Positions 1 to 64,000 of a DNA stretch of 64,000 nt are shown here, in pieces. Both the position numbers and the translations under genes were made by a program. The stretch spans positions 3,983 through 67,982 of the forward strand of contig CALXWC010000004.1 of the NCBI GenBank assembly GCA_944392265.1, given 5' to 3'. Under the pieces are notes generated by a model. The model did no database searches. It was not told the origin of the DNA and saw only the letters and a program-made list of their open reading frames with translations. The stretch is from an uncultured Alphaproteobacteria bacterium. GTDB lineage: Bacteria; Pseudomonadota; Alphaproteobacteria; RF32; CAG-239. Each line of letters starts with the position of its first letter. Within the stretch, counting starts at the first letter, position 1.

Positions 1-2
1 TT

Positions 3-116
3 TTTAGCGATGCCGATAATCTGGAAAAAATTGAAAATAAACAAAATAAAATCAGATTATCTCAAAACGGGCCGATTTATGTTTCTCCATGGAAACCTAA
101 AAAAATAGGAAAATAA
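3..116 (+). CDS. 3' end of an upstream CDS (partial, product unknown)
   Basis: Frame is open from the window edge (...IRLSQNGPIYVSPWKPKKIGK*). TAA at 114-116 lies one nt before the ATG at 118, suggesting coupling. No start is in the window. Confidence 0.3.
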   Translation, partial: FSDADNLEKIENKQNKIRLSQNGPIYVSPWKPKKIGK

Positions 117-117
117 G

Positions 118-576
118 ATGAAATTTGCCACTTTATGTCTTTCTTTATGTCTTTTATTTGCTTGTTCTGCCGAAAAAAATCAGAATCCGCAAAGAGAATT
201 ATCCGAATTAATTATCGGCAGCGGCAACAAGGCTCAGACTTTTCAAGTGGAAACTGCCGTATCTGATGAAGATTTGGCAAGAGGCCTAATGTATCGCAAA
301 AAACTTGACGCCGACAAAGGTATGATTTTTATTTTTGAAACGCCAAGAAACACTGCTTTTTGGATGAAAAACACGTATATTCCTCTGGATATGATTTTTG
401 TAAATAAAGATTATAAAATCAGCGGAATTGTTGAAAATGTTGCGCCTTTGTCTGAAAAACTCATTTATTCTCCAAAACAGACCATTGCCGTTATAGAGCT
501 TAATGCCGGAACGGTCAGCAAAACAAATCTCCATAAAGGAATGAAAGTGCAACATTTTGCTTTAGGGCAAAATTAG
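118..576 (+). CDS. DUF192-family protein, probable lipoprotein
   Basis: 152-aa ORF. Signal peptide with lipobox-like LLFAC. Core GLMYRKKLDADKGMIFIF...FWMKNTYIPLDMIF matches the DUF192 signature as I recall it. Confidence 0.65.
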   Translation: MKFATLCLSLCLLFACSAEKNQNPQRELSELIIGSGNKAQTFQVETAVSDEDLARGLMYRKKLDADKGMIFIFETPRNTAFWMKNTYIPLDMIFVNKDYKISGIVENVAPLSEKLIYSPKQTIAVIELNAGTVSKTNLHKGMKVQHFALGQN

Positions 577-1446
577 CTCATATTTTTTAATGAAAGAAAC
601 CGGATTATATTCTTCCTTAGCACGTCTTAATCCGACTATGCCTAAATCTTGTTCTCTATTAACATATTGATAATTTGAAAAATTTTCTAATGTGAGACGA
701 TTTATGGCTGGATAAGAACCTCTGATGGCATATAATGCTTTTTCAAAATGAATAACAATGTGATTTTCATCTTGAACCTCACCTATGGTATAAGCCACTA
801 TATTTTCATCCACGCTCAGATAATAACCAAAAAGTTTTCCTTCTAAATATTGCCAATTGTTCAAAATCTTACAAACGGCGGTGTTTTCATGCTCCAGCAT
901 CAAATGTCTTTCAGAAACTTCAGGCTGCAACATCCATTGCTCTTGAAAAGTTTTTATTTTTTCAATGTCTTTGGTATGAATTTCTTTTAAGTTATAATTA
1001 TTATTTTGCAAAAACTGATTAGATAATTTGCGCTGATTGCGATATTTTTCTCCTTCAAGCGTGATTAAATCAGCAATTTGGTACAAATATTCCCAATTAT
1101 CTCTTTGCGTGTTATCTGAAAATATATTTTGATATGCCAAATTAATTTGTTTGAATAATGCCTCAGGAATTAAAGAAAATTTTTGTTTTTGCAAGCCATA
1201 ATCTTCAAAAATTTTTTTCCAGTTTTTATTTTGCCAAATTCCAAGCGGCGGACCATAAACATATTGACCGTTATCTTTTAGTTTTATCCAACAAAAATCT
1301 TTATCAAAAGCTATTTTTGCCTGATATTTATCACTCCAAGCCCACAGATTAACAAAAGATGTATCTGAACTTTTTTCCATGCAAAGTTCATAATATTTTT
1401 CATATTTTTCTTTATCTTCAAGTGTTAAGGGATGAAAGTCTAACAT
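562..1446 (-). CDS. DUF2156-like protein (resembles the C-terminal domain of phosphatidylglycerol lysyltransferases)
   Basis: 294-aa ORF. N-terminus FHPLTLEDKEKYEKYY...SDTSFVNLWAWSDKY is typical of DUF2156 proteins. Assignment is from memory of the family only. Confidence 0.5.
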   Translation of the reverse strand: MLDFHPLTLEDKEKYEKYYELCMEKSSDTSFVNLWAWSDKYQAKIAFDKDFCWIKLKDNGQYVYGPPLGIWQNKNWKKIFEDYGLQKQKFSLIPEALFKQINLAYQNIFSDNTQRDNWEYLYQIADLITLEGEKYRNQRKLSNQFLQNNNYNLKEIHTKDIEKIKTFQEQWMLQPEVSERHLMLEHENTAVCKILNNWQYLEGKLFGYYLSVDENIVAYTIGEVQDENHIVIHFEKALYAIRGSYPAINRLTLENFSNYQYVNREQDLGIVGLRRAKEEYNPVSFIKKYELILP

Positions 1447-1448
1447 TT

Positions 1449-1844
1449 TTAATTCTCAGGCAAGACGCAATCATCACCATTGAAGTTAAAGTTTACAACC
1501 TCACCTTCAGTAATGGTGAACGAGGTTTTGCAATAATAATTGGTATTTTGATTATCCCACAAACTTTCGCCAAAATTTTCTTGCGGAATTCCGTTATCAT
1601 CAACTCCAACACCGTTATATGGATTTGTTTCTCCGTTTATGGGTTTGTTGGAGCTTGTAACATAAGTTACAACCTTGGTTTCTTCATCAATTGACCAAAC
1701 AGAAGATGGTGTGCCCCAAGAATCATATAAGCTGATTTCAGGCATACCAACCCATTGTTGTAAGTTTTCCTGATATGAGATTGCTCCATTGGTATGAGAA
1801 CAAGAAGCCGTTAAAAACATTAAGAAAAAGATTGTTTTTTTCAT
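1449..1844 (-). CDS. hypothetical lipoprotein
   Basis: 131-aa ORF. N-terminus MKKTIFFLMFLTASCSH has a signal peptide with Cys. Its stop is 2 nt from the next gene's start. Confidence 0.55.
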   Translation of the reverse strand: MKKTIFFLMFLTASCSHTNGAISYQENLQQWVGMPEISLYDSWGTPSSVWSIDEETKVVTYVTSSNKPINGETNPYNGVGVDDNGIPQENFGESLWDNQNTNYYCKTSFTITEGEVVNFNFNGDDCVLPEN

Positions 1845-1906
1845 TTGTGTTCTCCTTTTTTAATCTCCAATACTTCATACATAAGAGCAAAAATGGTTAA
1901 TTCAAC

Positions 1907-3214
1907 CTAATTTAATAATTTTACTTCCATTCGATTATTGAGTTTGGCTAAATTAACATCATCTATTTTTGCTAAAACAAGCTGATAATTATCATGATTT
2001 TCAACAGATAAGACCAAAGCGTTTTGATGCAACCAAGCTAATTCCTTACCGTTTTCTGACGGAATTTTAACTGATATTTGCTGATATGAGGATGATAACT
2101 TATCATCAACCATTTGCAAAAATTTATCGCATCCTTCTTTGGTAATTGCCGATGTTGGAATGATATAGGAAAATCGCATGGCATTTGAGTTGACGTAGTT
2201 TTTCATATCTTCATCTAATACATCAACTTTGTTCCATAATTCTATGTAATTGCTTTTTGTTTCTATTTCACTCAACCCGAGATGATGCAACACTTGCAAC
2301 ACATCTTGCTTTTGTTGTTGATGGTTTGAATTGGCTAAATCGCAAACATGAACCACAATATCTGCGGCCAAAACTTCTTCTAACGTGGCTCTGAAAGCCA
2401 TCACCAACTCGTGCGGTAAATCTGAAATAAAACCAACCGTATCTGATAAAATTACTTCTTTTCCGGATGGAAGCCTTATTTTTCTCATGGTTGGGTCAAG
2501 TGTGGCAAAAAGCAAATCTTTTGCAAAAACATTGGCTTTGGTTAATAAATTAAACAAGCTTGATTTGCCCGCGTTGGTATATCCCACAAAAGCCACAATC
2601 GGATATGGCACTTTTTTTCTGGCACCTCGTTGCAACTCTCGGGTCTTTTTTACCTTTTCCAAATCTTTTTTAATTTGAACGATTTTATCATCAATAATAC
2701 GACGATCCAACTCGATTTGAGTTTCTCCGGGGCCGCCTAAAAATCCGGCACCGCCACGTTGTCTTTCCAAGTGGGTCCAGCTTCTGACCAAACGACTTCT
2801 TTGGTAGGTTAAATGCGCTAGTTCTACCTGAAGTTTACCCTCTTTGGTTTTGGCTCTTTCGCCAAAAATTTCTAAAATCAGTGCTGTTCGGTCTATGATT
2901 TTTATTTTTAGCTTTTTTTCCAGATTGCGTTGTTGTATTGGAGATAAATTTGTATCCACTATCAGCAACTCAATCTCATTTTCAGATAAAATTGTTGCTA
3001 ATTCTTCTAAAAAACCATTACCGAAAAAAATAGCAGGCTTAATCTCCCTCACCTTAACAATAGCTTGATATTTGATATCTAAATCTATTGCCTCGGCTAA
3101 GCGAACGGCCTCTTCCAACCTGCAATCTGCAGATAAAGAAAATTCACGTCCCTGCACTTGAGGAAAAACTACGCCTGCTTTGATTTTCTGATATTTTTTC
3201 TTGTTTTCAGACAA
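1907..3214 (-). CDS. hflX: GTPase HflX
   Basis: 435 aa. G1 motif GYTNAGKSSLFN and G3 motif DTVGF. HflX N-terminal domain present. Lies immediately downstream of hfq. Confidence 0.9.
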   Translation of the reverse strand: MSENKKKYQKIKAGVVFPQVQGREFSLSADCRLEEAVRLAEAIDLDIKYQAIVKVREIKPAIFFGNGFLEELATILSENEIELLIVDTNLSPIQQRNLEKKLKIKIIDRTALILEIFGERAKTKEGKLQVELAHLTYQRSRLVRSWTHLERQRGGAGFLGGPGETQIELDRRIIDDKIVQIKKDLEKVKKTRELQRGARKKVPYPIVAFVGYTNAGKSSLFNLLTKANVFAKDLLFATLDPTMRKIRLPSGKEVILSDTVGFISDLPHELVMAFRATLEEVLAADIVVHVCDLANSNHQQQKQDVLQVLHHLGLSEIETKSNYIELWNKVDVLDEDMKNYVNSNAMRFSYIIPTSAITKEGCDKFLQMVDDKLSSSYQQISVKIPSENGKELAWLHQNALVLSVENHDNYQLVLAKIDDVNLAKLNNRMEVKLLN

Positions 3215-3220
3215 AATTAT

Positions 3221-3457
3221 CTATTCTTCCGCAGATGTTTCATCAACTTCAAAATCTATGGCCGAACTTGGCATAATGGTTGAAATTGCGTGTTTGTAAA
3301 TCAATTGTGTGTGACCATCTCTGCGCAATAATAATGAAAAACTATCAAACCAAGTAATAATACCTTGGAGCTTTACTCCGTTTACCAAAAAAACCGTTAC
3401 CGATACTTTATTTTGACGAAGATTATTTAAGAAATCATCTTGAACGTTTTGAGACAT
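3221..3457 (-). CDS. hfq: RNA chaperone Hfq
   Basis: 78 aa. Sm1/Sm2 motifs [13 protein letters not shown]...[10 protein letters not shown]. Confidence 0.95.
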
Positions 3458-3560
3458 ATCTTTATCCCTTTTATTAGTTATTATTATAATTTTTAATATT
3501 AATCATATTTTTTTATTAGTAAAGCATAGATTGAAAAAATGAGCACAATTCTATTCTCAA

Positions 3561-4919
3561 TTAATCAAAAATATTCTCTAACTTTTTGATTCCGGCTGAA
3601 AAGACGTAAAAGACCAAAATATCTCCGTTTTGAATTTCTTCAAGCTCAGACGGAAAGATAATTTCATCTTCTCTTGATATTGCGCAAACCTTACTGCTTG
3701 CCGGTAAATCTAGACTCTTAATTGTTTTGCCAACCAAGCGAGAACCTTCTGCAACGGGAACCTCCCAAATTTCGGCAAAACCTCTACCCAAAGAAAATGC
3801 TTTTTTAACTTCAGGACAACGCAATTCACACAATATTTTTGAGATGGTTACAGATGTGCGGTCCACTAAAATGTTTTCATCAACAATATCCACTAAGTTA
3901 TTGTAAAATGGAGAGTTAACCAAAGAAATATTGTTTTTAACGCCACATTTTTTAGACAACATGGATGATAAAATATTATCTTCATCTTTCAAGGTGACGG
4001 CAACAGAGACATCTGCATTATAAATACCAGCCTCACTTAAAATTTTGTCACTCATCATTTGTCCTTGCAAAACTACCGTATTGTCTAAAGATTTGGCAAT
4101 TTGCATGGCTTTTTCATAATCTTCTTCAATGATTTTGCAGCTAATGATGTTGTCATCTTGTTCACAAAGCCCTGCAATGCATTTAGAAACTTCATTGCCG
4201 CCAAAGACAACGACTCTCTCTATGGCTGAATTTTCTGCTCCGAAAGCAGACATTGTTGCATTAATTTTTTCGGCAGGAATTAAAGCATAAATTTCATCTT
4301 TTGCCTCAATTACATCATTTTTATACGGAATAAAAATATTGTTTTTACGGTTTATGCAAACAATTTCCACTTCCAAACTTTCATCAACCTGTGTGAGATT
4401 TAGGAGCGGAACTTTTACAAACGGGCTCTTTTCCGGAATTTTGAACGCAACCAAATATAATCTGTTGTTTAATAACGTTCTTACCTCAGAACTGCCCGGA
4501 ATTTTTAACATACTATATATATATTTGCCGATTTCTTCTTCCGGAGATATAATTAAATCAACCGGAATATGCTCATCTTTATATAAATTAGCCCACAACG
4601 GATTTAAAAACTCAGAAGAATTTAATCTGGCAATTTTTCTTGGAACTTCAAACAAGCTATGCGCCACGTTACATGCTGTTAAGTTTACTTCATCATTATC
4701 TGTTGCCGCAATTAAGAGCTGAGTTTTCTTGGCATCGGCTTTTTCTAAAACGCTTGGGTGCGATGCAGAGCCTAAAATCGGCAAAACTTCAAATTCTTGT
4801 GCTAAATCTTCCAATCTTTTCGGATTATTGTCTATAACAACAATATCATTATTACCTTTAACAAGGTAGCTTACAATACTTCTGCCTACGGCACCTGCCC
4901 CACAAACGATAATCTTCAT
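3561..4919 (-). CDS. trkA: Trk potassium uptake system NAD-binding subunit TrkA
   Basis: 452 aa. N-terminal Rossmann motif MKIIVCGAGAVGRS. Duplicated RCK architecture and a length typical of TrkA. Confidence 0.85.
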   Translation of the reverse strand: MKIIVCGAGAVGRSIVSYLVKGNNDIVVIDNNPKRLEDLAQEFEVLPILGSASHPSVLEKADAKKTQLLIAATDNDEVNLTACNVAHSLFEVPRKIARLNSSEFLNPLWANLYKDEHIPVDLIISPEEEIGKYIYSMLKIPGSSEVRTLLNNRLYLVAFKIPEKSPFVKVPLLNLTQVDESLEVEIVCINRKNNIFIPYKNDVIEAKDEIYALIPAEKINATMSAFGAENSAIERVVVFGGNEVSKCIAGLCEQDDNIISCKIIEEDYEKAMQIAKSLDNTVVLQGQMMSDKILSEAGIYNADVSVAVTLKDEDNILSSMLSKKCGVKNNISLVNSPFYNNLVDIVDENILVDRTSVTISKILCELRCPEVKKAFSLGRGFAEIWEVPVAEGSRLVGKTIKSLDLPASSKVCAISREDEIIFPSELEEIQNGDILVFYVFSAGIKKLENIFD

Positions 4920-4922
4920 TAT

Positions 4923-5891
4923 TTATCCTTCTTCAGACAAACTGTCAAAATAACGATTTATTTCAGCCAAAGCATCCGGAAAATTATTTATTCTTACATA
5001 ATTTTCTCTGAACTTTCTGGCATCTCGGCAATTTTTGCAATACCAACAAACATATTTTCTGGAAATGCCTATTGCCAATCTTTCTCCATAATATTCCACC
5101 AAAGCTTTAATATGTGTTAATAAAGCCTCTTTTACAGTGTTTTTTAATATGGGTTCAGGCTCTGCCCCGTTTTCCAAATAATTATGAATTTGAGATATTA
5201 TCCACGGAGCACCTAGTGCAGCCCTTCCAACCATAACGGCATCTACCCCTGTTTCATCAATCATCTTTTTTGCGTCATAAGCATTACATATATCACCATT
5301 TCCTATAACGGGAATTTTAACAGCTGATTTAACATCGGCAATTGTCTTCCAATCAGCAACACCTGAATAAAAATCGCTTCTGGTTCTGCCATGAATTGTA
5401 ATGTAAGAGGCTCCGGCTTGTTCACACATTTTGGCAAAGTCAACGGCATTTTCCGTATTATGATCCCAACCTTTTCTAAACTTAACGCTCACCGGTAATT
5501 TGCTGGAATTAACCGCTGTTTTAATAATTTGCTCGGCTCTTTTCATATCTTTCATTAAATATGAACCCGAATTGTTGTTTACAATCTTTTTAACAGGACA
5601 CCCCATATTAATATCTATTGAGCAAGCGCCTAATTCTTCTACAAAAGGACAAACTTCGGCAAACAGTTCAGGCTCGCCTCCAACCAATTGCACAACAACG
5701 GGATAAGCTTCATCCTTAACATCCGCAATTTTATAACTTTTGGGATTTTTTCTTTGAATGGCATTAATTGCCACCATTTCTGAAACCATTTGTCCCTGAC
5801 CAAAACTTTTTACCAATTGTCTCATTGGTTTATCCGTTATTCCGGCCATGGGCGCTAAAAAAACTTTACTGTCAAAATTTAATATTTTCAT
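4923..5891 (-). CDS. dusB: tRNA-dihydrouridine synthase (DusB/NifR3 type)
   Basis: 322 aa. FLAPMAGITDKPMR and NMGCPVKKI catalytic Cys motif. TIM-barrel Dus family. Confidence 0.85.
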   Translation of the reverse strand: MKILNFDSKVFLAPMAGITDKPMRQLVKSFGQGQMVSEMVAINAIQRKNPKSYKIADVKDEAYPVVVQLVGGEPELFAEVCPFVEELGACSIDINMGCPVKKIVNNNSGSYLMKDMKRAEQIIKTAVNSSKLPVSVKFRKGWDHNTENAVDFAKMCEQAGASYITIHGRTRSDFYSGVADWKTIADVKSAVKIPVIGNGDICNAYDAKKMIDETGVDAVMVGRAALGAPWIISQIHNYLENGAEPEPILKNTVKEALLTHIKALVEYYGERLAIGISRKYVCWYCKNCRDARKFRENYVRINNFPDALAEINRYFDSLSEEG

Positions 5892-6316
5892 TATACCTTA
5901 TAATCAAAACTTTGGTTATTTTTATACATAAATTCGATGGTTGTTTGGGGTTCTTTATTCATTTGGGCGGCGAACTTATATAAGTTTGAAACATATTCGC
6001 TCAAATATAATGTATCACTTGAACTTATCTGTCCAACATTTTGTATTTTGTCAATATTTTCGATATTTATTCCATTTTTAGGAAAAATTATGTCATTTTC
6101 CTTTAAATGATGAATATCTGCTATAACTTGTGGCGATAACTTATTGATGCCATATGAAAATTTTGTCCAATTAGTCTCTTTTTGCCACTCTTGCCTTTCT
6201 GCAAAATCGACACCCTCTTTCAAAGCGCGTTTTTCTTTTATCGCCTTAACAGAATCTTCTATCTGTATGTTCAGATAAGAATATATGCTTTGTTGTTGTG
6301 CCGATATTGCAGACAT
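5891..6316 (-). CDS. hypothetical protein
   Basis: 141-aa ORF. Its stop overlaps the dusB start by 1 nt. No recognisable motif. Confidence 0.45.
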   Translation of the reverse strand: MSAISAQQQSIYSYLNIQIEDSVKAIKEKRALKEGVDFAERQEWQKETNWTKFSYGINKLSPQVIADIHHLKENDIIFPKNGINIENIDKIQNVGQISSSDTLYLSEYVSNLYKFAAQMNKEPQTTIEFMYKNNQSFDYKV

Positions 6317-6331
6317 TGCTTACCTTATTTT

Positions 6332-9300
6332 CTAATTTAATTTATCTAAGGCTTTTGCCAATATGTAGTAAATCTTACCAATATCAGCTCCTGAAATCAC
6401 GGAAAGCAAAATTCCGGCTTGTTCATTGCCTCTGGCTCTGGTGATAAGAGTTTCAAAGTCAGATAAATATTTGGTAACTAAGGTTCTGAATTCCATATTC
6501 TTTTCATAGAGCTTTTTAATGTCCAAAATTTGTTGTTTGGTCATATTTTTAGCTAAATAGCGTACAAATGCTCCGGTATCACCATTATAATACTTCTTCC
6601 AGATTTCTTCTTCAGCCGTAGGATTGAATATTCTGTTAATGTCAACAGAAACTGTTTCCAATCTTTCAATAATCTGTCCGGCATCTTTCAAAAACGTATC
6701 AATTTGGGTTTCTTTATATCTGTTTTCCAAATCGGTGATATTTTTTTCTGCCTTTTGCGCTGCATCGGTTACAGCTTTTAACTGTTTGCCTACCACTTCA
6801 TTAAAGGCAATTGTCTTTTTAACCAACTCATCTCCGTGCAAAGAAAAGTCTGAGCTTGTATCATTTAATACATTCATAACATCAGACACTTTCTTTAAGG
6901 TATCATCACCGGCGGCAATCAACACACCGCTTTGTTTCAAGAATACCTCACCTGATGTTCTGATTTCATTGGATATTCTTTCTGCATTAGAGGCAATTTC
7001 GGTGATGGTTGCACGTAATTTATTGCCTGAATTTTCAAAATGAGTAGCCGTAATTTTTGAGGCTTCTTCCATTTGCAGGCTCAGAGTTTTTAAGTTTTCT
7101 CCCAAACCCTTAACCTTTTCATAAGCCATATTCGCACGGTTTGATAATTGAACAGATGTATCGTTTAATACTGTATTAAAGCATTCAACCAACTCTTTAG
7201 TGTCTTCTGAAATCTTTATCATCTTATCGCTTTGTGCGGTTATAAGATTATTGATTTCAAACACACCGCTGCTGGCTTCAGCCGTTACGGTATTAAAGTT
7301 TGCAATGTATTTTTCATAATTCTCCATTGCCGTGGCAATCTTAGCACTGGATTTGTTAATGCTTACGCCCATATCGTCAACCAACTGACCTAATGAAATG
7401 TTCATTTGTTCAACGTTCTTGATTGAATCTTTAGAAGACTTGTTAACGTCTTCATTTATCTTCAATAATCTGTCGCCCAAAACATTAAATTCATAAGCAA
7501 TTTTTGAGGAGTTTTCTAATACACTTTCTGTACTGCTCTTGAACTGATTATTGATTTCATTCATCTTGTTAGAAATTTCAACAGAAGCATCTGTCAAATA
7601 TTTATATTGTTGAGCCAAAGAAGATTCACCCAAACGAGTTTGTGTGGCAACCGTGTTGGCAATATCTGTTAATGTTTCGGTTTGTTTTTCAAAACTTTCT
7701 TTAATTAAATCTGATTGAGCAATGGTTTTGTTCAAAAATTCATTAAAATTCTGAGACTGAGAATCTAACATGGAGATTGTATTTTTACTCTCTTGAACCA
7801 TGTTTTGATTTGCTATATTAATTTTTTCGCAATTAGCCATTATAGCAGAAGTGAAATCATCAGAACTCAAGGTCAAACCTTTAACCGAATTATTAAAGTT
7901 TTCAAAATTATATCTGAAGGCTTCAGATATTTGAGACATTTTATCGGTAATTTCTTGAATGAAACTGTTCACCTCATTATTTTGTGCGGCAATTGATTCA
8001 TTAACTTCTGCCAATTTATCAATTGATTTTACGGTTTTGGCAACAAAAGAATCAACGCGTTTATCTACATCTTCATCCAACAATGTCATTCTTGCAAAAA
8101 CTTTATCTGCGCTTTGTTCAATGATAGAAACTTGTTTTTTCAATGTGTTACCCATGTTATCCGTATTTTCGGTCAAACGGTCACAAATGTTGAAAAACTC
8201 ATTTTCTTGTTGTTTGAAGAGCAAGCTTATGTTTTCAGCTTTTTCATCTAAGGTTTGAACGACATCAGCCACATGTTTTATTGTAGCCTCGGCAGCTTTG
8301 TTCAAGCTTTCATTTTGCTCAGCAAAAGAAGAACTCAAACGTTCTACCGCTGTTTCTGAATTTGCCGTGGCAATATTAACATTAGCAGCATGTTTTTCTA
8401 AGTTTTCAGCAACGGTTATTGAACGTTGAGCCACAACATCAGTTAATTTTTCAATTTCTTTAGATTGTGTTGTTAAAATGCTTTCCATGCGTGCAACTTT
8501 ACCCAAAGCTTGGTCTGCCGTTGCATCAAAATTATGAGCTTGTTCGCTCAAGCTTACGTTAACTTCTTGAGCTTTGCTTACAGCCTTGTTGCAAACGTCA
8601 AATGTTTCGGCAAGTTGTTTTTTCAACTGTTCTACCGTATTGTTTGACTCATGGCTCAAGAACAAAGATGTTCTGGTCAACTCATCAATTTGATATTTAA
8701 GTTCAGCCTTAATTCCATCGATCTTGTTAATTGTTTCTTCAATGTTATTTTGTTGTTGAATAAAGGCACTCTCACCAACCTTGCTTTGAGCAACAACCAA
8801 TGAAGCGGCTTCGTTCAAGTTATCAGTATTCTTCTTAACAACACCACTAACATCTTCTAACTTAGCTTTGGCCAAATCTGTTTGTTCTTGAAGAGTATGA
8901 ACACTATTTTTGAAGTCTTGTAACAATAACTTGAAGTTGAGCATAATACTATCGCTGATTTTGACCAAATCTTCATGTTTTTTGTTAATATCTTCGTGTA
9001 TGCTGTTTGTATTGTTAAAGTATTGTTCAGAAAGAGCAGACATTTTATTGTTGCTTTCTTCGCTCATCAAAACAACATCTGTCATATTCTTAATTATTCC
9101 GGCAGATGTTCCAGAGATGTTGTCGGCACTCTTATTTAAGTTATTTTCAACAGCTTTAACATCTGAAGTAATCTTGTCTGATAAGCCTTGGAGGTTTTGA
9201 ACCTGAATGGCAATTGTTTCATCTATCAAGTTTGCTCTTGAAACAATCTTGTCTACTTCAGCGCTTAATTGACGATTGTGAGTATTAAACTTATCAGTCA

Positions 9301-10579
9301 AGTCATTAGAGAAATCATCTAATCCGGACATATAATTATCAATTGTCGCTTTTTGGTTTTCAAAAATCTCACTCACCTCACCAATGCTTCCGTTAACAAC
9401 TTGTTTTATATTATTAACATATTGGGCAATTTGGTTGTTTTGAGATTGGAAATCCATGTCTAAATGGCTAATGTTTGTCTTAATTTGATCTGAAATGCGG
9501 TTCAAATGATTTTCAACAGACACACTCTGATTAACCATAACATCGTCAATTTTATGAACGCTGGCATCAATTTTTTGGGTAATCTTATCTAATTGGGAAT
9601 CCATATTCTCAGATTGAGTATTCAAAGCGCCGTCAATTTCAACAATCTTGTTGTTAATTTTTTCAGCAATCACATCACAAGCGTTTACAACATTTTGCAC
9701 GGTTTGATCCAATTTATTGGTCTGACTATCCAACAACTCAGCCACACCAGAAACACTTTTAACAGTCATATTGCCAAAATCAGCCAAAGTTTGGTTGGCT
9801 TTATTCATTTTGGCAGTATTTTCTTCAACCATTGACTTAAATAATTCGCTTGATTTTTGCAACTCACTGATATTGGGGATAATTTTATCAAACAAAACTT
9901 GGCAATTTTGTTGCATATTTTCAGCAGATACGGAAAAATCGCTCACATACCCTTTGAAAGCATCTGATGAAGATTGAGCTTTGTTGGCAACATAATCAAA
10001 ATTTTGAACAAGTGTTTTAACACCTTCGGTTAACTCTACAATTGTGTGGGAAGAATAATTATCTAGTGAGGCAACGAGTTTTGCAAAATCATTAACTCGT
10101 GCACTTAATTCTTGTTTAATGATATCTGTTTGTTGCATGGCATGTTTGGTTACTTCTTGCAACTCAACAACTTGGGAACGAATGGCATCTGCCATGGCTT
10201 TGGCGGTTTGGGCGCCGCCTTCTTCGGGATATACCAATTGGTTCATGTAAGCACGCAAAAACTTTGCCTCGTTCTTAAAGCTTGTACCTCTGTCAATATA
10301 AGCCATTACGACCCAAATAATGGCCAAAGGTAAAGTTACACCGGCTAAGAATCCACCAAATTCGTCCGGCATCATTAAAAACAAGTTTGACCAACCAAAA
10401 AACTGGGTAATGTATATCAAAACAATGATAAACCATAATACGGATATACCTATCATCAAGCGAGTCAGGTTGTTGGCCAGCCAAGTTGATGATGCGTTTT
10501 CTTCTTTATAATCAACAACAGTGTTTTCAGACATAAATTTTGGCAAAGAAGGTTGTGCCTTAGGTCTTTGATTTGACAT
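6332..10579 (-). CDS. giant membrane-anchored coiled-coil protein (unknown function)
   Basis: Uninterrupted ORF of 1437 aa to 10645. ATG at 10579 (MSNQRPKAQ...) has an upstream GGGA; the ORF track starts at GTG 10645. Two N-terminal hydrophobic helices (LMIGISVLWFIIVLIYITQFFGW and FLAGVTLPLAIIWVVMAYI). About 1200 aa are rich in N, Q, S, E and K and look helical. A distinct C-terminal region of about 110 aa follows. Confidence 0.8.
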   Translation of the reverse strand: MSNQRPKAQPSLPKFMSENTVVDYKEENASSTWLANNLTRLMIGISVLWFIIVLIYITQFFGWSNLFLMMPDEFGGFLAGVTLPLAIIWVVMAYIDRGTSFKNEAKFLRAYMNQLVYPEEGGAQTAKAMADAIRSQVVELQEVTKHAMQQTDIIKQELSARVNDFAKLVASLDNYSSHTIVELTEGVKTLVQNFDYVANKAQSSSDAFKGYVSDFSVSAENMQQNCQVLFDKIIPNISELQKSSELFKSMVEENTAKMNKANQTLADFGNMTVKSVSGVAELLDSQTNKLDQTVQNVVNACDVIAEKINNKIVEIDGALNTQSENMDSQLDKITQKIDASVHKIDDVMVNQSVSVENHLNRISDQIKTNISHLDMDFQSQNNQIAQYVNNIKQVVNGSIGEVSEIFENQKATIDNYMSGLDDFSNDLTDKFNTHNRQLSAEVDKIVSRANLIDETIAIQVQNLQGLSDKITSDVKAVENNLNKSADNISGTSAGIIKNMTDVVLMSEESNNKMSALSEQYFNNTNSIHEDINKKHEDLVKISDSIMLNFKLLLQDFKNSVHTLQEQTDLAKAKLEDVSGVVKKNTDNLNEAASLVVAQSKVGESAFIQQQNNIEETINKIDGIKAELKYQIDELTRTSLFLSHESNNTVEQLKKQLAETFDVCNKAVSKAQEVNVSLSEQAHNFDATADQALGKVARMESILTTQSKEIEKLTDVVAQRSITVAENLEKHAANVNIATANSETAVERLSSSFAEQNESLNKAAEATIKHVADVVQTLDEKAENISLLFKQQENEFFNICDRLTENTDNMGNTLKKQVSIIEQSADKVFARMTLLDEDVDKRVDSFVAKTVKSIDKLAEVNESIAAQNNEVNSFIQEITDKMSQISEAFRYNFENFNNSVKGLTLSSDDFTSAIMANCEKINIANQNMVQESKNTISMLDSQSQNFNEFLNKTIAQSDLIKESFEKQTETLTDIANTVATQTRLGESSLAQQYKYLTDASVEISNKMNEINNQFKSSTESVLENSSKIAYEFNVLGDRLLKINEDVNKSSKDSIKNVEQMNISLGQLVDDMGVSINKSSAKIATAMENYEKYIANFNTVTAEASSGVFEINNLITAQSDKMIKISEDTKELVECFNTVLNDTSVQLSNRANMAYEKVKGLGENLKTLSLQMEEASKITATHFENSGNKLRATITEIASNAERISNEIRTSGEVFLKQSGVLIAAGDDTLKKVSDVMNVLNDTSSDFSLHGDELVKKTIAFNEVVGKQLKAVTDAAQKAEKNITDLENRYKETQIDTFLKDAGQIIERLETVSVDINRIFNPTAEEEIWKKYYNGDTGAFVRYLAKNMTKQQILDIKKLYEKNMEFRTLVTKYLSDFETLITRARGNEQAGILLSVISGADIGKIYYILAKALDKLN

Positions 10580-10731
10580 AAATATATTCCCTAAATTTTG
10601 ATAATTATCCCCATTTGACGAGCAAGAATATCCCCATATCATCACTCATCTCGCGTAGTGTATAATATTTTTTTTGATTTTTAAATATTAAAGTAATAGA
10701 TAAAAACTTATCCACAGCCTATTCTTTTATA

Positions 10732-12405
10732 TTAAAACAAGCCGGATATTTTTCCGTTCTCGTCCACGTCTATTCTTTCTGCCGAAGGGGATTCCGGTAA
10801 TCCAGGCATATCAACAATACTTCCGGCAAAAACAACCACAAATCCGGCACCTGCCGATAAAGAAACATCTCTAATCGGCAAAATATAATCTTTCGGCGCG
10901 TTTCTTAAGGCTTTGTCATGAGATATGGAGTTTTGTGTTTTGGCAACACAAATCGGCAGGTCACCATAACCCTCTTTTTGATATCTGATTAATTTTCTTG
11001 CAATATCTTCAGGAATTTCAGCCCAATTTGCACGATAAATTTCTTTGGCAATTATATTGATTTTATCTTCCAAATCTATATCATTTTCATATAAATAATG
11101 AAAATTATTGTCTTTTTTAGTTTCTTCTATAACAACTTTAGCCAAATTTTCAACGCCTGCTCCGCCTTTTTCCCAACCTTCGGACAAAACAGCTTTTACG
11201 CCTAAGGCTTCTGTCTTTTTCATTAACAAATCTATTTCTTTATCTGTATCTGAGGCAAATTTATTTACGGCAACTACTACCGGAAGACCATATTTTTTCA
11301 TATTTTCAATATGCGTCTTTAAATTATCAAAACCTTCATCTAAGGCCTGTAAATTTTCTTGAGTTAAATCTTCTTTATTCACACCGCCATGCATTTTTAA
11401 GGCTCTTATGGTTGCCACAATCACAACAGCAGATGGCTTTAGATTTGCCTTGCGACATTTGATATCAAAAAATTTTTCAGCGCCTAAATCTGCACCAAAG
11501 CCGGCTTCTGTTACCACATAATCTGCCAATTTTAATGCTGTTTTGGTAGCAACAATACTATTGCACCCATGCGCAATGTTAGCAAAAGGTCCACCATGAA
11601 TTAATACCGGCGTGTGTTCCAAGGTTTGAACCAAGTTTGGTCTTATGGCGTCTTTTAATATGGCGGCCATAGCGCCCACAGCTTTCAAATCTTTGGCATA
11701 AACAAAATTGCCGTCTTTATTTTTACCAATAATGATTTTGCTCAAACGTTCTTTTAGGTCTGTAATATTTTCTGCCAAGCACAATATGGCCATTACTTCA
11801 CTGGCAACACTAATGCAAAACTTGGCTTTTCTTTCCACACCATTAACTTTTGCGCCTTGTGCTATGGTAATATCTCTTAAAGTTCTGTCATTTAAATCCA
11901 AGCATCTCTTCCATGTGATTGAATTTTCATCCAAATTTAGTTTATTTCCCTGATAAAGATGATTATCAATCATTGAAGCTAATAAATTTGCGGCAGTTGT
12001 CACGGCATGAATATCTCCGGTGAAATGCAAATTAATATCTTCCATCGGAATAACCTGAGAATATCCACCGCCTGTGGCACCGCCTTTGGTTCCAAAACAA
12101 GGACCTAATGATGGTTCTCTTAAAGCAATCATTGCTTTTTTATTCAAACGATGCAAAGCATCTCCCAAACCAATAGAAACTGTTGATTTTCCTTCTCCGG
12201 CTGAGGTTGGCGTGATGGCCGTGACTAAAATTAATTTGCCATCTTTAATATCTGAATTTTGAATCTCTTTTAGTTTTTCAGCAGACAATTTGGCCTTATA
12301 TTTTCCGTAAAACTCAATATCATCTGACTTTAAGCCAATTTGGGAAGCAATTTTTTCAATCGGATAAAGTTTTGCGTTTTGTGAAATTTCAATATCTGTT
12401 AACAT
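10732..12405 (-). CDS. fhs: formate-tetrahydrofolate ligase
   Basis: 557 aa. TPTSAGEGKST nucleotide-binding loop. Full-length FTHFS-like sequence. Confidence 0.95.
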   Translation of the reverse strand: MLTDIEISQNAKLYPIEKIASQIGLKSDDIEFYGKYKAKLSAEKLKEIQNSDIKDGKLILVTAITPTSAGEGKSTVSIGLGDALHRLNKKAMIALREPSLGPCFGTKGGATGGGYSQVIPMEDINLHFTGDIHAVTTAANLLASMIDNHLYQGNKLNLDENSITWKRCLDLNDRTLRDITIAQGAKVNGVERKAKFCISVASEVMAILCLAENITDLKERLSKIIIGKNKDGNFVYAKDLKAVGAMAAILKDAIRPNLVQTLEHTPVLIHGGPFANIAHGCNSIVATKTALKLADYVVTEAGFGADLGAEKFFDIKCRKANLKPSAVVIVATIRALKMHGGVNKEDLTQENLQALDEGFDNLKTHIENMKKYGLPVVVAVNKFASDTDKEIDLLMKKTEALGVKAVLSEGWEKGGAGVENLAKVVIEETKKDNNFHYLYENDIDLEDKINIIAKEIYRANWAEIPEDIARKLIRYQKEGYGDLPICVAKTQNSISHDKALRNAPKDYILPIRDVSLSAGAGFVVVFAGSIVDMPGLPESPSAERIDVDENGKISGLF

Positions 12406-12408
12406 TTC

Positions 12409-12591
12409 TCACTTCTCCTCGGCTTTCTTTTTTAAAACATAATTTAGTTTTTTTAAGGCTTGGATTTGCATTTCTTGTTCATTCAGGCCTGCCGGAACAA
12501 CAACGCAAACTTCCGTTTGGGTTTCCGGTTCAATTGCACTTACTTTAATATATTGCCCTTGTCTTATATATTCAAATAAAATTTCAGCCAT
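12409..12591 (-). CDS. small conserved hypothetical protein
   Basis: 60-aa ORF, 3 nt upstream of fhs. The pattern ILFEYIRQGQYIKVSAIEPETQTEV resembles small proteins I recall from Alphaproteobacteria. No function known. Confidence 0.45.
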   Translation of the reverse strand: MAEILFEYIRQGQYIKVSAIEPETQTEVCVVVPAGLNEQEMQIQALKKLNYVLKKKAEEK

Positions 12592-12623
12592 ATAAACACA
12601 AAGCAGGCATAAGCCTGCTTTAT

Positions 12624-14855
12624 TTACTCCTTTGTTTCTTTCAAAAATTTATTGTTTTTCGGGAAGCCGAAAGGTGCTAACTTACCAACTTGAGCACGAT
12701 GTCCTAACCAGGTTAACAACTCCGTTTCTGTTTTGGTTCCTCCGGCTCGGTTATAGGTAAAGCCTTCACTTTCCTTAAAGATTTGAATATCGCTTAAGCC
12801 ACCGTCTTTGTATTTTTGCAAGGAAACACCTCTTCCTCTGGCCATGCTTGGAACCTCTTCTGCCTTAAAGACCAAAAGCTTGCGGTTATCACCAATAACG
12901 GCAACCATATCACCATCCATTCTCTTGCAGAACTTGGTATATTCTCCGGCTTCAACATTCATAATCTTGCGGCCATTTCTGGTTTGAGCCAAAATATGAT
13001 TTTCATCCACAACAAAACCACGGCCTGTGTTTGATGCAATAAGATATTTGGCTTTTGCATCAAAGACAAACATTTCGGTAATATTGTCATTAATACCTAA
13101 ATCTATCATCAAGCGCAATGGCTGACCAAAGCCTCTTCCACATGGAATTTCATTGGCCGGAATGGTAAAGAACTTGCCTGAAGTATCAAATAAAATGATT
13201 TTATCTGTTGTTTGTGCATGAATGGCAATCAACAAAGCATCATCATCTTTGAACTTGAAGTCTTCATTTAGGTTGCTATAACCTTTTAAGGCTCTAATCC
13301 AACCTTTTTGAGACAAAATTACGGTAATTGGTTCTTTTTCAATAAAGGCTTCTACCGGCACATCTATTTCTTCAGAAACTTCGGCAAATTCGGTACGGCG
13401 TTTGCCTAAAGCTGTTTTCTTGCCAAATTTTTCTCTTGTTAATTTAATTTCTTCGGCAATGGCGGCCCAGCGTTTGCCTTCATCTGCAAGCAAAGCTTCC
13501 AATTCGCCTTTTTCTGCTGACAAATCATCATATTCTTTTCTGATTTCCATTTCTTCTAACTTGCGCAAAGAACGCAATTTCATATTCAAAATGGCTTCAG
13601 CTTGATTATCTGTCAGCTCAAATTTTTTCATCAATTCTGTTTTAGGTTCGTCTTCTTCACGGATAATTCTAATCACTTCATCTAGGTTGAGATATGCAAT
13701 TAAGTATCCGCTCAAAAGTTCCATACGAGCAATAATCTTGTTTAAACGGAAGTTTACACGACGTTTTAACACATTGTGTCGGTGATTCAAAAACTCGGAT
13801 AAAACCTCTTTAATGCTCATTACTCTTGGAACGGTATCAGAATCCAAAACATTCATATTCATTGTGAAACGAACTTCTAAGTCTGTTTGCTTGAACAAAT
13901 GTTCCATCAACAGAAAAGCGTCTACACTTCTGTTCTTAGGCTCTAATACAATACGAACATCATGAGATGACTCATCTCTGACATCGTTTAACATTGGCAG
14001 CTTTTTATCTACCAACAAGGATGCAATTTTTTCAATTAATTTAGATTTAACAACCTGATACGGGATTTCTGTAACCACAATTTGATATTGTCCGTGGCCT
14101 AAATCTTCTTTCTCCCATTTTGCACGAATGCGGAAAGTTCCTTTTCCTTGTGTATAAGCGTCTAAAATTGTGGAAAACTTATCAATAATCACACCACCTG
14201 TCGGGAAATCAGGGCCTTTAATTCTTTTAACCAAAGGTTCCATTCCGCAATCAGGGTTTTCAATTAAATATAACAAAGCATCGCAAACTTCACTTAAGTT
14301 ATGCGGCGGAATGTTTGTGGCCATACCAACGGCAATACCGACAGAACCGTTGCACAACAAGTTTGGCACCATTGAAGGCATAACAACAGGTTCGCTCTCC
14401 TCGCCGTCATAAGTATCACGGAAATCAACGGCATCTTCATTCAAACCTTCCATCATTGCTATGGCAAATTCGGTTAATCTGGCTTCGGTATAACGCATAG
14501 CGGCGGCACCGTCTCCGTCAATGTTACCAAAGTTTCCTTGTCCGTCTACCAAAGGGTATCTGACTGAAAAATCTTGTGCCAAACGCACCATGGCGCCATA
14601 TACTGCTGTGTCACCATGCGGGTGATATTTACCGATAACATCACCAACCACACGCGCACATTTCTTAAAACCGGACTTGGGGTCCAAATGCAATTGGCGC
14701 ATTGCATAAAGCAAACGTCTGTGCACTGGCTTTAAGCCGTCTCTGACATCGGGCAAAGCACGATCGACAATTGTTGACATTGCATAAGACAAATAGCGGT
14801 TGCTTAATTCTTCCGCTAAATGGACGTCTTTAATCTTTTCTTCTGTTTCAGCCAT
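12624..14855 (-). CDS. parC: DNA topoisomerase IV subunit A
   Basis: 743 aa. [20 protein letters not shown] and [10 protein letters not shown] (catalytic Tyr). The length is closer to ParC than to GyrA. Confidence 0.8.
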
Positions 14856-14866
14856 CTTTCTACCTG

Positions 14867-15583
14867 TTATAATCCTAAATTAGATAGCAAATTAGCACGG
14901 CTCGGCGGGAATTTCAAGCCGTGAGTTTGAAAAAAGTTTTTATTTAGGAAAAACTCCGTCATTTTTAACAGATTTCTTAATTCTTCCATTGATGGAAAAA
15001 AATTTTTGTTAACAATAAAATGCGGATATAAAAATAACCTATTCTGATATGGATCTCCTGCTTCTTTACAAACGGCTTTTCCTGTTTTGGGAGATACATA
15101 ATATAAGTTGTTGGTTGTTCCTGTTGCGGAACACTCGCTCAAATCAAGAGAAATTCCTAAGAAATCGAGCAAATAGAACTCAAAATACGCATAGTTTGAC
15201 AGCCAATTTTCTTGATTTATATCAATAAAAAATTTTTCTAAATATTGATATAACATATCTATCGGCATTTGTTCGGGCATGCAGATATTGCTTAAGCAAC
15301 AAAGAGAAGCCAAAGTTTCTAATTTTTGAGAATTGGTCAAGAAATTAACCGTATCAGGAGAAATAAGCTCTACTTTCAAGCTCAACATATTTTCATCAAC
15401 TCTGGCATAAGCTTCAATTTTTACCTTATTGCCTAATTGAAATGTGCTTAAGTTCTTTTTGGACAACGCATTTTTTACAAAACCGACGACTTTTCCGTTT
15501 TTTCTCGTTAAAACACTCAAAATTGCGGAACTTTCGCCGTGTTTTTTTATGTTAATGATGTATCCCTCGTCTTCAAACTTCAT
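14867..15583 (-). CDS. recO: DNA repair protein RecO
   Basis: 238 aa. The N-terminal OB-fold region [22 protein letters not shown] is typical of RecO. Confidence 0.7.
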
Positions 15584-15622
15584 TTCATTCTCTAAAAAAA
15601 TAGCCCCTTGCGGGGCTAAATA

Positions 15623-16501
15623 TTACATATTGGCTGCTTGCGCCACAATTGGCTCATAATATGGAGCAACAACTTCTTTGGTTATTTTATCATAAGCTTG
15701 TAACTCTGATAAAACGCGTTTCATATCTCTTAACGCTATTGTATTCGGACCATCAGACAATGCTTTATCAGGATTTTCATGTGTTTCCATAAATACGGCA
15801 GCAACACCTACGGCAACAGCAGCTCTTGCCAAAACAGGAGCAAACTCTCTTTGACCACCTGTGCATCCGCCTAAACCTCCGGGTTGTTGGACGGCATGTG
15901 TAGCATCCATAATCACAGGACATCCGGTATCTTTTGCCATTTGCGGGAAACTTCTCATATCTGTTACCAATGTGTTATAACCAAAAGAAGCACCTCTCTC
16001 GGTTAAGCAAACATTATGGTTTCCGGAATCATCGCATTTTTGAACAATGTTTTTCATATCCCAAGGAGCCATAAACTGACCTTTTTTGATGTTTACAACC
16101 TTACCTGTTTTAGCTGCAGCGACAACCAAATCTGTTTGTCTGCACAAAAAGGCCGGAATTTGCAACATATCTACATAAGGAGCAATTTCTGCGCATTGTT
16201 CTTTTTCATGAACATCTGTTACAATCGGTAAATTTGGATATTTTTTCTTGATATCAGCAAAAGTTCTGATACCTTCTTCCATGCCAACACCTCTGGCTCC
16301 GTTAATGGATGTGCGGTTGGCTTTATCAAAAGAGGCTTTGAAAATATAATTAATTCCTAATTCTTTGGTGATTTTAACCATTTCTTCGGCAATCATCAAA
16401 GCGTGGTCATGACTCTCTATTTGGCAAGGGCCTGCCAATAAAGACATCGGTAATGTATTGGAAATTTCAAAATTACCAATTTTTATAATTCTTTGTTCCA
16501 T
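15623..16501 (-). CDS. kdsA: 3-deoxy-8-phosphooctulonate synthase
   Basis: 292 aa. GPCQIES, KASFDKANRTS and DATHAVQQPGG motifs. Confidence 0.9.
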   Translation of the reverse strand: MEQRIIKIGNFEISNTLPMSLLAGPCQIESHDHALMIAEEMVKITKELGINYIFKASFDKANRTSINGARGVGMEEGIRTFADIKKKYPNLPIVTDVHEKEQCAEIAPYVDMLQIPAFLCRQTDLVVAAAKTGKVVNIKKGQFMAPWDMKNIVQKCDDSGNHNVCLTERGASFGYNTLVTDMRSFPQMAKDTGCPVIMDATHAVQQPGGLGGCTGGQREFAPVLARAAVAVGVAAVFMETHENPDKALSDGPNTIALRDMKRVLSELQAYDKITKEVVAPYYEPIVAQAANM

Positions 16502-16577
16502 TATTCGCCTTTCATGAAATTATCTTTATCCTCTATAGCATAAAAATTTTTTTTTGCAACAATATTTTGGACAAAAT

Positions 16578-16611
16578 AAAAAAAACTCACAACAATCATA
16601 TGTTGTGAGTT
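16578..16611 (-). terminator. rho-independent terminator of the 375-aa orphan gene
   Basis: 10-bp stem actcacaaca/tgttgtgagt with a 6-nt loop. On the minus sense it is followed by a T-run (plus-strand A-run 16578-16584). Confidence 0.6.
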
Positions 16612-16620
16612 CTCTTTTTT

Positions 16621-17748
16621 CTACTGATAAAACAATTGTTTTATATTGTTTTCATGCATTTTTTGCAACAAACTTGCCTTCAGGCGCAACGCTTCTTCCG
16701 TTTTGATAAAAATTTGAGCATTTTTTTGAATACTCATTTCAGGTTGTGAACTCACTTCTTGTAAAAACGCAAGCTTTTCCTCTTTTTCATCAATATTTGA
16801 GCTCTGAAGACAAGCAATGGCATTTTTTATCAACTCTTCAGCTACAATATCTTGTCTGAACATCAGCTGTATTATATCTTCTGACCAAACATAGAGATGA
16901 GCCCCCATACAACAAAAGCTCCCCACAAGAAAAGCTCCAACATCATACATAGTCTTAGACCATCTTTTAGGACAAACCCAAATGGCACGTTGATGCAATA
17001 AAACTTCTTTCATCTTCTCTATGAGTTGATTTTGGGTTTCGTTTATTGCCGGATTAAAAGCAGATACCTCGCAGATATCTTCGTTATTTACTCCTAATCC
17101 ATTCAACAAGCCATGCACAATCTGATAATTAATACTGCCCCCGTCAAACTCCAAAACATAAAGTTTGGGTGCTTTTTTATAACTTTGTTTTATGTCATGA
17201 TAAATGTATGATGCATAAACAAAGTTATCCAAACTCACACACGGAACAACCAAAACATTAAACTGGCGAGCTATGGTTTTATATAAGCTTGCTTGTCTTA
17301 ACGCTTTGAAATCTGAAAGATTTTGTGCTTTATCTCCAGCCAAATCAACCATTTTTTTGATGTAATCTTCTTCCATATTTGGGGTATAGAATAAAAATTT
17401 ATCGGCCAAATCCGGTTTGGTTTGCTGCAAAGTCTTTAGATAATCAAAATGTCCGACAAAAAGTGTTCTTCCTATCAAACGAATATCTTGTAAGTTTCTG
17501 GAAAGCTGCTGATGACAGGCTTCATTCGGTGTCCTCCAAACATCCATATCTATGCGATAACTTACATAAAAATGATGAATGGACTGCAACTTGTTTGCAA
17601 TTTCCAGACTTGTCTTACCACTACCATAGACCAAACAGTTCACATTTTGCATTTTTTCCGTATCAATCGCATAAAAGCAATTTGTTTCCTTTTTAGGCGT
17701 TTCTTTGAAAACACTTAACAATGTTTCTAGAATTTTTTCTTTTTCCAT
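16621..17748 (-). CDS. hypothetical protein (orphan)
   Basis: 375-aa ORF with its own terminator. No SD upstream. No signal peptide and no recognisable motif. Confidence 0.6.
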   Translation of the reverse strand: MEKEKILETLLSVFKETPKKETNCFYAIDTEKMQNVNCLVYGSGKTSLEIANKLQSIHHFYVSYRIDMDVWRTPNEACHQQLSRNLQDIRLIGRTLFVGHFDYLKTLQQTKPDLADKFLFYTPNMEEDYIKKMVDLAGDKAQNLSDFKALRQASLYKTIARQFNVLVVPCVSLDNFVYASYIYHDIKQSYKKAPKLYVLEFDGGSINYQIVHGLLNGLGVNNEDICEVSAFNPAINETQNQLIEKMKEVLLHQRAIWVCPKRWSKTMYDVGAFLVGSFCCMGAHLYVWSEDIIQLMFRQDIVAEELIKNAIACLQSSNIDEKEEKLAFLQEVSSQPEMSIQKNAQIFIKTEEALRLKASLLQKMHENNIKQLFYQ

Positions 17749-17814
17749 AATTATAAAGATTAAGTTAATAATAAAATATATGTTGCAACCTTATACTCTC
17801 TTTTGCCTTATTGC

Positions 17815-17845
17815 AAATAAAAAAGCCACCTTTTTACAGGTGGCT
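17815..17845 (-). terminator. rho-independent terminator downstream of pyrG
   Basis: Stem agccacct/aggtggct. The minus sense is followed by TTTTTTATTT. Confidence 0.65.
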
Positions 17846-17853
17846 TATTCTTT

Positions 17854-19494
17854 TTATTTTGCTTCTTGTTGTTTTTCAATTGCAGCTTTAACAAATGAAA
17901 CAAACAACGGATGCGGATCAAACGGTCTGGATTTTAATTCCGGATGGAATTGAACACCGATAAACCATTTATTGGCCGGAATTTCAACGATTTCAGGCAA
18001 ACGTCCGTCCGGAGATTTTCCGGTTACGACCATGCCTGCGTCGTTTAATTGTTTTTCATAAGCCAAGTTTACTTCATAACGATGACGGTGACGTTCTGAA
18101 ATTTTATCCGTGCCGTAAATTTTTCTAACCAAAGAATCTTTTGCCAAAACGCAAGGATAAGCGCCCAAACGCATGGTTCCGCCCAAATCTCCGTCCTTAG
18201 AGCGTTTTTCTTTGTCTCCGTCTTTTTCCCATTCGGTCATTAAGCCGACAACAGGTTCACAGTTTGAACGCAATTCTGTGGTATAAGCGTTTTTAACACC
18301 GGCCACATGTTGCATTGTTTCAATAACGGCCATTTGCATACCATAGCAAATTCCCAAAAACGGAATATCATTTTCACGAGCATATTTAATTGCGGCAATT
18401 TTTCCGTCTGTTCCGCGTTGACCAAATCCGCCCGGAACCAAAATGGCTGAAACATCAGATAAATAAATATCCGGTTCGCTTTTTTCCAAGAGTTCAGAAT
18501 CTACCCATTTGATTTTTACTTTGTATTTATTAGCAATACCACCATGAACCAAAGCTTCATGAATAGATTTGTAAGCTTCCAACAATTGCATATATTTTCC
18601 GACAACGGCAATTTTAACCTCTCCTTCCGGATGACGGATAATATCAACAATTCTTTCCCATTTGCTTAAATCAGGCTCGCCTTCACATTCAATGCCAAAG
18701 TGTTTGCAAACTTGTTTGTCCATACCTTCATGAGAATATGCAATTGGCACTTGATAAATGTTGTCAACGTCCAATGCGGCAATAACGTTTTCTTCTCTGA
18801 TATTGCAGAACAAAGCAATTTTTTTCTTTTCATTTTGCGGAATTTCGCATTGAGAACGGCAAAGCAACATATCCGGTTGAATTCCGTATTCTTGCAATTT
18901 TTTAACAGAGTGTTGGGTTGGCTTTGTTTTTAATTCGCCAGCAGCCGGAATATAAGGCAACAAGGTAACGTGAATAAACATTGCTCTTTCACGGCCTAAA
19001 TCATAGGCAACTTGACGGATGGCTTCCAAATATGGCTGACCTTCAATATCACCAACCGTACCGCCGATTTCACACAAAACAAAGTCTTCATCCGTGATGT
19101 CTGACAAAATGAAGTCTTTAATTTCATTGGTTACATGCGGAATAACTTGAATGGTTGCACCCAAATAATCACCATGGCGTTCTTTATCGATTACTCTTTG
19201 ATAAATTTTTCCGGTGGTAATACTATCTGTTTTGTGGCAGGAAACACCTGAAAATCTTTCATAGTGACCTAAATCCAAGTCTGTTTCTGCACCATCATCA
19301 GTTACATAAACTTCACCGTGTTGATATGGGCTCATTGTTCCGGGGTCTACGTTCAAATATGGATCAAGTTTTCTCATACGAACCTTAAAACCTCTGGATT
19401 GTAAAACAGAAGCTAAGGAAGCTGAAGCTAATCCCTTACCTAATGATGATACAACACCGCCGGTGATAAAAATAAATTTTGTTTTTTCTGACAT
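17854..19494 (-). CDS. pyrG: CTP synthase
   Basis: 546 aa. [17 protein letters not shown]-terminus. C-terminal glutamine amidotransferase domain with GICYGMQ. Confidence 0.95.
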
Positions 19495-19571
19495 ATCTTT
19501 TCCTTTTAATTTAAAGTGAGAGAGGCACCTTCCTTATTAAAAGGTGCCTCTATGTTAACTCATTTGTTTCA

Positions 19572-19889
19572 TCAATCAGCTACCGGAGCTTGTGGTTCTG
19601 CATTCGGAACGCTTGGTGCCGAAGTTTGAACGTCCAAAATTGAGTTTGAACGTTGCTCAAAACCTTTATGATATATAGATAATGAAATACTGGTCAAAAT
19701 AAAGATTGTTGCCAATATTGCGGTTAAACGGGTTAAAAAGTTGCCTTTGCCTCTGGCTGTTAAAAAGCTGTTGGCGCCGCTTCCGCCGCCCAAACCGTTA
19801 AGCGCACCGCCTTCTGAACGTTGCAACAAAATTACGGCAACCAAAAAGATTGCAACAATCAAGTGAACTACTAATAAAACTGTTCCCAT
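19572..19889 (-). CDS. secG: preprotein translocase subunit SecG
   Basis: 105 aa. Two TM helices with the glycine-rich loop LLQRSEGGALNGLGGG. Confidence 0.85.
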   Translation of the reverse strand: MGTVLLVVHLIVAIFLVAVILLQRSEGGALNGLGGGSGANSFLTARGKGNFLTRLTAILATIFILTSISLSIYHKGFEQRSNSILDVQTSAPSVPNAEPQAPVAD

Positions 19890-19907
19890 TTTTATATCCT
19901 TACAATA

Positions 19908-20669
19908 TTAGAAGCCTGCGTTTTTAGCAATGCTGATGAAATCTGCAACTTTAAGGCTTGCTCCACCAATCAAAGCACCGTCTACATCTGGCAAAGACAA
20001 GAATTCTTTTGCGTTGCTCGGTTTTACGGAACCACCATACAAAATGCGCATTTTGTTGGCATTTCCTTTGCCCAATTTCTTAGCCAATACTTTTCTTACT
20101 GCAGCGTGAACTTCTTCAACATCTTCTGCAGTCGGAGTTTTGCCTGTGCCGATAGCCCAAACAGGTTCATAAGCAATAACGGTATTTGAAGCTGTTGCTG
20201 TTTCAGGAACAGAACCCAAAATTTGTTTTGAGCAAACATCAATGGTTTTACCGGCATCACGTTCTGCCAAAGTTTCACCAATACAGATAATAACTTTTAA
20301 TCCGGCATCATAAGCTGCTTGAGATTTTTTGCAAATCAATTCATTGCTTTCACCATGATCGGCTCTTCTTTCAGAGTGGCCGGTAATAACATATTGGCAA
20401 CCGGCATCTTTTAACATAACAGGGCTGATATCACCTGTGTGAGCACCTTTTTCTGCAAAATGGCAATCTTGTGCGCCCAAAGCTACTTTTGCGCCTCTTA
20501 AAGCTTTTTTAACTGAAGTCAACAATGTGAACGGCGGGCATACCAAAAATTCGCATTCAGGTTTTCCCATTGCCTTTACCTCTGCGGCAACACCTTTAGC
20601 CAAAGCAACACCGTCTTCCAAAAGACCGTTCATTTTCCAGTTGCCGGCAATCATAATTTTTCTAGCCAT
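19908..20669 (-). CDS. tpiA: triosephosphate isomerase
   Basis: AGNWKMNG, GHSERR and AYEPVWAIGTG motifs. ATG at 20669 (MARKIMIAGNWKMN) is preceded by AAGGA. The ORF track extends to 20699. Confidence 0.9.
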   Translation of the reverse strand: MARKIMIAGNWKMNGLLEDGVALAKGVAAEVKAMGKPECEFLVCPPFTLLTSVKKALRGAKVALGAQDCHFAEKGAHTGDISPVMLKDAGCQYVITGHSERRADHGESNELICKKSQAAYDAGLKVIICIGETLAERDAGKTIDVCSKQILGSVPETATASNTVIAYEPVWAIGTGKTPTAEDVEEVHAAVRKVLAKKLGKGNANKMRILYGGSVKPSNAKEFLSLPDVDGALIGGASLKVADFISIAKNAGF

Positions 20670-20859
20670 TTTTTTCATCCTTATTTTCATTAAAAACATA
20701 TTTGCCTTCTATTTAGCACATCAAATTTTAATTTTCCAGATAAAAAAACTTTTCAACATAATTATTTTGTAAAGATTTTCGTGTATTATTTGTAAATTTA
20801 TAAAGACATCTGATTATTTTTAATTATAATTTCAAAAAAAATAATTTAAATAAGGTTGT

Positions 20860-22749
20860 TTGAATATGATTACGAAATTGTCTAAATTTAAAGATTCATG
20901 GCTCATTAAGGTTCTTTTGACCTTAACAGCTTTAAGTTTTGTTTCTTTATTCGGTATTACCAGCTATATCGGCAGTGCCGGAAAAAATAACCCCGTCATT
21001 GAAGTCGGTGCTTATAAAGTTAATAAGTCTGAACTTAACGAAGAATATATGCATGAGTTGCAAATGGCTTCTAACCTCTTTGGTAATGATGTGGAAATTA
21101 ATGAAGCAATGAAACTTGCCATTTTACAAAATATCATTCAAAAAGATTTGGTTAACGGTATTTTGGCTCAAACAGCCCAAAAACTTGGCGTCAGCATCAG
21201 TGATGCTTATGTCAGAAACGTTATTTTCTCTCAAGCTGAATTTTTGGATGCAGACGGACGCTTCAATAAAGAAAAATTTAACCGTTTGCTTGCCCTTTCC
21301 GGCTGGAATGAAAGCAAATATATTGATACTTTGAAACAAGATATCATTAAACAACATCTTGTATACACCATGGTTGACGGTTTTAACTTCCCTGATTTTA
21401 TGAAATCTTATTTGGAAAAAGTTGCCAACCAAAGAAAAGTATTCAAATATATTGTTATTAATAATGATAATTTGAAAATTGACAGAGAAATTTCTCAAGA
21501 AGAATTAGAGCAATATTATCAAGATTTTGCCGTTCAATTTACCGAACCAGAGAAAAGAGATGCTTCTTTTATTGTGTTGTCTGTTGAAGATATTGCACAA
21601 AACATCACTCCGTCTCAAGAAGAAATTCAGGCTTATTATGATGCTCATATTGACCAATTTGTTACGCCTGAAAAAAGAAACTTGCTCCAAATGGTCTTTG
21701 ACAATGAGGATGAAGCATTCAAAGCTGCTCAACGCTTAAATAACGGTGAAGATTTTTACAAAGTAGCCCAAGAAATGGCAAAACAAGACAAATCTGCCAC
21801 AGAGCTTGGTTGGGTTGCCAAAGATGAACTCATTGCCGACATGGGTGACAGAATGTTTAGCGCAAAGGTTAACGAAATTGCCGGTCCTGTTCAATCAGAT
21901 ATGGGATGGCATATTATGAAATTAATCGGTGTCCAAGCTAAAAAAGAAATGCCTAAACAAAAAGCTCACGCTCAAATTATTAGTGAAATCAGAAAAGCTC
22001 AGGCTTATGATTTGGCTTATGAAAAAATGGCTCAAATTGAAGATGAAATCGGTGCCGGTAAAACTTTTGCCGATATTGCCAAAGATAATAAAGCTAAAAT
22101 CTATAATGTGATGGGGTTAGATGAAAGCGGAAAAGCAAAATCTATCTCTAAAGGCCAAGAAAAGCTCTTGAAATCTACAGACTTTGTTGATGCGGTATTC
22201 TCATATAATCCAAATGAAGTTAGCCAAGTTTTGGAAGAAGAAGACGGTTTTGTTTTGGTTAACGTAGATAAAGTTACAGAAGCTCACCCGATTGATATTG
22301 AACAAGTGCGTCCTCAAATTGTTGAAATTTGGGAAGCCAATGAAAGAAGCGCCATTGCTCAAGAAATTATCAATGACGTAACTCACGATTTGGAAAACGG
22401 TGACAATATTAATGATGTGGCTGCTCGTTTCAAATTAAAACTCAATACAACCAAACCATTAAAGCAAAACGAAAACTTTGCAAACCTTAATGCTTTGCAA
22501 ATGAAAGAAATGTTCCAAGAAGCTTTAGATACTCCAAAAGTATTTAATATGGATAAAACTAATGTTATTGCCATTGCCGAAAAATCTATGATGGACAATA
22601 AAAAATTAAGCAAAGAAGAATTAAATGCTTTGCAAGCTAAAGCTACAATGGAAATTTTGCAAGAAAACGCAAATAATTTGGTTGATGCATATGGTTCTGA
22701 CTTTAAGATCAATATTGATTATAAAGAAGCCGGATTATCTGATATTTAA
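20860..22749 (+). CDS. ppiD: periplasmic chaperone / peptidyl-prolyl isomerase PpiD-like
   Basis: 629 aa. N-terminal TM anchor, SurA-N-like region, and a parvulin segment (GPVQSDMGWHIMKL). Start is TTG 20860 or ATG 20866. Confidence 0.7.
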   Translation: MNMITKLSKFKDSWLIKVLLTLTALSFVSLFGITSYIGSAGKNNPVIEVGAYKVNKSELNEEYMHELQMASNLFGNDVEINEAMKLAILQNIIQKDLVNGILAQTAQKLGVSISDAYVRNVIFSQAEFLDADGRFNKEKFNRLLALSGWNESKYIDTLKQDIIKQHLVYTMVDGFNFPDFMKSYLEKVANQRKVFKYIVINNDNLKIDREISQEELEQYYQDFAVQFTEPEKRDASFIVLSVEDIAQNITPSQEEIQAYYDAHIDQFVTPEKRNLLQMVFDNEDEAFKAAQRLNNGEDFYKVAQEMAKQDKSATELGWVAKDELIADMGDRMFSAKVNEIAGPVQSDMGWHIMKLIGVQAKKEMPKQKAHAQIISEIRKAQAYDLAYEKMAQIEDEIGAGKTFADIAKDNKAKIYNVMGLDESGKAKSISKGQEKLLKSTDFVDAVFSYNPNEVSQVLEEEDGFVLVNVDKVTEAHPIDIEQVRPQIVEIWEANERSAIAQEIINDVTHDLENGDNINDVAARFKLKLNTTKPLKQNENFANLNALQMKEMFQEALDTPKVFNMDKTNVIAIAEKSMMDNKKLSKEELNALQAKATMEILQENANNLVDAYGSDFKINIDYKEAGLSDI

Positions 22750-22771
22750 TCAAATTATCCAAGATAAAAAC

Positions 22772-22807
22772 AAAGCCTCGTCAAAATTGACGAGGCTTTG
22801 TTTTTTG
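22772..22807 (+). terminator. rho-independent terminator after ppiD (bidirectional appearance)
   Basis: 12-bp stem aaagcctcgtca/tgacgaggcttt followed by GTTTTTT. Confidence 0.7.
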
Positions 22808-22830
22808 GAGTTTATAACTTTATATTTAAA

Positions 22831-23463
22831 TTAGTGTGTTCTCTCATTGTGTTTTATGGAGGATACTCCTTGAGGAGTTAACTTGCTTGATGACGGAGAA
22901 CAGTCGTCAGTCAACAAGTATTCTACTTTGGATAAGCAGCTTTGTAGTGTTTCTTTTGCTGCATCCCAAACTTGCAAAACTTTTCTGCGGGCCAATTTTT
23001 GCCACACTGACTTTTTTCTTTCTATCAATTTTTGATGATAATACCATGCAACTTCGGCATTCATCAAATTGACTTCCGGATAAGGCGTAAGATTTTTGCC
23101 GTTGTTTCTGAATATAAACGACAAATCTTGAATATCCTTACGGTTCGATGAAGGGTTCTTTGCCTTATAATCTTTTGCTATTTGAAGCATTCTTCTTCTG
23201 GCATGTGCATTCAGCCTAACCAAAGCTTTATACACTCTTTTCTCTTCATCAGTTGTGATAGATTTTTCACTAATTTTTTTATTTGGAGAATTAAAATAGT
23301 CACTTAATTCTTGGTTGCTGTAATTGTACAAACCGTACAATTCTGCCTTTAGCTGGACCATGTCCTGCACACTCATAGAGCTTAGTCTTTCTTTGTTTTC
23401 AATGCAAAAGACTACCTCTTCCACCTGCGGGGTCAGGCAAAATTTTTGATATTGTACATTCAT
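22831..23463 (-). CDS. hypothetical protein (orphan)
   Basis: 210-aa ORF. No signal peptide and no recognised motif. Confidence 0.5.
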   Translation of the reverse strand: MNVQYQKFCLTPQVEEVVFCIENKERLSSMSVQDMVQLKAELYGLYNYSNQELSDYFNSPNKKISEKSITTDEEKRVYKALVRLNAHARRRMLQIAKDYKAKNPSSNRKDIQDLSFIFRNNGKNLTPYPEVNLMNAEVAWYYHQKLIERKKSVWQKLARRKVLQVWDAAKETLQSCLSKVEYLLTDDCSPSSSKLTPQGVSSIKHNERTH

Positions 23464-23548
23464 AATTTTCTCTAAAAAATACTGTGAAATATCTAACCGA
23501 AGTCGGCATAATACTCATATTAAGATGAATGTCAATATGTTTTTTAAA

Positions 23549-24112
23549 TTATTTTTGCATTTGTGTTAATAAGTTTTTCATAACGGCTTGGTCAACAAAT
23601 TCACCTCTTTTGATGTACATATTTCTTTGTACATTATCTTTTATGGATTGAGCAACCTTGATATATTTTTTTTGCAAAACCGGAATACAGGCCGAAATTT
23701 CTCTTTTTTCGCCTTTTAAGCCGCTCTGCATTTCTCCTTCATAAACGCAATCCATAACAATATCAGGCAAAAGTTTATTTCCTTTGGTTAAAAAATCTGT
23801 ATAAACCCCTGCTCCGCCCGCTATATATAAGTCTTCGGCAAAGTCTTTGAAAAAGTTTATGTCATCAACAACAAAGTGATTCTCTTTGTCTGAGGGTTTA
23901 TAAGAAAAATCTGAAGTCAGAATAAAAATTTTGCAATTTGGAATTGTTCGATTGGGCAAGGCCTCATAAGTCAAACGCCCCATAACCACATTTTTTTCTT
24001 GAACCATATTGGTGAAAAAAAGTGTGTCTGACGGAATATTCCACGGAATGTGCTTGCCTATGGCAATAATATTGTCTTCTTTATGTCTGCACCAAACTGC
24101 TACTTTTGTCAT
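23549..24112 (-). CDS. dihydrofolate reductase-like protein
   Basis: 187 aa. IPWNIPSDTLFFTNMVQEKNVVMGRLTYEALPNRTIPNCKIFILTS and LYIAGGAGVYTDFL align by eye with the FolA motifs MPWNLPADLAWFK...VIMGRHTWESI...NIILSS and VIGGGRVYEQFL. Strong SD AAGGAGA upstream. Confidence 0.55.
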   Translation of the reverse strand: MTKVAVWCRHKEDNIIAIGKHIPWNIPSDTLFFTNMVQEKNVVMGRLTYEALPNRTIPNCKIFILTSDFSYKPSDKENHFVVDDINFFKDFAEDLYIAGGAGVYTDFLTKGNKLLPDIVMDCVYEGEMQSGLKGEKREISACIPVLQKKYIKVAQSIKDNVQRNMYIKRGEFVDQAVMKNLLTQMQK

Positions 24113-24187
24113 TTTTATTCTCCTTTTTTAGAGATTATACACCTTAAATCTAAAAAAAGGCTGAAGAAAACTCTCCAGCCTTTTCTT

Positions 24188-25066
24188 TTAGAAGAAACTT
24201 CTTAACCACCACAAAATTTTTCCGTGGCGCCAAAGTTCTTTGTGACGTTTATATTTTGCCAAGATATCCCAATTATTCTTAAAAAGATTTTCTGTTCTGG
24301 TTAAAGCCGGTACCTGCTGCAAAAAAACATCCCAATCAATATCATCAAAGCATCCATTCTGGTATAATATCAAATAGGCTTTTTTATACTTTAAGAACTC
24401 TATTCCCTCTTCACATTCGGTCAAATATTCTGCCCGATTTGAAACTAAGACCTTCTCAAATTGGTCGTGCCGATACAAAATTTGTAAAAGCTTTTCTCTT
24501 GGTGCAATGTCTTCATAAGCCAAATCATAAATCAGCTTATTCCAACTCTTTGAAGCTTCCAAGAATTTGAGTTCTTCATCCGTTGCGTCATAAAAATGAC
24601 CTTCTTTTTTCAAGTATAAATCATAAAGCTTATGTCTTCTCAACCCTTTCAGACTCATTTTTTCATATTGTTTATGATTATACAGAATGTCATCTTCTTC
24701 CATCTCAGATAAAGTATTCCAACATTCATGTCTTTCTAAAACATATACGGACGCAAAGGTTAATGCGTCTTTTGGCATATTTTTGCATTTGGTTACAACA
24801 AACTCATCAGCATTATCTTTACCCATATAGGCAACAAGCCAATTGTAAATCAACTTAATATCAGAAAAACGATATGCTTTTTCAACACATTTTAAGATTG
24901 TTTGCTGAGTAATACCCAAGCAATACATCATTTCCAGATGTTCAGGAAACAAAATATAGCCGTCATCATAAGTTTGAATTATCTTTTGCTCTTCTTCTGA
25001 AGTGATAATTCCATGCATAATAAAATCTTGATTTTTTATGCATTCTAACATTTTTTTTCGGTTCAT
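24188..25066 (-). CDS. paralog 1 of an uncharacterised W-D/K-H repeat family (ends ...WWLRSFF)
   Basis: 292-aa ORF. Shares with the three neighbours repeated W-[DN]-x-[LF]...[LY]-x-[KR]-H-x-x-[FWY] units and the C-terminal HGxxLWxxxxSFF tail. Confidence 0.7.
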   Translation of the reverse strand: MNRKKMLECIKNQDFIMHGIITSEEEQKIIQTYDDGYILFPEHLEMMYCLGITQQTILKCVEKAYRFSDIKLIYNWLVAYMGKDNADEFVVTKCKNMPKDALTFASVYVLERHECWNTLSEMEEDDILYNHKQYEKMSLKGLRRHKLYDLYLKKEGHFYDATDEELKFLEASKSWNKLIYDLAYEDIAPREKLLQILYRHDQFEKVLVSNRAEYLTECEEGIEFLKYKKAYLILYQNGCFDDIDWDVFLQQVPALTRTENLFKNNWDILAKYKRHKELWRHGKILWWLRSFF

Positions 25067-25173
25067 AATAATCTATTTTAGAATTAATAATTTGATTTTG
25101 TTTCAATGTATTATTTTTTCACTCTTTGTCAAATAAAAAAAGGCCGAAGAAAACTCTCCAGCCTTTCATTTTT

Positions 25174-26097
25174 TTAGAAAAAAGATTTGATAAACATCCA
25201 CAACTGTCCGTGTTTTAACAGAGCTTTGTGATACTTATGTTTGATTAAATAATCCCAATTATGGGCTTTTTCAGCATAAAAAGCAACCTCTTTGACACCC
25301 CAAATATTGGTAAACTTGTCCCAATCAATCAAATCATAACGCTCTAGTCTGGCAAGATCACGATATCGGTTATAATGGACTAATTCATCAAACATCTTAT
25401 GTCTTACAAAATAATCTGTTTGATAGCCCACATAATCTTTTTCGCCGTTTTCATACAAATAACGATGAAAATCATCCCTTGTATCAAAACCAAGAAAACG
25501 ATACTCTTGTTCCGATAGGTAAAGCCGGCGTAGACTTTTCAAATCGTGCTTTAGAAGATATTTTAGTATTGTTGGGAAACTATGATATTCATCATACCAA
25601 TCCAGAGCTACAATATCTTTAAACCGATTTTCAGTAATCAAAACCGCAAGAACTATTTTTCTTTTCTTGCTTTTTTCTATTGTTTTCAAGATCTCCATTG
25701 GCGCAAATAAAGCCAGCTCTTCATATGCATTTCTCAGCATCAAGACGTCCCAGGCCTGAATATTGACCAACTCCGAAATACTTAACTTAGTATCGCGTTT
25801 TCTTTTTTTAGGATATTTAGACCAATAGGCTTCAGCTTTTTCTTGTCCCCAAAGAGAAATCAAAAAATTCAACACATTTTCTTTACAGCTTTGACTGAGT
25901 TTTAACGTTTCTTCAATCTTATCTTCAAAACCGTTATCTATCATTGAATTTAAGATAAATGCCGTTATGCAGTGTCCGGCTTTAACCAAGCTCAGAAAAT
26001 ATTCTATTTTACCTGAGCGCAAAGCGTCATACAAGGCAAGCTCGCTTTGTCCGATAGAATTTAAGTTAATCAGTTCTAATCTTTTTTTATCATCCAT
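25174..26097 (-). CDS. paralog 2 of the same family (ends ...LKHGQLWMFIKSFF)
   Basis: 307-aa ORF and the most divergent member. Same C-terminal tail and W-D units (AWDVLML, LDWYDEY, IDWDKF, NWDYLIKHKYH). Confidence 0.7.
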   Translation of the reverse strand: MDDKKRLELINLNSIGQSELALYDALRSGKIEYFLSLVKAGHCITAFILNSMIDNGFEDKIEETLKLSQSCKENVLNFLISLWGQEKAEAYWSKYPKKRKRDTKLSISELVNIQAWDVLMLRNAYEELALFAPMEILKTIEKSKKRKIVLAVLITENRFKDIVALDWYDEYHSFPTILKYLLKHDLKSLRRLYLSEQEYRFLGFDTRDDFHRYLYENGEKDYVGYQTDYFVRHKMFDELVHYNRYRDLARLERYDLIDWDKFTNIWGVKEVAFYAEKAHNWDYLIKHKYHKALLKHGQLWMFIKSFF

Positions 26098-26269
26098 AAT
26101 TGTAAGTTTTAGAGTTAATAATATATTGGTTTCTTCATCAATATCACAAAAAAAAGTTTTGTCAAAAAAAGACTGAAGAAAATATCTTCAGTCTTTAATT
26201 TTTTTAGAAAAAAGATTTGATGAACTTCCACAAATGTCCATGTTTCAAAAGAACCCAATGTTGATGATT
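26098..26269. repeat. gene-boundary module, copy A (leader of paralog 2, terminator, and 3' end of paralog 3)
   Basis: 172 nt that differ from 27065-27236 at only a handful of positions or indels by eye. Confidence 0.85.
26161..26193 (-). terminator. rho-independent terminator of paralog 3
   Basis: Perfect 9-bp stem gactgaaga/tcttcagtc. A-run and T-run on either side. Confidence 0.7.
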
Positions 26270-27064
26270 TTGCATTAAAACATCCCATAATTCAGCTTTT
26301 TCCGCATATTCAACCGCTTCTTTTTTTGGGCCGAATTGATTACATTTTAGATATTCATTCCAGTTTACACATTCATACAGACCGACTTGAGCTAAAAGTG
26401 AATATTTTTTCCTTTGTTGCAAATAAGCAACACCTTCCGGAATGGTTGTCAAAAAATATGGCGTCACGAGCTCTATGATATTAAACTTTTGATGTTTGGC
26501 ATAAAAATTCAAAAAACACTCGTTATTCTGATATTTTTCGAAGTTTTTAAACAAAATATCCCATCTTTTGATTTGAGCCAGATATTCCATTGCATTTTCA
26601 TCATCCGGTTGTATTTTCCAGTTTGAATGGAAATATTGTTCATAAAGCTGATACTCATATAACCCATACGTAGACATTTTGTCGTACAAGCCGTGTTTAT
26701 ACAAAATATCATCGGCCCCTTTTTGCTGCAAAATATCCCAACGCTGATTTCTTTCCAAACCGTCATTAGAAACCAAAATCAGAAAATTATTATCAGAAAT
26801 GTTTTCTAAAATGAAATCTTCTGCTCTTTCTTTACCCAAAAGATCACAAAGCCAATCATACAGAGCTTCTTTCTCATATTTTAGCTTGGCCTCTTCAAGA
26901 CGCTTTAAGGTAAAAGATTTAAGAAATTCCGAACGAGCCCAAACATCTTTCGTATCTGGTGTTTGATCAAAAGTTTCTTGTATGGCTTTTTTGCTATCTA
27001 GTACTTTTTTCTTATCAGGCTCAGGCTTTTCACACAGAGCATCAATCGAATCCTTCTTTTCCAT
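26204..27064 (-). CDS. paralog 3 of the same family (ends ...LKHGHLWKFIKSFF)
   Basis: 286-aa ORF. Centre and C-terminus are highly similar to paralog 4. The N-terminal ~60 aa are unrelated to it. Confidence 0.7.
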   Translation of the reverse strand: MEKKDSIDALCEKPEPDKKKVLDSKKAIQETFDQTPDTKDVWARSEFLKSFTLKRLEEAKLKYEKEALYDWLCDLLGKERAEDFILENISDNNFLILVSNDGLERNQRWDILQQKGADDILYKHGLYDKMSTYGLYEYQLYEQYFHSNWKIQPDDENAMEYLAQIKRWDILFKNFEKYQNNECFLNFYAKHQKFNIIELVTPYFLTTIPEGVAYLQQRKKYSLLAQVGLYECVNWNEYLKCNQFGPKKEAVEYAEKAELWDVLMQNHQHWVLLKHGHLWKFIKSFF

Positions 27065-27236
27065 AATTGTAAGTTTTAGAGTTAATAATATATTGGCTTC
27101 TTCATCAATATCACAAAAAAAAGTTTTGTCAAAAAAAAGACTGAAGAAAATATCTTCAGTCTTTAATTTTTTAGAAAAAAGATTTGATGAACTTCCACAA
27201 GTGTCCGTGTTTCAAAAGAACCCAATGTTGATGATT
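27065..27236. repeat. gene-boundary module, copy B (leader of paralog 3, terminator, and 3' end of paralog 4)
   Basis: See copy A. Confidence 0.85.
27131..27161 (-). terminator. rho-independent terminator of paralog 4
   Basis: Same 9-bp stem gactgaaga/tcttcagtc, preceded on the plus strand by an A-run. Confidence 0.7.
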
Positions 27237-28052
27237 CTTCATCAAAGCATCCCATTGCTTGGCTCTTTCCGCATGTTTGACCGCTTCCTTTCTCTCTATA
27301 AACTTGTTTGAGTTAAGATATTCATCCCAATCAATGTACTCAAACCGACAGGTATGTGCTAAAATTGAATATTTTTTATTTTGCTGCAAATAAGCAAGCC
27401 CTTTTGAAAAGCTTGCTAAAAAAGCTGCATCCACGAGCTCAATCGAATCAAACTTTTCATGTTTGGCATAAAACTCCAGCAAATGTTCTTTATCGCGCTC
27501 TTCCATCAGGTTTTTGAACAATATATTCCAATTGTCGGTTTGAGCCAGATATTCCATTGCATCTGTATCATCTGTTTTAATAATTCTCCAGTTGGAACGA
27601 AAATATCGCTCATAAAGCTGATACATATATAATCCATACGCAGACATTTTGTCATACAAGCCGTGTTTATACAAAATATCATCAGCTTTTTTTTGCTGCA
27701 AAATATCCCAACGCTGATTTCTTTCTAAAGCATTATCTGAAATCAGTATCAAGAAATCTTCATCATAATTGTTTTGCAAGATGAAATCTTCTGCTTTTTC
27801 TTCACCCAGATAACCGCAAAGCCAATTATACAGTTTTTCACCCTCGTTGTAAAATTTGCATTTGGCAACACATTTTAAGATAAAGTCTTGAGAAAAGTTG
27901 CGCAGATATAATATCTCTAACCCATCAGAATCAAGTGGATATTCATCTTCAGCAAACATTTTAAGGATAATGTTTTCATCGGTATGCAACAATATAGAGC
28001 GTTGTATTTCTCTTTTTTGTTGCAGACTTTCTTTCATTCTTTTTCTGTCCAT
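27171..28052 (-). CDS. paralog 4 of the same family (ends ...LKHGHLWKFIKSFF)
   Basis: 293-aa ORF. N-terminal third resembles paralog 1 (ILKCV..K..F...KL[IY]NWL). The remainder resembles paralog 3. Confidence 0.7.
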   Translation of the reverse strand: MDRKRMKESLQQKREIQRSILLHTDENIILKMFAEDEYPLDSDGLEILYLRNFSQDFILKCVAKCKFYNEGEKLYNWLCGYLGEEKAEDFILQNNYDEDFLILISDNALERNQRWDILQQKKADDILYKHGLYDKMSAYGLYMYQLYERYFRSNWRIIKTDDTDAMEYLAQTDNWNILFKNLMEERDKEHLLEFYAKHEKFDSIELVDAAFLASFSKGLAYLQQNKKYSILAHTCRFEYIDWDEYLNSNKFIERKEAVKHAERAKQWDALMKNHQHWVLLKHGHLWKFIKSFF

Positions 28053-28133
28053 AATAGTAAGTTTTAGAGTTAATAATAAGTTATTTGTAAAAAAGCATAA
28101 TACGAATCATTGTTTTGTCAAGAAAGATTAAGC

Positions 28134-28162
28134 TTGCAAAATATGAGGTTTTTATCTATATT
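28134..28162 (+). promoter_or_regulatory. candidate sigma70-type promoter of ssrA
   Basis: TTGCAA (28134-28139), 17-nt spacer, TATATT (28157-28162). Confidence 0.4.
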
Positions 28163-28168
28163 AAGTCT

Positions 28169-28478
28169 TGCTGAGTTTTCAGCTATGGTACTAGAGGCTG
28201 TACGAAATAGGTTTTCAAGACCTGGGGGCAGTACCCAGCACCTCCACCAAAATTTTATGGGGGTGAAATAGGCTTGATTGGGAATAGTAAAGGTATGTAT
28301 GTCGTACTCGGTGAGATACCACCGTTATCGGTTCAAAATAAATGAATGCTAACGATAATAACGTAGCTCCTGTTGCTATGGCTGCTTAGTTGCAGTCGCA
28401 ACAAACTAAAATCCTTCTAGCTTAGGATAGTTAGAAGTGGGGTTTGGGTCACCCAGCAACAGAACGGCCCTTTTCTTA
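28169..28478 (+). ncRNA. ssrA: circularly permuted (two-piece) tmRNA gene
   Basis: Acceptor piece: T-arm ctggg/ggcagta/cccag, then cacctcc-A-CCA ending at 28249. After a 9-nt spacer, the coding piece starts GGGGGTG at 28259. This pairs with cacctcc and gives the G3:U70 alanine identity pair. Tag ORF gct aac gat aat aac gta gct cct gtt gct atg gct gct tag (28348-28389) encodes ANDNNVAPVAMAA*. Outer ends are approximate. Confidence 0.85.
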
Positions 28479-28505
28479 TATTTATTTTGTTTGGGATGAA
28501 TAATA

Positions 28506-28985
28506 ATGGAATTTTTGACTGAAATTAACTATGATAAATTGATTGAAAAATCTTTGAAAAACGTGGTCGTTGAAGCCTTAAAAATTGCTCAAAACCAAGG
28601 CCTTCCGGGTGAACACCATTATTACATCACTTTTCAGACGAATCATCCTCAAACAAAAATCTCAGATTATCTGAAAAGCCAATATCCTGAAGAGATGACC
28701 ATTGTTTTGCAACATCAGTTTTCTAACTTGACCGTTAACGCCTCTTCTTTTTCTGTTGATTTGAGTTTTGGCGGCATTCAACAAACATTGGTTATTCCGT
28801 TTGATGCCATTACTTATTTTGCCGACCCGCATGCAAAATTTGGCTTGAGTTTCAGTACTTCTGACGAAGAAAGCTCTTTTGCTCAAGAAGAACAAGTTGC
28901 ACAAGAAAAAGAACCTGAAGTTAAAAAAGCCTCCGGCGCGGCTACGGTCGTTTCTATTGATGCTTTCAGAAAAAAGAATAAATGA
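28506..28985 (+). CDS. sspB: ClpXP adaptor SspB (alphaproteobacterial type)
   Basis: 159 aa. GLPGEHHYYITFQT...MTIVLQHQF.NL...F.V.LSFGG....LVIPFDAI..FADP matches the SspB/stringent-starvation-B fold signature. Acidic linker and a basic C-terminal tail ...IDAFRKKNK. Confidence 0.75.
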   Translation: MEFLTEINYDKLIEKSLKNVVVEALKIAQNQGLPGEHHYYITFQTNHPQTKISDYLKSQYPEEMTIVLQHQFSNLTVNASSFSVDLSFGGIQQTLVIPFDAITYFADPHAKFGLSFSTSDEESSFAQEEQVAQEKEPEVKKASGAATVVSIDAFRKKNK

Positions 28986-29194
28986 AAAAAATATCTGTCA
29001 TAATTGCGCATCGTCACCAAACAAGCATCTCTTTAGAGGAAGAGTTTTGGCTTGAATTACAAGAAATTGCGCTCAATCAAAATATGACAATCAACCAACT
29101 TGTAACCCAAATTGACTCTGAAAGAGAAAATGAAAATCTTTCAAGCGCCATTCGCGTGTTTATCTTAAAATATTTAAAAAACAAAAAAGCTTGA
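28982..29194 (+). CDS. ribbon-helix-helix domain protein
   Basis: 70 aa. Start overlaps the sspB stop (ATGA). HQTSISLEEEFWLELQEIA...MTINQLVTQID is RHH-like. Confidence 0.5.
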   Translation: MKKISVIIAHRHQTSISLEEEFWLELQEIALNQNMTINQLVTQIDSERENENLSSAIRVFILKYLKNKKA

Positions 29195-29218
29195 AGTCTT
29201 TTCTTCAAGCTTTTTTTA
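29183..29218. terminator. bidirectional rho-independent terminator
   Basis: 9-bp stem agcttgaag/cttcaagct flanked by an A-run and a T-run. Sits between convergent genes. Confidence 0.65.
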
Positions 29219-29224
29219 GTAAGT

Positions 29225-30052
29225 CTAATCAAAATCCAAAAAATCAAGCAACAAATCAATTGCGTTTTTGATTTTTGATTCACTCCATTCCGTATCATTT
29301 AATGAAGTTTCAAGAATATATTCGTCCAAATATGAACTTATTTGTTTGAGGTAGATAAAATCCATTGCATAGACTGATAAGATAAAATCTTCCAGCTTTT
29401 CAATATATTGAATTGCAATATTCTCTTGAGAGATGCCAAAATATGTTTTGTATAAGTAATATTCAACCGGATTCATCGGCTTTTCCATATTATCTTTATC
29501 AAGCTCTCTTTCAAACACATGAAGCAGAATATATCTTACCACATTTTGCAAAAACTCATTGCCGGAACACATTTTTTGTGCATGTTGCAAAACAGAACGC
29601 TCAAACGGGCTTAATTTTTTTTGCGGTTCGTATACCCAATCCCGTTGTTTTAACAAACGTTCAAGCGTATTCATATTCTCCATAGAATCGCTTATCAGTT
29701 TCTTTAATGCATCAGGATATTCCTCTTCAGGCACGGCTCTAAACAAAATGTCATCAATATATTCTTGCAACCGAATTTCTTCTCCGCCCAACAGATTGTA
29801 GGCAACACCCATTGCTTTGTATTTGGAAGCATAACGCCGTGAACTCAAAAAATATAAAAAATCTGAATTCCGACGCAAGATTTTTGAAAGATCGGTCACA
29901 TTTTTATATCTGCGATATCTGATTGTTGGGCCGAGATAAGCATTTTTGTTTGCAATTGCTAATATCTGTTCATTTCCAGACTGACTATATTCCCATATTT
30001 CTCCTTCACCAACTTTTGATAAAAGGAAATTAAAAACTTTTTCTTTTTTCAT
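29225..30052 (-). CDS. hypothetical protein (orphan, acidic C-terminus)
   Basis: 275-aa ORF with no recognised motif. Its leader carries the same ATATATTATTAA motif as the paralog family. Confidence 0.55.
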   Translation of the reverse strand: MKKEKVFNFLLSKVGEGEIWEYSQSGNEQILAIANKNAYLGPTIRYRRYKNVTDLSKILRRNSDFLYFLSSRRYASKYKAMGVAYNLLGGEEIRLQEYIDDILFRAVPEEEYPDALKKLISDSMENMNTLERLLKQRDWVYEPQKKLSPFERSVLQHAQKMCSGNEFLQNVVRYILLHVFERELDKDNMEKPMNPVEYYLYKTYFGISQENIAIQYIEKLEDFILSVYAMDFIYLKQISSYLDEYILETSLNDTEWSESKIKNAIDLLLDFLDFD

Positions 30053-30123
30053 AATTATGATGATTAAAATTAATAATATATTTTACATTTTTTCATCTAG
30101 CATATGAATAAATAAAAGACAAT

Positions 30124-30146
30124 AAAAAAAGCCACTTAAAGTGGCT
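30124..30146 (-). terminator. rho-independent terminator after the hydrolase gene
   Basis: Stem agccac/gtggct with a plus-strand A-run upstream. Confidence 0.55.
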
Positions 30147-30150
30147 TTTT

Positions 30151-30921
30151 TTATTCTTCGGTATCATCATCGTCAAAAGCATCGATGTCATTATCTGCGG
30201 AATCATCTTCCAACATCAACGGCTCTTCCTCTTGCATCTCAATCTTTTTGCGACGACCTCTTCTCTTCTTTTGCGGTGCTTTTTTCTTAACCGCTTCAAT
30301 AACATAATTTCCGGTGATTTTGAACAAATCTACCAAATGATTATTATACATATGGTCAGCTTCTTCAAGCAAAGCAAAATCTACATCTACGCTTCTTTGC
30401 GTATTTAATCTTTTTGCCAAAGTTGCAACGCTTTGCGGAGAAACAATCTCATCTGCACCGCCTTGAATAATCAAACCTGAGGTTGGGCATGGTGCCAAGA
30501 ATGAAAAGTCTTTTTCATTTGCCGGAGGAGAAACCGCAATAAAATTATTAATATCAGGACGACGCATTAATAATTGCAAGCCAATCCATGCCCCAAAAGA
30601 ATAACCGGCAATCCAACATTGTCTGGCTTCCGGATTAACAGATTGCAACCAATCTAAGGCAATTGTCGCATCGGAAAGTTCTCCCGGACCATCTTCAAAC
30701 TCACCTTGAGAACGGCCTACGCTTCTGAAATTAAAACGTAATACTGAAAAACCTAATTTTTCAAAACAACTAAATAAAGTATAAACCACCTTATTATTCA
30801 TTGTTCCGCCGTATTGCGGATGTGGATGCAAAATCAAAGCAATCGGTGCTCCCGGCTTATCGCTTTGATGATAACGACCTTCCAAACGTCCGGCCAAACC
30901 ATTAAAAAGTACTTCAGTCAT
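30151..30921 (-). CDS. alpha/beta hydrolase with a highly charged C-terminal tail
   Basis: 256 aa. Nucleophile elbow [21 protein letters not shown] is typical of this esterase-like family. Tail is [15 protein letters not shown] followed by a D/E-rich run. Confidence 0.7.
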
Positions 30922-31017
30922 ATAAATTCTCTTCTTAACCTAAATTTTATTATTTTTACTTTATATTATATAATAAAGATATATAAAGAGTTAATTTTTC
31001 GGAGGTATATTATCAAA

Positions 31018-31686
31018 ATGGTTAAATTTTTCAATTGTTTTCTTGATGACATTGATGCTGTTATTCAACGTGACCCTGCAACTCGTTCTCGTTGTGAAGC
31101 TTTATTGTGTTCATCCGGATTACATGCCATACTCTGTTATCGCTTTAACCATTTTCTTTGGCAAAAAAATTTCAAACTTTTGGCTCGCGTATTAGCTCAG
31201 TTTGTTCGTTTCTTAACCGGTGTGGAGATTCATCCGGCTGCAAAAATCGGAAAATCATTTTTCATTGATCACGGAAACGGTGTTGTTATTGGTGAAACCA
31301 CCGAAATCGGAAACAACGTGACACTTTATCATGATGTGACTTTAGGCGGTATTAACGTCTTTAATAAAAAAGGCAAAAAAAGACACCCCACCCTCAAAGA
31401 TAATGTTGTTATCGGTGCGGGAGCTCAAGTCCTTGGCCCTATTACCATCGGCAACAATGCTAAGGTTGGAGCAAATGCCGTTGTTTTGAAAGACGTGGCA
31501 GAAAATGATACTGTTGTCGGTGTGCCGGCTCATCCTGTTCATGAAAATAAGAAAGATAAAAATAAATTTCACCCCTATGGCGTGGATGTGGCTTCTAAAG
31601 ACCCCGTTGATGAAAAGTTTGAAAAACTTTCCATAGAGATATCTTCTCTTAAAGAAGAATTAGCACAACTTAAACAAGGAAAATAA
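31018..31686 (+). CDS. cysE: serine O-acetyltransferase
   Basis: ATG 31018 is preceded by [20 protein letters not shown] and hexapeptide repeats. The upstream extension in the ORF track (from 30814) overlaps the hydrolase gene. Confidence 0.85.
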
Positions 31687-31687
31687 T

Positions 31688-32773
31688 ATGACTGTTAATT
31701 CTCTTGGATTAAACAAACCCGTTCAGCAAACAAAAGTTTGCGTTGCCATGTCCGGCGGAGTGGATAGTTCGGCTGCAGCATTAATGCTTAAAAATGAAGG
31801 GTATCAAGTCTTTGGCTTAACCATGGATTTGTTGCAAGAGCCATATCTTCCTCAATATTCTTCAATTGCCGATGCAAAGGTTGTGGCCGATAAATTAGGA
31901 ATTGAACATCATTTTATTGATTTGAAAGCTGATTTTTATCAAGATGTGGTTTCTTATTTTACATCATCTTATCTTAAAGGTTTAACCCCCTCTCCTTGCA
32001 TTATGTGCAACAGACACATTAAGCTCGGTATTTTAGCAGATAAAGCAAGAGAGCTCGGTGCAGATATTTTGGTGACGGGTCATTATGCTCATATTAAAGT
32101 TACACCAAACGGTGTAGAACTCCACAAAGCAGAAGACTTAAAAAAAGACCAGAGTTATTTTTTGTTTGATATTGATAGAAAGAATCTGCAAATGTTACGT
32201 TGCCCGTTAGCACGTTATTCAAAAGATGAAACCAGAGAAATTTTGAAAAATGCAGGGCTTGAAATCTATAAAAAATCAGATAGCCAAGATATTTGTTTTG
32301 TCCAAAACGGAAAATATGCCGAACTGATTGCAAAAATCAGACCTGATTATAAAAATGAAGGCGGTGATATTGTTACGCAAGGCGGAAAAATATTAGGGAA
32401 ACATAAAGGATTAATACATTATACCGTTGGGCAAAGACGTGGCTTGGGTATAGGTGGCGACATAGGTATTTTATATGTCTTAAAGTTAGATGTTGAAAAT
32501 AATCGTCTGATTGTCGGCTCTTTAAATGAGCTTAAAACTAAAGACGTTTTGATAAAAGATGTTAATTGGTTGGCAGAAGAGATTCCCTCCTCTCCACAAG
32601 AATATATGGTAAAACTGCGTTCCAGACAGCAAGAAGTCCCCGCAATTACCCATTTTGTTGATGAAAAAACAGCAAAATTAACGCTGTTGAACGATTTTTA
32701 CGGCGTTGCTCCAGGGCAAGGATGCTGTTTTTATGACGGAACTCGCGTTATGGGAGGAGGTTTTATATGTTAA
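31688..32773 (+). CDS. mnmA: tRNA 2-thiouridine(34) synthase MnmA
   Basis: 361 aa. PP-loop VAMSGGVDSS. Conserved Cys residues (SPCIMCN and DICF). Confidence 0.9.
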   Translation: MTVNSLGLNKPVQQTKVCVAMSGGVDSSAAALMLKNEGYQVFGLTMDLLQEPYLPQYSSIADAKVVADKLGIEHHFIDLKADFYQDVVSYFTSSYLKGLTPSPCIMCNRHIKLGILADKARELGADILVTGHYAHIKVTPNGVELHKAEDLKKDQSYFLFDIDRKNLQMLRCPLARYSKDETREILKNAGLEIYKKSDSQDICFVQNGKYAELIAKIRPDYKNEGGDIVTQGGKILGKHKGLIHYTVGQRRGLGIGGDIGILYVLKLDVENNRLIVGSLNELKTKDVLIKDVNWLAEEIPSSPQEYMVKLRSRQQEVPAITHFVDEKTAKLTLLNDFYGVAPGQGCCFYDGTRVMGGGFIC

Positions 32774-32854
32774 ATATAAGATTTCATCAAATTGTAACTA
32801 CTCTTTATTAAAAAAATATAGTATACTCTTATTATATGTTGCAGGAGAAAGCTC

Positions 32855-33457
32855 ATGAACAAACTGGTCTTATTCTTTTATAGCTTTGGAGTTATGTTAA
32901 TATCACATACTGCCATGGCACAGCTTCCGAAAAATCCGTGGGCACCAAATCCTAATGATGGATACTTTGGTGAAAATGTTGCCGAAACAGGTAACGCAAC
33001 GCATGCTCCGGTTTATGATAACACTGCGAACGGCGGCGATATTTTGCCGGTTGACCCTTGGGCAAGAGCCAGAGATAAAAGCGGTATTAAAACCTGGCGC
33101 GGAAGTGGTCAACACGGAAAACTAAACTACATTGGTGAGGCTACAACTTACACCGATGCTAAAGGTCAAGAAATGATTGCGCCTGAAGTAAACCGTCACA
33201 ATATGATTACGGCATTAGAGCATTTGCGCAGCATGGGCTATAAAATTCCTGACAGTTACGATGCTAAAATTAAATCTATGCCGCACGATTATGCTGTTCA
33301 ACTCAGAGAGGCTTATGACAGTGTTATGCAAGCTGATATGAAAACCAATCCTTTAGGCGGCATGACAAATGGTATGATTGAAGTATTTGAACGCGGAACA
33401 GGTTTGGATGTTGAAAATTTGATGTTTAACTCTCTTGACATCTTAGGTACAGACTAG
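32855..33457 (+). CDS. secreted hypothetical protein
   Basis: 200 aa. Signal peptide ending HTAMA-QL. Confidence 0.5.
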   Translation: MNKLVLFFYSFGVMLISHTAMAQLPKNPWAPNPNDGYFGENVAETGNATHAPVYDNTANGGDILPVDPWARARDKSGIKTWRGSGQHGKLNYIGEATTYTDAKGQEMIAPEVNRHNMITALEHLRSMGYKIPDSYDAKIKSMPHDYAVQLREAYDSVMQADMKTNPLGGMTNGMIEVFERGTGLDVENLMFNSLDILGTD

Positions 33458-33467
33458 GAGAACTTTT

Positions 33468-33887
33468 ATGCTAAAAAAACTGCTTTCTTTATCTTGCTTG
33501 CTTTCTGTTGCTTTTATACCCCCTTGTTCTGCTGAGGAAAATACAACAGAAGCCGCTTATGTTTCCAGCGATGAAATGGCTCTTAATGCTGAACGATTGG
33601 AAAAATCTAAAGTCAGAAATGAAATTGCTAAACAAGTTTATGACCCAAGAAATGATGCTTTAATGCGAGAATATGTCAGAAACAGTAATGCTATAAAAAA
33701 ATATATGAGGCAACCTGAAGAAAAGATTGATGTTTCTGATAAATCTGCTATAAACCGCTATATTCAAAAAGATGCTGGTGCTTTTTATGAGCCACAAAAG
33801 CGTGACTTAAAATCAGCTAAAGAAAATACTAAACCAATAAAAGTTAAATATAAATCAAGAGCTTCTTTTGATTTAAGCGGTGAATAA
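33468..33887 (+). CDS. secreted hypothetical protein
   Basis: 139 aa. Signal peptide ...PPCSA-EE. Confidence 0.5.
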   Translation: MLKKLLSLSCLLSVAFIPPCSAEENTTEAAYVSSDEMALNAERLEKSKVRNEIAKQVYDPRNDALMREYVRNSNAIKKYMRQPEEKIDVSDKSAINRYIQKDAGAFYEPQKRDLKSAKENTKPIKVKYKSRASFDLSGE

Positions 33888-33908
33888 AGGGTAATATTTA
33901 ATAAGAAG

Positions 33909-34637
33909 ATGACTGAATTTCCTGTAATAATTCTTGCAAATCCTCAATTGGCTGAAAATATGGGGATGTCTGCTCGCGCCATGATGAATTGTGGCTTTTC
34001 CGAATTAAGATTGGTGGCACCAAGAGAAAACCACCTATCCCCCAAGGCTATCTCAGCTTCTTCTAATGCTGAAGAAATTTTATATAATGCAAAGGTTTAT
34101 TCTTCTACTGAGGAAGCCATTGCAGACTTGAACTTTGTATATGCGGCAACTGCTCGCCATAGAGATCAAATTAAACAAATTTATAATGCTGATTCTGCAG
34201 CACAAAATTTGGCAAAACAAACTTCTCAAGGGCTTCGTTGCGGAATTTTGTTTGGCTGTGAAAGAACGGGGCTAAGCAACTTTGATGTGAGCCTTTCCAA
34301 TGCTATTATCAACATTCCCTTAAATCCTAAGCATTCTTCCTTAAACCTTTCACAAGCCGTATTGCTTATTGGATATGAATTTTATAAAACTCAAATCAAT
34401 ACACCTGAAACTTATTTTGAAACGAATAAAACAGAAATCACCTCTAAAGAAAAAGTTTTGATGTTTGTTGATCATATGGAAGAACTTTTGCAAAATTGCG
34501 GTAACTATAAATCTGGAGATAAGCAAGAAAAAATGCTTATTAACCTACGCAATATATTTACCAGAATGAACTTAACTGAACAAGAGCTTAATACTTTATA
34601 CGGTGCTATTAATTTTATTCATAAAAATAAAGACTAA
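33909..34637 (+). CDS. SpoU/TrmH-family RNA 2'-O-methyltransferase (TrmJ-like)
   Basis: 242 aa. LAENMGMSARAMMNCGF, LFGCERTGLSN and IPLNPKHSSLNLSQAV motifs. Confidence 0.7.
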   Translation: MTEFPVIILANPQLAENMGMSARAMMNCGFSELRLVAPRENHLSPKAISASSNAEEILYNAKVYSSTEEAIADLNFVYAATARHRDQIKQIYNADSAAQNLAKQTSQGLRCGILFGCERTGLSNFDVSLSNAIINIPLNPKHSSLNLSQAVLLIGYEFYKTQINTPETYFETNKTEITSKEKVLMFVDHMEELLQNCGNYKSGDKQEKMLINLRNIFTRMNLTEQELNTLYGAINFIHKNKD

Positions 34638-34679
34638 ATTTATAAAATATTAAGCGAACATTTAGAAATTTATTTTATC

Positions 34680-34711
34680 ATCTCCTTGTTATTATATGAA
34701 AACAAGGAGAT
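34680..34711 (+). promoter_or_regulatory. SD-sequestering hairpin in the leader of the transporter gene
   Basis: Perfect 11-bp stem atctccttgtt (34680-34690) / aacaaggagat (34701-34711). The 3' arm contains the SD AAGGAGA, 5 nt before ATG 34716. Confidence 0.4.
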
Positions 34712-34715
34712 TTCT

Positions 34716-36065
34716 ATGTCTGTTGGTGAAGTATCTCACGTGTCAAATGTTATTTTTGACCTAAACCCGATGATATTGTCTTCTGCAATCTTAATTGTCA
34801 GTTATATCATTTTGTTTACGGAAAAATTAAACAGAGCCGTTGTTGCTTTGATTGGTGCTTCCGTTATGATTTTTGCAGGAATACTTACACAAGAAACGGC
34901 TATTAAGGGTATAGATTTTAATACTTTAGCCCTTCTTATCGGTATGATGACCATTGTCGGTATTTCTGAAAAGTCCGGTATGTTTCAATTTGTGGCTATT
35001 TGGGCAGCAAAAAAGGTTAAGGCAAACCCCAGAGGCTTGTTAATTGTTTTATCTTTGGTTACAGCTCTTTTCTCTGCTTTGTTGGATAACGTTACAACGG
35101 TTTTGCTTATTGTTCCCGTTACATTCCAAATCACAAGAAAATTGCAAATCACCCCCTACCCTTATTTGATTTCTGAAATTTTTGCATCAAATATCGGTGG
35201 TACGGCAACTTTAATCGGTGATCCCCCAAATATTTTAATAGGTTCTGCACTTAATTTGTCGTTTATGGATTTTGTAAATGAGCTGACTCCTGTTGTTATG
35301 GCTGTTATGTTGGTTCAAATTTTCTTATTTGACTTTATTTGGGGCAAAAGAATCGTCACTTCTGAAAAGCACAAAAAATTGGTTATGAAAATCAATGAGA
35401 TAGACAGCATCAGCGATTGGTGCCTTTTAAGAAAATCTCTCTTTGTTTTGATTGCCGTTATTGCAGGTTTTATGATGGCAGAACATTTCCATATCGCCAA
35501 TGGTACAATTGCCATGTTCGGTGCCGCTATTTTGCTTCTCTTATATACATTAGATGAAGATCATAATGAAAGAGATCACAAGGTTGAAGAAGCTTTAGGT
35601 TTGGTTGACTGGACAACAATCTTCTTCTTTGCCGGATTATTTGCGATTGTATATGGCCTGGAAGAAGCCGGTGTTTTAACTGTGTTAGGGCACAAATTTG
35701 TTGAAATGACCGATGGAAGCATTGAAAAAGCCGCTATGCTCGTGATTTGGGTTTCTGCTTTTGTTTCAACCGCAATTGACAATATTCCGTTTGTAGCGAC
35801 CATGATTCCGATGATTAAGTCTATGGAAGAATCTATGGGCGGACGTGAAGCCATGATGCCTGTTTGGTGGGCTTTGTCTTTGGGTGCTTGCTTTGGTGGT
35901 AACGGCTCTTTAATTGCTGCTTCTGCAAACGTTATTGTGGCAGGTATGGCCAGCCGTGAAGGACACCCTATAAGCTTCTTAAGGTTCCTCATCTGGTCTA
36001 TTCCGGCAATGCTTATTTCAACCGGAATGGCTGCAATCTATTTACATATGAGACACTTTATGTAA
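34716..36065 (+). CDS. ArsB/NhaD-superfamily (citrate-transporter-like) permease
   Basis: About 449 aa from ATG 34716 (the ORF track starts at TTG 34686). Multi-TM. GDPPNILIG and DNIPFVATMIP motifs are typical of this permease superfamily. Confidence 0.7.
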   Translation: MSVGEVSHVSNVIFDLNPMILSSAILIVSYIILFTEKLNRAVVALIGASVMIFAGILTQETAIKGIDFNTLALLIGMMTIVGISEKSGMFQFVAIWAAKKVKANPRGLLIVLSLVTALFSALLDNVTTVLLIVPVTFQITRKLQITPYPYLISEIFASNIGGTATLIGDPPNILIGSALNLSFMDFVNELTPVVMAVMLVQIFLFDFIWGKRIVTSEKHKKLVMKINEIDSISDWCLLRKSLFVLIAVIAGFMMAEHFHIANGTIAMFGAAILLLLYTLDEDHNERDHKVEEALGLVDWTTIFFFAGLFAIVYGLEEAGVLTVLGHKFVEMTDGSIEKAAMLVIWVSAFVSTAIDNIPFVATMIPMIKSMEESMGGREAMMPVWWALSLGACFGGNGSLIAASANVIVAGMASREGHPISFLRFLIWSIPAMLISTGMAAIYLHMRHFM

Positions 36066-36084
36066 GAGATATTTCAATAAAAAA

Positions 36085-36115
36085 ATGCTTCCTTTTTTAG
36101 GAAGCATTTTTTTTA
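36085..36115. terminator. bidirectional rho-independent terminator
   Basis: Stem atgcttcc/ggaagcat flanked by A and T runs, between convergent genes. Confidence 0.6.
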
Positions 36116-36652
36116 TTGCATAAAGCCCATTAAATCATCAGGAGCTTTGGCACATAACGGATTATAATAAAACCAAAGACTGATTAAAGCTAATGTAGCA
36201 ACGGGAACAAAAACTTTTTCAAACGGAAAATGAGCATGTCCGCCGTTTCTTGCTTTCATCCATTGATAAAAATCTGAAGACCAAATAAGCGCAAAAGTAC
36301 CTACAATCACACTAAACAAAAATGGATCTAAATAAAAAATCAAAATAGGTTTAGGACTGTATGTTAATTCTCCAATGTACAAAAAGCCAATCATGGCTAC
36401 ACTCAAGCTAATTAACCAGAAGTCTCTGCCCTTAAAATTCCAGCCTTTTTTATCAAACCACTTAACCATCCAAAAGCCCAAAAGTGTTAAAAATGCACCA
36501 GCCCAAACACCAACAACACTATCATCGACACCGAAATGACGTGCAATTTCTAAGGATGCACCAACAGCTATGGTGCAAACAGCGCAAGCCGGATTGGCTA
36601 AAGCGGGCAAACTAAAGGCGATAACAAACATCAAAACTAATGCAAAAGTCAT
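36113..36652 (-). CDS. hypothetical membrane protein
   Basis: 179 aa. Signal-like N-terminus with a CAVC pair. Several hydrophobic helices. Confidence 0.5.
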   Translation of the reverse strand: MTFALVLMFVIAFSLPALANPACAVCTIAVGASLEIARHFGVDDSVVGVWAGAFLTLLGFWMVKWFDKKGWNFKGRDFWLISLSVAMIGFLYIGELTYSPKPILIFYLDPFLFSVIVGTFALIWSSDFYQWMKARNGGHAHFPFEKVFVPVATLALISLWFYYNPLCAKAPDDLMGFMQ

Positions 36653-36807
36653 TTTCTTATCCTTTTTCTAAACTCTACAACATATATCATATATGTAATA
36701 TATTAAAATTGTCAAGTATCTAAAATAGACTTTAAACAAAACTGTTAATACATTATTTTGTGCTTATTATCGCCTTTGTCATAAAAAACGCAACAGCATT
36801 TTATGGG

Positions 36808-38565
36808 TTATTCAGCTTTCTCCTCCTTTTGCTCTTCTGGCAAAGGTTCATCTTGCATTTTCAAATAACGTCTGGCTATTTTCAAAGCATTTGGGAAAGT
36901 TGAAGCCACAGAAATACCTGAAATGTTGATTTTTTCTTCCGTAAACGCATGGTGCAAAACACGACGCGGTTGTTTTTTTACGTTAGATAAAATGATTTTG
37001 GTATCTGTTTGTTGGAGTTTTTTTACAAACTCAACAATGATATTGGCGCCTGTTGCATCAACAACAGGAACATAACCCATACGCAAAATAACAACTTTCG
37101 GGTGCTGGTGAGGCAAATTTAATTTTTTGAAAAAGCTTGAAATTTGGGATGCGACACCAAAGAACAACGGACCTGAAAAACGCAAAGAAACAACACCTTG
37201 ATTATGCATAACTTCAGACAAATCTCTTCCACCACCATCATATTCGAGTGAGGTTTCATCTGTTTCAATTTCCATTTCACGGCTCATTCTATGCATAAAG
37301 ATAACACTGGACATAATGAAGCCTACACTGATTGCCGTATTTAAGTCTACCAACAAGGTTAACAACACGGTAATAATCAATGTGTATCTATCTCCTCTCG
37401 GGCCAACAATTAGTTTATACATTTTATCCAAGCCTAACATGTTCCATCCGATTAAAATCAAGATGGATGACAAGCATGCCAAAGGAATGTATTTTGCTAA
37501 AGGTGACAACAAAAGCATAAACAACAACAAGAAAACAGATTGCATCATTCCGGCTACCGGAGAATATGCATTTGCCTTAAAGTTTGTTGCTGTACGAGCA
37601 ATGGCTCCCGTTGCCGGAACACCCATAAAGAATGAGCAGATAATGTTAGCCAAGCCCTCACCGATTAATTCTGCATTAGAGTTGTGGTTATCACCGCTCA
37701 TACCGTCTACAACGGTTGCACTTAATAAAGATTCAACACCGGCCAAGAATGCGATGGTTAAACCGCTCGGAACAACTTTTAAGAACAAGTTTAAGTCAAA
37801 ATCAGGAATTTTTGGCATTGGCAAAAAGTGTGGAATTCCGCCAAATTGGCTACCGATTGTAACAACATCAACACTAAAAATGCTTAAAACGCCAACAAAA
37901 ATCGTACTTCCGATTACGCTTAACAAATATGCCGGTAATTTCGGATATTTTGCTTTTACATAAAAAATTATTCCAAAAGACAAAATAGCAATTAATACGG
38001 AACTCCAGCTAAATGTGCCTAAGTTGCTTAAATATGCGCCCCATTTTGGCAAAAATTCTGCCGGCAAATTTTCAATTTTCAAACCAAGCAAATCTTTTAC
38101 CTGAGTGGTAATCAAAAGCAAACCGATACCGGCTGTGAAACCAATAACCACCGGATATGGAATATATTTGATATAAGTTCCGAATCTTAACAATCCGGCA
38201 ACAATCAGAGCTAATCCGGCGACCAACATAGTCATAGCTAAGCCTTCATAACCAAACTCGCTCATCACACCGAAAATAACAATAACAAACGCACCTGTCG
38301 GACCACCGATTTGATAACGGCTACCGCCTAAAAATGCAATGAAAAATCCAGCAACAATAGCGGTATACAAACCTTGAGCCGGACTAACACCTGATGCAAT
38401 GGCCAAAGCCAATGCTAATGGAATGGAAATAACTGCTACAGTCAAACCGGCAATAGAATCTCTTCTAAATTCGTTTTTTCCATAGCCTTTTCTTAATACT
38501 TCTACAAGTTTCGGCGTAAAATTTTTGCCATAAAAACTTGTGAAGCGATTTAAAAACGCTAACAT
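36808..38565 (-). CDS. SulP-family anion (sulfate) permease with C-terminal STAS domain
   Basis: 585 aa. SIAGLTVAVISIP and QIGGPTGAF. Multi-TM core followed by a soluble C-terminal domain. Confidence 0.85.
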   Translation of the reverse strand: MLAFLNRFTSFYGKNFTPKLVEVLRKGYGKNEFRRDSIAGLTVAVISIPLALALAIASGVSPAQGLYTAIVAGFFIAFLGGSRYQIGGPTGAFVIVIFGVMSEFGYEGLAMTMLVAGLALIVAGLLRFGTYIKYIPYPVVIGFTAGIGLLLITTQVKDLLGLKIENLPAEFLPKWGAYLSNLGTFSWSSVLIAILSFGIIFYVKAKYPKLPAYLLSVIGSTIFVGVLSIFSVDVVTIGSQFGGIPHFLPMPKIPDFDLNLFLKVVPSGLTIAFLAGVESLLSATVVDGMSGDNHNSNAELIGEGLANIICSFFMGVPATGAIARTATNFKANAYSPVAGMMQSVFLLLFMLLLSPLAKYIPLACLSSILILIGWNMLGLDKMYKLIVGPRGDRYTLIITVLLTLLVDLNTAISVGFIMSSVIFMHRMSREMEIETDETSLEYDGGGRDLSEVMHNQGVVSLRFSGPLFFGVASQISSFFKKLNLPHQHPKVVILRMGYVPVVDATGANIIVEFVKKLQQTDTKIILSNVKKQPRRVLHHAFTEEKINISGISVASTFPNALKIARRYLKMQDEPLPEEQKEEKAE

Positions 38566-38752
38566 CTTTGTCTCTTTCTTCTAAATGATTATTTTTGATT
38601 ATCTTCGGGCATATCAATACTCCGATTTTATTTCATGTCAATAGCTTAGAAAACATTTTGAATTATTTTTTTTTAGAATTTTTTTTCATTTTATCCCTTG
38701 AATAAAGAAATAATTTTCAATATATTCTTTTCATAATTAAAATTATTAGCTT

Positions 38753-39349
38753 ATGAAAGAATATATTATTTTGATAACCTTATCCTTTGGGATTTTCGGG
38801 TGTGGCTATTCTGATAGTCAACTTTCTTATACTTACCAAGAAACTGATTATGAAGATTCTTGTGAAACTATTCCGGTCGATAGCGTTTTTACCGAAAGTA
38901 TCCGTGTCTTGCCCTCTTCCGTTCACTCTAACGAATCTTGGCTTTTGTGCGAGCGAATGGTTAACGGAGATGAATATGCTTTTTTAGAATTTCAGGCTAA
39001 AAAAAGTAACATTCCTGAGGTTAATGATTGCCGAGAAAAAACCGCTCAGTGCAGGATGAAGATGATTAAGACCTCCAGAAAGCGCTTCAAAAGGCCCCAA
39101 AATGAATGGGGAAAAAGAATCACCGATACATTCGGACTTCACCCAAACGAGGTTATTTTATTTGAAAAAGGAATTGCTTTATATCGGAAAAAAAGATATT
39201 CCTTCTTCCATAAAGCAACTTTGGAAAGAGCTCCCGATTTGAATGAAAAGATTGAAATTCGTCAAGGAATAGACGGCTATTGGTATCCTGTTATTTTTCG
39301 GAATAAAAAATTTATTCCATTAACTTATTGGGGAGAAATTCCAGACTAA
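38753..39349 (+). CDS. hypothetical lipoprotein
   Basis: 198 aa. N-terminus ...LSFGIFGCGYS. Confidence 0.45.
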   Translation: MKEYIILITLSFGIFGCGYSDSQLSYTYQETDYEDSCETIPVDSVFTESIRVLPSSVHSNESWLLCERMVNGDEYAFLEFQAKKSNIPEVNDCREKTAQCRMKMIKTSRKRFKRPQNEWGKRITDTFGLHPNEVILFEKGIALYRKKRYSFFHKATLERAPDLNEKIEIRQGIDGYWYPVIFRNKKFIPLTYWGEIPD

Positions 39350-39387
39350 AAAAAAGAGTGTTGTTTTAAGCAACACTCTTTTTTTTA
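39348..39387. terminator. bidirectional rho-independent terminator
   Basis: 9-bp stem agagtgttg/caacactct flanked by A and T runs. Confidence 0.65.
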
Positions 39388-39404
39388 TTTTTAGCAAGCT
39401 TTTC

Positions 39405-40583
39405 TTATCCAATGAGCTCTTTTACTCTCTCTTTGATTTTTTCTACAACATCAGATTTCGGTGTGTATTTTTCTTCAAACGGAGCAACTGTTTCCCAACC
39501 CAAAGCCTCAAATACGGCTTGAATATTGTTTACAACACCTGGTTTCCAACCATATGAACCAAAAGCAAAACCTTTTTTATTTTTAGGTTGCAAGCCCTTC
39601 ATATAGGTTACAAATGCGGCAACTCTCGGGAACATTTCGTTATTTAAGGTCGGAGTTCCGATACAAATGTATTTTGCATCCAAAAAGTCTACGATAACTT
39701 CTGAAATGTCATGATGCGTTAAGCAATATTTGATTACAGGAATTCCTGCATCTTGGAATACGGACATAACTGCATTGGCCAAAGTTGCGGTTGCGCCCCA
39801 CATTGTATCATAAACGATAACGGCTTTTCCTTCATCTTTGCCGGATGCCCATTTGTCATAAGCACTCAAAATTGCTTTTACTTCTTTTTCTCCGGTCCAA
39901 ATGCAACCATGAGACGGAGCTATCATATCAATCTCAAGTCCTAAATCTGTTGCTGTATTCAAAGCTTTTTCAGCTTGTGCGCCATAAGGGTATAAAATAT
40001 TAGCATAGTAGCTTTGTGCTTCTCTCATTATGACATCAAACGGAGCTTCTTTAACAAACAAAGCATCAGTGCAATAGTGTTGACCAAAACCATCATTTGA
40101 AAACAAGATTTTGTCTTCTTTATCATAGGTCATCATAGAATCGGGCCAGTGCAGCATCGGGGTGGTTACAAAAGACAAGTTTCTTTTACCGATATTCAAA
40201 GTATCTCCGGTTTTAACAATAACATATTCCCAGCCAGTGGTGTCAAAATGGTCTTCCAAAGCTTTTTTACCCATGGCATTGGTAACGATTTTGGCTTGAG
40301 GAGCCAATTTCATAATTGTAGGAATGCTGCCGGAGTGATCTTGTTCAATATGATTGGCAATGACATAATCTATCTTAGAAAAATCTACCAAACTTTTAAT
40401 TCTTTCCAATTGTTCTTCAGTCAAATAATGTTTTACGCCATCTATCAACGTAATTTTTTCATCCATTATCAAATAAGAATTATAAGTTGAGCCTCTTGGT
40501 GTGGTATATCCGTGAAATTCTTTCAAATTCCAATCTTTTACGCCTACCCAGTAGATATCCTTTTTGATTTCTACACCATTCAT
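39405..40583 (-). CDS. flavodiiron protein (FprA-type: metallo-beta-lactamase-like plus flavodoxin domains)
   Basis: 392 aa. Di-iron ligand motif NHIEQDHSG and LHWPDSM. C-terminal flavodoxin-like part (KAVIVYDTMWG). Confidence 0.85.
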   Translation of the reverse strand: MNGVEIKKDIYWVGVKDWNLKEFHGYTTPRGSTYNSYLIMDEKITLIDGVKHYLTEEQLERIKSLVDFSKIDYVIANHIEQDHSGSIPTIMKLAPQAKIVTNAMGKKALEDHFDTTGWEYVIVKTGDTLNIGKRNLSFVTTPMLHWPDSMMTYDKEDKILFSNDGFGQHYCTDALFVKEAPFDVIMREAQSYYANILYPYGAQAEKALNTATDLGLEIDMIAPSHGCIWTGEKEVKAILSAYDKWASGKDEGKAVIVYDTMWGATATLANAVMSVFQDAGIPVIKYCLTHHDISEVIVDFLDAKYICIGTPTLNNEMFPRVAAFVTYMKGLQPKNKKGFAFGSYGWKPGVVNNIQAVFEALGWETVAPFEEKYTPKSDVVEKIKERVKELIG

Positions 40584-40677
40584 ATTTTATCTCCTATTTA
40601 AATAATTTAATTGTTGCTTATATAGATAATATCTAATTTTGTGATTGACAAGAAGTATTTATTTATATATTTAATAA

Positions 40678-40692
40678 TAATAATGATTATTA
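40678..40692. promoter_or_regulatory. Fur-family (PerR-type) operator candidate
   Basis: Perfect 7-1-7 inverted repeat TAATAAT-G-ATTATTA, 16 nt upstream of the regulator ATG. Lies inside the divergent fprA/regulator intergenic region. Confidence 0.5.
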
Positions 40693-40707
40693 CTTTTAGA
40701 GGAAACA

Positions 40708-41097
40708 ATGAAATATTCTAAACAAAGAGAAATGATTTTAGATGTTTTGCATGAACATATGGTTCACCCAAGCGCAGATTATGTCTACGATGTTTTGAAA
40801 AAAGATTTGCCCTCTATCAGTTTGGCCACGGTTTATCGCAACTTAAACCAATTGGCTCAAAACGGAATGATAAGAAAAATTGAGAGTTTGGACGGTGTTG
40901 CCCATTTTGACCACAACCTTTCAAAACATTATCATTTCATTTGCACAAATTGTAATAAGGTATATGATGTACCTTGTGAAGTTGCTCCTGATTTATGCCA
41001 AAATGTATTGGCGCAAACAGGATTAATTGTTGAAAGCTTGGATATTTCATTCAAAGGAATTTGTCCGGAATGTCTTAAGCTAAAAAAAACTAACTAA
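40708..41097 (+). CDS. Fur-family transcriptional regulator (PerR-like)
   Basis: 129 aa. Winged-helix part ISLATVYRNL. HFDHNLSKHYHFIC.NC...C..C metal sites. Located between peroxide- and oxygen-detoxification genes. Confidence 0.75.
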   Translation: MKYSKQREMILDVLHEHMVHPSADYVYDVLKKDLPSISLATVYRNLNQLAQNGMIRKIESLDGVAHFDHNLSKHYHFICTNCNKVYDVPCEVAPDLCQNVLAQTGLIVESLDISFKGICPECLKLKKTN

Positions 41098-41115
41098 CTT
41101 TATTGGAGAGAACAT

Positions 41116-41658
41116 ATGGAATTAAAAGGTTCTAAAACAGAAAAAAATCTTATGGATGCTTTTGCCGGCGAATCTATGGCTCGCAACAAATATACTTACT
41201 ATGCATCTAAGGCTAAAAAAGAAGGTTATAACATTATTGCAGAAAAATTTGAACAAACTGCAAATAATGAAAAAGAACACGCTAAATTGTGGTTCAAACT
41301 TCTTCACAATGACACTATCCCCGATACTATTACAAACCTCAAAGATGCTGCTGCCGGTGAAAATTATGAGTGGACAGATATGTACTCTCGTATGGCTAAA
41401 GAAGCTGAAGAAGAAGGTTTTACAAAAATTGCTTTCCTCTTCAGATCTGTTGCTCAAATTGAAAAAGGTCACGAAGAAAGATATCAAGCCCTTTTAGATT
41501 CTTTGTGTGAAGGCAAAATCTTTGAACGCCCAACTAAAGTTATTTGGGAATGCGGTAACTGCGGTCACCGTGTAGAATCTCCAAAAGCTCCGGAAAAATG
41601 CCCTGTTTGCGATCATCCGCAAGCTTATTTCTTCCAATTGCAAGAAATGGAATTCTAA
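41116..41658 (+). CDS. rbr: rubrerythrin
   Basis: 180 aa. Ferritin-like diiron region (E..H pairs) plus a C-terminal rubredoxin motif CGNCGH...CPVCDHP. Confidence 0.9.
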
Positions 41659-41675
41659 TCTGGAATAAATTTAAT

Positions 41676-41704
41676 AAAAAAAGCAGCGGAACGCTGCTTT
41701 TTTT
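41676..41704. terminator. bidirectional rho-independent terminator
   Basis: Stem agcagcg/cgctgct with loop gaa, flanked by A and T runs. Confidence 0.7.
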
Positions 41705-43196
41705 ATTTTACCTTTTCTGATTTAAGACCAATTATGCTTGAAAGAATCTTACCTTTAGGAGCTGGATTATTTTTTCCGGCAGATGTTTTCTTATTAATTA
41801 CAATCGGCGTAACGGTAATATATTCTTTCACATCTTCAGTCACCAACTGGGTCTTTTCAGGATCAAGAGCCATGGCTCTACCCAATTGAGAATTGTAAAA
41901 ACTGCTTCTAAAGTTTTTCCAAGCAATTACTTTTTTGTTAGGGTCTGCTTCTTCTTGAGCTTGCAACAACCTACTAGCAGTCGCGCTCATAATCCGCAAG
42001 TTTCCTTCTATGGTCTTTGTTCCGATTTCTTTATATTCGCCCTTCTCTTTTACTGAAGAAAACATCTTCTTAAAAGAATTAGCAATTTTTTCTGATGAAA
42101 AGTTTAAGCTTATTGCTTCTTTAATATGTTGGTATGTTTTCTTGATTGAAGAAACGATATGTCTGCTAAAAGATTTGAGTTTTTGCGGTTGTTCTTTTAA
42201 GAAAACGAACAACGTCTTTTCTTGCTGACCTTTGGCCGGATTATATTTGTGAACCGTTTCTGCAATTTTATTGGCACTAAACAAGTGTCTTCCTGAGTTA
42301 CCTGCAACAAAGCTCAAATCCGGATATGCGGCAAAAGCTCTCAACATTTCAAAAGTTTTGGGGTATTCTTTACTTAAATTTTTATCTGCCTCTTTTATCG
42401 GTGCTGTTAAAGCTTTTGCTTGAGTATGTTTTTCAATCTGTACTTCTTTTTGTGCTGCGCGGTTTAACTCTGCGGTAAGCGTACTTAAAATATTATCATT
42501 GCTTAATTTGAATTTTGCCACGCTTTTGGGGTTAATCATTTCAGCAAAGCGAATTTCTGCAAGTTGTGTAATTTGCTTTTCTTCTTCTTTAGACAATCTT
42601 ATTATATTTTTTGAAGCTTCTTTTGGAGCATTTACACTATTTTCTTGTCTTTTTTGCAAATTATCTTCAATTAACTGGTTTGAAACCAAAACAAAAGCGG
42701 TTTCTTCCATTGCCATAACAACACTGTTTATATATGACTTTTGTTGCTCTTCGGGTTTTAATTTGCTAAAATTTTTATTAGTGCATAAATCTTTTTTGGC
42801 TGTAATTTTTGCAATTTCGGCAGCCTGAGCAAATAATTTTTTGCCATCAACTTTTTCAGCGGTTTCTTTATTATCAACTTCAACTCGGCTAAAAAAGTTA
42901 AAAATCGGCAATAAATCTTGTTGAATCGGCATTCCTTGAGCATTTGTCTCAAAAAGATTGAACTTTTTTTCAAGTTTTTCAATTTGTAACATATTTTGCT
43001 CAATATGATATTGCATTTGTCGGTTAATTTGCGGTAATGAATGCCCTATTTTACTGTTTTGCAACATGGTTAAAGCTTGAAACGCTCTTGGGTCTGATGA
43101 GGCCGATAAAATATCTATCAATTCCCATAAATCATCAATATCTATCTCTTCAAATCGGCCGGATTCAATAAGTTCTATTGCGGTTTTAACATCCAT
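41703..43196 (-). CDS. hypothetical protein (orphan)
   Basis: About 497 aa from ATG 43196, which is preceded by GGAG (the ORF track starts at TTG 43211). K/E/Q-rich. No signal peptide and no recognised motif. Confidence 0.55.
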   Translation of the reverse strand: MDVKTAIELIESGRFEEIDIDDLWELIDILSASSDPRAFQALTMLQNSKIGHSLPQINRQMQYHIEQNMLQIEKLEKKFNLFETNAQGMPIQQDLLPIFNFFSRVEVDNKETAEKVDGKKLFAQAAEIAKITAKKDLCTNKNFSKLKPEEQQKSYINSVVMAMEETAFVLVSNQLIEDNLQKRQENSVNAPKEASKNIIRLSKEEEKQITQLAEIRFAEMINPKSVAKFKLSNDNILSTLTAELNRAAQKEVQIEKHTQAKALTAPIKEADKNLSKEYPKTFEMLRAFAAYPDLSFVAGNSGRHLFSANKIAETVHKYNPAKGQQEKTLFVFLKEQPQKLKSFSRHIVSSIKKTYQHIKEAISLNFSSEKIANSFKKMFSSVKEKGEYKEIGTKTIEGNLRIMSATASRLLQAQEEADPNKKVIAWKNFRSSFYNSQLGRAMALDPEKTQLVTEDVKEYITVTPIVINKKTSAGKNNPAPKGKILSSIIGLKSEKVK

Positions 43197-43330
43197 AAAG
43201 CTAAACTCCAATGTTAATATATAATGTCGGCATTATAGCGCATTTTTTTACTTATCGCAATCGTTTTATTATAAAAAAAAGCAACACTTTCAATTAAAAA
43301 TGTTGCTTTTTATCTTCTTATTTAACCTTG

Positions 43331-43534
43331 TTAGGCAACTTTCAAATTACCTGCAACGGTTTTACCTTTTTCTTCCATAAGCTCATAAGAAACTTTTTCA
43401 TTTTCTTTCAATGTTTTCATACCAGCTTGTTGTACGGCCGTAATATGCACAAAAACATCTTTGCCACCGTCATCCGGACAAATGAAACCATAACCTTTTC
43501 TTTTATTAAACCATTTTACTGTTCCTGTTGCCAT
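43331..43534 (-). CDS. cspA: cold-shock protein (CspA family)
   Basis: MATGTVKWFNKRKGYGFI (RNP1) and DVFVHITA (RNP2). ATG 43534 is preceded by AAGGAT. Confidence 0.9.
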   Translation of the reverse strand: MATGTVKWFNKRKGYGFICPDDGGKDVFVHITAVQQAGMKTLKENEKVSYELMEEKGKTVAGNLKVA

Positions 43535-43732
43535 GTTCTTAATCCTTTGCAAATACAGGTTAATCCTTATAACTTATTTGGGTGGAACAAAATTTGTTAT
43601 GGAAGAAACAAAATCCTAACGCCACGGAAATCAGTTACAAATTTGAGTCTACTCTTGCTATTTTTTTTTGCAAGCAGAATTTTATTTTACTTTAATATTT
43701 ACAATTTTAGTTATCTCTGTTATCTTTTGGTG

Positions 43733-43760
43733 GCTTGCGCCATTGGGGGCGTGGGCTTTT
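43733..43760 (+). promoter_or_regulatory. terminator-like GC-rich hairpin in the proS leader
   Basis: 9-bp stem gcttgcgcc/ggcgtgggc (three G-U pairs) followed by TTTTAATT, about 35 nt upstream of ATG 43795. Confidence 0.3.
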
Positions 43761-43794
43761 AATTGCGATATTAAACTTTTTAAGGAATAAACTT

Positions 43795-45312
43795 ATGACT
43801 CTAAAAAATATAAGATCTGGAAATTATCCCGAATGGTACCAAAATGTTGTTGCTGAAGCTGATATGGCTGAAAATTCTTCCAGCCCGGGATGTATGGTTA
43901 TTAAACCATGGGGATATGGTATTTGGGAAAGAATTCGTGACGTTTTTGACGAAAAAATTAAAGAAACAGAACATGAAAACTGCTATTTTCCGATGTTTAT
44001 TCCTCTTTCTTTCTTCCAAAAAGAAGCTGAACACGTTGATGGTTTTGCAAAAGAAATGGCTGTGGTGACACACTCTCGTTTGGCTATGAAAGACGGAAAG
44101 CTCGTTCCTTCTTCCGAATTAGATGAGCCGCTTATTGTTCGTCCGACCAGTGAAGCCATTATTGCCGACTCTTTTTCTAAATGGGTAAAATCTTACCGTG
44201 ATTTGCCTATCCTTGTTAACCAATGGGCAAACGTGGTTCGTTGGGAAATGCGCCCTCGCCTGTTTTTAAGAACTCGTGAATTTTTGTGGCAAGAAGGTCA
44301 TACTGCTCATGCTACCGCTAAAGAAGCCGAAGAAGAAACCGTACGTATGTTGCACGCTTATCGTGAACTTTGCGAAGATACTTTGGCTATGCCGGTGATT
44401 ATGGGACGCAAACCTGAATTTGATAAATTCCCTGGCGCCGTTGACACCTATTGCGTTGAAGCTATGATGCAAGATGGTAAAGCTTTGCAAGCCGGAACAT
44501 CTCACTTCCTCGGTCAAAACTTTGCAAAATCTGCAAATATTTCATTTATCAATGCCAACAACCAATCTGAATATGCTTATACCTCTTCTTGGGGTGTTTC
44601 TACTCGTCTTATCGGCGGTGTGATTATGACTCACGCTGATGATGAAGGTATGGTTGTTCCGCCAAGAATTGCTCCTTATCAGATTGTTATTATTCCTGTC
44701 ATTAAAAATGAAAACGATGAAGCTAATGTTATGGCTTATATTAATGATATGGTTAAAGAGCTTAAAACAAAGGCTCCTTTTGCTGAAAAAATCAGAATCA
44801 AGGTTGATAAACGTGACCGTAAATCTGTTGATAAATTCTGGGAATGGACCAAAAAAGGTGCTCCCGTTATTTGCGAGATTGGTATGCGCGATGTTGAAGC
44901 AGAAAAACTTATGGTTAAAGAACGCTTGAAACTCGGCACTCCGGAAGGAAAAGAAATTGTTGCTCGCGAAGACTTTATCAACACCATTGCCGAACGCTTA
45001 GAAAACATTCAAAAACAAATGTTTAAGAAAGCAAAAGACCGCTTGGATAACAATATTCGCACAGATATTAAAACTCCGGAAGAATTCAAGGCTTACTTTG
45101 ATAATGCTAACTCTTGGATTGAAGGTGACAGCAAAAACAAAGTTGCTTTTGTTCTTGGTAAATGGAGCGGTGATGAAAAGAGCGAAGAAATCTTAAAATC
45201 AATGAAAATCAATATTCGTTGCTTGCCTTTGGAACAATCCGGAACACAAGGTATTTGCTTGCTCACCGGCAAACCGGCAACTATGGATGTGATTTACGCT
45301 CGTTCTTACTAG
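43795..45312 (+). CDS. proS: prolyl-tRNA synthetase (archaeal/eukaryote-like class IIa type)
   Basis: 505 aa from ATG 43795. YPEWYQNVV..ADM, class II motifs, and a C-terminal extension ending ...IYARSY. The ORF-track extension to 43735 is rejected. Confidence 0.9.
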   Translation: MTLKNIRSGNYPEWYQNVVAEADMAENSSSPGCMVIKPWGYGIWERIRDVFDEKIKETEHENCYFPMFIPLSFFQKEAEHVDGFAKEMAVVTHSRLAMKDGKLVPSSELDEPLIVRPTSEAIIADSFSKWVKSYRDLPILVNQWANVVRWEMRPRLFLRTREFLWQEGHTAHATAKEAEEETVRMLHAYRELCEDTLAMPVIMGRKPEFDKFPGAVDTYCVEAMMQDGKALQAGTSHFLGQNFAKSANISFINANNQSEYAYTSSWGVSTRLIGGVIMTHADDEGMVVPPRIAPYQIVIIPVIKNENDEANVMAYINDMVKELKTKAPFAEKIRIKVDKRDRKSVDKFWEWTKKGAPVICEIGMRDVEAEKLMVKERLKLGTPEGKEIVAREDFINTIAERLENIQKQMFKKAKDRLDNNIRTDIKTPEEFKAYFDNANSWIEGDSKNKVAFVLGKWSGDEKSEEILKSMKINIRCLPLEQSGTQGICLLTGKPATMDVIYARSY

Positions 45313-45332
45313 AGATAATATCTCATTCTTTT

Positions 45333-45366
45333 AGCCCCAAAGCTTTTTCTTTGGGGCTTTTTTTAT
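45333..45366 (+). terminator. rho-independent terminator after proS
   Basis: 10-bp stem agccccaaag/ctttggggct followed by a T-run. Confidence 0.7.
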
Positions 45367-45436
45367 TATTTTTTTTGACTTTGTTTTTTTATTCTCCTAA
45401 ACTATTTTTATATTTTTGTAGGGAGCATTTTTTAAA

Positions 45437-46600
45437 ATGAAAAAAACTTTTTCAATTCTTGGCTTGTCTCTTCTGGCATCTTCTCCGGTTTGGGCGCAAA
45501 ATGTTGTTGAACCAACTTCGGCGCAAGCTCAAAAAAATATTTCGCCGCAAGATGCACAAACAATTTTCTTTTCGGAAGACTTTATTGACGAGTTGACGGA
45601 TGAAACATTGCCTGTGTTTACCGATGAAAATATTCCTTTAGAAAAAAATGCACAAGAAAATGCAAATTCTAAACAAACTCTAGCTCCTGCTAAGTCTGAA
45701 GAAATTCCCTTAGAAGAAAATTCGGTTAAAGAGATAAAAGAAACTTCAGAAAAAGCTGATATTCAAACACAAGAGAATCAAACTGCAGAAATGTCAGAAT
45801 CCCCTATAAAGAATCCTTCTGTAGAGGAAAATCTTGCTCCTGCTCAAAAAAAACAAGCAGAGCCTCTTGAAACAAAAACTGTTGAAAAGACAATTGCTCC
45901 CGCTGTAGCAATAAAAGAGTCTGCCTTAAAACAAGAAGAAAAAGCTTCTGTTAATGTAAAAGAAGAACAAAGTTCACAACCGGAAGAAAAAACACCTGTT
46001 GAGCAAAATCAATCTTCTGCTCCTATTGTTTTGCCGGAAAACGTTGTTACTCCTCAGGTAAAACAAGATTCTGAATCTAAGAAAGAAGAAGAGAAAGCGG
46101 CAGAGCAGATTCAAATTCCTACTCAAACAGAACAAAATGACCTGACCCAAAAAATCAGAGAATTACAACAACAACGAATGAAAAGACAAGCGCCTTCTTT
46201 ATTGCAACAAGCACCTGTTCAGGCTCCTACCCCAAAACCACAACCGATTTCCAAACCAAAGAGCAATGCTTTTTCTTTAGATGCACCAACATCTTTGCCT
46301 CAATCTATACTTCAAAATGATGCTTTATCAGTTAATATTATGGATAAAGGAATTAAGATTTCTCCGGAACAACGTGCCAGAATGATGATGAGAAAGAAAT
46401 ATAATGAAATGGACTTAAATCAGGACGGCATTGTTTCCAGTGCAGAATTTATAAAATTTAAGACAGATGAAGCACACAAAATTTCTGTTCAAGTATTTAA
46501 CCAAATTGATGAAAATCATGACGGCGTTATATCTGAAGAAGAATATGAAGTATTAATGCAGAAAATGATTGAAAACTACGTTACTCCACCCAAACAATAA
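45437..46600 (+). CDS. secreted low-complexity protein with two C-terminal EF-hand calcium-binding loops
   Basis: 387 aa. Signal peptide ...SSPVWA-QN. Long E/K/Q/P-rich region. Canonical loops DLNQDGIVSSAE and DENHDGVISEEE. Confidence 0.65.
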   Translation: MKKTFSILGLSLLASSPVWAQNVVEPTSAQAQKNISPQDAQTIFFSEDFIDELTDETLPVFTDENIPLEKNAQENANSKQTLAPAKSEEIPLEENSVKEIKETSEKADIQTQENQTAEMSESPIKNPSVEENLAPAQKKQAEPLETKTVEKTIAPAVAIKESALKQEEKASVNVKEEQSSQPEEKTPVEQNQSSAPIVLPENVVTPQVKQDSESKKEEEKAAEQIQIPTQTEQNDLTQKIRELQQQRMKRQAPSLLQQAPVQAPTPKPQPISKPKSNAFSLDAPTSLPQSILQNDALSVNIMDKGIKISPEQRARMMMRKKYNEMDLNQDGIVSSAEFIKFKTDEAHKISVQVFNQIDENHDGVISEEEYEVLMQKMIENYVTPPKQ

Positions 46601-46628
46601 AAAAAGCCTCAGTTGAGGCTTTTTTTAT
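46601..46628. terminator. bidirectional rho-independent terminator
   Basis: Stem agcctc/gaggct flanked by A and T runs. Confidence 0.6.
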
Positions 46629-46633
46629 TGGAT

Positions 46634-47047
46634 TTATTTATTTTGTGCTTTTAGCCAATCTAGCCAATATTGACCGTTTAAGTTCATTCTTTTTAAGTAT
46701 GGATTTTTGTCTTTTGGATAAGCAAAAATCAAATCCACTTTAACATGTTTTTTAGAAACTAATTTATCCAATGTTTGCGCATATTCTTCGGGAATATAAT
46801 ATTTATAAATGCTTTCAAAGCGATTAGGATGACACAAATTATCATTAAATTGACGACAATCTGTTTCTTGCCAGTTTAATCTTAAACGCATGTAATGACC
46901 GGAAATCAGGCTGCGAGGATCATATCCTTCCGCTCTTATGGTTATTTCCTCTGCGTGATTTATTCTGTATTCCAATGCAGATATCCAGCAAACAAAAAAT
47001 ACTATCGGCAGAGAAAGCCCGAGAATAAGTTTTAAGTTTTTTTGCAT
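46634..47047 (-). CDS. GDYXXLXY-domain-like protein
   Basis: 137 aa. N-terminal TM. YDPRSLISGHYMRLRLNW resembles the GDYxxLxY motif. Start overlaps the stop of the upstream membrane-protein gene. Confidence 0.45.
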   Translation of the reverse strand: MQKNLKLILGLSLPIVFFVCWISALEYRINHAEEITIRAEGYDPRSLISGHYMRLRLNWQETDCRQFNDNLCHPNRFESIYKYYIPEEYAQTLDKLVSKKHVKVDLIFAYPKDKNPYLKRMNLNGQYWLDWLKAQNK

Positions 47048-48207
47048 TACTTTTTCTCCTTAACCATCAAATAATTTCTTAATTTTACTTTTTTCCATAC
47101 ATAAAGTAAGCTTAAGAAGAAAACTCCGGAAACAATCAAGCCTACACCTGTGGTTAACAAGCTACCAAACACTTGAATATAAACAATAAATAATCTGATT
47201 GCGACACAGGCCGTGGCAATATTTAACAATTTTTCTTTATTTTTTATCAAAGCATAAACAACAACCGTTGCCAAGATAGACATTGTGAGCAAAAAGCCCC
47301 ATATATCATATAACACTTTGTTTTCCGGTAAAGCCATAAAAATAATTGAAAAACCGAGCAAAATTGCCAAAGCACAAGTTAATAGTCTGGAATAATTATA
47401 CTTGTTGCTATAATAACCAAAGGCAACTGTTGCTAAAACCAATAAACTGATAACAATCACAGAAGCTTGGTTTTCGGTATGAGAAGGATTTCCGTATTCT
47501 CCCAGCAATCCCAAACCTAAATCCATAACAATTACCAAAGATACAATATCAAATCCTAACCAAAACTTCATAGCTTTAATTTGCGGAGCTAATCTCGTTC
47601 TGAAATAATATGATGTAAACCTATATATACAAGCAAATAAAAGTATGCCGCAAACAGAAATGGCATAAGGAAATGTTTTTTCTATCATCTCTAAAATGGC
47701 ATATACAAAATTAATTTCTGCCAAGGTGTTGATTGATGAGGTGGTAAATAACGGAAGCCAAATAAGCGGTAAAATTACTTTTCTTGTGATTAAAACTACA
47801 GGAAAGACTAATATTGTCCAAAGCAAAACAGCTTTCATTCCGTCTGATTGTAATTGGTATATTTGCGCAATCAAACCTATCGATGCTAAAACCAATCCGG
47901 CATAAAGAATGAGCATTCCTTCAAAAAAGTTATTCTTTTCTTGATTATGAAAATAAACAGCGCCGAAGCCAACACCAATCAAAACCAAGATATCGAGGCT
48001 AAGTTTTATATATGCCGGAATAATTTCCCAATTTGCCGAAACTAAAGAAAGAATACCTAACGCAATGCAAAAAAAGGATAATCCTAATAAAGAGCCAATA
48101 ATAACCGGTTTTTTATGATTTTGTTCAAAAGCTTCTATTTTTTTATATTGCTCTGAAGTAATCAAACCGTTATCTAACCAAACATCTAATTTTTTTGCAA
48201 TTTTCAT
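47047..48207 (-). CDS. polytopic membrane protein (DUF2157/DUF4401-like partner of GDYXXLXY proteins)
   Basis: 386 aa with about 10 hydrophobic helices. Translationally coupled to the downstream GDYXXLXY-like gene. Confidence 0.45.
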   Translation of the reverse strand: MKIAKKLDVWLDNGLITSEQYKKIEAFEQNHKKPVIIGSLLGLSFFCIALGILSLVSANWEIIPAYIKLSLDILVLIGVGFGAVYFHNQEKNNFFEGMLILYAGLVLASIGLIAQIYQLQSDGMKAVLLWTILVFPVVLITRKVILPLIWLPLFTTSSINTLAEINFVYAILEMIEKTFPYAISVCGILLFACIYRFTSYYFRTRLAPQIKAMKFWLGFDIVSLVIVMDLGLGLLGEYGNPSHTENQASVIVISLLVLATVAFGYYSNKYNYSRLLTCALAILLGFSIIFMALPENKVLYDIWGFLLTMSILATVVVYALIKNKEKLLNIATACVAIRLFIVYIQVFGSLLTTGVGLIVSGVFFLSLLYVWKKVKLRNYLMVKEKK

Positions 48208-48264
48208 CTTTTATTTCCATAAAATATAATCTTTATACCAAAAAAGGCAGATATTTCTGCCTTT

Positions 48265-48816
48265 TTATCCGCCATATCCGGCTAAAGTTGTTTTGCACTC
48301 TTCGTATAATTCACGAGCCTCAACAATTGCTTTTTTCGCTTCTTCGGGACCTAAAAAAGCTTCAATTTTAACTTCTTTATTCTCCAAAACCTTATAGTCT
48401 TCAAAAAAGCGTTGAATGGTTTTTAAAACATGCTGAGGTAAATCATCAATTGAGTTGTATTGTGCATATTCTGGATCATCAACATGAACGGCAATAATCT
48501 TGTCATCTGCCTCACCTTGGTCAATCATCTTCATTACACCAATCGGTTTGGCTCTGACAATTGACAAAGGAACAACAGGCTCTTGACCTAATACCAAAAT
48601 GTCCAACGGGTCATTATCAGCGCAATAAGTTTTGGGAATAAAACCATAGTTGGCCGGATAATAAACAGCACTGTACAATATGCGGTCAACTTTTAACAAA
48701 CCGCTTAATTTATCTAACTCATATTTGGTTTTTGAACCTTTTGGCACTTCAATGATTGAAGTGATTATTTCAGGCATATTTTTGCCGATTTCAACACCAT
48801 GCCATGGATGTAACAT
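48265..48816 (-). CDS. ppa: inorganic pyrophosphatase (family I)
   Basis: 183 aa. YPANYGFIP and [10 protein letters not shown] motifs. Confidence 0.9.
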
Positions 48817-48975
48817 CTTTTTATTTTCCTTAATATATCGATTAAATTGGCTTGATAATAATGGATGCTTGAAAAATAGTCAAAGAATTATTTGCCGTAC
48901 TCCGCAGAAAATATGCATTTTTAAGTATTTTAAAATAAAAAAAGCGAATATTTTTATAAATATCCGCCTTTTAGA

Positions 48976-49461
48976 TTATTTTACGCTAGCAAATCTTTCG
49001 AACCCTTCCTTAAACTGCGCTAAAGTTCCGTTTACTTGAGAGAACTTATAAAACGCAATGTTTAACAATTCTTCTACCGAGATTGTCATATCCCGCAGCT
49101 CTTGGGCTCTTTTTTTGAACGCTTTGCGCTTTTTGTTGTGACTAAATAAGAATTCTTTTAAGCTCATGTTTTGGAAATAGGCATTTATTTCCTTAAGTTC
49201 TGCATGCTCTTTGTGAAACTGTTGCACTCTTTCTTCCGCAGCCTTAAGATCTGGCTTAAAACCGGACAGAAATTGTCTTATTTCATCACAAATATACTTG
49301 CGTGCCGCAATAAATGATACCTCACTTATTGATATTTCTAATCCGGGGTGCCACTCGTTTACTATCATGGCACTAAATAGCAAATTAAAGATACCTTTTA
49401 AGTCATGCCCGTTTTCTTTAAACAAGCTTGATGCGTCAGATATTCTGATTTCCATAATCAA
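48976..49461 (-). CDS. hypothetical protein
   Basis: 161-aa ORF with no recognised motif. Confidence 0.4.
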   Translation of the reverse strand: MIMEIRISDASSLFKENGHDLKGIFNLLFSAMIVNEWHPGLEISISEVSFIAARKYICDEIRQFLSGFKPDLKAAEERVQQFHKEHAELKEINAYFQNMSLKEFLFSHNKKRKAFKKRAQELRDMTISVEELLNIAFYKFSQVNGTLAQFKEGFERFASVK

Positions 49462-49542
49462 AAAATTTTATGGGGTTAATAATTGTATTAAAAATCTCTT
49501 TTATGGTCTTCTTTTAGCATTGTTTTAGACAAAAATCAAGCT

Positions 49543-50673
49543 TTATTTGTCTGAAATATGTACTATCAGTGGAATAATCATCTCTTTTTTAGTCAAACCG
49601 GCATGGTGCGCCTTAAACTCAATAGAATCAACTCCTCCTTCTGTTTGATACTGCAAAATTCTGTCCTCAGTAGCCAAAGCCATATAATCTCCCAAAAACT
49701 CTCTGAATTTGGGATGCATCATTCCCTCCCCGGCATAACCTTGTTTGATGTATTCTTCAGATGTGAGCAAGATAAAATCTTTACCGAATCTTTTTTGAAA
49801 CTCTTTTTCAAAAACTTGCTTTTTGTCTTCTTTTATATAAAAAGCCACAGCTCTTGGTTCAATGGCCGGAGGTAAGCGCAAACAATCATTAATCTCTTTA
49901 ATCTTTTCTAACCTGACATCTTCTGAAACATCAATCAAACCATGGTCTGCAGTCACAATCAGCAAGGCATTTTTTAATTGTTTGGTTAGTTCTTCTACAT
50001 GCCTATCCAAGGATTTTATTTTGGTTTTAGTCTTATCGCTATAACATCCCGTATGATGCATTACGGAATCTGGTTCTTTATAATATGCCAGTATAAACTT
50101 TTTTTCTTTTTCTTTTGCAAGCTCGGCAATCTTATTGCAGATTTCGTTCATCTTATCTACTTTGTATCCGCCAAAAAAGCGCGCTACACCATATGCTTTG
50201 TATTTGCCCTGCTCATTTATTTGTTCAAAAAGCTTTTTATGAGGCAAAAACTCTTGTCCGACATTGAGTTTTAGGTTTTTGCCGCTATAAAAATCTCGAT
50301 TCAAAAAAAGCTCAATATTCGTATCATATTCTTTAAAATAACATTGCCACCCTGCCCAACCATGTTCTTGCGGCGTTAATCCGGTGTAAATGCTGGTGGT
50401 GGCGGCCGTTGTTGTCGGCGGAAAGACAGAGGAAATTTTTTCAACCATATGCTTTCTTAAAAAGCTTTTTTCTGAAAGATTATGCTCAAGCATATCTACG
50501 CCCATGCCGTCTAATACCAAAAGGACAACCGTTTGATAATCTTGTTGCAAAAAGCTGTCTAACGCACTCAAACTTGAATGGTGTGTCGGGCATTCAAAAT
50601 ATTGCAGAATTGAGTTTGATAAATTAACCAAACTGTTTTTATAATCAGGCTTGCAAACTTTGTTCATATTCAC
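49543..50673 (-). CDS. alkaline-phosphatase-superfamily protein (nucleotide pyrophosphatase/phosphodiesterase-like)
   Basis: 376 aa. Metal-site motifs VVLLVLDGMG, PPTTTAATTS and LLIVTADHG. Confidence 0.6.
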   Translation of the reverse strand: MNMNKVCKPDYKNSLVNLSNSILQYFECPTHHSSLSALDSFLQQDYQTVVLLVLDGMGVDMLEHNLSEKSFLRKHMVEKISSVFPPTTTAATTSIYTGLTPQEHGWAGWQCYFKEYDTNIELFLNRDFYSGKNLKLNVGQEFLPHKKLFEQINEQGKYKAYGVARFFGGYKVDKMNEICNKIAELAKEKEKKFILAYYKEPDSVMHHTGCYSDKTKTKIKSLDRHVEELTKQLKNALLIVTADHGLIDVSEDVRLEKIKEINDCLRLPPAIEPRAVAFYIKEDKKQVFEKEFQKRFGKDFILLTSEEYIKQGYAGEGMMHPKFREFLGDYMALATEDRILQYQTEGGVDSIEFKAHHAGLTKKEMIIPLIVHISDK

Positions 50674-51220
50674 TTCTCAATTTTGAAAATGTGTTTATAT
50701 CCTTATATCTTTGCTCTGCTTGGCTCCACAAAGCTTGTCTTTGTATGCCTTCCAAGACGTAACCTAATTTTTGTGCCACATTGGCAGATTTTTTATTTAA
50801 GACATCTGTATGTATAACAATGCGATTAAAACCTAAGCCAAAGAACTCTTTTTCTATGAGTTTTACTGCTTCTTGCATATATCCGTTGCCAGCATATGAA
50901 CTTGAAATCCAATAACCGATTTCCAAGCATTTATCTTTTTCTTTAACGTTAAGTGCAGAAATCATACCCATAAACTTTTTATTTTGATTCAAAATTAAAT
51001 AATTAAAACCGATGCCTTTTTTCCACTCTTCTTCGCAGCCTAACAAATATTCATAACTATCTTCAGCACGATGAGTTTTTGTTGCCCAACTTAGCCACGG
51101 AGATAATTCAGGCAGACTTTTTTTCATTTCTTCATCATGCTTGCGCGCTTGCTCAATGCTTTTTATGGCTCTTTGCAGAATAATTCTGCTTCCTTTTATT
51201 GTTTCTTGCGGAAGTATCAT
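50645..51220 (-). CDS. GNAT N-acetyltransferase (RimJ/RimL-like)
   Basis: 191 aa. EIGYWISSSYAGNGYMQEAV acetyl-CoA-binding core. Confidence 0.65.
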   Translation of the reverse strand: MILPQETIKGSRIILQRAIKSIEQARKHDEEMKKSLPELSPWLSWATKTHRAEDSYEYLLGCEEEWKKGIGFNYLILNQNKKFMGMISALNVKEKDKCLEIGYWISSSYAGNGYMQEAVKLIEKEFFGLGFNRIVIHTDVLNKKSANVAQKLGYVLEGIQRQALWSQAEQRYKDINTFSKLRSEYEQSLQA

Positions 51221-51300
51221 TTTTTTCTCCTAACTACGCAATCTAGAGTAGATTTTTTATTTTTATATGGCAATATATTTTTATATTTCGGAGAAAAATC

Positions 51301-51846
51301 ATGCTAAAACTTGTATTACCAAACCCAAAATATTTAGATTCCGTTAAAAATGCCATTGCGGAATATAAGGCTCAACCATCTTTATTTGATATTCATTGCA
51401 TAACAAAAATGATTGAGGCTGAAAAAGATGATTTTAAAAATTATTTTCATGAAGTTGAAAATAAAAGACAAGGTATTGATTTGCCTGAAGGACATGTTCC
51501 TAACACAACTCTTTGGTTAATTGATGATGAACAATATATCGGCTCTTTTGATATTCGTCATGAGCTTAATGATTATCTTTTGTTAAACGGTGGGCATATA
51601 GCTTATCAGATTATTCCGTCTGCTCGTCGTAAAGGCTATGTTAAAGCAGGATTAAAATTAACACTGGCTTTTGCTCAAGAAAATTTGCATATAAACAAAG
51701 CCTTACTTACTTGTCATTTTGAAAATGAGGCTTCTTATCGAGCTATGATATCTGTGATGCAAGAATGGGGCGGAGAAGAAATATCTCCTTCTTTGATTGA
51801 TAATCATCAAGAACATCGGGTGTGGATTAATACGCAACCAAAATAA
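51301..51846 (+). CDS. GNAT-family acetyltransferase
   Basis: 181 aa. IGSFDIRHELNDYLL..GGHIAYQIIPSARRKGY core. Confidence 0.6.
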   Translation: MLKLVLPNPKYLDSVKNAIAEYKAQPSLFDIHCITKMIEAEKDDFKNYFHEVENKRQGIDLPEGHVPNTTLWLIDDEQYIGSFDIRHELNDYLLLNGGHIAYQIIPSARRKGYVKAGLKLTLAFAQENLHINKALLTCHFENEASYRAMISVMQEWGGEEISPSLIDNHQEHRVWINTQPK

Positions 51847-51895
51847 AAAAAGCTTGCTTTTATTTTTGAAGCGTTCTATATAATATTTCGTTATT

Positions 51896-51954
51896 CAGGA
51901 CATAGTTCAGCCTGACGGAAACGTCCGCGGCGCGTAGAGCGCTTGCATGGGGTG
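51896..51954 (+). pseudogene. tRNA-Pro 5'-half fragment with a ~20-nt GC-rich insertion in the D-loop
   Basis: caggacatagttcagcctg[acggaaacgtccgcggcgcg]tagagcgcttgcatggggtg matches the intact tRNA-Pro through the anticodon loop. Similarity then stops. Confidence 0.5.
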
Positions 51955-51979
51955 ACTATTTTAACGAATAATAAAAATA

Positions 51980-52056
51980 CGGGACGTAGTTCAGCCTGGT
52001 AGAGCGCTTGCATGGGGTGCAAGAAGTCGGAGGTTCGAATCCTCTCGTCCCGACCA
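51980..52056 (+). tRNA. tRNA-Pro (anticodon GGG), CCA encoded
   Basis: Acceptor cgggacg/cgtcccg. D-arm gttc..gagc. Anticodon arm cttgc-atGGGgt-gcaag. T-arm ggagg-ttcgaat-cctct. Ends ACCA. Confidence 0.9.
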
Positions 52057-52108
52057 GATATAAAAAAACCTGCTGAAAAGCAGGTTTTTTTATATCTGCT
52101 TGGCGGGC
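52051..52108 (+). repeat. 58-nt direct repeat, copy 1 (tRNA 3' tip, terminator, and ttggcgggc)
   Basis: cgaccagatataaaaaaacctgctgaaaagcaggtttttttatatctgcttggcgggc. Copy 2 differs at 3 positions. Confidence 0.85.
52062..52092. terminator. rho-independent terminator after tRNA-Pro (bidirectional appearance)
   Basis: Stem acctgct/agcaggt with loop gaaa, flanked by A and T runs. Confidence 0.7.
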
Positions 52109-52130
52109 GCAGGATTTGAAACTCCGAAAA

Positions 52131-52243
52131 GGAGGTTCGACTACCAGCAATAGGCGAGACGCTGGTATCGCCGGTTTTGTCTTAGGCAAAAATTGCGCCT
52201 GTGCGGCGGAGTGAAACGACGCCAATCCTCTTCAATCCGACCA
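52131..52243 (+). pseudogene. tRNA 3'-part fragment whose T-loop is split by an ~83-nt GC-rich insert
   Basis: ggaggttcga (52131-52140) and aatcctct (52224-52231) together recreate the exact T-arm of tRNA-Pro. They are followed by tcaatccg-a-cca. The insert at 52141-52223 contains stems taccagc/gctggta and cgccg/cggcg. Confidence 0.35.
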
Positions 52244-52295
52244 GATATAAAAAAACCTGCTAAAAAGCAGGTTTTTTTGTATCTGTTTGGCGGGC
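52238..52295 (+). repeat. 58-nt direct repeat, copy 2
   Basis: cgaccagatataaaaaaacctgctaaaaagcaggtttttttgtatctgtttggcgggc. Contains a second terminator hairpin at 52249-52279. Confidence 0.85.
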
Positions 52296-52374
52296 CAAAT
52301 TAGCTGTTGTCATAGACCTTTTTTTATGCTATATTCTGAGCATCATAAAAAATTATTAATTAAAAAAAATAAGT

Positions 52375-52752
52375 ATGGAAAAGAAAAAAATTATTCTCAA
52401 TGTGCTCATTATCATTATGAGCCTTGTGAGTGCGGTATTAACAATTAAATTTGCACTCGGGATTGTAAATCAGATGATATCTTCTGGTTTAGGTATTATC
52501 CAAAATCCAATGTCATTGTTACTATGTCTTCTTGTTGGAGGTGCGGTTACGCTTTTTTTATTAGCAATAATAAAAAAAGTATTTGTAAGGATAGCAGCAT
52601 ACTATATAGGAATACTGCTCAGTGGAGCATGTTTCTATTATGCATATGGAGCGTTTACCCTCAATATTGGGATAGAATATACGCTGACATATGCTATGCT
52701 TGGTGCTATATTATTTGCAACGACTGTCATCATTGCAAAAGTATTTAAATAA
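52375..52752 (+). CDS. small polytopic membrane protein
   Basis: 125 aa with about 4 hydrophobic helices. No SD. Confidence 0.5.
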   Translation: MEKKKIILNVLIIIMSLVSAVLTIKFALGIVNQMISSGLGIIQNPMSLLLCLLVGGAVTLFLLAIIKKVFVRIAAYYIGILLSGACFYYAYGAFTLNIGIEYTLTYAMLGAILFATTVIIAKVFK

Positions 52753-52799
52753 ATAAAAAGAGACACTATTAATACGGTGTCTCTTTTTATTTATTTAGA

Positions 52800-53069
52800 T
52801 TATTGTACCAATAATACAATAAATTGTCTATCTGAAAGGGTATCAGGCTCATAAATATACCCTCTTCTACCATCTTTCAAAATTCCCCATCTTCCGGGAA
52901 TGGCAGTGCAGATTTCTAAAACAACTTGTCCATCAAGTTTCCATTGCGCTACGACCATTTTTCTGCCGTTGATGGTTGAACTTGACTTTGAAAAGCCAAA
53001 GCGCTTCCCGGTTGTTTTAACCTTAAAGGTCTTACTTTCAGTTAATCTTTCTAAAAAAATTCTTTCCAT
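52800..53069 (-). CDS. hypothetical protein
   Basis: ORF to 53075 (TTG). The first ATG is at 53069 (MERIFLERL...). No recognised motif. Confidence 0.35.
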   Translation of the reverse strand: MERIFLERLTESKTFKVKTTGKRFGFSKSSSTINGRKMVVAQWKLDGQVVLEICTAIPGRWGILKDGRRGYIYEPDTLSDRQFIVLLVQ

Positions 53070-53125
53070 AAACAAAAAAATTAACGGGTTATAATAATCA
53101 ATTAACGCAGCTTTAAGTTAGCATA

Positions 53126-53184
53126 ATTTTTTAGATATTCAACACTCAAGTTACAAAAAAAGGTTCGGTCAAAAAACCGAACCT
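53126..53184. repeat. terminator module, copy 1
   Basis: attttttagatattcaacactcaagttacaaaaaaaggttcggtcaaaaaaccgaacct is nearly identical to 53934-53992. It includes the terminator stem aggttcggt/accgaacct. Confidence 0.8.
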
Positions 53185-53198
53185 ATAAATTTTTTGTT

Positions 53199-53735
53199 TT
53201 AATCTTCTCGGCCAAGAGCCAGATAGCCCAAGCCAAAGAAGAAATACAGAACTGACAAAATTGCCAAGATTTGCATTACCGGAGCCAAAGCGGCTAGAAC
53301 CGGGAAAATTACAGATAGCCACCCGCAACATGCCAAGCCGAGTATGGCTATCATTGCTTTTGCGGCATGAGGCTTCTTTTCATCTTGGATTATGAAGAAA
53401 AAGAAAGCACTCCATAGGAATTCTCCTACGGCAACGAATGTCGGTAGATCATTTCCTTTTAATGCCGCAACTCCAGTTGCTATGGTAATAAAAATACCTG
53501 ACATACCGCCTAGAGAAAAAATACTCTCGAAGATATCTTTAACTTTCTTTGGCTTACAATATACTTTTTTTGCAAACCAGAAGACGGCCAATGTGACAAC
53601 TGTGGAAAGAGCGTGTTTCCAGTATGCCATATTGGCATAATTTTCATACCACCCCCAAGAAATCAAGGCGAGGTTCAAAACAATTACTGAAAAGAAAGCC
53701 ACTCTGTAGCTTCTGTTTAATTTTTTAGTTTCCAT
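53199..53735 (-). CDS. 4-TM membrane protein, cassette variant A
   Basis: 178 aa. Same topology and a shared central motif (GEFLWSAFFFFIIQDEKKP versus GELLTATLCWLVSEKEKTP) with the 188-aa neighbour. Otherwise diverged. Confidence 0.6.
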   Translation of the reverse strand: METKKLNRSYRVAFFSVIVLNLALISWGWYENYANMAYWKHALSTVVTLAVFWFAKKVYCKPKKVKDIFESIFSLGGMSGIFITIATGVAALKGNDLPTFVAVGEFLWSAFFFFIIQDEKKPHAAKAMIAILGLACCGWLSVIFPVLAALAPVMQILAILSVLYFFFGLGYLALGRED

Positions 53736-53758
53736 AATTTTTTTTGTTTTTTAATGAT

Positions 53759-53924
53759 TAATTTAACAATAATTTTTTGGTAAGCTTATACATATCACTT
53801 TTTGTCTAATACGTCAACAATAAAAATCACAATTCTTTACTTTTTAATGATTTAAATAAATTTATGTCTTTTATTTTGCTTTTTTCTATCTCGTTTTCAA
53901 TCTGCATTTGAGCTCTGAGAAAGG
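53759..53924. repeat. promoter/leader module plus peptidase 3'-end relic, copy 1
   Basis: About 166 nt that align along their whole length with 54581-54750, with scattered substitutions. Confidence 0.8.
53828..53924 (-). pseudogene. relic of the 3' end of the S41 peptidase gene
   Basis: Minus-strand translation SFLRAQMQIENEIEKSKIKDINLFKSLKSKEL* compares with the genuine C-terminus AFLKAQMQIEKEMEKSKIKDINLFKSLKNKEL*. No upstream coding continuation. Confidence 0.6.
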
Positions 53925-53933
53925 AATTGATAT

Positions 53934-53992
53934 ATTTTTTAGATATTCAATGCACAAGTTACAAAAAAAAGGTTCGGTAAAAAACCGAACCT
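53934..53992. repeat. terminator module, copy 2
   Basis: See copy 1. Terminator stem at 53970-53992, preceded by a plus-strand A-run. Confidence 0.8.
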
Positions 53993-54007
53993 TTGATGTT
54001 TTATTTT

Positions 54008-54574
54008 TTATCGGAAAAGTTTTCTTCGGCATTTCCATAAGGAATGCACAATAACAGGAAGAAAACTTCCGGCAGCGACAGAAAAAGCGCTGCGAACCTC
54101 AGGAAAGGCAACATACAACCATAGCAGTAAAAGTACCATGTTCAACAATATGCCTACCCATACGGGAGGTGTTTTTTCTTTTTCAGACACCAACCAACAA
54201 AGTGTCGCTGTCAATAGTTCTCCTGCTGCCCAGAATTCCATTGTTTCCGTTGTTAAGAATTTGTCTTCATCATTTATAAATGATAATAACAAAACCACAA
54301 TAAAAACAAATATTGCCGAAATAGCAGCATATACACATGAATTATGTGCAATTTCTTTTACATTGTCACCATATTTTCCAAGCAAAATACCGAAAGCTAT
54401 GATGGCTACGGCAACAACAGCCAGAACAATGCGTTGCCATACCGTTGGAGAAGAAAAAAATTCATCCCCTAGCATGACCAAATTTAATGTAGCGACTAAA
54501 GTCAGCATTAAAATTCGAACAATGTAATTTTTCTCAATAGAAATTTTAATAGTCTTTTCCATTTCCATTTTCAT
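54008..54574 (-). CDS. 4-TM membrane protein, cassette variant B
   Basis: 188-aa ORF with four hydrophobic helices. SD-less A-rich leader. Confidence 0.6.
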   Translation of the reverse strand: MKMEMEKTIKISIEKNYIVRILMLTLVATLNLVMLGDEFFSSPTVWQRIVLAVVAVAIIAFGILLGKYGDNVKEIAHNSCVYAAISAIFVFIVVLLLSFINDEDKFLTTETMEFWAAGELLTATLCWLVSEKEKTPPVWVGILLNMVLLLLWLYVAFPEVRSAFSVAAGSFLPVIVHSLWKCRRKLFR

Positions 54575-54580
54575 TTTTTT

Positions 54581-54750
54581 TAATTTAACAATAATTTTTT
54601 GGTAAGTTTATACATATCACTTTTTGTCTAATGCGTCAACAATAAAAAAAATTACAATTCTTTATTTTTTAATGATTTAAATAGATTTATGTCTTTTATT
54701 TTGCTTTTTTCCATCTCTTTTTCAATCTGCATTTGAGCTTTGAGAAAGGC
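54581..54750. repeat. promoter/leader module plus genuine peptidase 3' end, copy 2
   Basis: See copy 1. On the minus sense it contains TTGACG, a 17-nt spacer, and an extended -10 TGATATGTA. Confidence 0.8.
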
Positions 54751-55740
54751 ATTGGATGAAGCATCGCTAATATCTGCCGGTATTCCTTCTTTTTCTTGTA
54801 ACGGCATGCCGTTTTTGTTTCTGGCGCAATAATATGTTCCAATCTTTAACACGCCACTCTCAAATGGTAGTCTGATGGGAGCAGAACCGGCAAAACAACC
54901 TGATGTTTGTTCTCCGATACTCAAACTATGAGGAAGTTGAGAAAGCAACCACACCGCTCCTTCAGAGGCCGAAGCACACCATGCATCTTGCAACACATAA
55001 ATTCCGCCACTGAAATTATCTTTAGGGTTTGCTTTATAATGCACATCATCAGGACCAATGACTTGCTTTTTCTTATCTAAAATATCTGCTTGTTTTTGAT
55101 TAATCGGTTGAATATCTATTGGCTCATACACATCTGCGTATGATAATTCTTTTCCTCCTATTCGTTCTCCTATTTCTTTGATAACATCGGCATCTCCGCC
55201 TTGATTGCCTCTAAAGTCAAAAATAATATTTTGCCAGTTTTGCCTTTCTTTCTCGGTAAAAAAAGCTTCAACAAACTTTTGTCTGTTTTCTTTTTGCAAA
55301 TGTGTATTGCCGCCAAAAGAAGGCACGGCTACAATTCCTGTGCTTTTTCCTTTAATATTCTTACTTGCAATCATCCATTGCGCAAGACCATTTTGTATTT
55401 TGAAATGTCTTACATCTGTAATATGTAATTCTGACAATTCTTCTGTTGACTTATATGCTAGATTATATGCCTTAGAAGAATATTGAGGCTCTTCTTTTGC
55501 CACTAACTGCCTTCCCTTTTCATCATATAGTTCAATATGATTATCCGGAACTTGTTGTGCAATCAACCTACCTAAGGCTTCCATTTGCTTTTGTTGTGGC
55601 ATATCTCTATTTATTTTGGCAGCGCTTGCTAAAAATCTTCTTTTCTGCAAAGCAATTTTTTTATCATCTTTAGCTTTTTGATGATTCCATTCCGGCAAAT
55701 TATTGGCTATAAATTCGGCATATTGTGAAATATGGTCCAT
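54652..55740 (-). CDS. S41-family (C-terminal processing/tail-specific type) serine peptidase
   Basis: 362 aa. IIFDFRGNQGGD and WCASASEGAV resemble the S41 DxRxNxGG and SASE motifs. No obvious signal peptide. Confidence 0.6.
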   Translation of the reverse strand: MDHISQYAEFIANNLPEWNHQKAKDDKKIALQKRRFLASAAKINRDMPQQKQMEALGRLIAQQVPDNHIELYDEKGRQLVAKEEPQYSSKAYNLAYKSTEELSELHITDVRHFKIQNGLAQWMIASKNIKGKSTGIVAVPSFGGNTHLQKENRQKFVEAFFTEKERQNWQNIIFDFRGNQGGDADVIKEIGERIGGKELSYADVYEPIDIQPINQKQADILDKKKQVIGPDDVHYKANPKDNFSGGIYVLQDAWCASASEGAVWLLSQLPHSLSIGEQTSGCFAGSAPIRLPFESGVLKIGTYYCARNKNGMPLQEKEGIPADISDASSNAFLKAQMQIEKEMEKSKIKDINLFKSLKNKEL

Positions 55741-55843
55741 ATCATTTTCCTTTTTTTTGATATTATAGCTAAATTTTGTGTTCCGTCAAAAAAATCTTGC
55801 CAAAGCAAAAGTTTGCGTTTAACTTGCCGATAAGGAGAACATT

Positions 55844-56152
55844 ATGAAAAGATTTAATCGCCAAATTGAAGATTTTACTTGTGAACATTGTGGTACAAAA
55901 GTTCATGGCAACGGTTATACAAACCACTGCCCTAATTGTTTATGGAGCAAACATGTGGACATCAACCCAGGTGACCGCGCTGCTGATTGCGGTGGACTGA
56001 TGGAACCGATTGCCGTTGAAATGAAAAACGGCGAATACATCCTCACGCAAAAATGTACAAAATGTGGACATATACGCCGTAACAAGGTTTGTGATGAAGA
56101 TAACTTTGATGCTGTTATTGCTCTTTCAAAATCTATGATAAATAAAATTTAG
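55844..56152 (+). CDS. RNHCP-domain zinc-ribbon protein
   Basis: 102 aa. CEHCG...YTNHCPNCLWSKHVD...CGG...KCTKCGH. Confidence 0.6.
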   Translation: MKRFNRQIEDFTCEHCGTKVHGNGYTNHCPNCLWSKHVDINPGDRAADCGGLMEPIAVEMKNGEYILTQKCTKCGHIRRNKVCDEDNFDAVIALSKSMINKI

Positions 56153-56157
56153 CCTTA

Positions 56158-56988
56158 TTATTGCAACTTGTCCTTGATATACTTTAATACAATTTCTTTG
56201 CTTTCTTTGGCTTGATTTATATCCGTTATGTATTCATCCACCCAATTAAAGATGTTATCTAACAGGTTATGTCTTAAAATAAACCGATATGAAGATTTAT
56301 AATATATTTCAAAAACAAAAGCTAACAACTGCAATAATCGATCTGAAAAAGACTTGCATATTTGAAAATTTATAAGGTGATGTGCACAAAACTCTTGCCA
56401 TACAGCAGCGGAAACCGGAGCGTATTGTTCATCCTTACTCAAGTGAGCAAAGAACAAATCCTTAAAAACTCGGTTGTCATATTTTATCAAATACAGATTA
56501 GCAATTTTGTCCGCATCTTTAACCAGCTCGTAAAGCTTTTGGGTTTCTGTTTTTTCCATTCCTTCCGGCATATGTTGATATTCTTCATCTTTATCCAGAG
56601 CATCTGCTAACTCTCCATGCCTTTTTATGGGTAAAAGCAAGCGCAAATCTGAATAGCCTAAGTTTTTCAAAATCTCATAACTAAAATGACCATGATTATA
56701 ATGTTTGCTTGCATCTTGAGATAAAAGATATATTTCTTGAAATCTGCCAATATCATGAAAAAGACAAACAAGCTTGCCTAATTTTAACACTTCTTCTGAT
56801 TGGTTTTTAAAATAAGCTTCATTTTTCAAAAGATAGTTACCTGCTCCAACAACCTGCATCGAATGTTTTATTTTTTCTTTGGCAAAACTTTCAAAAAAAG
56901 CCTTACCTTTTACCTTATCCAAGCAATCATAAAAAGCACTATATAATTGATTTTGCTCTATTTTTACATCTATTTTTCTTAATTTCAT
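56158..56988 (-). CDS. HD-domain phosphohydrolase-family protein
   Basis: 276 aa. H...LFHDIGRF...DADKI metal-ligand pattern. Confidence 0.6.
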   Translation of the reverse strand: MKLRKIDVKIEQNQLYSAFYDCLDKVKGKAFFESFAKEKIKHSMQVVGAGNYLLKNEAYFKNQSEEVLKLGKLVCLFHDIGRFQEIYLLSQDASKHYNHGHFSYEILKNLGYSDLRLLLPIKRHGELADALDKDEEYQHMPEGMEKTETQKLYELVKDADKIANLYLIKYDNRVFKDLFFAHLSKDEQYAPVSAAVWQEFCAHHLINFQICKSFSDRLLQLLAFVFEIYYKSSYRFILRHNLLDNIFNWVDEYITDINQAKESKEIVLKYIKDKLQ

Positions 56989-56990
56989 TA

Positions 56991-57016
56991 TAAAAAAAGC
57001 CGCAATTTCTTGCGGC
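56991..57016 (-). terminator. rho-independent terminator after clpX
   Basis: Stem gccgcaa/ttgcggc. The minus sense is followed by a T-run (plus-strand A-run 56992-56998). Confidence 0.65.
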
Positions 57017-57030
57017 TCTCCGTTTATTTT

Positions 57031-58317
57031 TTATGCTGACTTTTTATTTTCAGAAGACTTTTTATTTTCCTTACGATAAATCAGCTTCGGTGCTTTTTTG
57101 TCATTGATAACTTTTTCATCAATCACAATTTCTGCAACGTCTTTTTTATCCGGAATATCATACATTAATTCAAGTAAGTTTTCTTCCATAATAGCTCTTA
57201 AGCCACGAGCGCCGGTTTTGCGTTCAATTGCTTTTTTGGCAATGGCAATCAATGCTTCATCGGTGAAAGTTAACTTAACATCTTCCATCTCAAACAAGCT
57301 GGCATATTGACGAACCAATGCGTTTTTAGGTTCAGTTAAAACTTTAACCAATGCTGCTTCATCTAAATCTTCCAATGTGGCAATGACCGGCAAACGACCA
57401 ACAAATTCTGGAATCAAACCATATTTTAACAAATCTTCTGGTTCTACTTCTTTCAAAATATCGCCAATGCGTCTTTCATCCGGACCTCTGACCTCAGCAC
57501 CGAAACCGATAGAAGATTCTTTACCTCTGCTGCCAACAATTTTTTCCAAGCCGGAAAATGCACCGCCGCAAATAAACAAGATGTTGGTTGTATCAACGTG
57601 CAAAAATTCTTGTTGCGGATGTTTGCGTCCACCTTGAGGCGGAACATTGGCAACCGTACCTTCAATGATTTTTAACAAAGCTTGTTGCACGCCTTCACCG
57701 GACACATCTCTTGTAATTGACGGACCGTCTGTTTTTCTAGTAATTTTATCAATTTCATCAATATAAACGATACCGCGTTGAGCTTTTTCAATATCATAGT
57801 TAGCGGCTTGAACCAGCTTTAAGATAATGTTTTCAACGTCTTCACCAACGTATCCGGCCTCTGTTAAAGTTGTTGCATCTGCAATGGCAAAAGGGACATC
57901 CAAAATTTTTGCCAAAGTTTGCGCCAACAATGTTTTACCGGAACCTGTTGAACCAATCAAAATGACGTTTGATTTTGAAATATCAACTTCTTTATCTTTA
58001 GTCTTATTATCTAAATTATTTAATCTTTTATAGTGGTTATATACGGCAACAGACAAAACCTTTTTGGCTCTTTCTTGCCCGATAACATATTGATCCAAAA
58101 ACTCTTTAATTTTGGAAGGAGTTGGCAAGTTTTCAGAATCAATACCACCTTCTCTTTTGGCTTCTTCAGCCATTTCATCTGCAACAATATTGATGCAAAC
58201 TTCAATACATTCATCACAGATATATACGCCTCTGCCGGCAACCAGTTTTTTTACTTCTGACTGACTTTTTCCGCAGAAAGAACAGTGCAATTCGTTGTTA
58301 TCTTTGTTATCACTCAT
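57031..58317 (-). CDS. clpX: ATP-dependent protease ATPase subunit ClpX
   Basis: 428 aa. N-terminal zinc finger CSFCGK...CDEC. Walker [15 protein letters not shown]-loop region. Confidence 0.95.
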
Positions 58318-58328
58318 ATCTCTTACCC

Positions 58329-58961
58329 TTATTTGCCGGCAATTTCAGTACGATTGGTCACGATTTGATCAATCAGGCCAAATTTTAATGCTTCTTCAGG
58401 TGTCATAAAATTATCTCTTTCCATTGCTTTTTCAACAACAGATAATTTTTGTCCTGTATGGATAGAATATAATTTATTCATTCTTTTTTTCAACTCAACC
58501 AAATTTCTGGCATGGATTTCAATATCGGTCACCTGACCTTTGAAACCGGAACTTGGTTGGTGAATCATTATCATTGAATTTGGCAAAGAAAATCTTTTTC
58601 CCTTAGTTCCGGCTGCCAAAAGGAAAGAACCCATTGAGCAAGCTTGACCGATGCATACCGTGTTTACATCACAAGTAATGTATTGCATGGTGTCATACAT
58701 AGCCATGCCGGATGTAACGGAACCGCCCGGAGAGTTGATATACATATAAATATCTTTTTTAGGATTTTCTGATTCCAAAAATAACAATTGAGCGCAAACC
58801 AATGCAGACATCTCATCATTAACCTCACCGGTTAAAAAGATTATTCTTTCTTTTAACAATCTGGAAAAGATATCAAAAGAACGTTCGCCTTTTGAGGTTT
58901 GCTCAATTACCATAGGAATCAAGCTATCATTAATCCGCTCTAAAGAATTTTGCATAATCAT
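58329..58961 (-). CDS. clpP: ATP-dependent Clp protease proteolytic subunit
   Basis: Catalytic [11 protein letters not shown] (Ser) and IMIHQPS (His). ATG 58961 is preceded by AAGGAA. The ORF track extends to TTG 58988. Confidence 0.95.
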
Positions 58962-59039
58962 TGTGTTTTCCTTACTTTTATAATTCAATTTTTTATTCTT
59001 TATAAAACAATATCATCAATAAAAAGTAAAGAAAAAGCA

Positions 59040-59726
59040 CTATTTTTTATCTATTACGCAAAAAATATTTTTTCCTAAAATATTCTTTAATCCAAGTTTA
59101 TCTAAAAAATTGCTGATTGGGAAAATATATTTATCATATATTTTTAAGGTATCGGGGTTTAATTTTCCATCTTTACTGCCAATCAGTTTATAAAGCAATG
59201 TAATAAAAAAGCCGCAAGAATCAGCATAATAGAGCTCTTTTAGAGTCCATTTTTCATTATTTTGGAACAAATTTTCTATTTTGTTTTTTGAATATCTGCG
59301 AAAGTGACCTACCTTTTTATCCATTGCCGAATATAAACAATCAAAAGCCGGAAGATATAAAATAACCCTTCCCCCTTGCTTTAATTTTTGATAAAAAAGC
59401 TCAACGATTTCATCATCTTTTTTAATATGTTCCAAAACATTGCTGGAATATATGACATCAACCGATTTATCCGGCAACTCATTTAAGGAATCATAGCAAA
59501 TTTTGTTTTTATAAAATTTTTTTAAATTCTCAGCTGGTTCTATACAACAAATTTCCTTATTGATTTTTTTCTCAAGCAAATTTGCTAATGTTCTGCTTCC
59601 TGCACCAAAATCAACAATAAAGCTATCCGTATCTTTTAACTGTGAGCTTATCTTTTCTATAATCTCGTGATTATAATTTTCAGCAAGAACCAAGGCATCT
59701 AGGTTATCTTCTCCAGAATATTTCAT
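59040..59726 (-). CDS. class I SAM-dependent methyltransferase
   Basis: 228 aa. Motif I VDFGAGSRT and motif II-like DVIYSSNVLEH. Confidence 0.7.
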   Translation of the reverse strand: MKYSGEDNLDALVLAENYNHEIIEKISSQLKDTDSFIVDFGAGSRTLANLLEKKINKEICCIEPAENLKKFYKNKICYDSLNELPDKSVDVIYSSNVLEHIKKDDEIVELFYQKLKQGGRVILYLPAFDCLYSAMDKKVGHFRRYSKNKIENLFQNNEKWTLKELYYADSCGFFITLLYKLIGSKDGKLNPDTLKIYDKYIFPISNFLDKLGLKNILGKNIFCVIDKK

Positions 59727-60652
59727 TTGTTACTATCACCTATATTATACCTTAAATAAGATAAGCGTCTGGTTTCTTTTCTGCTTTTTGAAATACTATC
59801 CAAAATTAAACCGACGAAAAAGCTAATACCAGACAAAATCATTAACCCCATTGATAAAAATGCTCTGGGAAATTTTTGAACCAAATGAGTTTCAAAATAT
59901 TCTTCAACTACAGGAATTCCCAGCCATAAGGAACTCAAAAAACACAATATTGTTAAAATATTAAAAAACAATAATGGTCTTTCATCTTTAATTAAGTTTA
60001 CAATCATCAATAAAATTCTGATACCGTCTTTATAGGTTGATAACTTGCTTTCCGAACCTTTGGGACGTGCAAAATAATCAGTCTCAATTTCTTTGAACGG
60101 TAGTTTTGATGAAAGAGCGTGCACGGTTAACTCTGTTTCTGTTTCAAAGCCTGTCGATTGTGCAGGAAAGCTCTTTACAAACCTTTTTGAAAAAACACGA
60201 TACCCTGATAGCATATCTATCAGATTTTGATGAAAAAAGCTTTGAACCAACTTGGTTAACAAAATATTCCCCCAACGATGCCCTACTCTGTATGCCGCTA
60301 AATCGACCTCTTTTCTGGCTCCCACAACCATATCTAAATCATTATCTATCAGTTCTTTAATCAGCTTTGGTGCTTTTTTTATGTCATAAGTTTCATCACC
60401 ATCACTCATCACATAAATATCGGCATCAATATCTGCAAACATTCTTCTAACGACATTACCTTTGCCCTGATATGGCTCAAATTTTACAATTGCACCGGCT
60501 TTTTTGGCTATTTCTGCTGTTTTATCCGTAGAATTATTGTCATATACATATATTTTTGCGTCTGGCAAAATTTTTTTAAAGTCTTCAATTACTTTTTTTA
60601 TGGCAACTTCCTCATTATAACAAGGAATAAGCACCGCAATTTTATTCTTCAT
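59723..60652 (-). CDS. family 2 glycosyltransferase (polyprenyl-phosphate sugar transferase type, with C-terminal TM helices)
   Basis: 309 aa. AVLIPCYNEE, DxD-like SDGDETY, and two C-terminal hydrophobic helices as in GtrB/ArnC-like enzymes. Confidence 0.75.
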   Translation of the reverse strand: MKNKIAVLIPCYNEEVAIKKVIEDFKKILPDAKIYVYDNNSTDKTAEIAKKAGAIVKFEPYQGKGNVVRRMFADIDADIYVMSDGDETYDIKKAPKLIKELIDNDLDMVVGARKEVDLAAYRVGHRWGNILLTKLVQSFFHQNLIDMLSGYRVFSKRFVKSFPAQSTGFETETELTVHALSSKLPFKEIETDYFARPKGSESKLSTYKDGIRILLMIVNLIKDERPLLFFNILTILCFLSSLWLGIPVVEEYFETHLVQKFPRAFLSMGLMILSGISFFVGLILDSISKSRKETRRLSYLRYNIGDSNK

Positions 60653-62351
60653 AAAAGACCTCCTTTAACTCTTCAACACTCATAAATTTTTCTTCATTAA
60701 GCCAAATTTTTTGAGCTGATTTTGCATCTGCACAAAGGTATGTAAAATCAATTTGATTGTTGACTAGTTTTTTACATTTCATTTTATCTATTGTTTTTAA
60801 CAAATCTACTTTGTTAACATAAGGAATATATTTAGGACTTTGAATTAATATAAACTTATCTCCTTTATGTTCCTCTTCCGTTTGTATTCTTAAATTTCGC
60901 CAATTATCATTCCAACTAAATAATTCTATATTTATTCCTAAAGCATGTTTGAAGATATAATTATATTGATACATATTTAGTCCTTTGATTGAAGGATTTT
61001 TTATTCCCCAATATGCAATATAAGCAGAAGATGGTAAATTATATATTTTAATTAGACTATTCTCAGGGAAATTTATATCTTCAATGTATAAATATTTATC
61101 CTGTTTTAAGCCAATTTTTTCATAGTCTATTCTTTTTCCCCAAATTTCAGAAAATATGATTGTTGAGAATAAGATGAATAAGGTTAAGATAAAAATCGTA
61201 CCATAAATAATCTCGGAATATATTTTCTTAGGTTGAAAGCTCAATAAAACTTTTACGATATAAAGAGAAATCAAAAACTCACCAATAACAAAATATCTGG
61301 ATATTGAAAAAACACTCATCCACAATATGTATGATGTGATGCTTATCCAAAATAAAAACCACCATTTTTTTTCTATTGTATTATTTTTTTTCAAGATTGA
61401 TTTTATTGCATATGCAACAACATAAATAATCAGAATAAAGTAAACTATTGCTTGTCTGAAATCCACGACAAACATTTTTATTCCTTCTTCTCTATGTAGG
61501 GTAAAGCTATTTATAATAGGCCAAAAAACATAATCAATTGCGCTTTTTGGAACATGGGTTCCATCCCTGAAATTTTCTTTTGGGAACCAATCTGATACAA
61601 AAATATTATTTAAAAACGGGAAAAACGGATTTTCAAACATTTTCCACATTTTTATTAACCATGGACCTGCTGCCAATAAAAATGAAAGCACACCAAAAAA
61701 AGCAAAGTAGCAGATATTCTTTCTAAAATTTTTTATATCTTTATGAAAAACAAAAAGTCCCGTGGTTACGCTGATTATCCAGTAAAAAAAAGTGTATTTT
61801 AAGCCAAAAGCGAAACCAAGCAAACTTGCCGAAATAATGAAAGGTTTTTTATCTCCTGTTTGAGTGACAAAAATTTCTTTCATCAACACATAAATTGCGC
61901 AAGTTACCAAAAAACTCAGCTGTATTTCATTTGTTGAGGTACCGATTTGTAAATATGTTCCATTAGCTGTTAAAGCAACAAACAATGTCAAAAATATTTG
62001 AAGTTTGCTTCTTACATCATTTTGATTAAAATATATTTTGGTAATTTTATAGTACAACCATAATAAGCCACCGAACCATAATCCTTGCATAAAATATATA
62101 AAAACAGGATAGTCGTTGAGATAAAAAATAAGGTAATATAGCGGAATATCTGGCAATGGATTAAAAAAACCATTTAAGCCAGCCACAAGCACATCTTGGC
62201 CGACACGATTATTAACAAATGCCCACGCATTAAAAAAATGATAATTTACAAAATCCCAAGCTACATCTTGTTGCAAAATTACGCTGAGCAATCCACCAAA
62301 TAGAACAAATAACAAACAATGTAATTTTCCCGATTTTAAAATATTTATCAT
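60642..62351 (-). CDS. large polytopic membrane protein, probable GT-C-type glycosyltransferase
   Basis: 569 aa. About 12 hydrophobic helices followed by a soluble C-terminal ~170 aa. Overlaps the GT2 gene start by 11 nt. Confidence 0.5.
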   Translation of the reverse strand: MINILKSGKLHCLLFVLFGGLLSVILQQDVAWDFVNYHFFNAWAFVNNRVGQDVLVAGLNGFFNPLPDIPLYYLIFYLNDYPVFIYFMQGLWFGGLLWLYYKITKIYFNQNDVRSKLQIFLTLFVALTANGTYLQIGTSTNEIQLSFLVTCAIYVLMKEIFVTQTGDKKPFIISASLLGFAFGLKYTFFYWIISVTTGLFVFHKDIKNFRKNICYFAFFGVLSFLLAAGPWLIKMWKMFENPFFPFLNNIFVSDWFPKENFRDGTHVPKSAIDYVFWPIINSFTLHREEGIKMFVVDFRQAIVYFILIIYVVAYAIKSILKKNNTIEKKWWFLFWISITSYILWMSVFSISRYFVIGEFLISLYIVKVLLSFQPKKIYSEIIYGTIFILTLFILFSTIIFSEIWGKRIDYEKIGLKQDKYLYIEDINFPENSLIKIYNLPSSAYIAYWGIKNPSIKGLNMYQYNYIFKHALGINIELFSWNDNWRNLRIQTEEEHKGDKFILIQSPKYIPYVNKVDLLKTIDKMKCKKLVNNQIDFTYLCADAKSAQKIWLNEEKFMSVEELKEVFYEE

Positions 62352-62423
62352 TTTTTTCTCCTTAAATGTGAGCTCATTTTATCAATAATTTAAAATCTTA
62401 GTAGAAAAATTATAATTATACAC

Positions 62424-62457
62424 ATAAAAAAAAGCCGACGATTGTCGGCTTTTTTTA
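62424..62457. terminator. rho-independent terminator after tig (bidirectional appearance)
   Basis: Stem aagccgac/gtcggctt with loop gatt, flanked by A and T runs. Confidence 0.7.
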
Positions 62458-62471
62458 GATTTCATATTTAA

Positions 62472-63842
62472 TTAAGAAGCTTTTTTAGTTGTTTTTTTAG
62501 CTGCTTTTTTAGTGGTTTTAGCTTCTTCATTAAAGTTATAAAGCTCTTCGATAGAAACTGTTTTTTCATCTACTTTAGCTTGAGAAATGATGTGATCAAC
62601 GATTTTTTCTTCAAAAATCGGAGCTTTCAAATTTTCAACTGCTTGTTTGTTTTTAACATAGAAATCAAAAACAGCTTTTTCTTGTCCAGGATATTTACGA
62701 GCTTCGGCCATAATTGCTTGATTGATATCATCAGCGTTAATGGTGATTTTTGCATTTTGACCAATTTCAGACAAGAGCAAACCGAGTTTAACTCTGCGAA
62801 CTGCAATATTTTTGTATTCAGCCAACAAATCTTCTTCAGGTTTTGCTTTTTCTTCTTCATCCAATTGGTTATACTTTTTAGCTTGTTCATATTGGTTAAC
62901 GATTGCTTTGTATTCAGCATCAACCAAAGATTCAGGAACTTCAAAAGTATAATTCTTATCCAAAATATCCAAGAGTTGTCTTTTCAACTTCATTTTAGAA
63001 GCAGCTTCGTAATCACCCTTAATGCGCTCAGCAATAACGGCTTTTAATTTATCCAAGCTTTCTTCGCCCATAGATTTTGCAAAATCATCATTGATTTCAA
63101 CATCTTTTGCTTCACGCAATTCTTTAATTTCGCAAGCAAAAACAGCTGCTTTGCCTGCCAAATCTTTTGCATGATAATTTTCAGGGAAAGTAACGTTAAC
63201 ATCAACTTTTTCGCCTGCTTTTTTGCCAATCAATTGGTCTTCAAAACCAGGAATGAAAGAGTTAGAACCCAAAACTAAAGGATAGTTATTACCCTTGCCG
63301 CCTTGGAATTCAACACCGTCAACTGAGCCAACAAAATCAATAACGGCTGTATCGCCTTTTTTAGAAGCTCTGTCTTCTTCAACTTTTTTGGTTTCTTTGC
63401 GTGCATCTGCCAAATATTTCAATGCTTTTTCAACTTCTTCTGCAGGAACTTCAGCAATTTGTTTTTCCAAAGCAATGTCTTTGATTCCGTCAAAATTAAT
63501 TTCTGGCATAATTTCTACGTTTACATCAAATTCAACATCTTCGCCGTCTTTGAAAGCGGTGATTTTAACATCAGGCATCATAACCGGACGCAAATTGTTA
63601 TCTTTAATAACTTGCTGAGCGGTTTTTTGAACCAAATCTTCCAATACTTCAGCTTTTGCAGAAGCTTCATATTTTTGTTTAATCATGGAAGCCGGAGCTT
63701 TTCCTGCTCTGAAACCAGGCATTTTAACAGATTTAGCAATAGAATTAATTTTTGCATCAACATCTTTGGCAAAATCTGCTGCCAAAACAGTTACTTTGTA
63801 AGATTTTTTCAAACCTTCAGATTTTACTTCTTTAATATTCAT
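62472..63842 (-). CDS. tig: trigger factor
   Basis: 456 aa from ATG 63842 (MNIKEVKSEGLKKSYKV). Ribosome-binding signature GFRAGKAP. FKBP-type middle domain. The ORF-track extension to 63962 runs through the tRNA-Leu gene. Confidence 0.9.
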   Translation of the reverse strand: MNIKEVKSEGLKKSYKVTVLAADFAKDVDAKINSIAKSVKMPGFRAGKAPASMIKQKYEASAKAEVLEDLVQKTAQQVIKDNNLRPVMMPDVKITAFKDGEDVEFDVNVEIMPEINFDGIKDIALEKQIAEVPAEEVEKALKYLADARKETKKVEEDRASKKGDTAVIDFVGSVDGVEFQGGKGNNYPLVLGSNSFIPGFEDQLIGKKAGEKVDVNVTFPENYHAKDLAGKAAVFACEIKELREAKDVEINDDFAKSMGEESLDKLKAVIAERIKGDYEAASKMKLKRQLLDILDKNYTFEVPESLVDAEYKAIVNQYEQAKKYNQLDEEEKAKPEEDLLAEYKNIAVRRVKLGLLLSEIGQNAKITINADDINQAIMAEARKYPGQEKAVFDFYVKNKQAVENLKAPIFEEKIVDHIISQAKVDEKTVSIEELYNFNEEAKTTKKAAKKTTKKAS

Positions 63843-63883
63843 AGATTTTCTCTCTCTAGGGTTAACCATTTTTACAAAAAAAA

Positions 63884-63968
63884 TGGTGCGAGCGGAGAGA
63901 CTCGAACTCTCAAACCTTGCGGCACCAGATCCTAAGTCTGGCGTGTCTACCAATTTCACCACGCTCGC
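63884..63968 (-). tRNA. tRNA-Leu (anticodon UAG), type II with long variable arm, CCA encoded
   Basis: Minus-strand sequence gcgagcg-tg-gtgaaattggtagacac-g-ccaga-ctTAGga-tctgg-tgccgcaaggtttga-gagag-ttcgagt-ctctc-cgctcgc-acca. Confidence 0.9.
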
Positions 63969-64000
63969 TATTACTTATTTTTGCTTGCATAGTAAAGAAA

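Follow-up and report, generated by a model that had tools for sequence, protein, structure and literature searches.

Alpha-solenoids such as the ARM/HEAT, TPR and clathrin heavy-chain/IFT-A alpha-zigzag proteins are all-helical, elongated stacks of short antiparallel helices which frequently act as adaptors or RNA binders; their conserved positions are mostly hydrophobic core residues, and the repeat period of the known families is 34 to 47 residues. Four proteins encoded side by side in a 64,000-nucleotide stretch of DNA from an uncultured Alphaproteobacteria bacterium (hereafter the window) likewise appear as all-helical, elongated stacks with mostly hydrophobic conserved positions, but their period is 9 residues per helix-turn (18 per hairpin). 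The family to which they belong is new and undescribed, and its biology so far looks ordinary: the array looks like a cell protein particular to this lineage whose gene has multiplied locally, and which uncultured, gut-type alphaproteobacterial relatives carry as a single gene at the same site; it does not look like a cassette for toxins, immunity or surface variation.

As the initial annotation had reported, ORF calling found four consecutive minus-strand genes encoding 286 to 307 amino acids: X1 (24188..25066; 292 aa), X2 (25174..26097; 307 aa), X3 (26204..27064; 286 aa) and X4 (27171..28052; 293 aa). X4, a member of subfamily A, is the ortholog of the single-copy gene of relatives and combines a canonical N-terminal domain, a 9-residue-repeat solenoid and a ...KFIKSFF end; it is 80% identical to L001a, one of two copies in the nearest relative, and 43 to 49% identical to the single-copy orthologs. 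X3 is a diverged duplicate of X4. X2 belongs to the older subfamily B, members of which are the sole copy at the locus in some other genomes, and is 49 to 50% identical to its ortholog in the nearest relative (L001b) and to P0016, compared to 19 to 23% identity to X1, X3 and X4. X1, a divergent and deep-branching subfamily A copy, is its own cluster representative (P0010) and, besides the same gene in a second strain (L017), has no relative above 50% identity; it appears to be a deep, fast-evolving copy. The G+C content of the array is 0.33 against about 0.35 for the window. L017, which is 98.5% identical, carries X2-X1-folA, showing that the array is not an assembly artefact.

Every gene comes with its own promoter-like TTGACA and hairpin terminator, and none of the leaders contains a Shine-Dalgarno site, in agreement with the separate leaders and terminators originally described. 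Behind each gene a G+C-containing hairpin with a T-run leads straight into the TTGACA and conserved leader of the next gene. The hairpin behind X4 (27136..27164, minus strand) reads AAAGACTGAAGA...TCTTCAGTCTTT followed by the T-run, and that behind X3 (26168..26196, minus strand; palindromic and listed on the plus strand; repeat families D4 and D7) is of the same type. The hairpin of X2 (25138..25167, minus strand) is of the GGCTGGAGAG...CTTCGGCC type, and that of X1 (24151..24187, minus strand; repeat family D4) reads GGCTGGAGAG...CTTCAGCC plus a T-run and precedes the folA Shine-Dalgarno site. Upstream of X4, a divergent control region of 77 nt before the tmRNA gene (28053..28129, minus strand) holds a promoter-like site (TTGACA-16-TATGCT, 28121-28094) and the leader motif ATTATTAACT (28068-28077). 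The promoter-like site and leader of X1 span 25067..25132 on the minus strand (TTGACA-16-TACATT at 25132-25105; leader motif ATTATTAATT at 25082-25091). The X2 and X3 leaders sit within the conversion tracts described below, with the leader motif at 26113-26122 and 27080-27089.

The proteins had initially been left unassigned to any family, and database searches gave the same result. Neither X1 to X4 nor 39 diverse members of the family matched Pfam at E≤1, its helical repeat families (Ank, TPR, HEAT/ARM, Sel1, LRV, PPR) included; for X1 to X4 there was no match in NCBIfam at E≤1, nothing in PHROGs at E≤0.1, and no match in a profile search of PDB sequences at E≤10. Foldseek, which the initial annotation had proposed, was run on the models of X4 and X2 and returned no significant match at E<0.001 and TM>0.5 (best E 0.054 to 0.065 in the PDB and 0.039 in BFVD; TM≤0.29); differing solenoid curvature can lower TM, and a shared architecture at class level remains compatible with these values. 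The weak matches were confined to proteins of the alpha-solenoid type: a clathrin leg (6wcj_A, probability 0.84), IFT-A, APC-ARM, importin-alpha and LGN TPR domains. As Foldseek identified no structural relative, function is not transferable from a known protein. With 76 clusters in 1.8 billion proteins, the family is rare, and its phyletic distribution, a further point raised at the outset, is restricted to uncultured, low-G+C Alphaproteobacteria that carry anaerobe-type genes; one homolog contig (L015) derives from a human gut metagenome.

AlphaFold2 models of X4 and X2 (pLDDT 90.4 and 93.3, respectively) were both all-helical solenoids, bearing out the helical repeat fold suggested earlier. 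DSSP assigned 6-residue helices to both models, one per 9 residues, and the layout is an N-terminal helical domain of ~95 residues with about 20 short helices behind it. What repeats is a helix-turn of 9 residues, x-x-[W/F/Y]-x-x-L-[L/A]-x-x. At lag 9, BLOSUM self-similarity gave z-scores of 4.4 for X4, 4.8 for X3 and 3.0 for X2, and only 0.8 for X1, in which the 9-residue periodicity is weak; summed over 14 family members, z reached 48, 22 and 16 at lags of 9, 18 and 27, respectively. Internal repeats are thus non-random, as had been claimed, but the unit of 20 to 30 residues then put forward corresponds to two or three of the 9-residue units. With tandem sequence repeats forming stacked helix-turn units, the proteins fall into the alpha-solenoid class, a statement about architecture only. 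Initiator methionine aside, only G41, W245, L248, W259 and L284 (X2 numbering) are near-invariant across the 39 diverse members, and the invariant columns of subfamily A plus X2 are mostly L and W, with a single G, M, D, H and F and two S. To judge from sequence, conservation is not enzyme-like. No membrane segment was found by hydropathy (highest 19-residue Kyte-Doolittle mean 1.42), in line with the initial annotation.

All four proteins end in SFF, so the conserved C-terminal motif holds, although the invariant tail pattern first given exceeds the real tails, HGKILWWLRSFF, HGQLWMFIKSFF and HGHLWKFIKSFF, by one residue. The last three units read [NWDYLIKHK][YHKALLKHG][QLWMFIKSF], in repeat register. 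In subfamilies A and B the motif is always at the very C-terminus; distant members carry 20 to 40 more residues beyond it. The basic-aromatic end ...LWKFIKSFF is probably the final 9-residue solenoid unit, making the tail structural, and its repeat register together with its internal position in distant members argues against a conserved function requiring a free C-terminus. Model confidence at the C-terminal helix was 77 to 81 in X4 and 95 to 98 in X2, where it stayed high to the end of the protein, suggesting a packed helix and not a free signal. Nonetheless, the A/B tail may act as a signal or anchor; such a role is still conceivable because the tail is always C-terminal in these subfamilies and has a high hydrophobic moment (0.4 to 0.9, with many members at 0.58 to 0.88; the value computed for the E. 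coli FtsA helix is 0.57).

The array lies between a divergent two-piece (permuted) alphaproteobacterial tmRNA gene (28130..28474, plus strand; Rfam RF01849, 213 bits) and folA, encoding dihydrofolate reductase (23549..24112, minus strand; PF00186, E = 1.6e-17), directly downstream. By BLASTN and Rfam, the divergent tmRNA gene adjoins X in every subfamily A or B locus that covers the upstream sequence, and folA is directly downstream in every A or B locus. The gene order SspB-RHH / tmRNA / X / folA is kept in L001-L004, L006-L010, L014 and L016-L019, where tmRNA identity to that of the window is 80 to 98%; the neighbors at all A and B loci are SspB, RHH_4, tmRNA, folA, an unknown 210-aa gene, ThyX and dUTPase. 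Subfamily C genes have no tmRNA gene nearby. The wider window is housekeeping in content, and a distant ‘Azospirillum sp.’ MAG with a subfamily C gene shows synteny to it. At the tmRNA-folA locus, four genomes have a single copy, two genomes have two copies and the window has four, while the gene is degraded in one genome, the MAG L004. In the human-gut contig L015 the gene is split across two reading frames; X may therefore be dispensable in these two lineages. The main ortholog pair, X4 and L001a, is under purifying selection (dN/dS 0.18); the ratio was 0.16 between X2 and L001b and 0.36 between X3 and X4. Single-copy, syntenic homologs without the conserved tail had been named in advance as evidence against the initial annotation; homologs are indeed single-copy and syntenic, but the tail is retained.

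Tandem amplification and mosaicism, both noted at the outset, are evident in blocks of identity between X3 and X4 and in a conversion tract. X3 and X4 had been described as near-identical in center and C-terminus with unrelated N-termini. The latter is correct, with no similarity detectable over the first ~140 nt, but near-identity is limited to a central block of ~50 aa and the last 22 codons, and the proteins are 56% identical overall (the center has 70 to 92% nucleotide identity). The first ~46 codons of X3 are unrelated to any family member, the family profile matching only from position 28, whereas the likeness between the N-termini of X4 and X1 was rightly observed, both being the canonical family N-terminus. 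The final 173 aligned positions of X3 and X4 contain 5 differences (97% identical) compared to 82 in the preceding 264 (binomial P = 3e-21). One copy of this tract (27065..27236, minus strand; D6, D7) takes in the final 22 codons of X4 with the terminator hairpin, the TTGACA and the leader as far as the start codon of X3; the other (26098..26269, minus strand) takes in the same elements from the final 22 codons of X3, by way of its terminator and TTGACA, as far as the leader's end at the start codon of X2. Copy-to-copy 1-nt indels lie in the A- and U-tracts flanking the terminator hairpin, not in the −35/−10 spacer.

The best reading of models and sequences is that the protein is a cytoplasmic, non-enzymatic alpha-solenoid, and we lean, with slightly better than even confidence, towards X1 to X4 being locally amplified paralogs in a family of non-enzymatic cytoplasmic scaffolds that is inherited vertically and restricted to one lineage. 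The ancestral tmRNA / X / folA locus held one or two genes, of subfamilies A and/or B, and expanded to four monocistronic genes in this species. Recombination between copies homogenized the 173-nt tract of gene 3′ end, terminator, promoter and leader, and X3 gained a new N-terminus. The protein may bind other proteins as a scaffold or adaptor, and its amphipathic last helix could hold it at the inner membrane; the extra copies may diversify binding specificity or dosage. The scaffold role we infer solely from fold and conservation.

Other readings, among them the secreted-effector, orphan-immunity and antigenic-variation biology first suggested for the array, fare less well given its fixed position, low dN/dS, ordinary G+C content, lack of adjacent toxin, secretion, integrase or phage genes and probably structural tail. 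That these are secreted effectors, with the basic-hydrophobic C-terminus as a type IV/type I style secretion signal and amplification diversifying host targets, is unlikely. A repeat fold, a conserved basic-aromatic tail that is always terminal in A and B, and local amplification with module replacement would all suit such proteins, as would confinement to uncultured low-G+C lineages (one contig being from human gut) and the small genomes of relatives (a 1.78-Mb contig). Yet, apart from flagellar FliI/FliJ in L009, no secretion-system genes were seen in the 64 kb or at some 20 related loci, and X is a syntenic single-copy gene on which selection is purifying. The tail motif, moreover, agrees with the register of the repeat and lies internally in distant members, and the confident modeling of X2 through its end suggests a packed helix. 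Slightly less probable is an accessory factor of a trans-translation/proteolysis locus which binds tmRNA, SspB or ClpXP substrates and is co-regulated with ssrA via the 77-nt region. X divergently adjoins tmRNA, with SspB beyond, in every A/B locus with upstream sequence, and alpha-solenoids are often adaptors or RNA binders; however, subfamily C genes lie away from tmRNA, X occurs in a small clade only while two-piece tmRNA is found throughout Alphaproteobacteria, and the adjacency could be mere inherited synteny. The near-neutral or acidic pI (5.6 to 5.9 for X1, X3 and X4; family median 6.65) is also atypical of RNA binders. An undescribed 9-residue-unit solenoid type tied to trans-translation (e.g., as a tmRNA/SspB/ClpXP adaptor), the four copies having differing substrate specificities, would be a similarly long shot.

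It is very improbable that the array comprises orphan immunity proteins or antitoxins, or a phage-defense component. A tandem series of divergent paralogs, encoding small proteins without a known family, resembles immunity islands, but across genomes X is a single copy whose place on the chromosome is fixed, its G+C is typical of the genome, and no toxin, Rhs, CDI or nuclease gene adjoins it in any locus examined. The only PADLOC match was at chance level (X1 against CARF4--CARF_PDDEXK, E = 0.0023, 15 bits; none for X2 to X4). Consistent with the original remark that partner toxin and secretion genes are missing from the window, no toxin or secretion genes were seen in the 64 kb, and no toxin, secretion, integrase, phage or mobile genes lay close to X1-X4. 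A polymorphic-toxin immunity array was rejected on the missing toxin adjacency and the fixed position. We give the least credence to a contingency or antigenic-variation locus, in which recombination or switching of promoter homopolymers would vary an exposed protein. The conversion tract between copies is a feature of the kind expected, as are the T8 and A7 runs of the intergenic promoters, where lengths differ by 1 nt from copy to copy; on the other hand, hydropathy revealed no signal peptide, membrane segment or surface-anchor feature, and all four genes have their own promoter, meaning there are no silent cassettes. The 1-nt indels flank the terminator hairpin, outside the −35/−10 spacer, and the two strains compared have a T8 tract of equal length in the promoter spacer of X2, on which ground a phase-variable locus was rejected.

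Beyond the alpha-solenoids with longer repeats, the X family can be set beside three known systems. By eye, the N-terminal ~95 residues (e.g., LALYDALRSGKIEYFLSLVKAGHCIT in X2) resemble the ankyrin consensus, DSSP places isolated bridge residues between X helix pairs, and giant-virus ankyrin proteins are among the weak BFVD matches (E≥0.04, TM≤0.28); Pfam ankyrin models, however, matched none of the 39 members, and the resemblance is a lead, not a result. Like MinD and FtsA with their membrane-targeting helices, X has a short amphipathic helix, basic and aromatic in character, at its very C-terminus, and the B. subtilis MinD helix, which contains ...KIKSFF..., is close to the FIKSFF of X. Unlike those helices, the X tail continues the 9-residue register, is a high-confidence part of the X2 fold and is extended in distant members. 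The locus is like effector and immunity arrays (repeat effectors of Legionella or Rickettsia; polymorphic-toxin immunity islands) in that its paralogs stand in tandem, a module has been replaced at one end and the terminal motif is conserved. In contrast to them, X is free of partner toxin and secretion genes in the loci examined, and it is a gene of fixed housekeeping neighborhood, single-copy in most relatives and under purifying selection.

The four paralogs under study are consecutive minus-strand ORFs encoding proteins of 292 (X1, 24188-25066), 307 (X2, 25174-26097), 286 (X3, 26204-27064) and 293 aa (X4, 27171-28052), and the four-gene array described in the initial annotation was confirmed with small corrections only. 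A hairpin and T-run lie 3′ of every X ORF, with the T-run leading directly into TTGACA and the conserved A/T-rich leader of the next gene. All four proteins share the SFF end, their alignment contains 28 invariant columns, and G+C content of the array was 0.33 versus a window average of ∼0.35. On the plus strand, 77 nt upstream of X4, is the gene for a two-piece alphaproteobacterial tmRNA (28130-28474; Rfam RF01849, alpha_tmRNA, 213 bits; tmRNA_permuted, 141 bits); ARAGORN called no tmRNA in this interval. Past the tmRNA gene are SspB and an RHH_4 protein, while folA (PF00186), a conserved 210-aa gene without family assignment and a PpiD-like rotamase follow 3′ of X1. The remainder of the window is housekeeping in character (HflX, TrkA, Dus, FTHFS, ParC/GyrA, RecO, KdsA-type DAHP synthase, CTP synthase, TIM, MnmA, ProRS and ClpX), with the anaerobe-type genes rubrerythrin and flavodiiron protein. 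Neither secretion nor toxin, integrase or phage genes turned up in the 64-kb window, in agreement with the earlier remark that partner toxin or secretion genes were not visible there.

The folA product (23549-24112, minus) is 187 aa long, yet Pfam DHFR_1 covers only residues 10 to 115 (profile positions 8 to 112 of 159), so its C-terminal third is either divergent or extended; a 187- to 189-aa form is kept in all related loci. The two conserved genes without family assignment that flank the array (22831-23463, 210 aa, and 29225-30052, 275 aa, both minus) show conserved synteny across L001, L002, L006 and L018, which are subfamily A loci. In a 387-aa protein (45437-46600, plus), nothing is recognizable as a domain apart from EF-hand motifs at the C terminus (PF13202, E = 1.7e-10). 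A giant 1437-aa ORF (6332-10645, minus) gave only a sub-threshold ATG17_like match (31.9 bits against a cutoff of 43) and is syntenic with ORFs of 1316 aa (L012) and 877 aa (L011), which there lie close to a subfamily C member of the X family.

To the leader belongs the decamer ATTATTAAYT, which occurs seven times in the window versus 2.1 expected (0 of 100 shuffles reached seven): on the minus strand at 17763-17772, 25082-25091, 26113-26122, 27080-27089, 28068-28077 and 30068-30077, and on the plus strand at 52352-52361. Every copy begins 23 to 25 nt 5′ of the ATG of a gene without known function and without a Shine-Dalgarno site, namely X1 to X4, a 375-aa ORF (16621-17748), the 275-aa flanking ORF and a 125-aa membrane ORF (52375-52752); AGGA or GGAG is present at most other genes in the window. 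The ORFs behind it all start M-[EDKN]-[KRED]-K-[KRED] in A-rich codons, and the decamer is kept 5′ of orthologs in L001, L002, L003 and L018. It may be a shared regulatory or Shine-Dalgarno-independent initiation element. A CtrA box (TTAA-N7-TTAA) was rejected by eye, only one half-site being found, and the 275-aa and 375-aa proteins were rejected as distant X relatives (hhalign probability <1%; 275-aa protein, 0.2%). X4 and the tmRNA gene diverge from a 77-nt spacer (28053-28129), with the X4 −35 hexamer (28121-28116) at most 10 nt away from the annotated 5′ end of the tmRNA.

A profile run exhaustively against 1.84 billion representative proteins exposed a wider family of 76 clusters at E ≤ 0.001 (55 of them at E ≤ 1e-10), most 290 to 380 aa long and matched end to end, whereas word-indexed homolog searches gave only 9, 4 and 6 proteins. 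Genome and metagenome pattern scans gave only four and two loci, and copy numbers are hence per locus. The sole source name found among homologs was “hypothetical protein [Azospirillum sp.],” from a MAG, and one homolog contig (L015) carries a human gut metagenome label. Neighbor joining resolved three groups: subfamily A (X4, X3, X1 and P0004 to P0015), subfamily B (X2, L001b and P0016 to P0030) and subfamily C (P0027, P0051 and P0067). Wherever the upstream flank of an A or B gene was recoverable, the gene has the tmRNA gene on one side and folA on the other, standing back to back with the former over about 77 to 100 nt; on short contigs (L017 and L019) the folA side is still visible. Across these loci tmRNA identity to the window falls from 98% to 80%. 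Copy number at the locus is one in L002, L006 and L018 (subfamily A) and in L009 and L014 (subfamily B), two in the nearest relative L001 (A plus B) and in L003 (two A-type genes), and four in the window. The sole X gene at the conserved locus of L004 (MAG BRZ_FT bin57, 9902-10537) is broken: it runs through profile positions 3 to 116 to a stop codon and resumes at positions 239 to 306 (∼120 residues deleted). This may mean that the lineage can do without the gene, or it may stem from misassembly. In L015 (contig UESE01000298, 5723-6585) a family member is split over two reading frames by a frameshift or sequencing error. Subfamily C genes do not adjoin the tmRNA gene and have Fur and rubrerythrin as neighbors, in a region syntenic with the left part of the window (HflX-Hfq-TrkA-Dus-giant ORF). 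Small neighboring genes common to subfamily C and the window were considered and rejected, as the 200-aa and 196-aa neighbors are dissimilar. The pattern is one of vertical inheritance, with copies duplicated locally or lost on occasion.

Within this family, X4 is orthologous to the conserved gene (80% identity to L001a, the A-type gene of the nearest relative; dS 0.59, dN/dS 0.18), and X2 is the ortholog of L001b, representing old subfamily B (49% identity; dN/dS 0.16; dS 2.67, with synonymous sites near saturation). X1, with 31% identity to X4, branches deep within subfamily A and is divergent. X3 clusters with X4 and L001a. It has diverged from X4 at synonymous sites (dS 0.85, dN/dS 0.36) no less than X4 has from L001a, so X3 either arose by an older duplication and was lost from L001 or was imported by recombination. 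The mosaic structure reported earlier was borne out. The first ∼46 codons of X3 (nt 1 to 139) found no match by BLASTN or TBLASTX in the window and all loci, and the stretch from its last 22 codons through the terminator and promoter to the leader departs from its X4 counterpart at only 5 of 173 positions, compared with 82 of the 264 preceding positions (P = 3e-21). Both substitutions in the coding part of this tract are synonymous, so its identity reflects recent gene conversion, which took in terminator and promoter, rather than selection on the protein. A second strain from another sample has X1 beside X2 and folA (98.5% identity over 3464 nt), and the array is therefore not an assembly artifact. 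With its old A/B pair, later duplication, replaced N terminus and sharply bounded conversion tract, the locus is a detailed worked case of the route from a conserved single gene to an array of mosaic paralogs.

From the tandem, mosaic genes and their SFF tail, the initial annotation had proposed secreted effectors, immunity proteins or antigenic variation. Family novelty, repeat construction and mosaicism held; the proposed biology was not supported, being jointly disfavored by synteny and selection, by missing partner genes and export or anchor features, and by promoter tracts of the same length in two strains. A secreted effector is accordingly unlikely, a role in immunity or defense very improbable, and phase or antigenic variation the least probable of all. 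The data so far contradict nothing in ordinary paralog evolution, and the evidence favors local amplification of a core protein specific to the lineage; “tandem, mosaic, conserved tail” alone is no indicator of effectors or immunity genes in genome scans. Persistent adjacency to ssrA and sspB suggests a link to trans-translation or ClpXP, itself unlikely: subfamily C lacks that adjacency, and the median pI of X proteins, 6.65, is not that of basic proteins. Were the adjacency functional, it would indicate a lineage-specific trans-translation component in an uncultured group of Alphaproteobacteria about which little is known. Judged by hydropathy only, the X protein is predicted to be intracellular; its conserved residues (little besides W, L and G across the family) mark it as non-enzymatic, comparative analysis shows vertical inheritance and purifying selection, and modeling gives a helical solenoid. 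We lean toward a scaffold or adaptor that would bind other proteins, possibly held at the membrane by its last helix, with additional copies changing specificity or dose.

The repeat itself is short. Self-similarity was maximal at a lag of nine residues (z = 4.4 to 5.4 in X4, X3, P0009 and P0018; z = 48 summed over 14 members), with harmonics at 18 and 27, and AlphaFold2 models place a 6-residue helix every nine residues. The unit reads x-x-[W/F/Y]-x-x-L-[L/A]-x-x, as in the P0018 rows HLWDILAQR EEFETLAKN GQFDLLAKR GQYQLLVNY; the longer W-[DN]-x-[LF]...H-x-x-[FWY] unit noted previously is real but, given the lag-9 peak, composite. The C-terminal rows stay in this register (NWDYLIKHK YHKALLKHG QLWMFIKSF), so the “invariant tail” can be read as the final repeat, a C-terminal cap, after which the distant members P0051, P0056, P0045 and P0037 have 20 to 40 further residues. 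Since the tail in addition forms a basic-aromatic helix of strong amphipathicity, a role in membrane contact is possible.

Its description as an unrecognized family proved sound: Pfam and NCBIfam (E ≤ 1) and PADLOC and PHROGs (E ≤ 0.1), run on X1 to X4 and their neighbors, returned nothing credible for any X paralog, Pfam did not match any of 39 diverse members, a profile search against PDB sequences gave no match, and nothing relevant was found in the literature on 9-residue helical repeats. AlphaFold2 models of X4 (11 sequences, pLDDT 90.4) and X2 (39 sequences, pLDDT 93.3) are wholly helical, and Foldseek, a check proposed in the initial annotation, found no match at E < 0.001 for either model in the PDB or for X4 in BFVD. 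The X family is confidently predicted from these models to be a new alpha-solenoid with a 9-residue unit and no Pfam or PDB counterpart. The repeat is unusually short, and the family may be useful for classifying or designing repeat proteins. Its best Foldseek matches were generic solenoids, namely the clathrin leg, IFT-A, ARM and TPR, at TM scores of ≤0.29.

Follow-up and report, generated by a model that had tools for sequence, protein, structure and literature searches.

Two divergent membrane-protein cassettes, probably stacked by recombination, in a hypervariable slot of an uncultured gut alphaproteobacterium

In pneumococcal capsule loci and staphylococcal agr groups, divergent alleles are swapped by homologous recombination through conserved flanks. 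Integron gene cassettes are promoterless, are bounded by attC sites and lie next to the intI integrase. In the T6SS clusters of V. cholerae, arrays of orphan immunity genes result from sequential displacement of effector-immunity modules, and Rhs and CDI orphan modules are cited alongside them (PMC5361080). Acquired interbacterial defence (AID) clusters of gut Bacteroidales are reported to be arrays of T6SS immunity genes (bioRxiv 10.1101/471110).

Similar to the orphan-immunity arrays, the locus described here, which is part of a 64,000-nt stretch of DNA analysed as a whole (the window), has divergent small genes stacked serially in a conserved slot, with conserved junctions and with the 3' stub of the upstream gene pushed back ahead of the displaced cassette. 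The number and type of cassettes also vary from strain to strain, and the recombination would likewise have had one homologous and one illegitimate end. The stacking process itself is already known from those arrays. Different from the arrays, however, no toxin-like ORF was in the ORF list of the window slot. The upstream gene does not encode a delivered toxin whose C-terminal domain is polymorphic; its product appears to be a cytoplasmic S41-fold protein, and its C-terminus is conserved. Moreover, the cassette proteins have no match among known immunity families, and each cassette has its own predicted promoter and terminator. A cognate toxin may be encoded in other organisms. What the locus has in common with AID clusters is gut bacteria with arrays of small, horizontally exchanged genes (protective ones, if this applies here) and no matching toxin; it differs from them in that its genes number two at most, the slot of the window has no recombinase, there is no T6SS link and the protein family is confined to one alphaproteobacterial genus. 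Similar to the capsule and agr loci, deep alleles are enclosed by conserved flanks, and their age exceeds that of the backbone around them. However, two alleles are kept here in tandem with none replaced, and the genes are single small ORFans. Finally, unlike integron cassettes, those of the window carry a predicted promoter and an intrinsic terminator of their own, and the ORF list contains no integrase between 50000 and 58500.

We consider it likely that the locus is a hypervariable slot in which an A-type and a B-type cassette, old alleles of a family found in one genus only, were stacked by recombination, the S41 gene being a mere neighbour. The slot would hold accessory genes between a conserved clpP-clpX-HD-RNHCP block and a tRNA cluster. 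Each cassette would be self-contained, with a strong extended -10 promoter of the sigma-70 type and a conserved leader, one gene and an intrinsic terminator, and its product would be an inner-membrane protein of ~180-190 aa with 5-6 helices. The features of the slot and its borders, in window positions, are the following.

51980 to 52056, plus strand: tRNA-Pro(GGG), the far border of the variable slot (ARAGORN, Rfam)
52375 to 52752, plus strand: 125-aa membrane ORFan with fast, patchy divergence (77-97% identity to L039 per 60-nt bin, dS 0.33)
52800 to 53075, minus strand: conserved slot-backbone ORF of 89-91 aa (95% nt identity to L039, dS 0.07)
53126 to 53198, minus strand: terminator flank T2, with its hairpin at 53161-53184
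53165 to 53985, minus strand: extra second cassette unit of ~820 nt, missing from the close relative L039 (pairwise alignment, 60-nt bins)
53199 to 53735, minus strand: memA, A-type cassette gene, 178 aa (ORF list; retrieved by the family profile at E 2e-60)
53736 to 53826, minus strand: promoter/leader P2 (pattern match at 53796-53817; 97% identical to P1 over 69 nt)
53827 to 53925, minus strand: S41 3'-end relic E2, 32 codons and a TGA stop, the gene body being absent upstream
53926 to 53933, minus strand: duplication junction, where homology of the downstream flank ends and the S41 relic starts in the alignments (also in L078 and L079)
53934 to 54007, minus strand: terminator flank T1, an 11-bp hairpin at 53968-53994 with a T-run, then ~35 nt of shared downstream sequence
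54008 to 54574, minus strand: memB, B-type cassette gene, 188 aa (184 aa if translation starts at the third ATG; ORF list; 5-6 predicted TM helices)
54575 to 54651, minus strand: promoter/leader P1 (pattern match at 54618-54639, 0 expected by chance)
54652 to 54750, minus strand: resident S41 3' end E1, the last 33 codons, source of the duplicated segment (92-94% identical to the relic)
54652 to 55740, minus strand: S41-family gene, 362 aa (Pfam PF03572, 53.7 bits against a cut-off of 24)
55762 to 55789, minus strand: candidate S41 promoter from a consensus match only (TTGACG-16-TATAAT, 11/12 matches)
55844 to 56152, plus strand: RNHCP-domain gene, conserved, which forms the near border of the slot (Pfam PF12647, E 1e-31; 13/13 genus genomes)

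The cassette anatomy was observed twice on the minus strand, in units of ~810-825 nt arranged head to tail. The order in each unit was the last 33 S41 codons, the promoter/leader, the membrane-protein gene and the terminator. A repeat finder returned direct repeats at 53815-53929 and 54640-54754 (92% identity), 53758-53826 and 54580-54648 (97%), and 53126-53204 and 53934-54012 (80%), with copy-to-copy spacings of 808-825 nt, and a MAFFT alignment of both units agreed with this picture. Between the units, the S41 3'-end modules were identical at 91 of 97 ungapped positions, the promoter/leader modules at 72 of 76 and the terminator flanks at 64 of 72. The pooled flanks were 93% identical (227/245) and the coding cores 50%, against a baseline of 48 ± 1% for shuffled sequences (flank versus core, Fisher p = 1.2e-22). 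Thus, the tandem ~810-nt unit and the contrast between conserved flanks and diverged cores, both proposed in an earlier sequence-only reading of this DNA, were confirmed. The same applied to the in-frame relic of the peptidase C-terminus, which spans minus-strand positions 53827-53925, reads SFLRAQMQIENEIEKSKIKDINLFKSLKSKEL* and differed from the resident S41 end (54652-54750) at 7 of 99 sites. Compared with L039, L041 and L044, the relic and the resident end had two derived sites in common, and the relic had three private changes, the junction base not counted; both are small counts from 99 nt. Given that the relic shares the derived sites of the resident end and has few changes of its own, it is probably a young copy made within the lineage of the window. 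Such a non-coding stub of a neighbour gene acts as a clock, by which the cassette cores appear far older than the joining event, and makes the locus a clean, datable case of bacteria stacking alternative alleles.

Polymorphism of the cassettes was observed among the relatives. In their slots, which span the RNHCP gene to the tRNA genes, the number of cassettes (types A, B and C) ranged from zero to two; deletion relics or unrelated cargo were also found there, and the cargo was different in every species. For instance, L039, whose S41 gene and 91-aa ORF were 97% and 95% identical to those of the window at the nucleotide level, had a single B cassette and lacked the ~820 nt at 53165-53985. In L038, an A-type gene (52% aa identity) was also found behind an S41 3' end and the same promoter module, and B+C tandems with a repeated promoter module were found in L034-37 and L052-53. 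The 89-91-aa backbone ORF was also present in G004, L041 and L044. The deletion relics included an S41 N-terminus joined to residue 71 of memB at a 9-nt microhomology (G004), a B::C fusion (G001) and an S41 gene with an internal in-frame deletion (G010), suggesting that illegitimate recombination is ongoing. The cassette polymorphism foreseen in the sequence-only reading was thus found in the relatives surveyed, rather than the single invariant membrane-protein gene that would have spoken against it.

The elements of P1 are a -35 TTGACG, a conserved spacer of 17 nt, an extended -10 TGaTATGTA and the leader motif ATTATTGTTAAA. In other assemblies, this promoter module was kept ahead of every A, B and C cassette, and the leader motif was found again at other small envelope genes, which points to a shared promoter/leader used by several of them. 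Similar leaders are located at C3:69695, C9:55839 and C14:15737. That the conservation of the flanks is purely recent was rejected in part, as the promoter module was kept across species and cassette types and its motif occurs elsewhere. The promoter/leader is probably conserved for function, and promoter and terminator are under functional constraint. Both cassette genes are presumably expressed from their own predicted promoters. In both window copies, the leader after the -10 element was nearer to the A-type leader of L038 than to the B-type leaders of L039-L045, which suggests gene conversion. From its hairpin on, T2 had no difference from the sequence after the single B cassette of L039, L040 and L044, with one base different in L041. 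Because the hairpin occurs in this genome at the two cassettes only, a dispersed repeat or MITE as the source of the terminator was rejected. In addition, Rfam identified only the tRNA, and its sub-threshold sRNA matches fell on the terminator hairpins.

The memA and memB proteins were 24% identical over 113 residues (E 0.002). Six relatives of memB had identities of 70-79%, while the sole relative of memA among 5.8 billion proteins was P0002, with 52%. In a profile search of 1.84 billion representative proteins, the A/B/C family comprised 4 clusters only, and nothing beyond the family itself was retrieved. The memA, memB and type C genes are probably old lineages of one family, which was found in one genus only and comprises at least three old, very divergent lineages. 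The family was previously undescribed, and its three deep lineages belong to a gut lineage that has never been cultured. The proteins were predicted to have 5-6 hydrophobic helices (six in the AF2 model, with a hydropathy scan in agreement), and not the four transmembrane helices counted in the sequence-only reading. The AF2 model of memB, with six helices, had a pLDDT of only 56.6, and a Foldseek search with this low-confidence model gave no match below E 0.5. The 125-aa gene on the plus strand at 52375-52752, which had been taken for a third gene of this kind, was unrelated to the A/B/C family (hhalign probability 1%). For memA, memB, type C, the 91-aa ORF and the 125-aa ORF, nothing above chance was found in Pfam, NCBIfam, PADLOC and PHROGs. 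Matches of the slot proteins in PADLOC-DB 2.0 were at chance level (E 0.07-0.1), with none for S41.

A contrast in age was observed between cores and flanks. The dS of memB was 0.33, compared with 0.09 in the adjacent S41 gene and 0.07 in the 91-aa ORF, which makes its synonymous rate 3.5 times that of S41 and its core older than its flanks. Synonymous sites of the A-type alleles were saturated (dS 2.5). Pairs of B-type genes had dN/dS ratios of 0.26-0.45, and the A-type pair had a ratio of 0.14; thus, both cassette genes are under purifying selection and are maintained. The synonymous excess of memB suggests old alleles plus recombination, and the rates appear to fit exchange and stacking of cassettes by recombination rather than diversifying selection. 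Recombination would have stacked an A-type cassette behind a B-type one, either by adding A to B or by placing B ahead of A, with one homologous and one illegitimate end. Possible routes are homology-facilitated illegitimate recombination and an unequal crossing-over for which a sister strain with the other allele supplied the DNA. The copied segment would run from S41 codon ~330 to ~45 nt beyond the terminator, and a start at this codon would explain the S41 3' stub ahead of memA. The flanks would be alike because they are young copies under functional constraint on promoter and terminator, and gene conversion in the leader may have made them still more uniform; the cores would be unlike because they were already different alleles when stacked.

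The function of the proteins is more doubtful. Polymorphic cassettes between conserved flanks were the part of the immunity-cassette reading that stood, and it is possible, though tentative, that the proteins are strain-variable protective membrane proteins for immunity or exclusion and that carrying two of them widens the protection. Against this, no toxin, phage gene or defence-family match was found nearby, gene-wide dN/dS was below 1, and the cassette proteins had no match in Pfam, NCBIfam, PADLOC or PHROGs. The fuller proposal, in which A, B and C form a new polymorphic inner-membrane immunity or exclusion family of ancient alleles kept by frequency-dependent selection, expressed from the shared envelope-gene promoter/leader and stacked for wider protection against membrane-targeting toxins or phages of gut neighbours, is rather unlikely. 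If the immunity or exclusion reading is true, the locus would be an orphan-immunity array without a linked toxin, from a lineage in which no such array is known. Should the proteins prove protective, the slot could serve as a compact marker for strain-level conflict among Alphaproteobacteria of the animal gut; if not, it would be an ordinary variable accessory locus.

It is improbable that the cassettes are decaying leftovers of an integrated mobile element by the tRNA genes that no longer have a role, whether as plain junk or as cargo once carried by a phage or island (superinfection-exclusion proteins or holins, for example). The slot does border tRNA genes with tRNA-fragment repeats, serine recombinases were found in the slot of G012, an IS200-type transposase adjoins the A-type gene of L038, deletion relics are numerous and cargo differs between species. 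However, intact copies are under purifying selection, promoter and terminator are kept across species, PHROGs and PADLOC gave no matches, and the ORF list of the window slot contains no integrase or phage gene.

S41A proteins (Ctp/Prc/Tsp) have a PDZ domain and a Ser-Lys dyad, with the Lys 25 residues after the Ser in TFGKG, as in the CtpB and Prc motifs. The S41 protein of the window belongs to the S41 family by its PF03572 score and by its fold. Its AF2 model had a pLDDT of 91.3, and the best Foldseek matches were the PDZ-less S41 folds 4l8k, IRBP, 8vcb, CPAF and 4y68 (E 3e-12 to 1e-9; TM-score 0.46-0.59 query-normalised and 0.55-0.68 target-normalised). Similar to the PDZ-less set consisting of the putative Parabacteroides peptidase 4l8k, the B. 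fragilis S41 protease 8vcb, the nisin-resistance lipoprotein 4y68 and the IRBP modules, the 362-aa protein has this fold and an invariant Ser in ASASE. Different from them, it has no signal peptide or lipobox. H68 and S257 were invariant in 30 homologues, and the nucleophile motif (G/A)SASE is present as A256-S257-A258...E260. The residue 25 positions after S257 is C282, in a variable column with consensus T in the 30 homologues. In a motif alignment with the CtpB sequence, what we take to be the position of the canonical catalytic Lys is occupied by Cys or Thr, and this Lys is probably absent. The protein scored 29 bits against TIGR00225 (cut-off 218), had no Pfam match for a PDZ domain and carried no export signal, which sets it outside S41A. 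Its subfamily was limited to uncultured gut Alphaproteobacteria. On these predictions, it is probably a cytoplasmic, PDZ-less S41-fold protein with putative peptidase activity.

That the membrane proteins shield the cell against a secreted or processing S41 enzyme, or act together with it, and that their variation tracks that of the enzyme or its substrate, is quite improbable. A cassette directly follows S41 in the window, L039-41, L044, L045 and probably L038, the stretch from the S41 stop to the promoter of the cassette contains no terminator, and the layout is like that of toxin-immunity arrays (PMC5361080). Two divergent S41 lineages, the window type and that of L045, both showed adjacency of S41 and B, and an old functional link between S41 and B may thus exist. 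However, S41 had no signal peptide or transmembrane segment, and the hydropathy scan found no hydrophobic segment (maximum 17-residue Kyte-Doolittle score 0.85). Its last 33 codons were near-identical within the window S41 lineage (window, L039, L041 and L044), in strains with different cassettes. Moreover, S41 was found without any cassette in G002, G007, G012 and about 19 loci of all other genera surveyed, cassettes were found without S41 in L034-37, L042-43 and L050-53, and each cassette has its own predicted promoter. The secreted or processing partner of the sequence-only reading was thus not recovered; S41 is probably a neighbour whose gene end was co-duplicated, and no dedicated partner.

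That one gene was duplicated in tandem at this site and that its cores then changed quickly under diversifying selection (a force which the earlier reading had also considered) while the flanks stayed conserved, is very improbable and close to refuted. The geometry is tandem, the flanks are 93% identical, and memA and memB are distant homologues. However, the cores are at shuffle level while the adjoining non-functional relic is 93% identical, dN/dS is 0.14-0.45 with A-type dS saturated and the memB synonymous rate 3.5 times that of S41, and A and B exist separately in other lineages, L039 having B alone.

Misjoining of two strain alleles of one locus in tandem is hardly conceivable. The source genome is a MAG (81.75% complete), and allelic variation at the locus is present in the population. 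However, 18 substitutions and several indels separate the flank copies, and the second copy begins mid-S41 at a unique junction. Across this junction, a 42-kb ENA scaffold (L079) and a 4.6-kb Logan contig from a single run (L078) were 100% identical to the window; the tandem is thus no artefact of assembly. Only one strain is known to have the A+B stack, all three assemblies being 100% identical. Finally, the HD protein at the slot border matched the Cas3-HD model of PADLOC-DB 2.0 at E 2e-5 through its common HD domain.

The small membrane-protein genes memB (B-type) and memA (A-type) lie downstream of the S41-family gene, and each is enclosed by the same modules, as follows.

54652-55740, minus: S41-family gene
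54575-54651, minus: promoter/leader module, first copy
54008-54574, minus: memB, 188 aa
53934-54007, minus: hairpin terminator with ~35 nt of trailing sequence
between terminator flank and S41 relic, minus: 8-nt junction
53827-53925, minus: S41 relic, repeating the gene's final 32 codons and stop
53736-53826, minus: promoter/leader module, second copy
53199-53735, minus: memA, 178 aa
53126-53198, minus: terminator flank, second copy

The repeated modules were 808-825 nt apart, start to start. Beyond the second terminator flank the slot ran on with a 91-aa ORF, a 125-aa membrane ORF on the opposite strand and tRNA-Pro. The sequence-only reading of this region as a tandem unit with similar flanks and strongly diverged cores was confirmed. 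The flanks of the two units were identical at 227 of 245 ungapped positions (93%), whereas the coding cores were 50% identical at the nucleotide level, with shuffled cores at 48 ± 1% (Fisher p = 1.2e-22 for flank versus core). Conservation of the flanks reflects partly their youth and partly their function. Assembly error was rejected as the source of the tandem, because the two copies differed by substitutions and indels and because an ENA scaffold of 42 kb and a Logan contig from a single run both matched the window at 100% identity across the junction.

The memA and memB proteins were homologous (24% identity, BLASTP E 0.002), and a profile of the family picked up A-, B- and C-type proteins with E values between 1e-21 and 1e-72. 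The cassette proteins possess 5-6 helices, and both termini are probably cytoplasmic. Among the polar positions that are conserved are N31, E119 and an E-K-x-P loop. Family, defence, phage and fold searches gave no match. They form an undescribed and very narrow family with no toxin involved.

The window genome is a 1.45-Mb MAG (82% complete), and the record titles of its relatives name uncultured Alphaproteobacteria from animal guts. The slot is bordered by a conserved clpP-clpX-HD-RNHCP block on one side and by a tRNA cluster followed by rpiB-glyA on the other. RNHCP was found in 13/13 genomes of the genus, among which the slot cargo varied. The survey of relatives therefore revealed polymorphic cassettes instead of one invariant gene.

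Slot cargo in genomes (G) and loci (L) of relatives
G002, G007, G012: S41 alone; in G012 serine recombinases come next
L039, L040, L041, L044: S41, B, 89-aa ORF and 124-125-aa ORF (L044 cut at contig end)
L045: S41 with divergent C-terminal tail, B and a reverse-strand ORF, cut at contig end
L034-37, L052-53: B and C without S41
L042, L043: B adjoining RNHCP, no S41; contig stops just past B
L038: A-type gene behind S41 3' end, IS200-type transposase adjoining
G003, G008: 223-aa soluble ORF
G005, G006: other small membrane ORFans
G009: nothing

In addition, two species had a further ORFan between RNHCP and S41, of 258 aa in G004 (L032 4943-5719) and 365 aa in G002 (L054 3810-4907), which adds one more gene to the variable cargo. 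A family scan, which covered the 258-aa protein, gave no match.

Comparison with the close relative L039, which carries a single B cassette, revealed that ~820 nt of the window (53165-53985) were absent from L039. S41 was 95-100% identical over most of its length, with single lower 60-nt bins at 83% and 93%, and the 91-aa ORF region was 97-100% identical over most, with a last bin of 92%. The identity of leader and memB was just 62-97%. Synonymous divergence was 0.33 in memB, compared with 0.09 in S41 and 0.07 in the 91-aa ORF. The B alleles had dN/dS ratios of 0.26-0.45 with one another, and the pair of A alleles, whose dS was saturated at 2.5, had a ratio of 0.14. The cassette cores are therefore selected genes and older than their surroundings. 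No gene-wide positive selection was seen in the cores (dN/dS 0.14-0.45). The earlier suggestion of immunity cassettes or diversifying selection was partly supported: the cassettes are polymorphic, but diversifying selection is not supported.

The relic and the resident S41 end had two derived sites in common (QM versus EK of L039, L041 and L044) and three or four private changes each, which marks the relic as a young copy that arose in the window lineage. Given that this functionless stub is still 93% identical whereas the proteins are only 24% identical, the memA and memB cores were already different alleles when joined. We infer a recombination route in which S41 or the terminator flank would have supplied homology at one end of the event, whereas the other end would have been illegitimate, joining sequence ~45 nt beyond a terminator to S41 codon ~330. 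Either A would have been added behind B, or B in front of A. A ~22-nt leader segment after the -10 was the same in both window copies and resembled the A-type leader of L038, unlike the B-type leaders of L039-L045, which points to gene conversion between the two copies after they were stacked. The inferred joining corresponds to the displacement process known from V. cholerae T6SS immunity arrays and from Rhs and CDI orphans (PMC5361080). Cassette stacking by displacement is of a known kind; its setting here is new.

Three deletion relics were found in relatives. In L032 (G004:C8, 5684-6146), a ~1.3-kb deletion had joined S41 codons ~15-27 in frame with memB residues 71-188, with 9-nt microhomology (AAAGAAATT / AAAAAAATT) at the fusion point (S41 codon ~27/memB codon 71). 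In L033 (G001:C2, 5250-5438), a 62-aa ORF (P0011) combined the first ~53 B-type residues with the last nine C-type residues (SIVNLYRQK), the product of a deletion that spanned what was once a B+C tandem. In L017 (G010:C11, 4316-4594), an in-frame internal deletion had cut S41 to 92 aa, joining residue ~55 to the C-terminal helix. In addition, in L034 (~5890-5915), from a B+C strain that lacks S41, ~13 nt right before the B promoter (GAAAGAAATATGA) resembled the last codons and stop of L045-type S41, and might possibly be all that is left of a deleted S41 gene.

The S41 protein has the S41 fold (pLDDT 91.3), with the PDZ-less S41 proteins 4l8k, IRBP, 8vcb, CPAF and 4y68 as top matches. No hydrophobic segment was found, so the protein is cytoplasmic. 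Moreover, a dedicated S41-cassette partnership is unlikely, because each occurs without the other. Both points speak against the proposed role of S41 as a secreted or processing partner. All 30 clusters of its subfamily came from uncultured gut Alphaproteobacteria, and no small membrane gene was found downstream of S41 in the other genera surveyed. An old S41-B link is possible, given their adjacency in two divergent S41 lineages (the window and L045). S257 and H68 were invariant in 30 homologues. The presumed position of the catalytic Lys of Ctp/Prc enzymes, placed by their canonical spacing after Ser, was Cys here and variable in other homologues. This subfamily without the canonical Lys may use a Ser-His arrangement or be inactive.

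A strain-variable protective role of the cassette proteins is the best, though tentative and rather doubtful, proposal, drawn from the population pattern only: a single slot with deep alleles, different alleles stacked together, frequent cassette loss and autonomous promoters predicted to be strong. All A, B and C genes seen, in whichever species, had a -35, a 17-nt spacer and an extended -10 (TTGACG...GACAAAAAGTGnTAT) upstream. On a different contig, a 223-aa single-pass membrane protein was preceded by a near copy of the promoter/leader module, and the leader motif ATTATTGTTAAATTAAAAAAA also preceded another two small envelope ORFans. By contrast, the hairpin terminator was unique to the cassettes in this genome. 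The common architecture, TTGAC-N17-extended -10 with ATTATTGTTAAATTAAAAAAA ~20 nt later, was found before small membrane or secreted ORFans of 223, 196, 91 and 121 aa. Its sites are C3:69695-69770, C9:55839, C14:15737 and C20:27672-27725 on contigs of the window's own genome (G000), and 54575-54651 and 53736-53826 in the window. It has the look of a small regulon, or else of a portable expression module.

Finally, the sequence-only reading had noted a third small membrane gene nearby. This 125-aa ORFan (52375-52752, plus) is indeed a membrane ORF on the other strand but is unrelated to memA and memB. It is a divergence hot spot, whose 60-nt bins alternated between 77% and 97% identity with L039 (dS 0.33 versus 0.07 in the adjacent 91-aa ORF), and this mosaic divergence suggests recombination. 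A 59-nt direct repeat (52050-52108 and 52237-52295, 95%) with a hairpin inside flanks the region just past tRNA-Pro, consistent with integration or recombination having recurred at the tRNA border of the slot.
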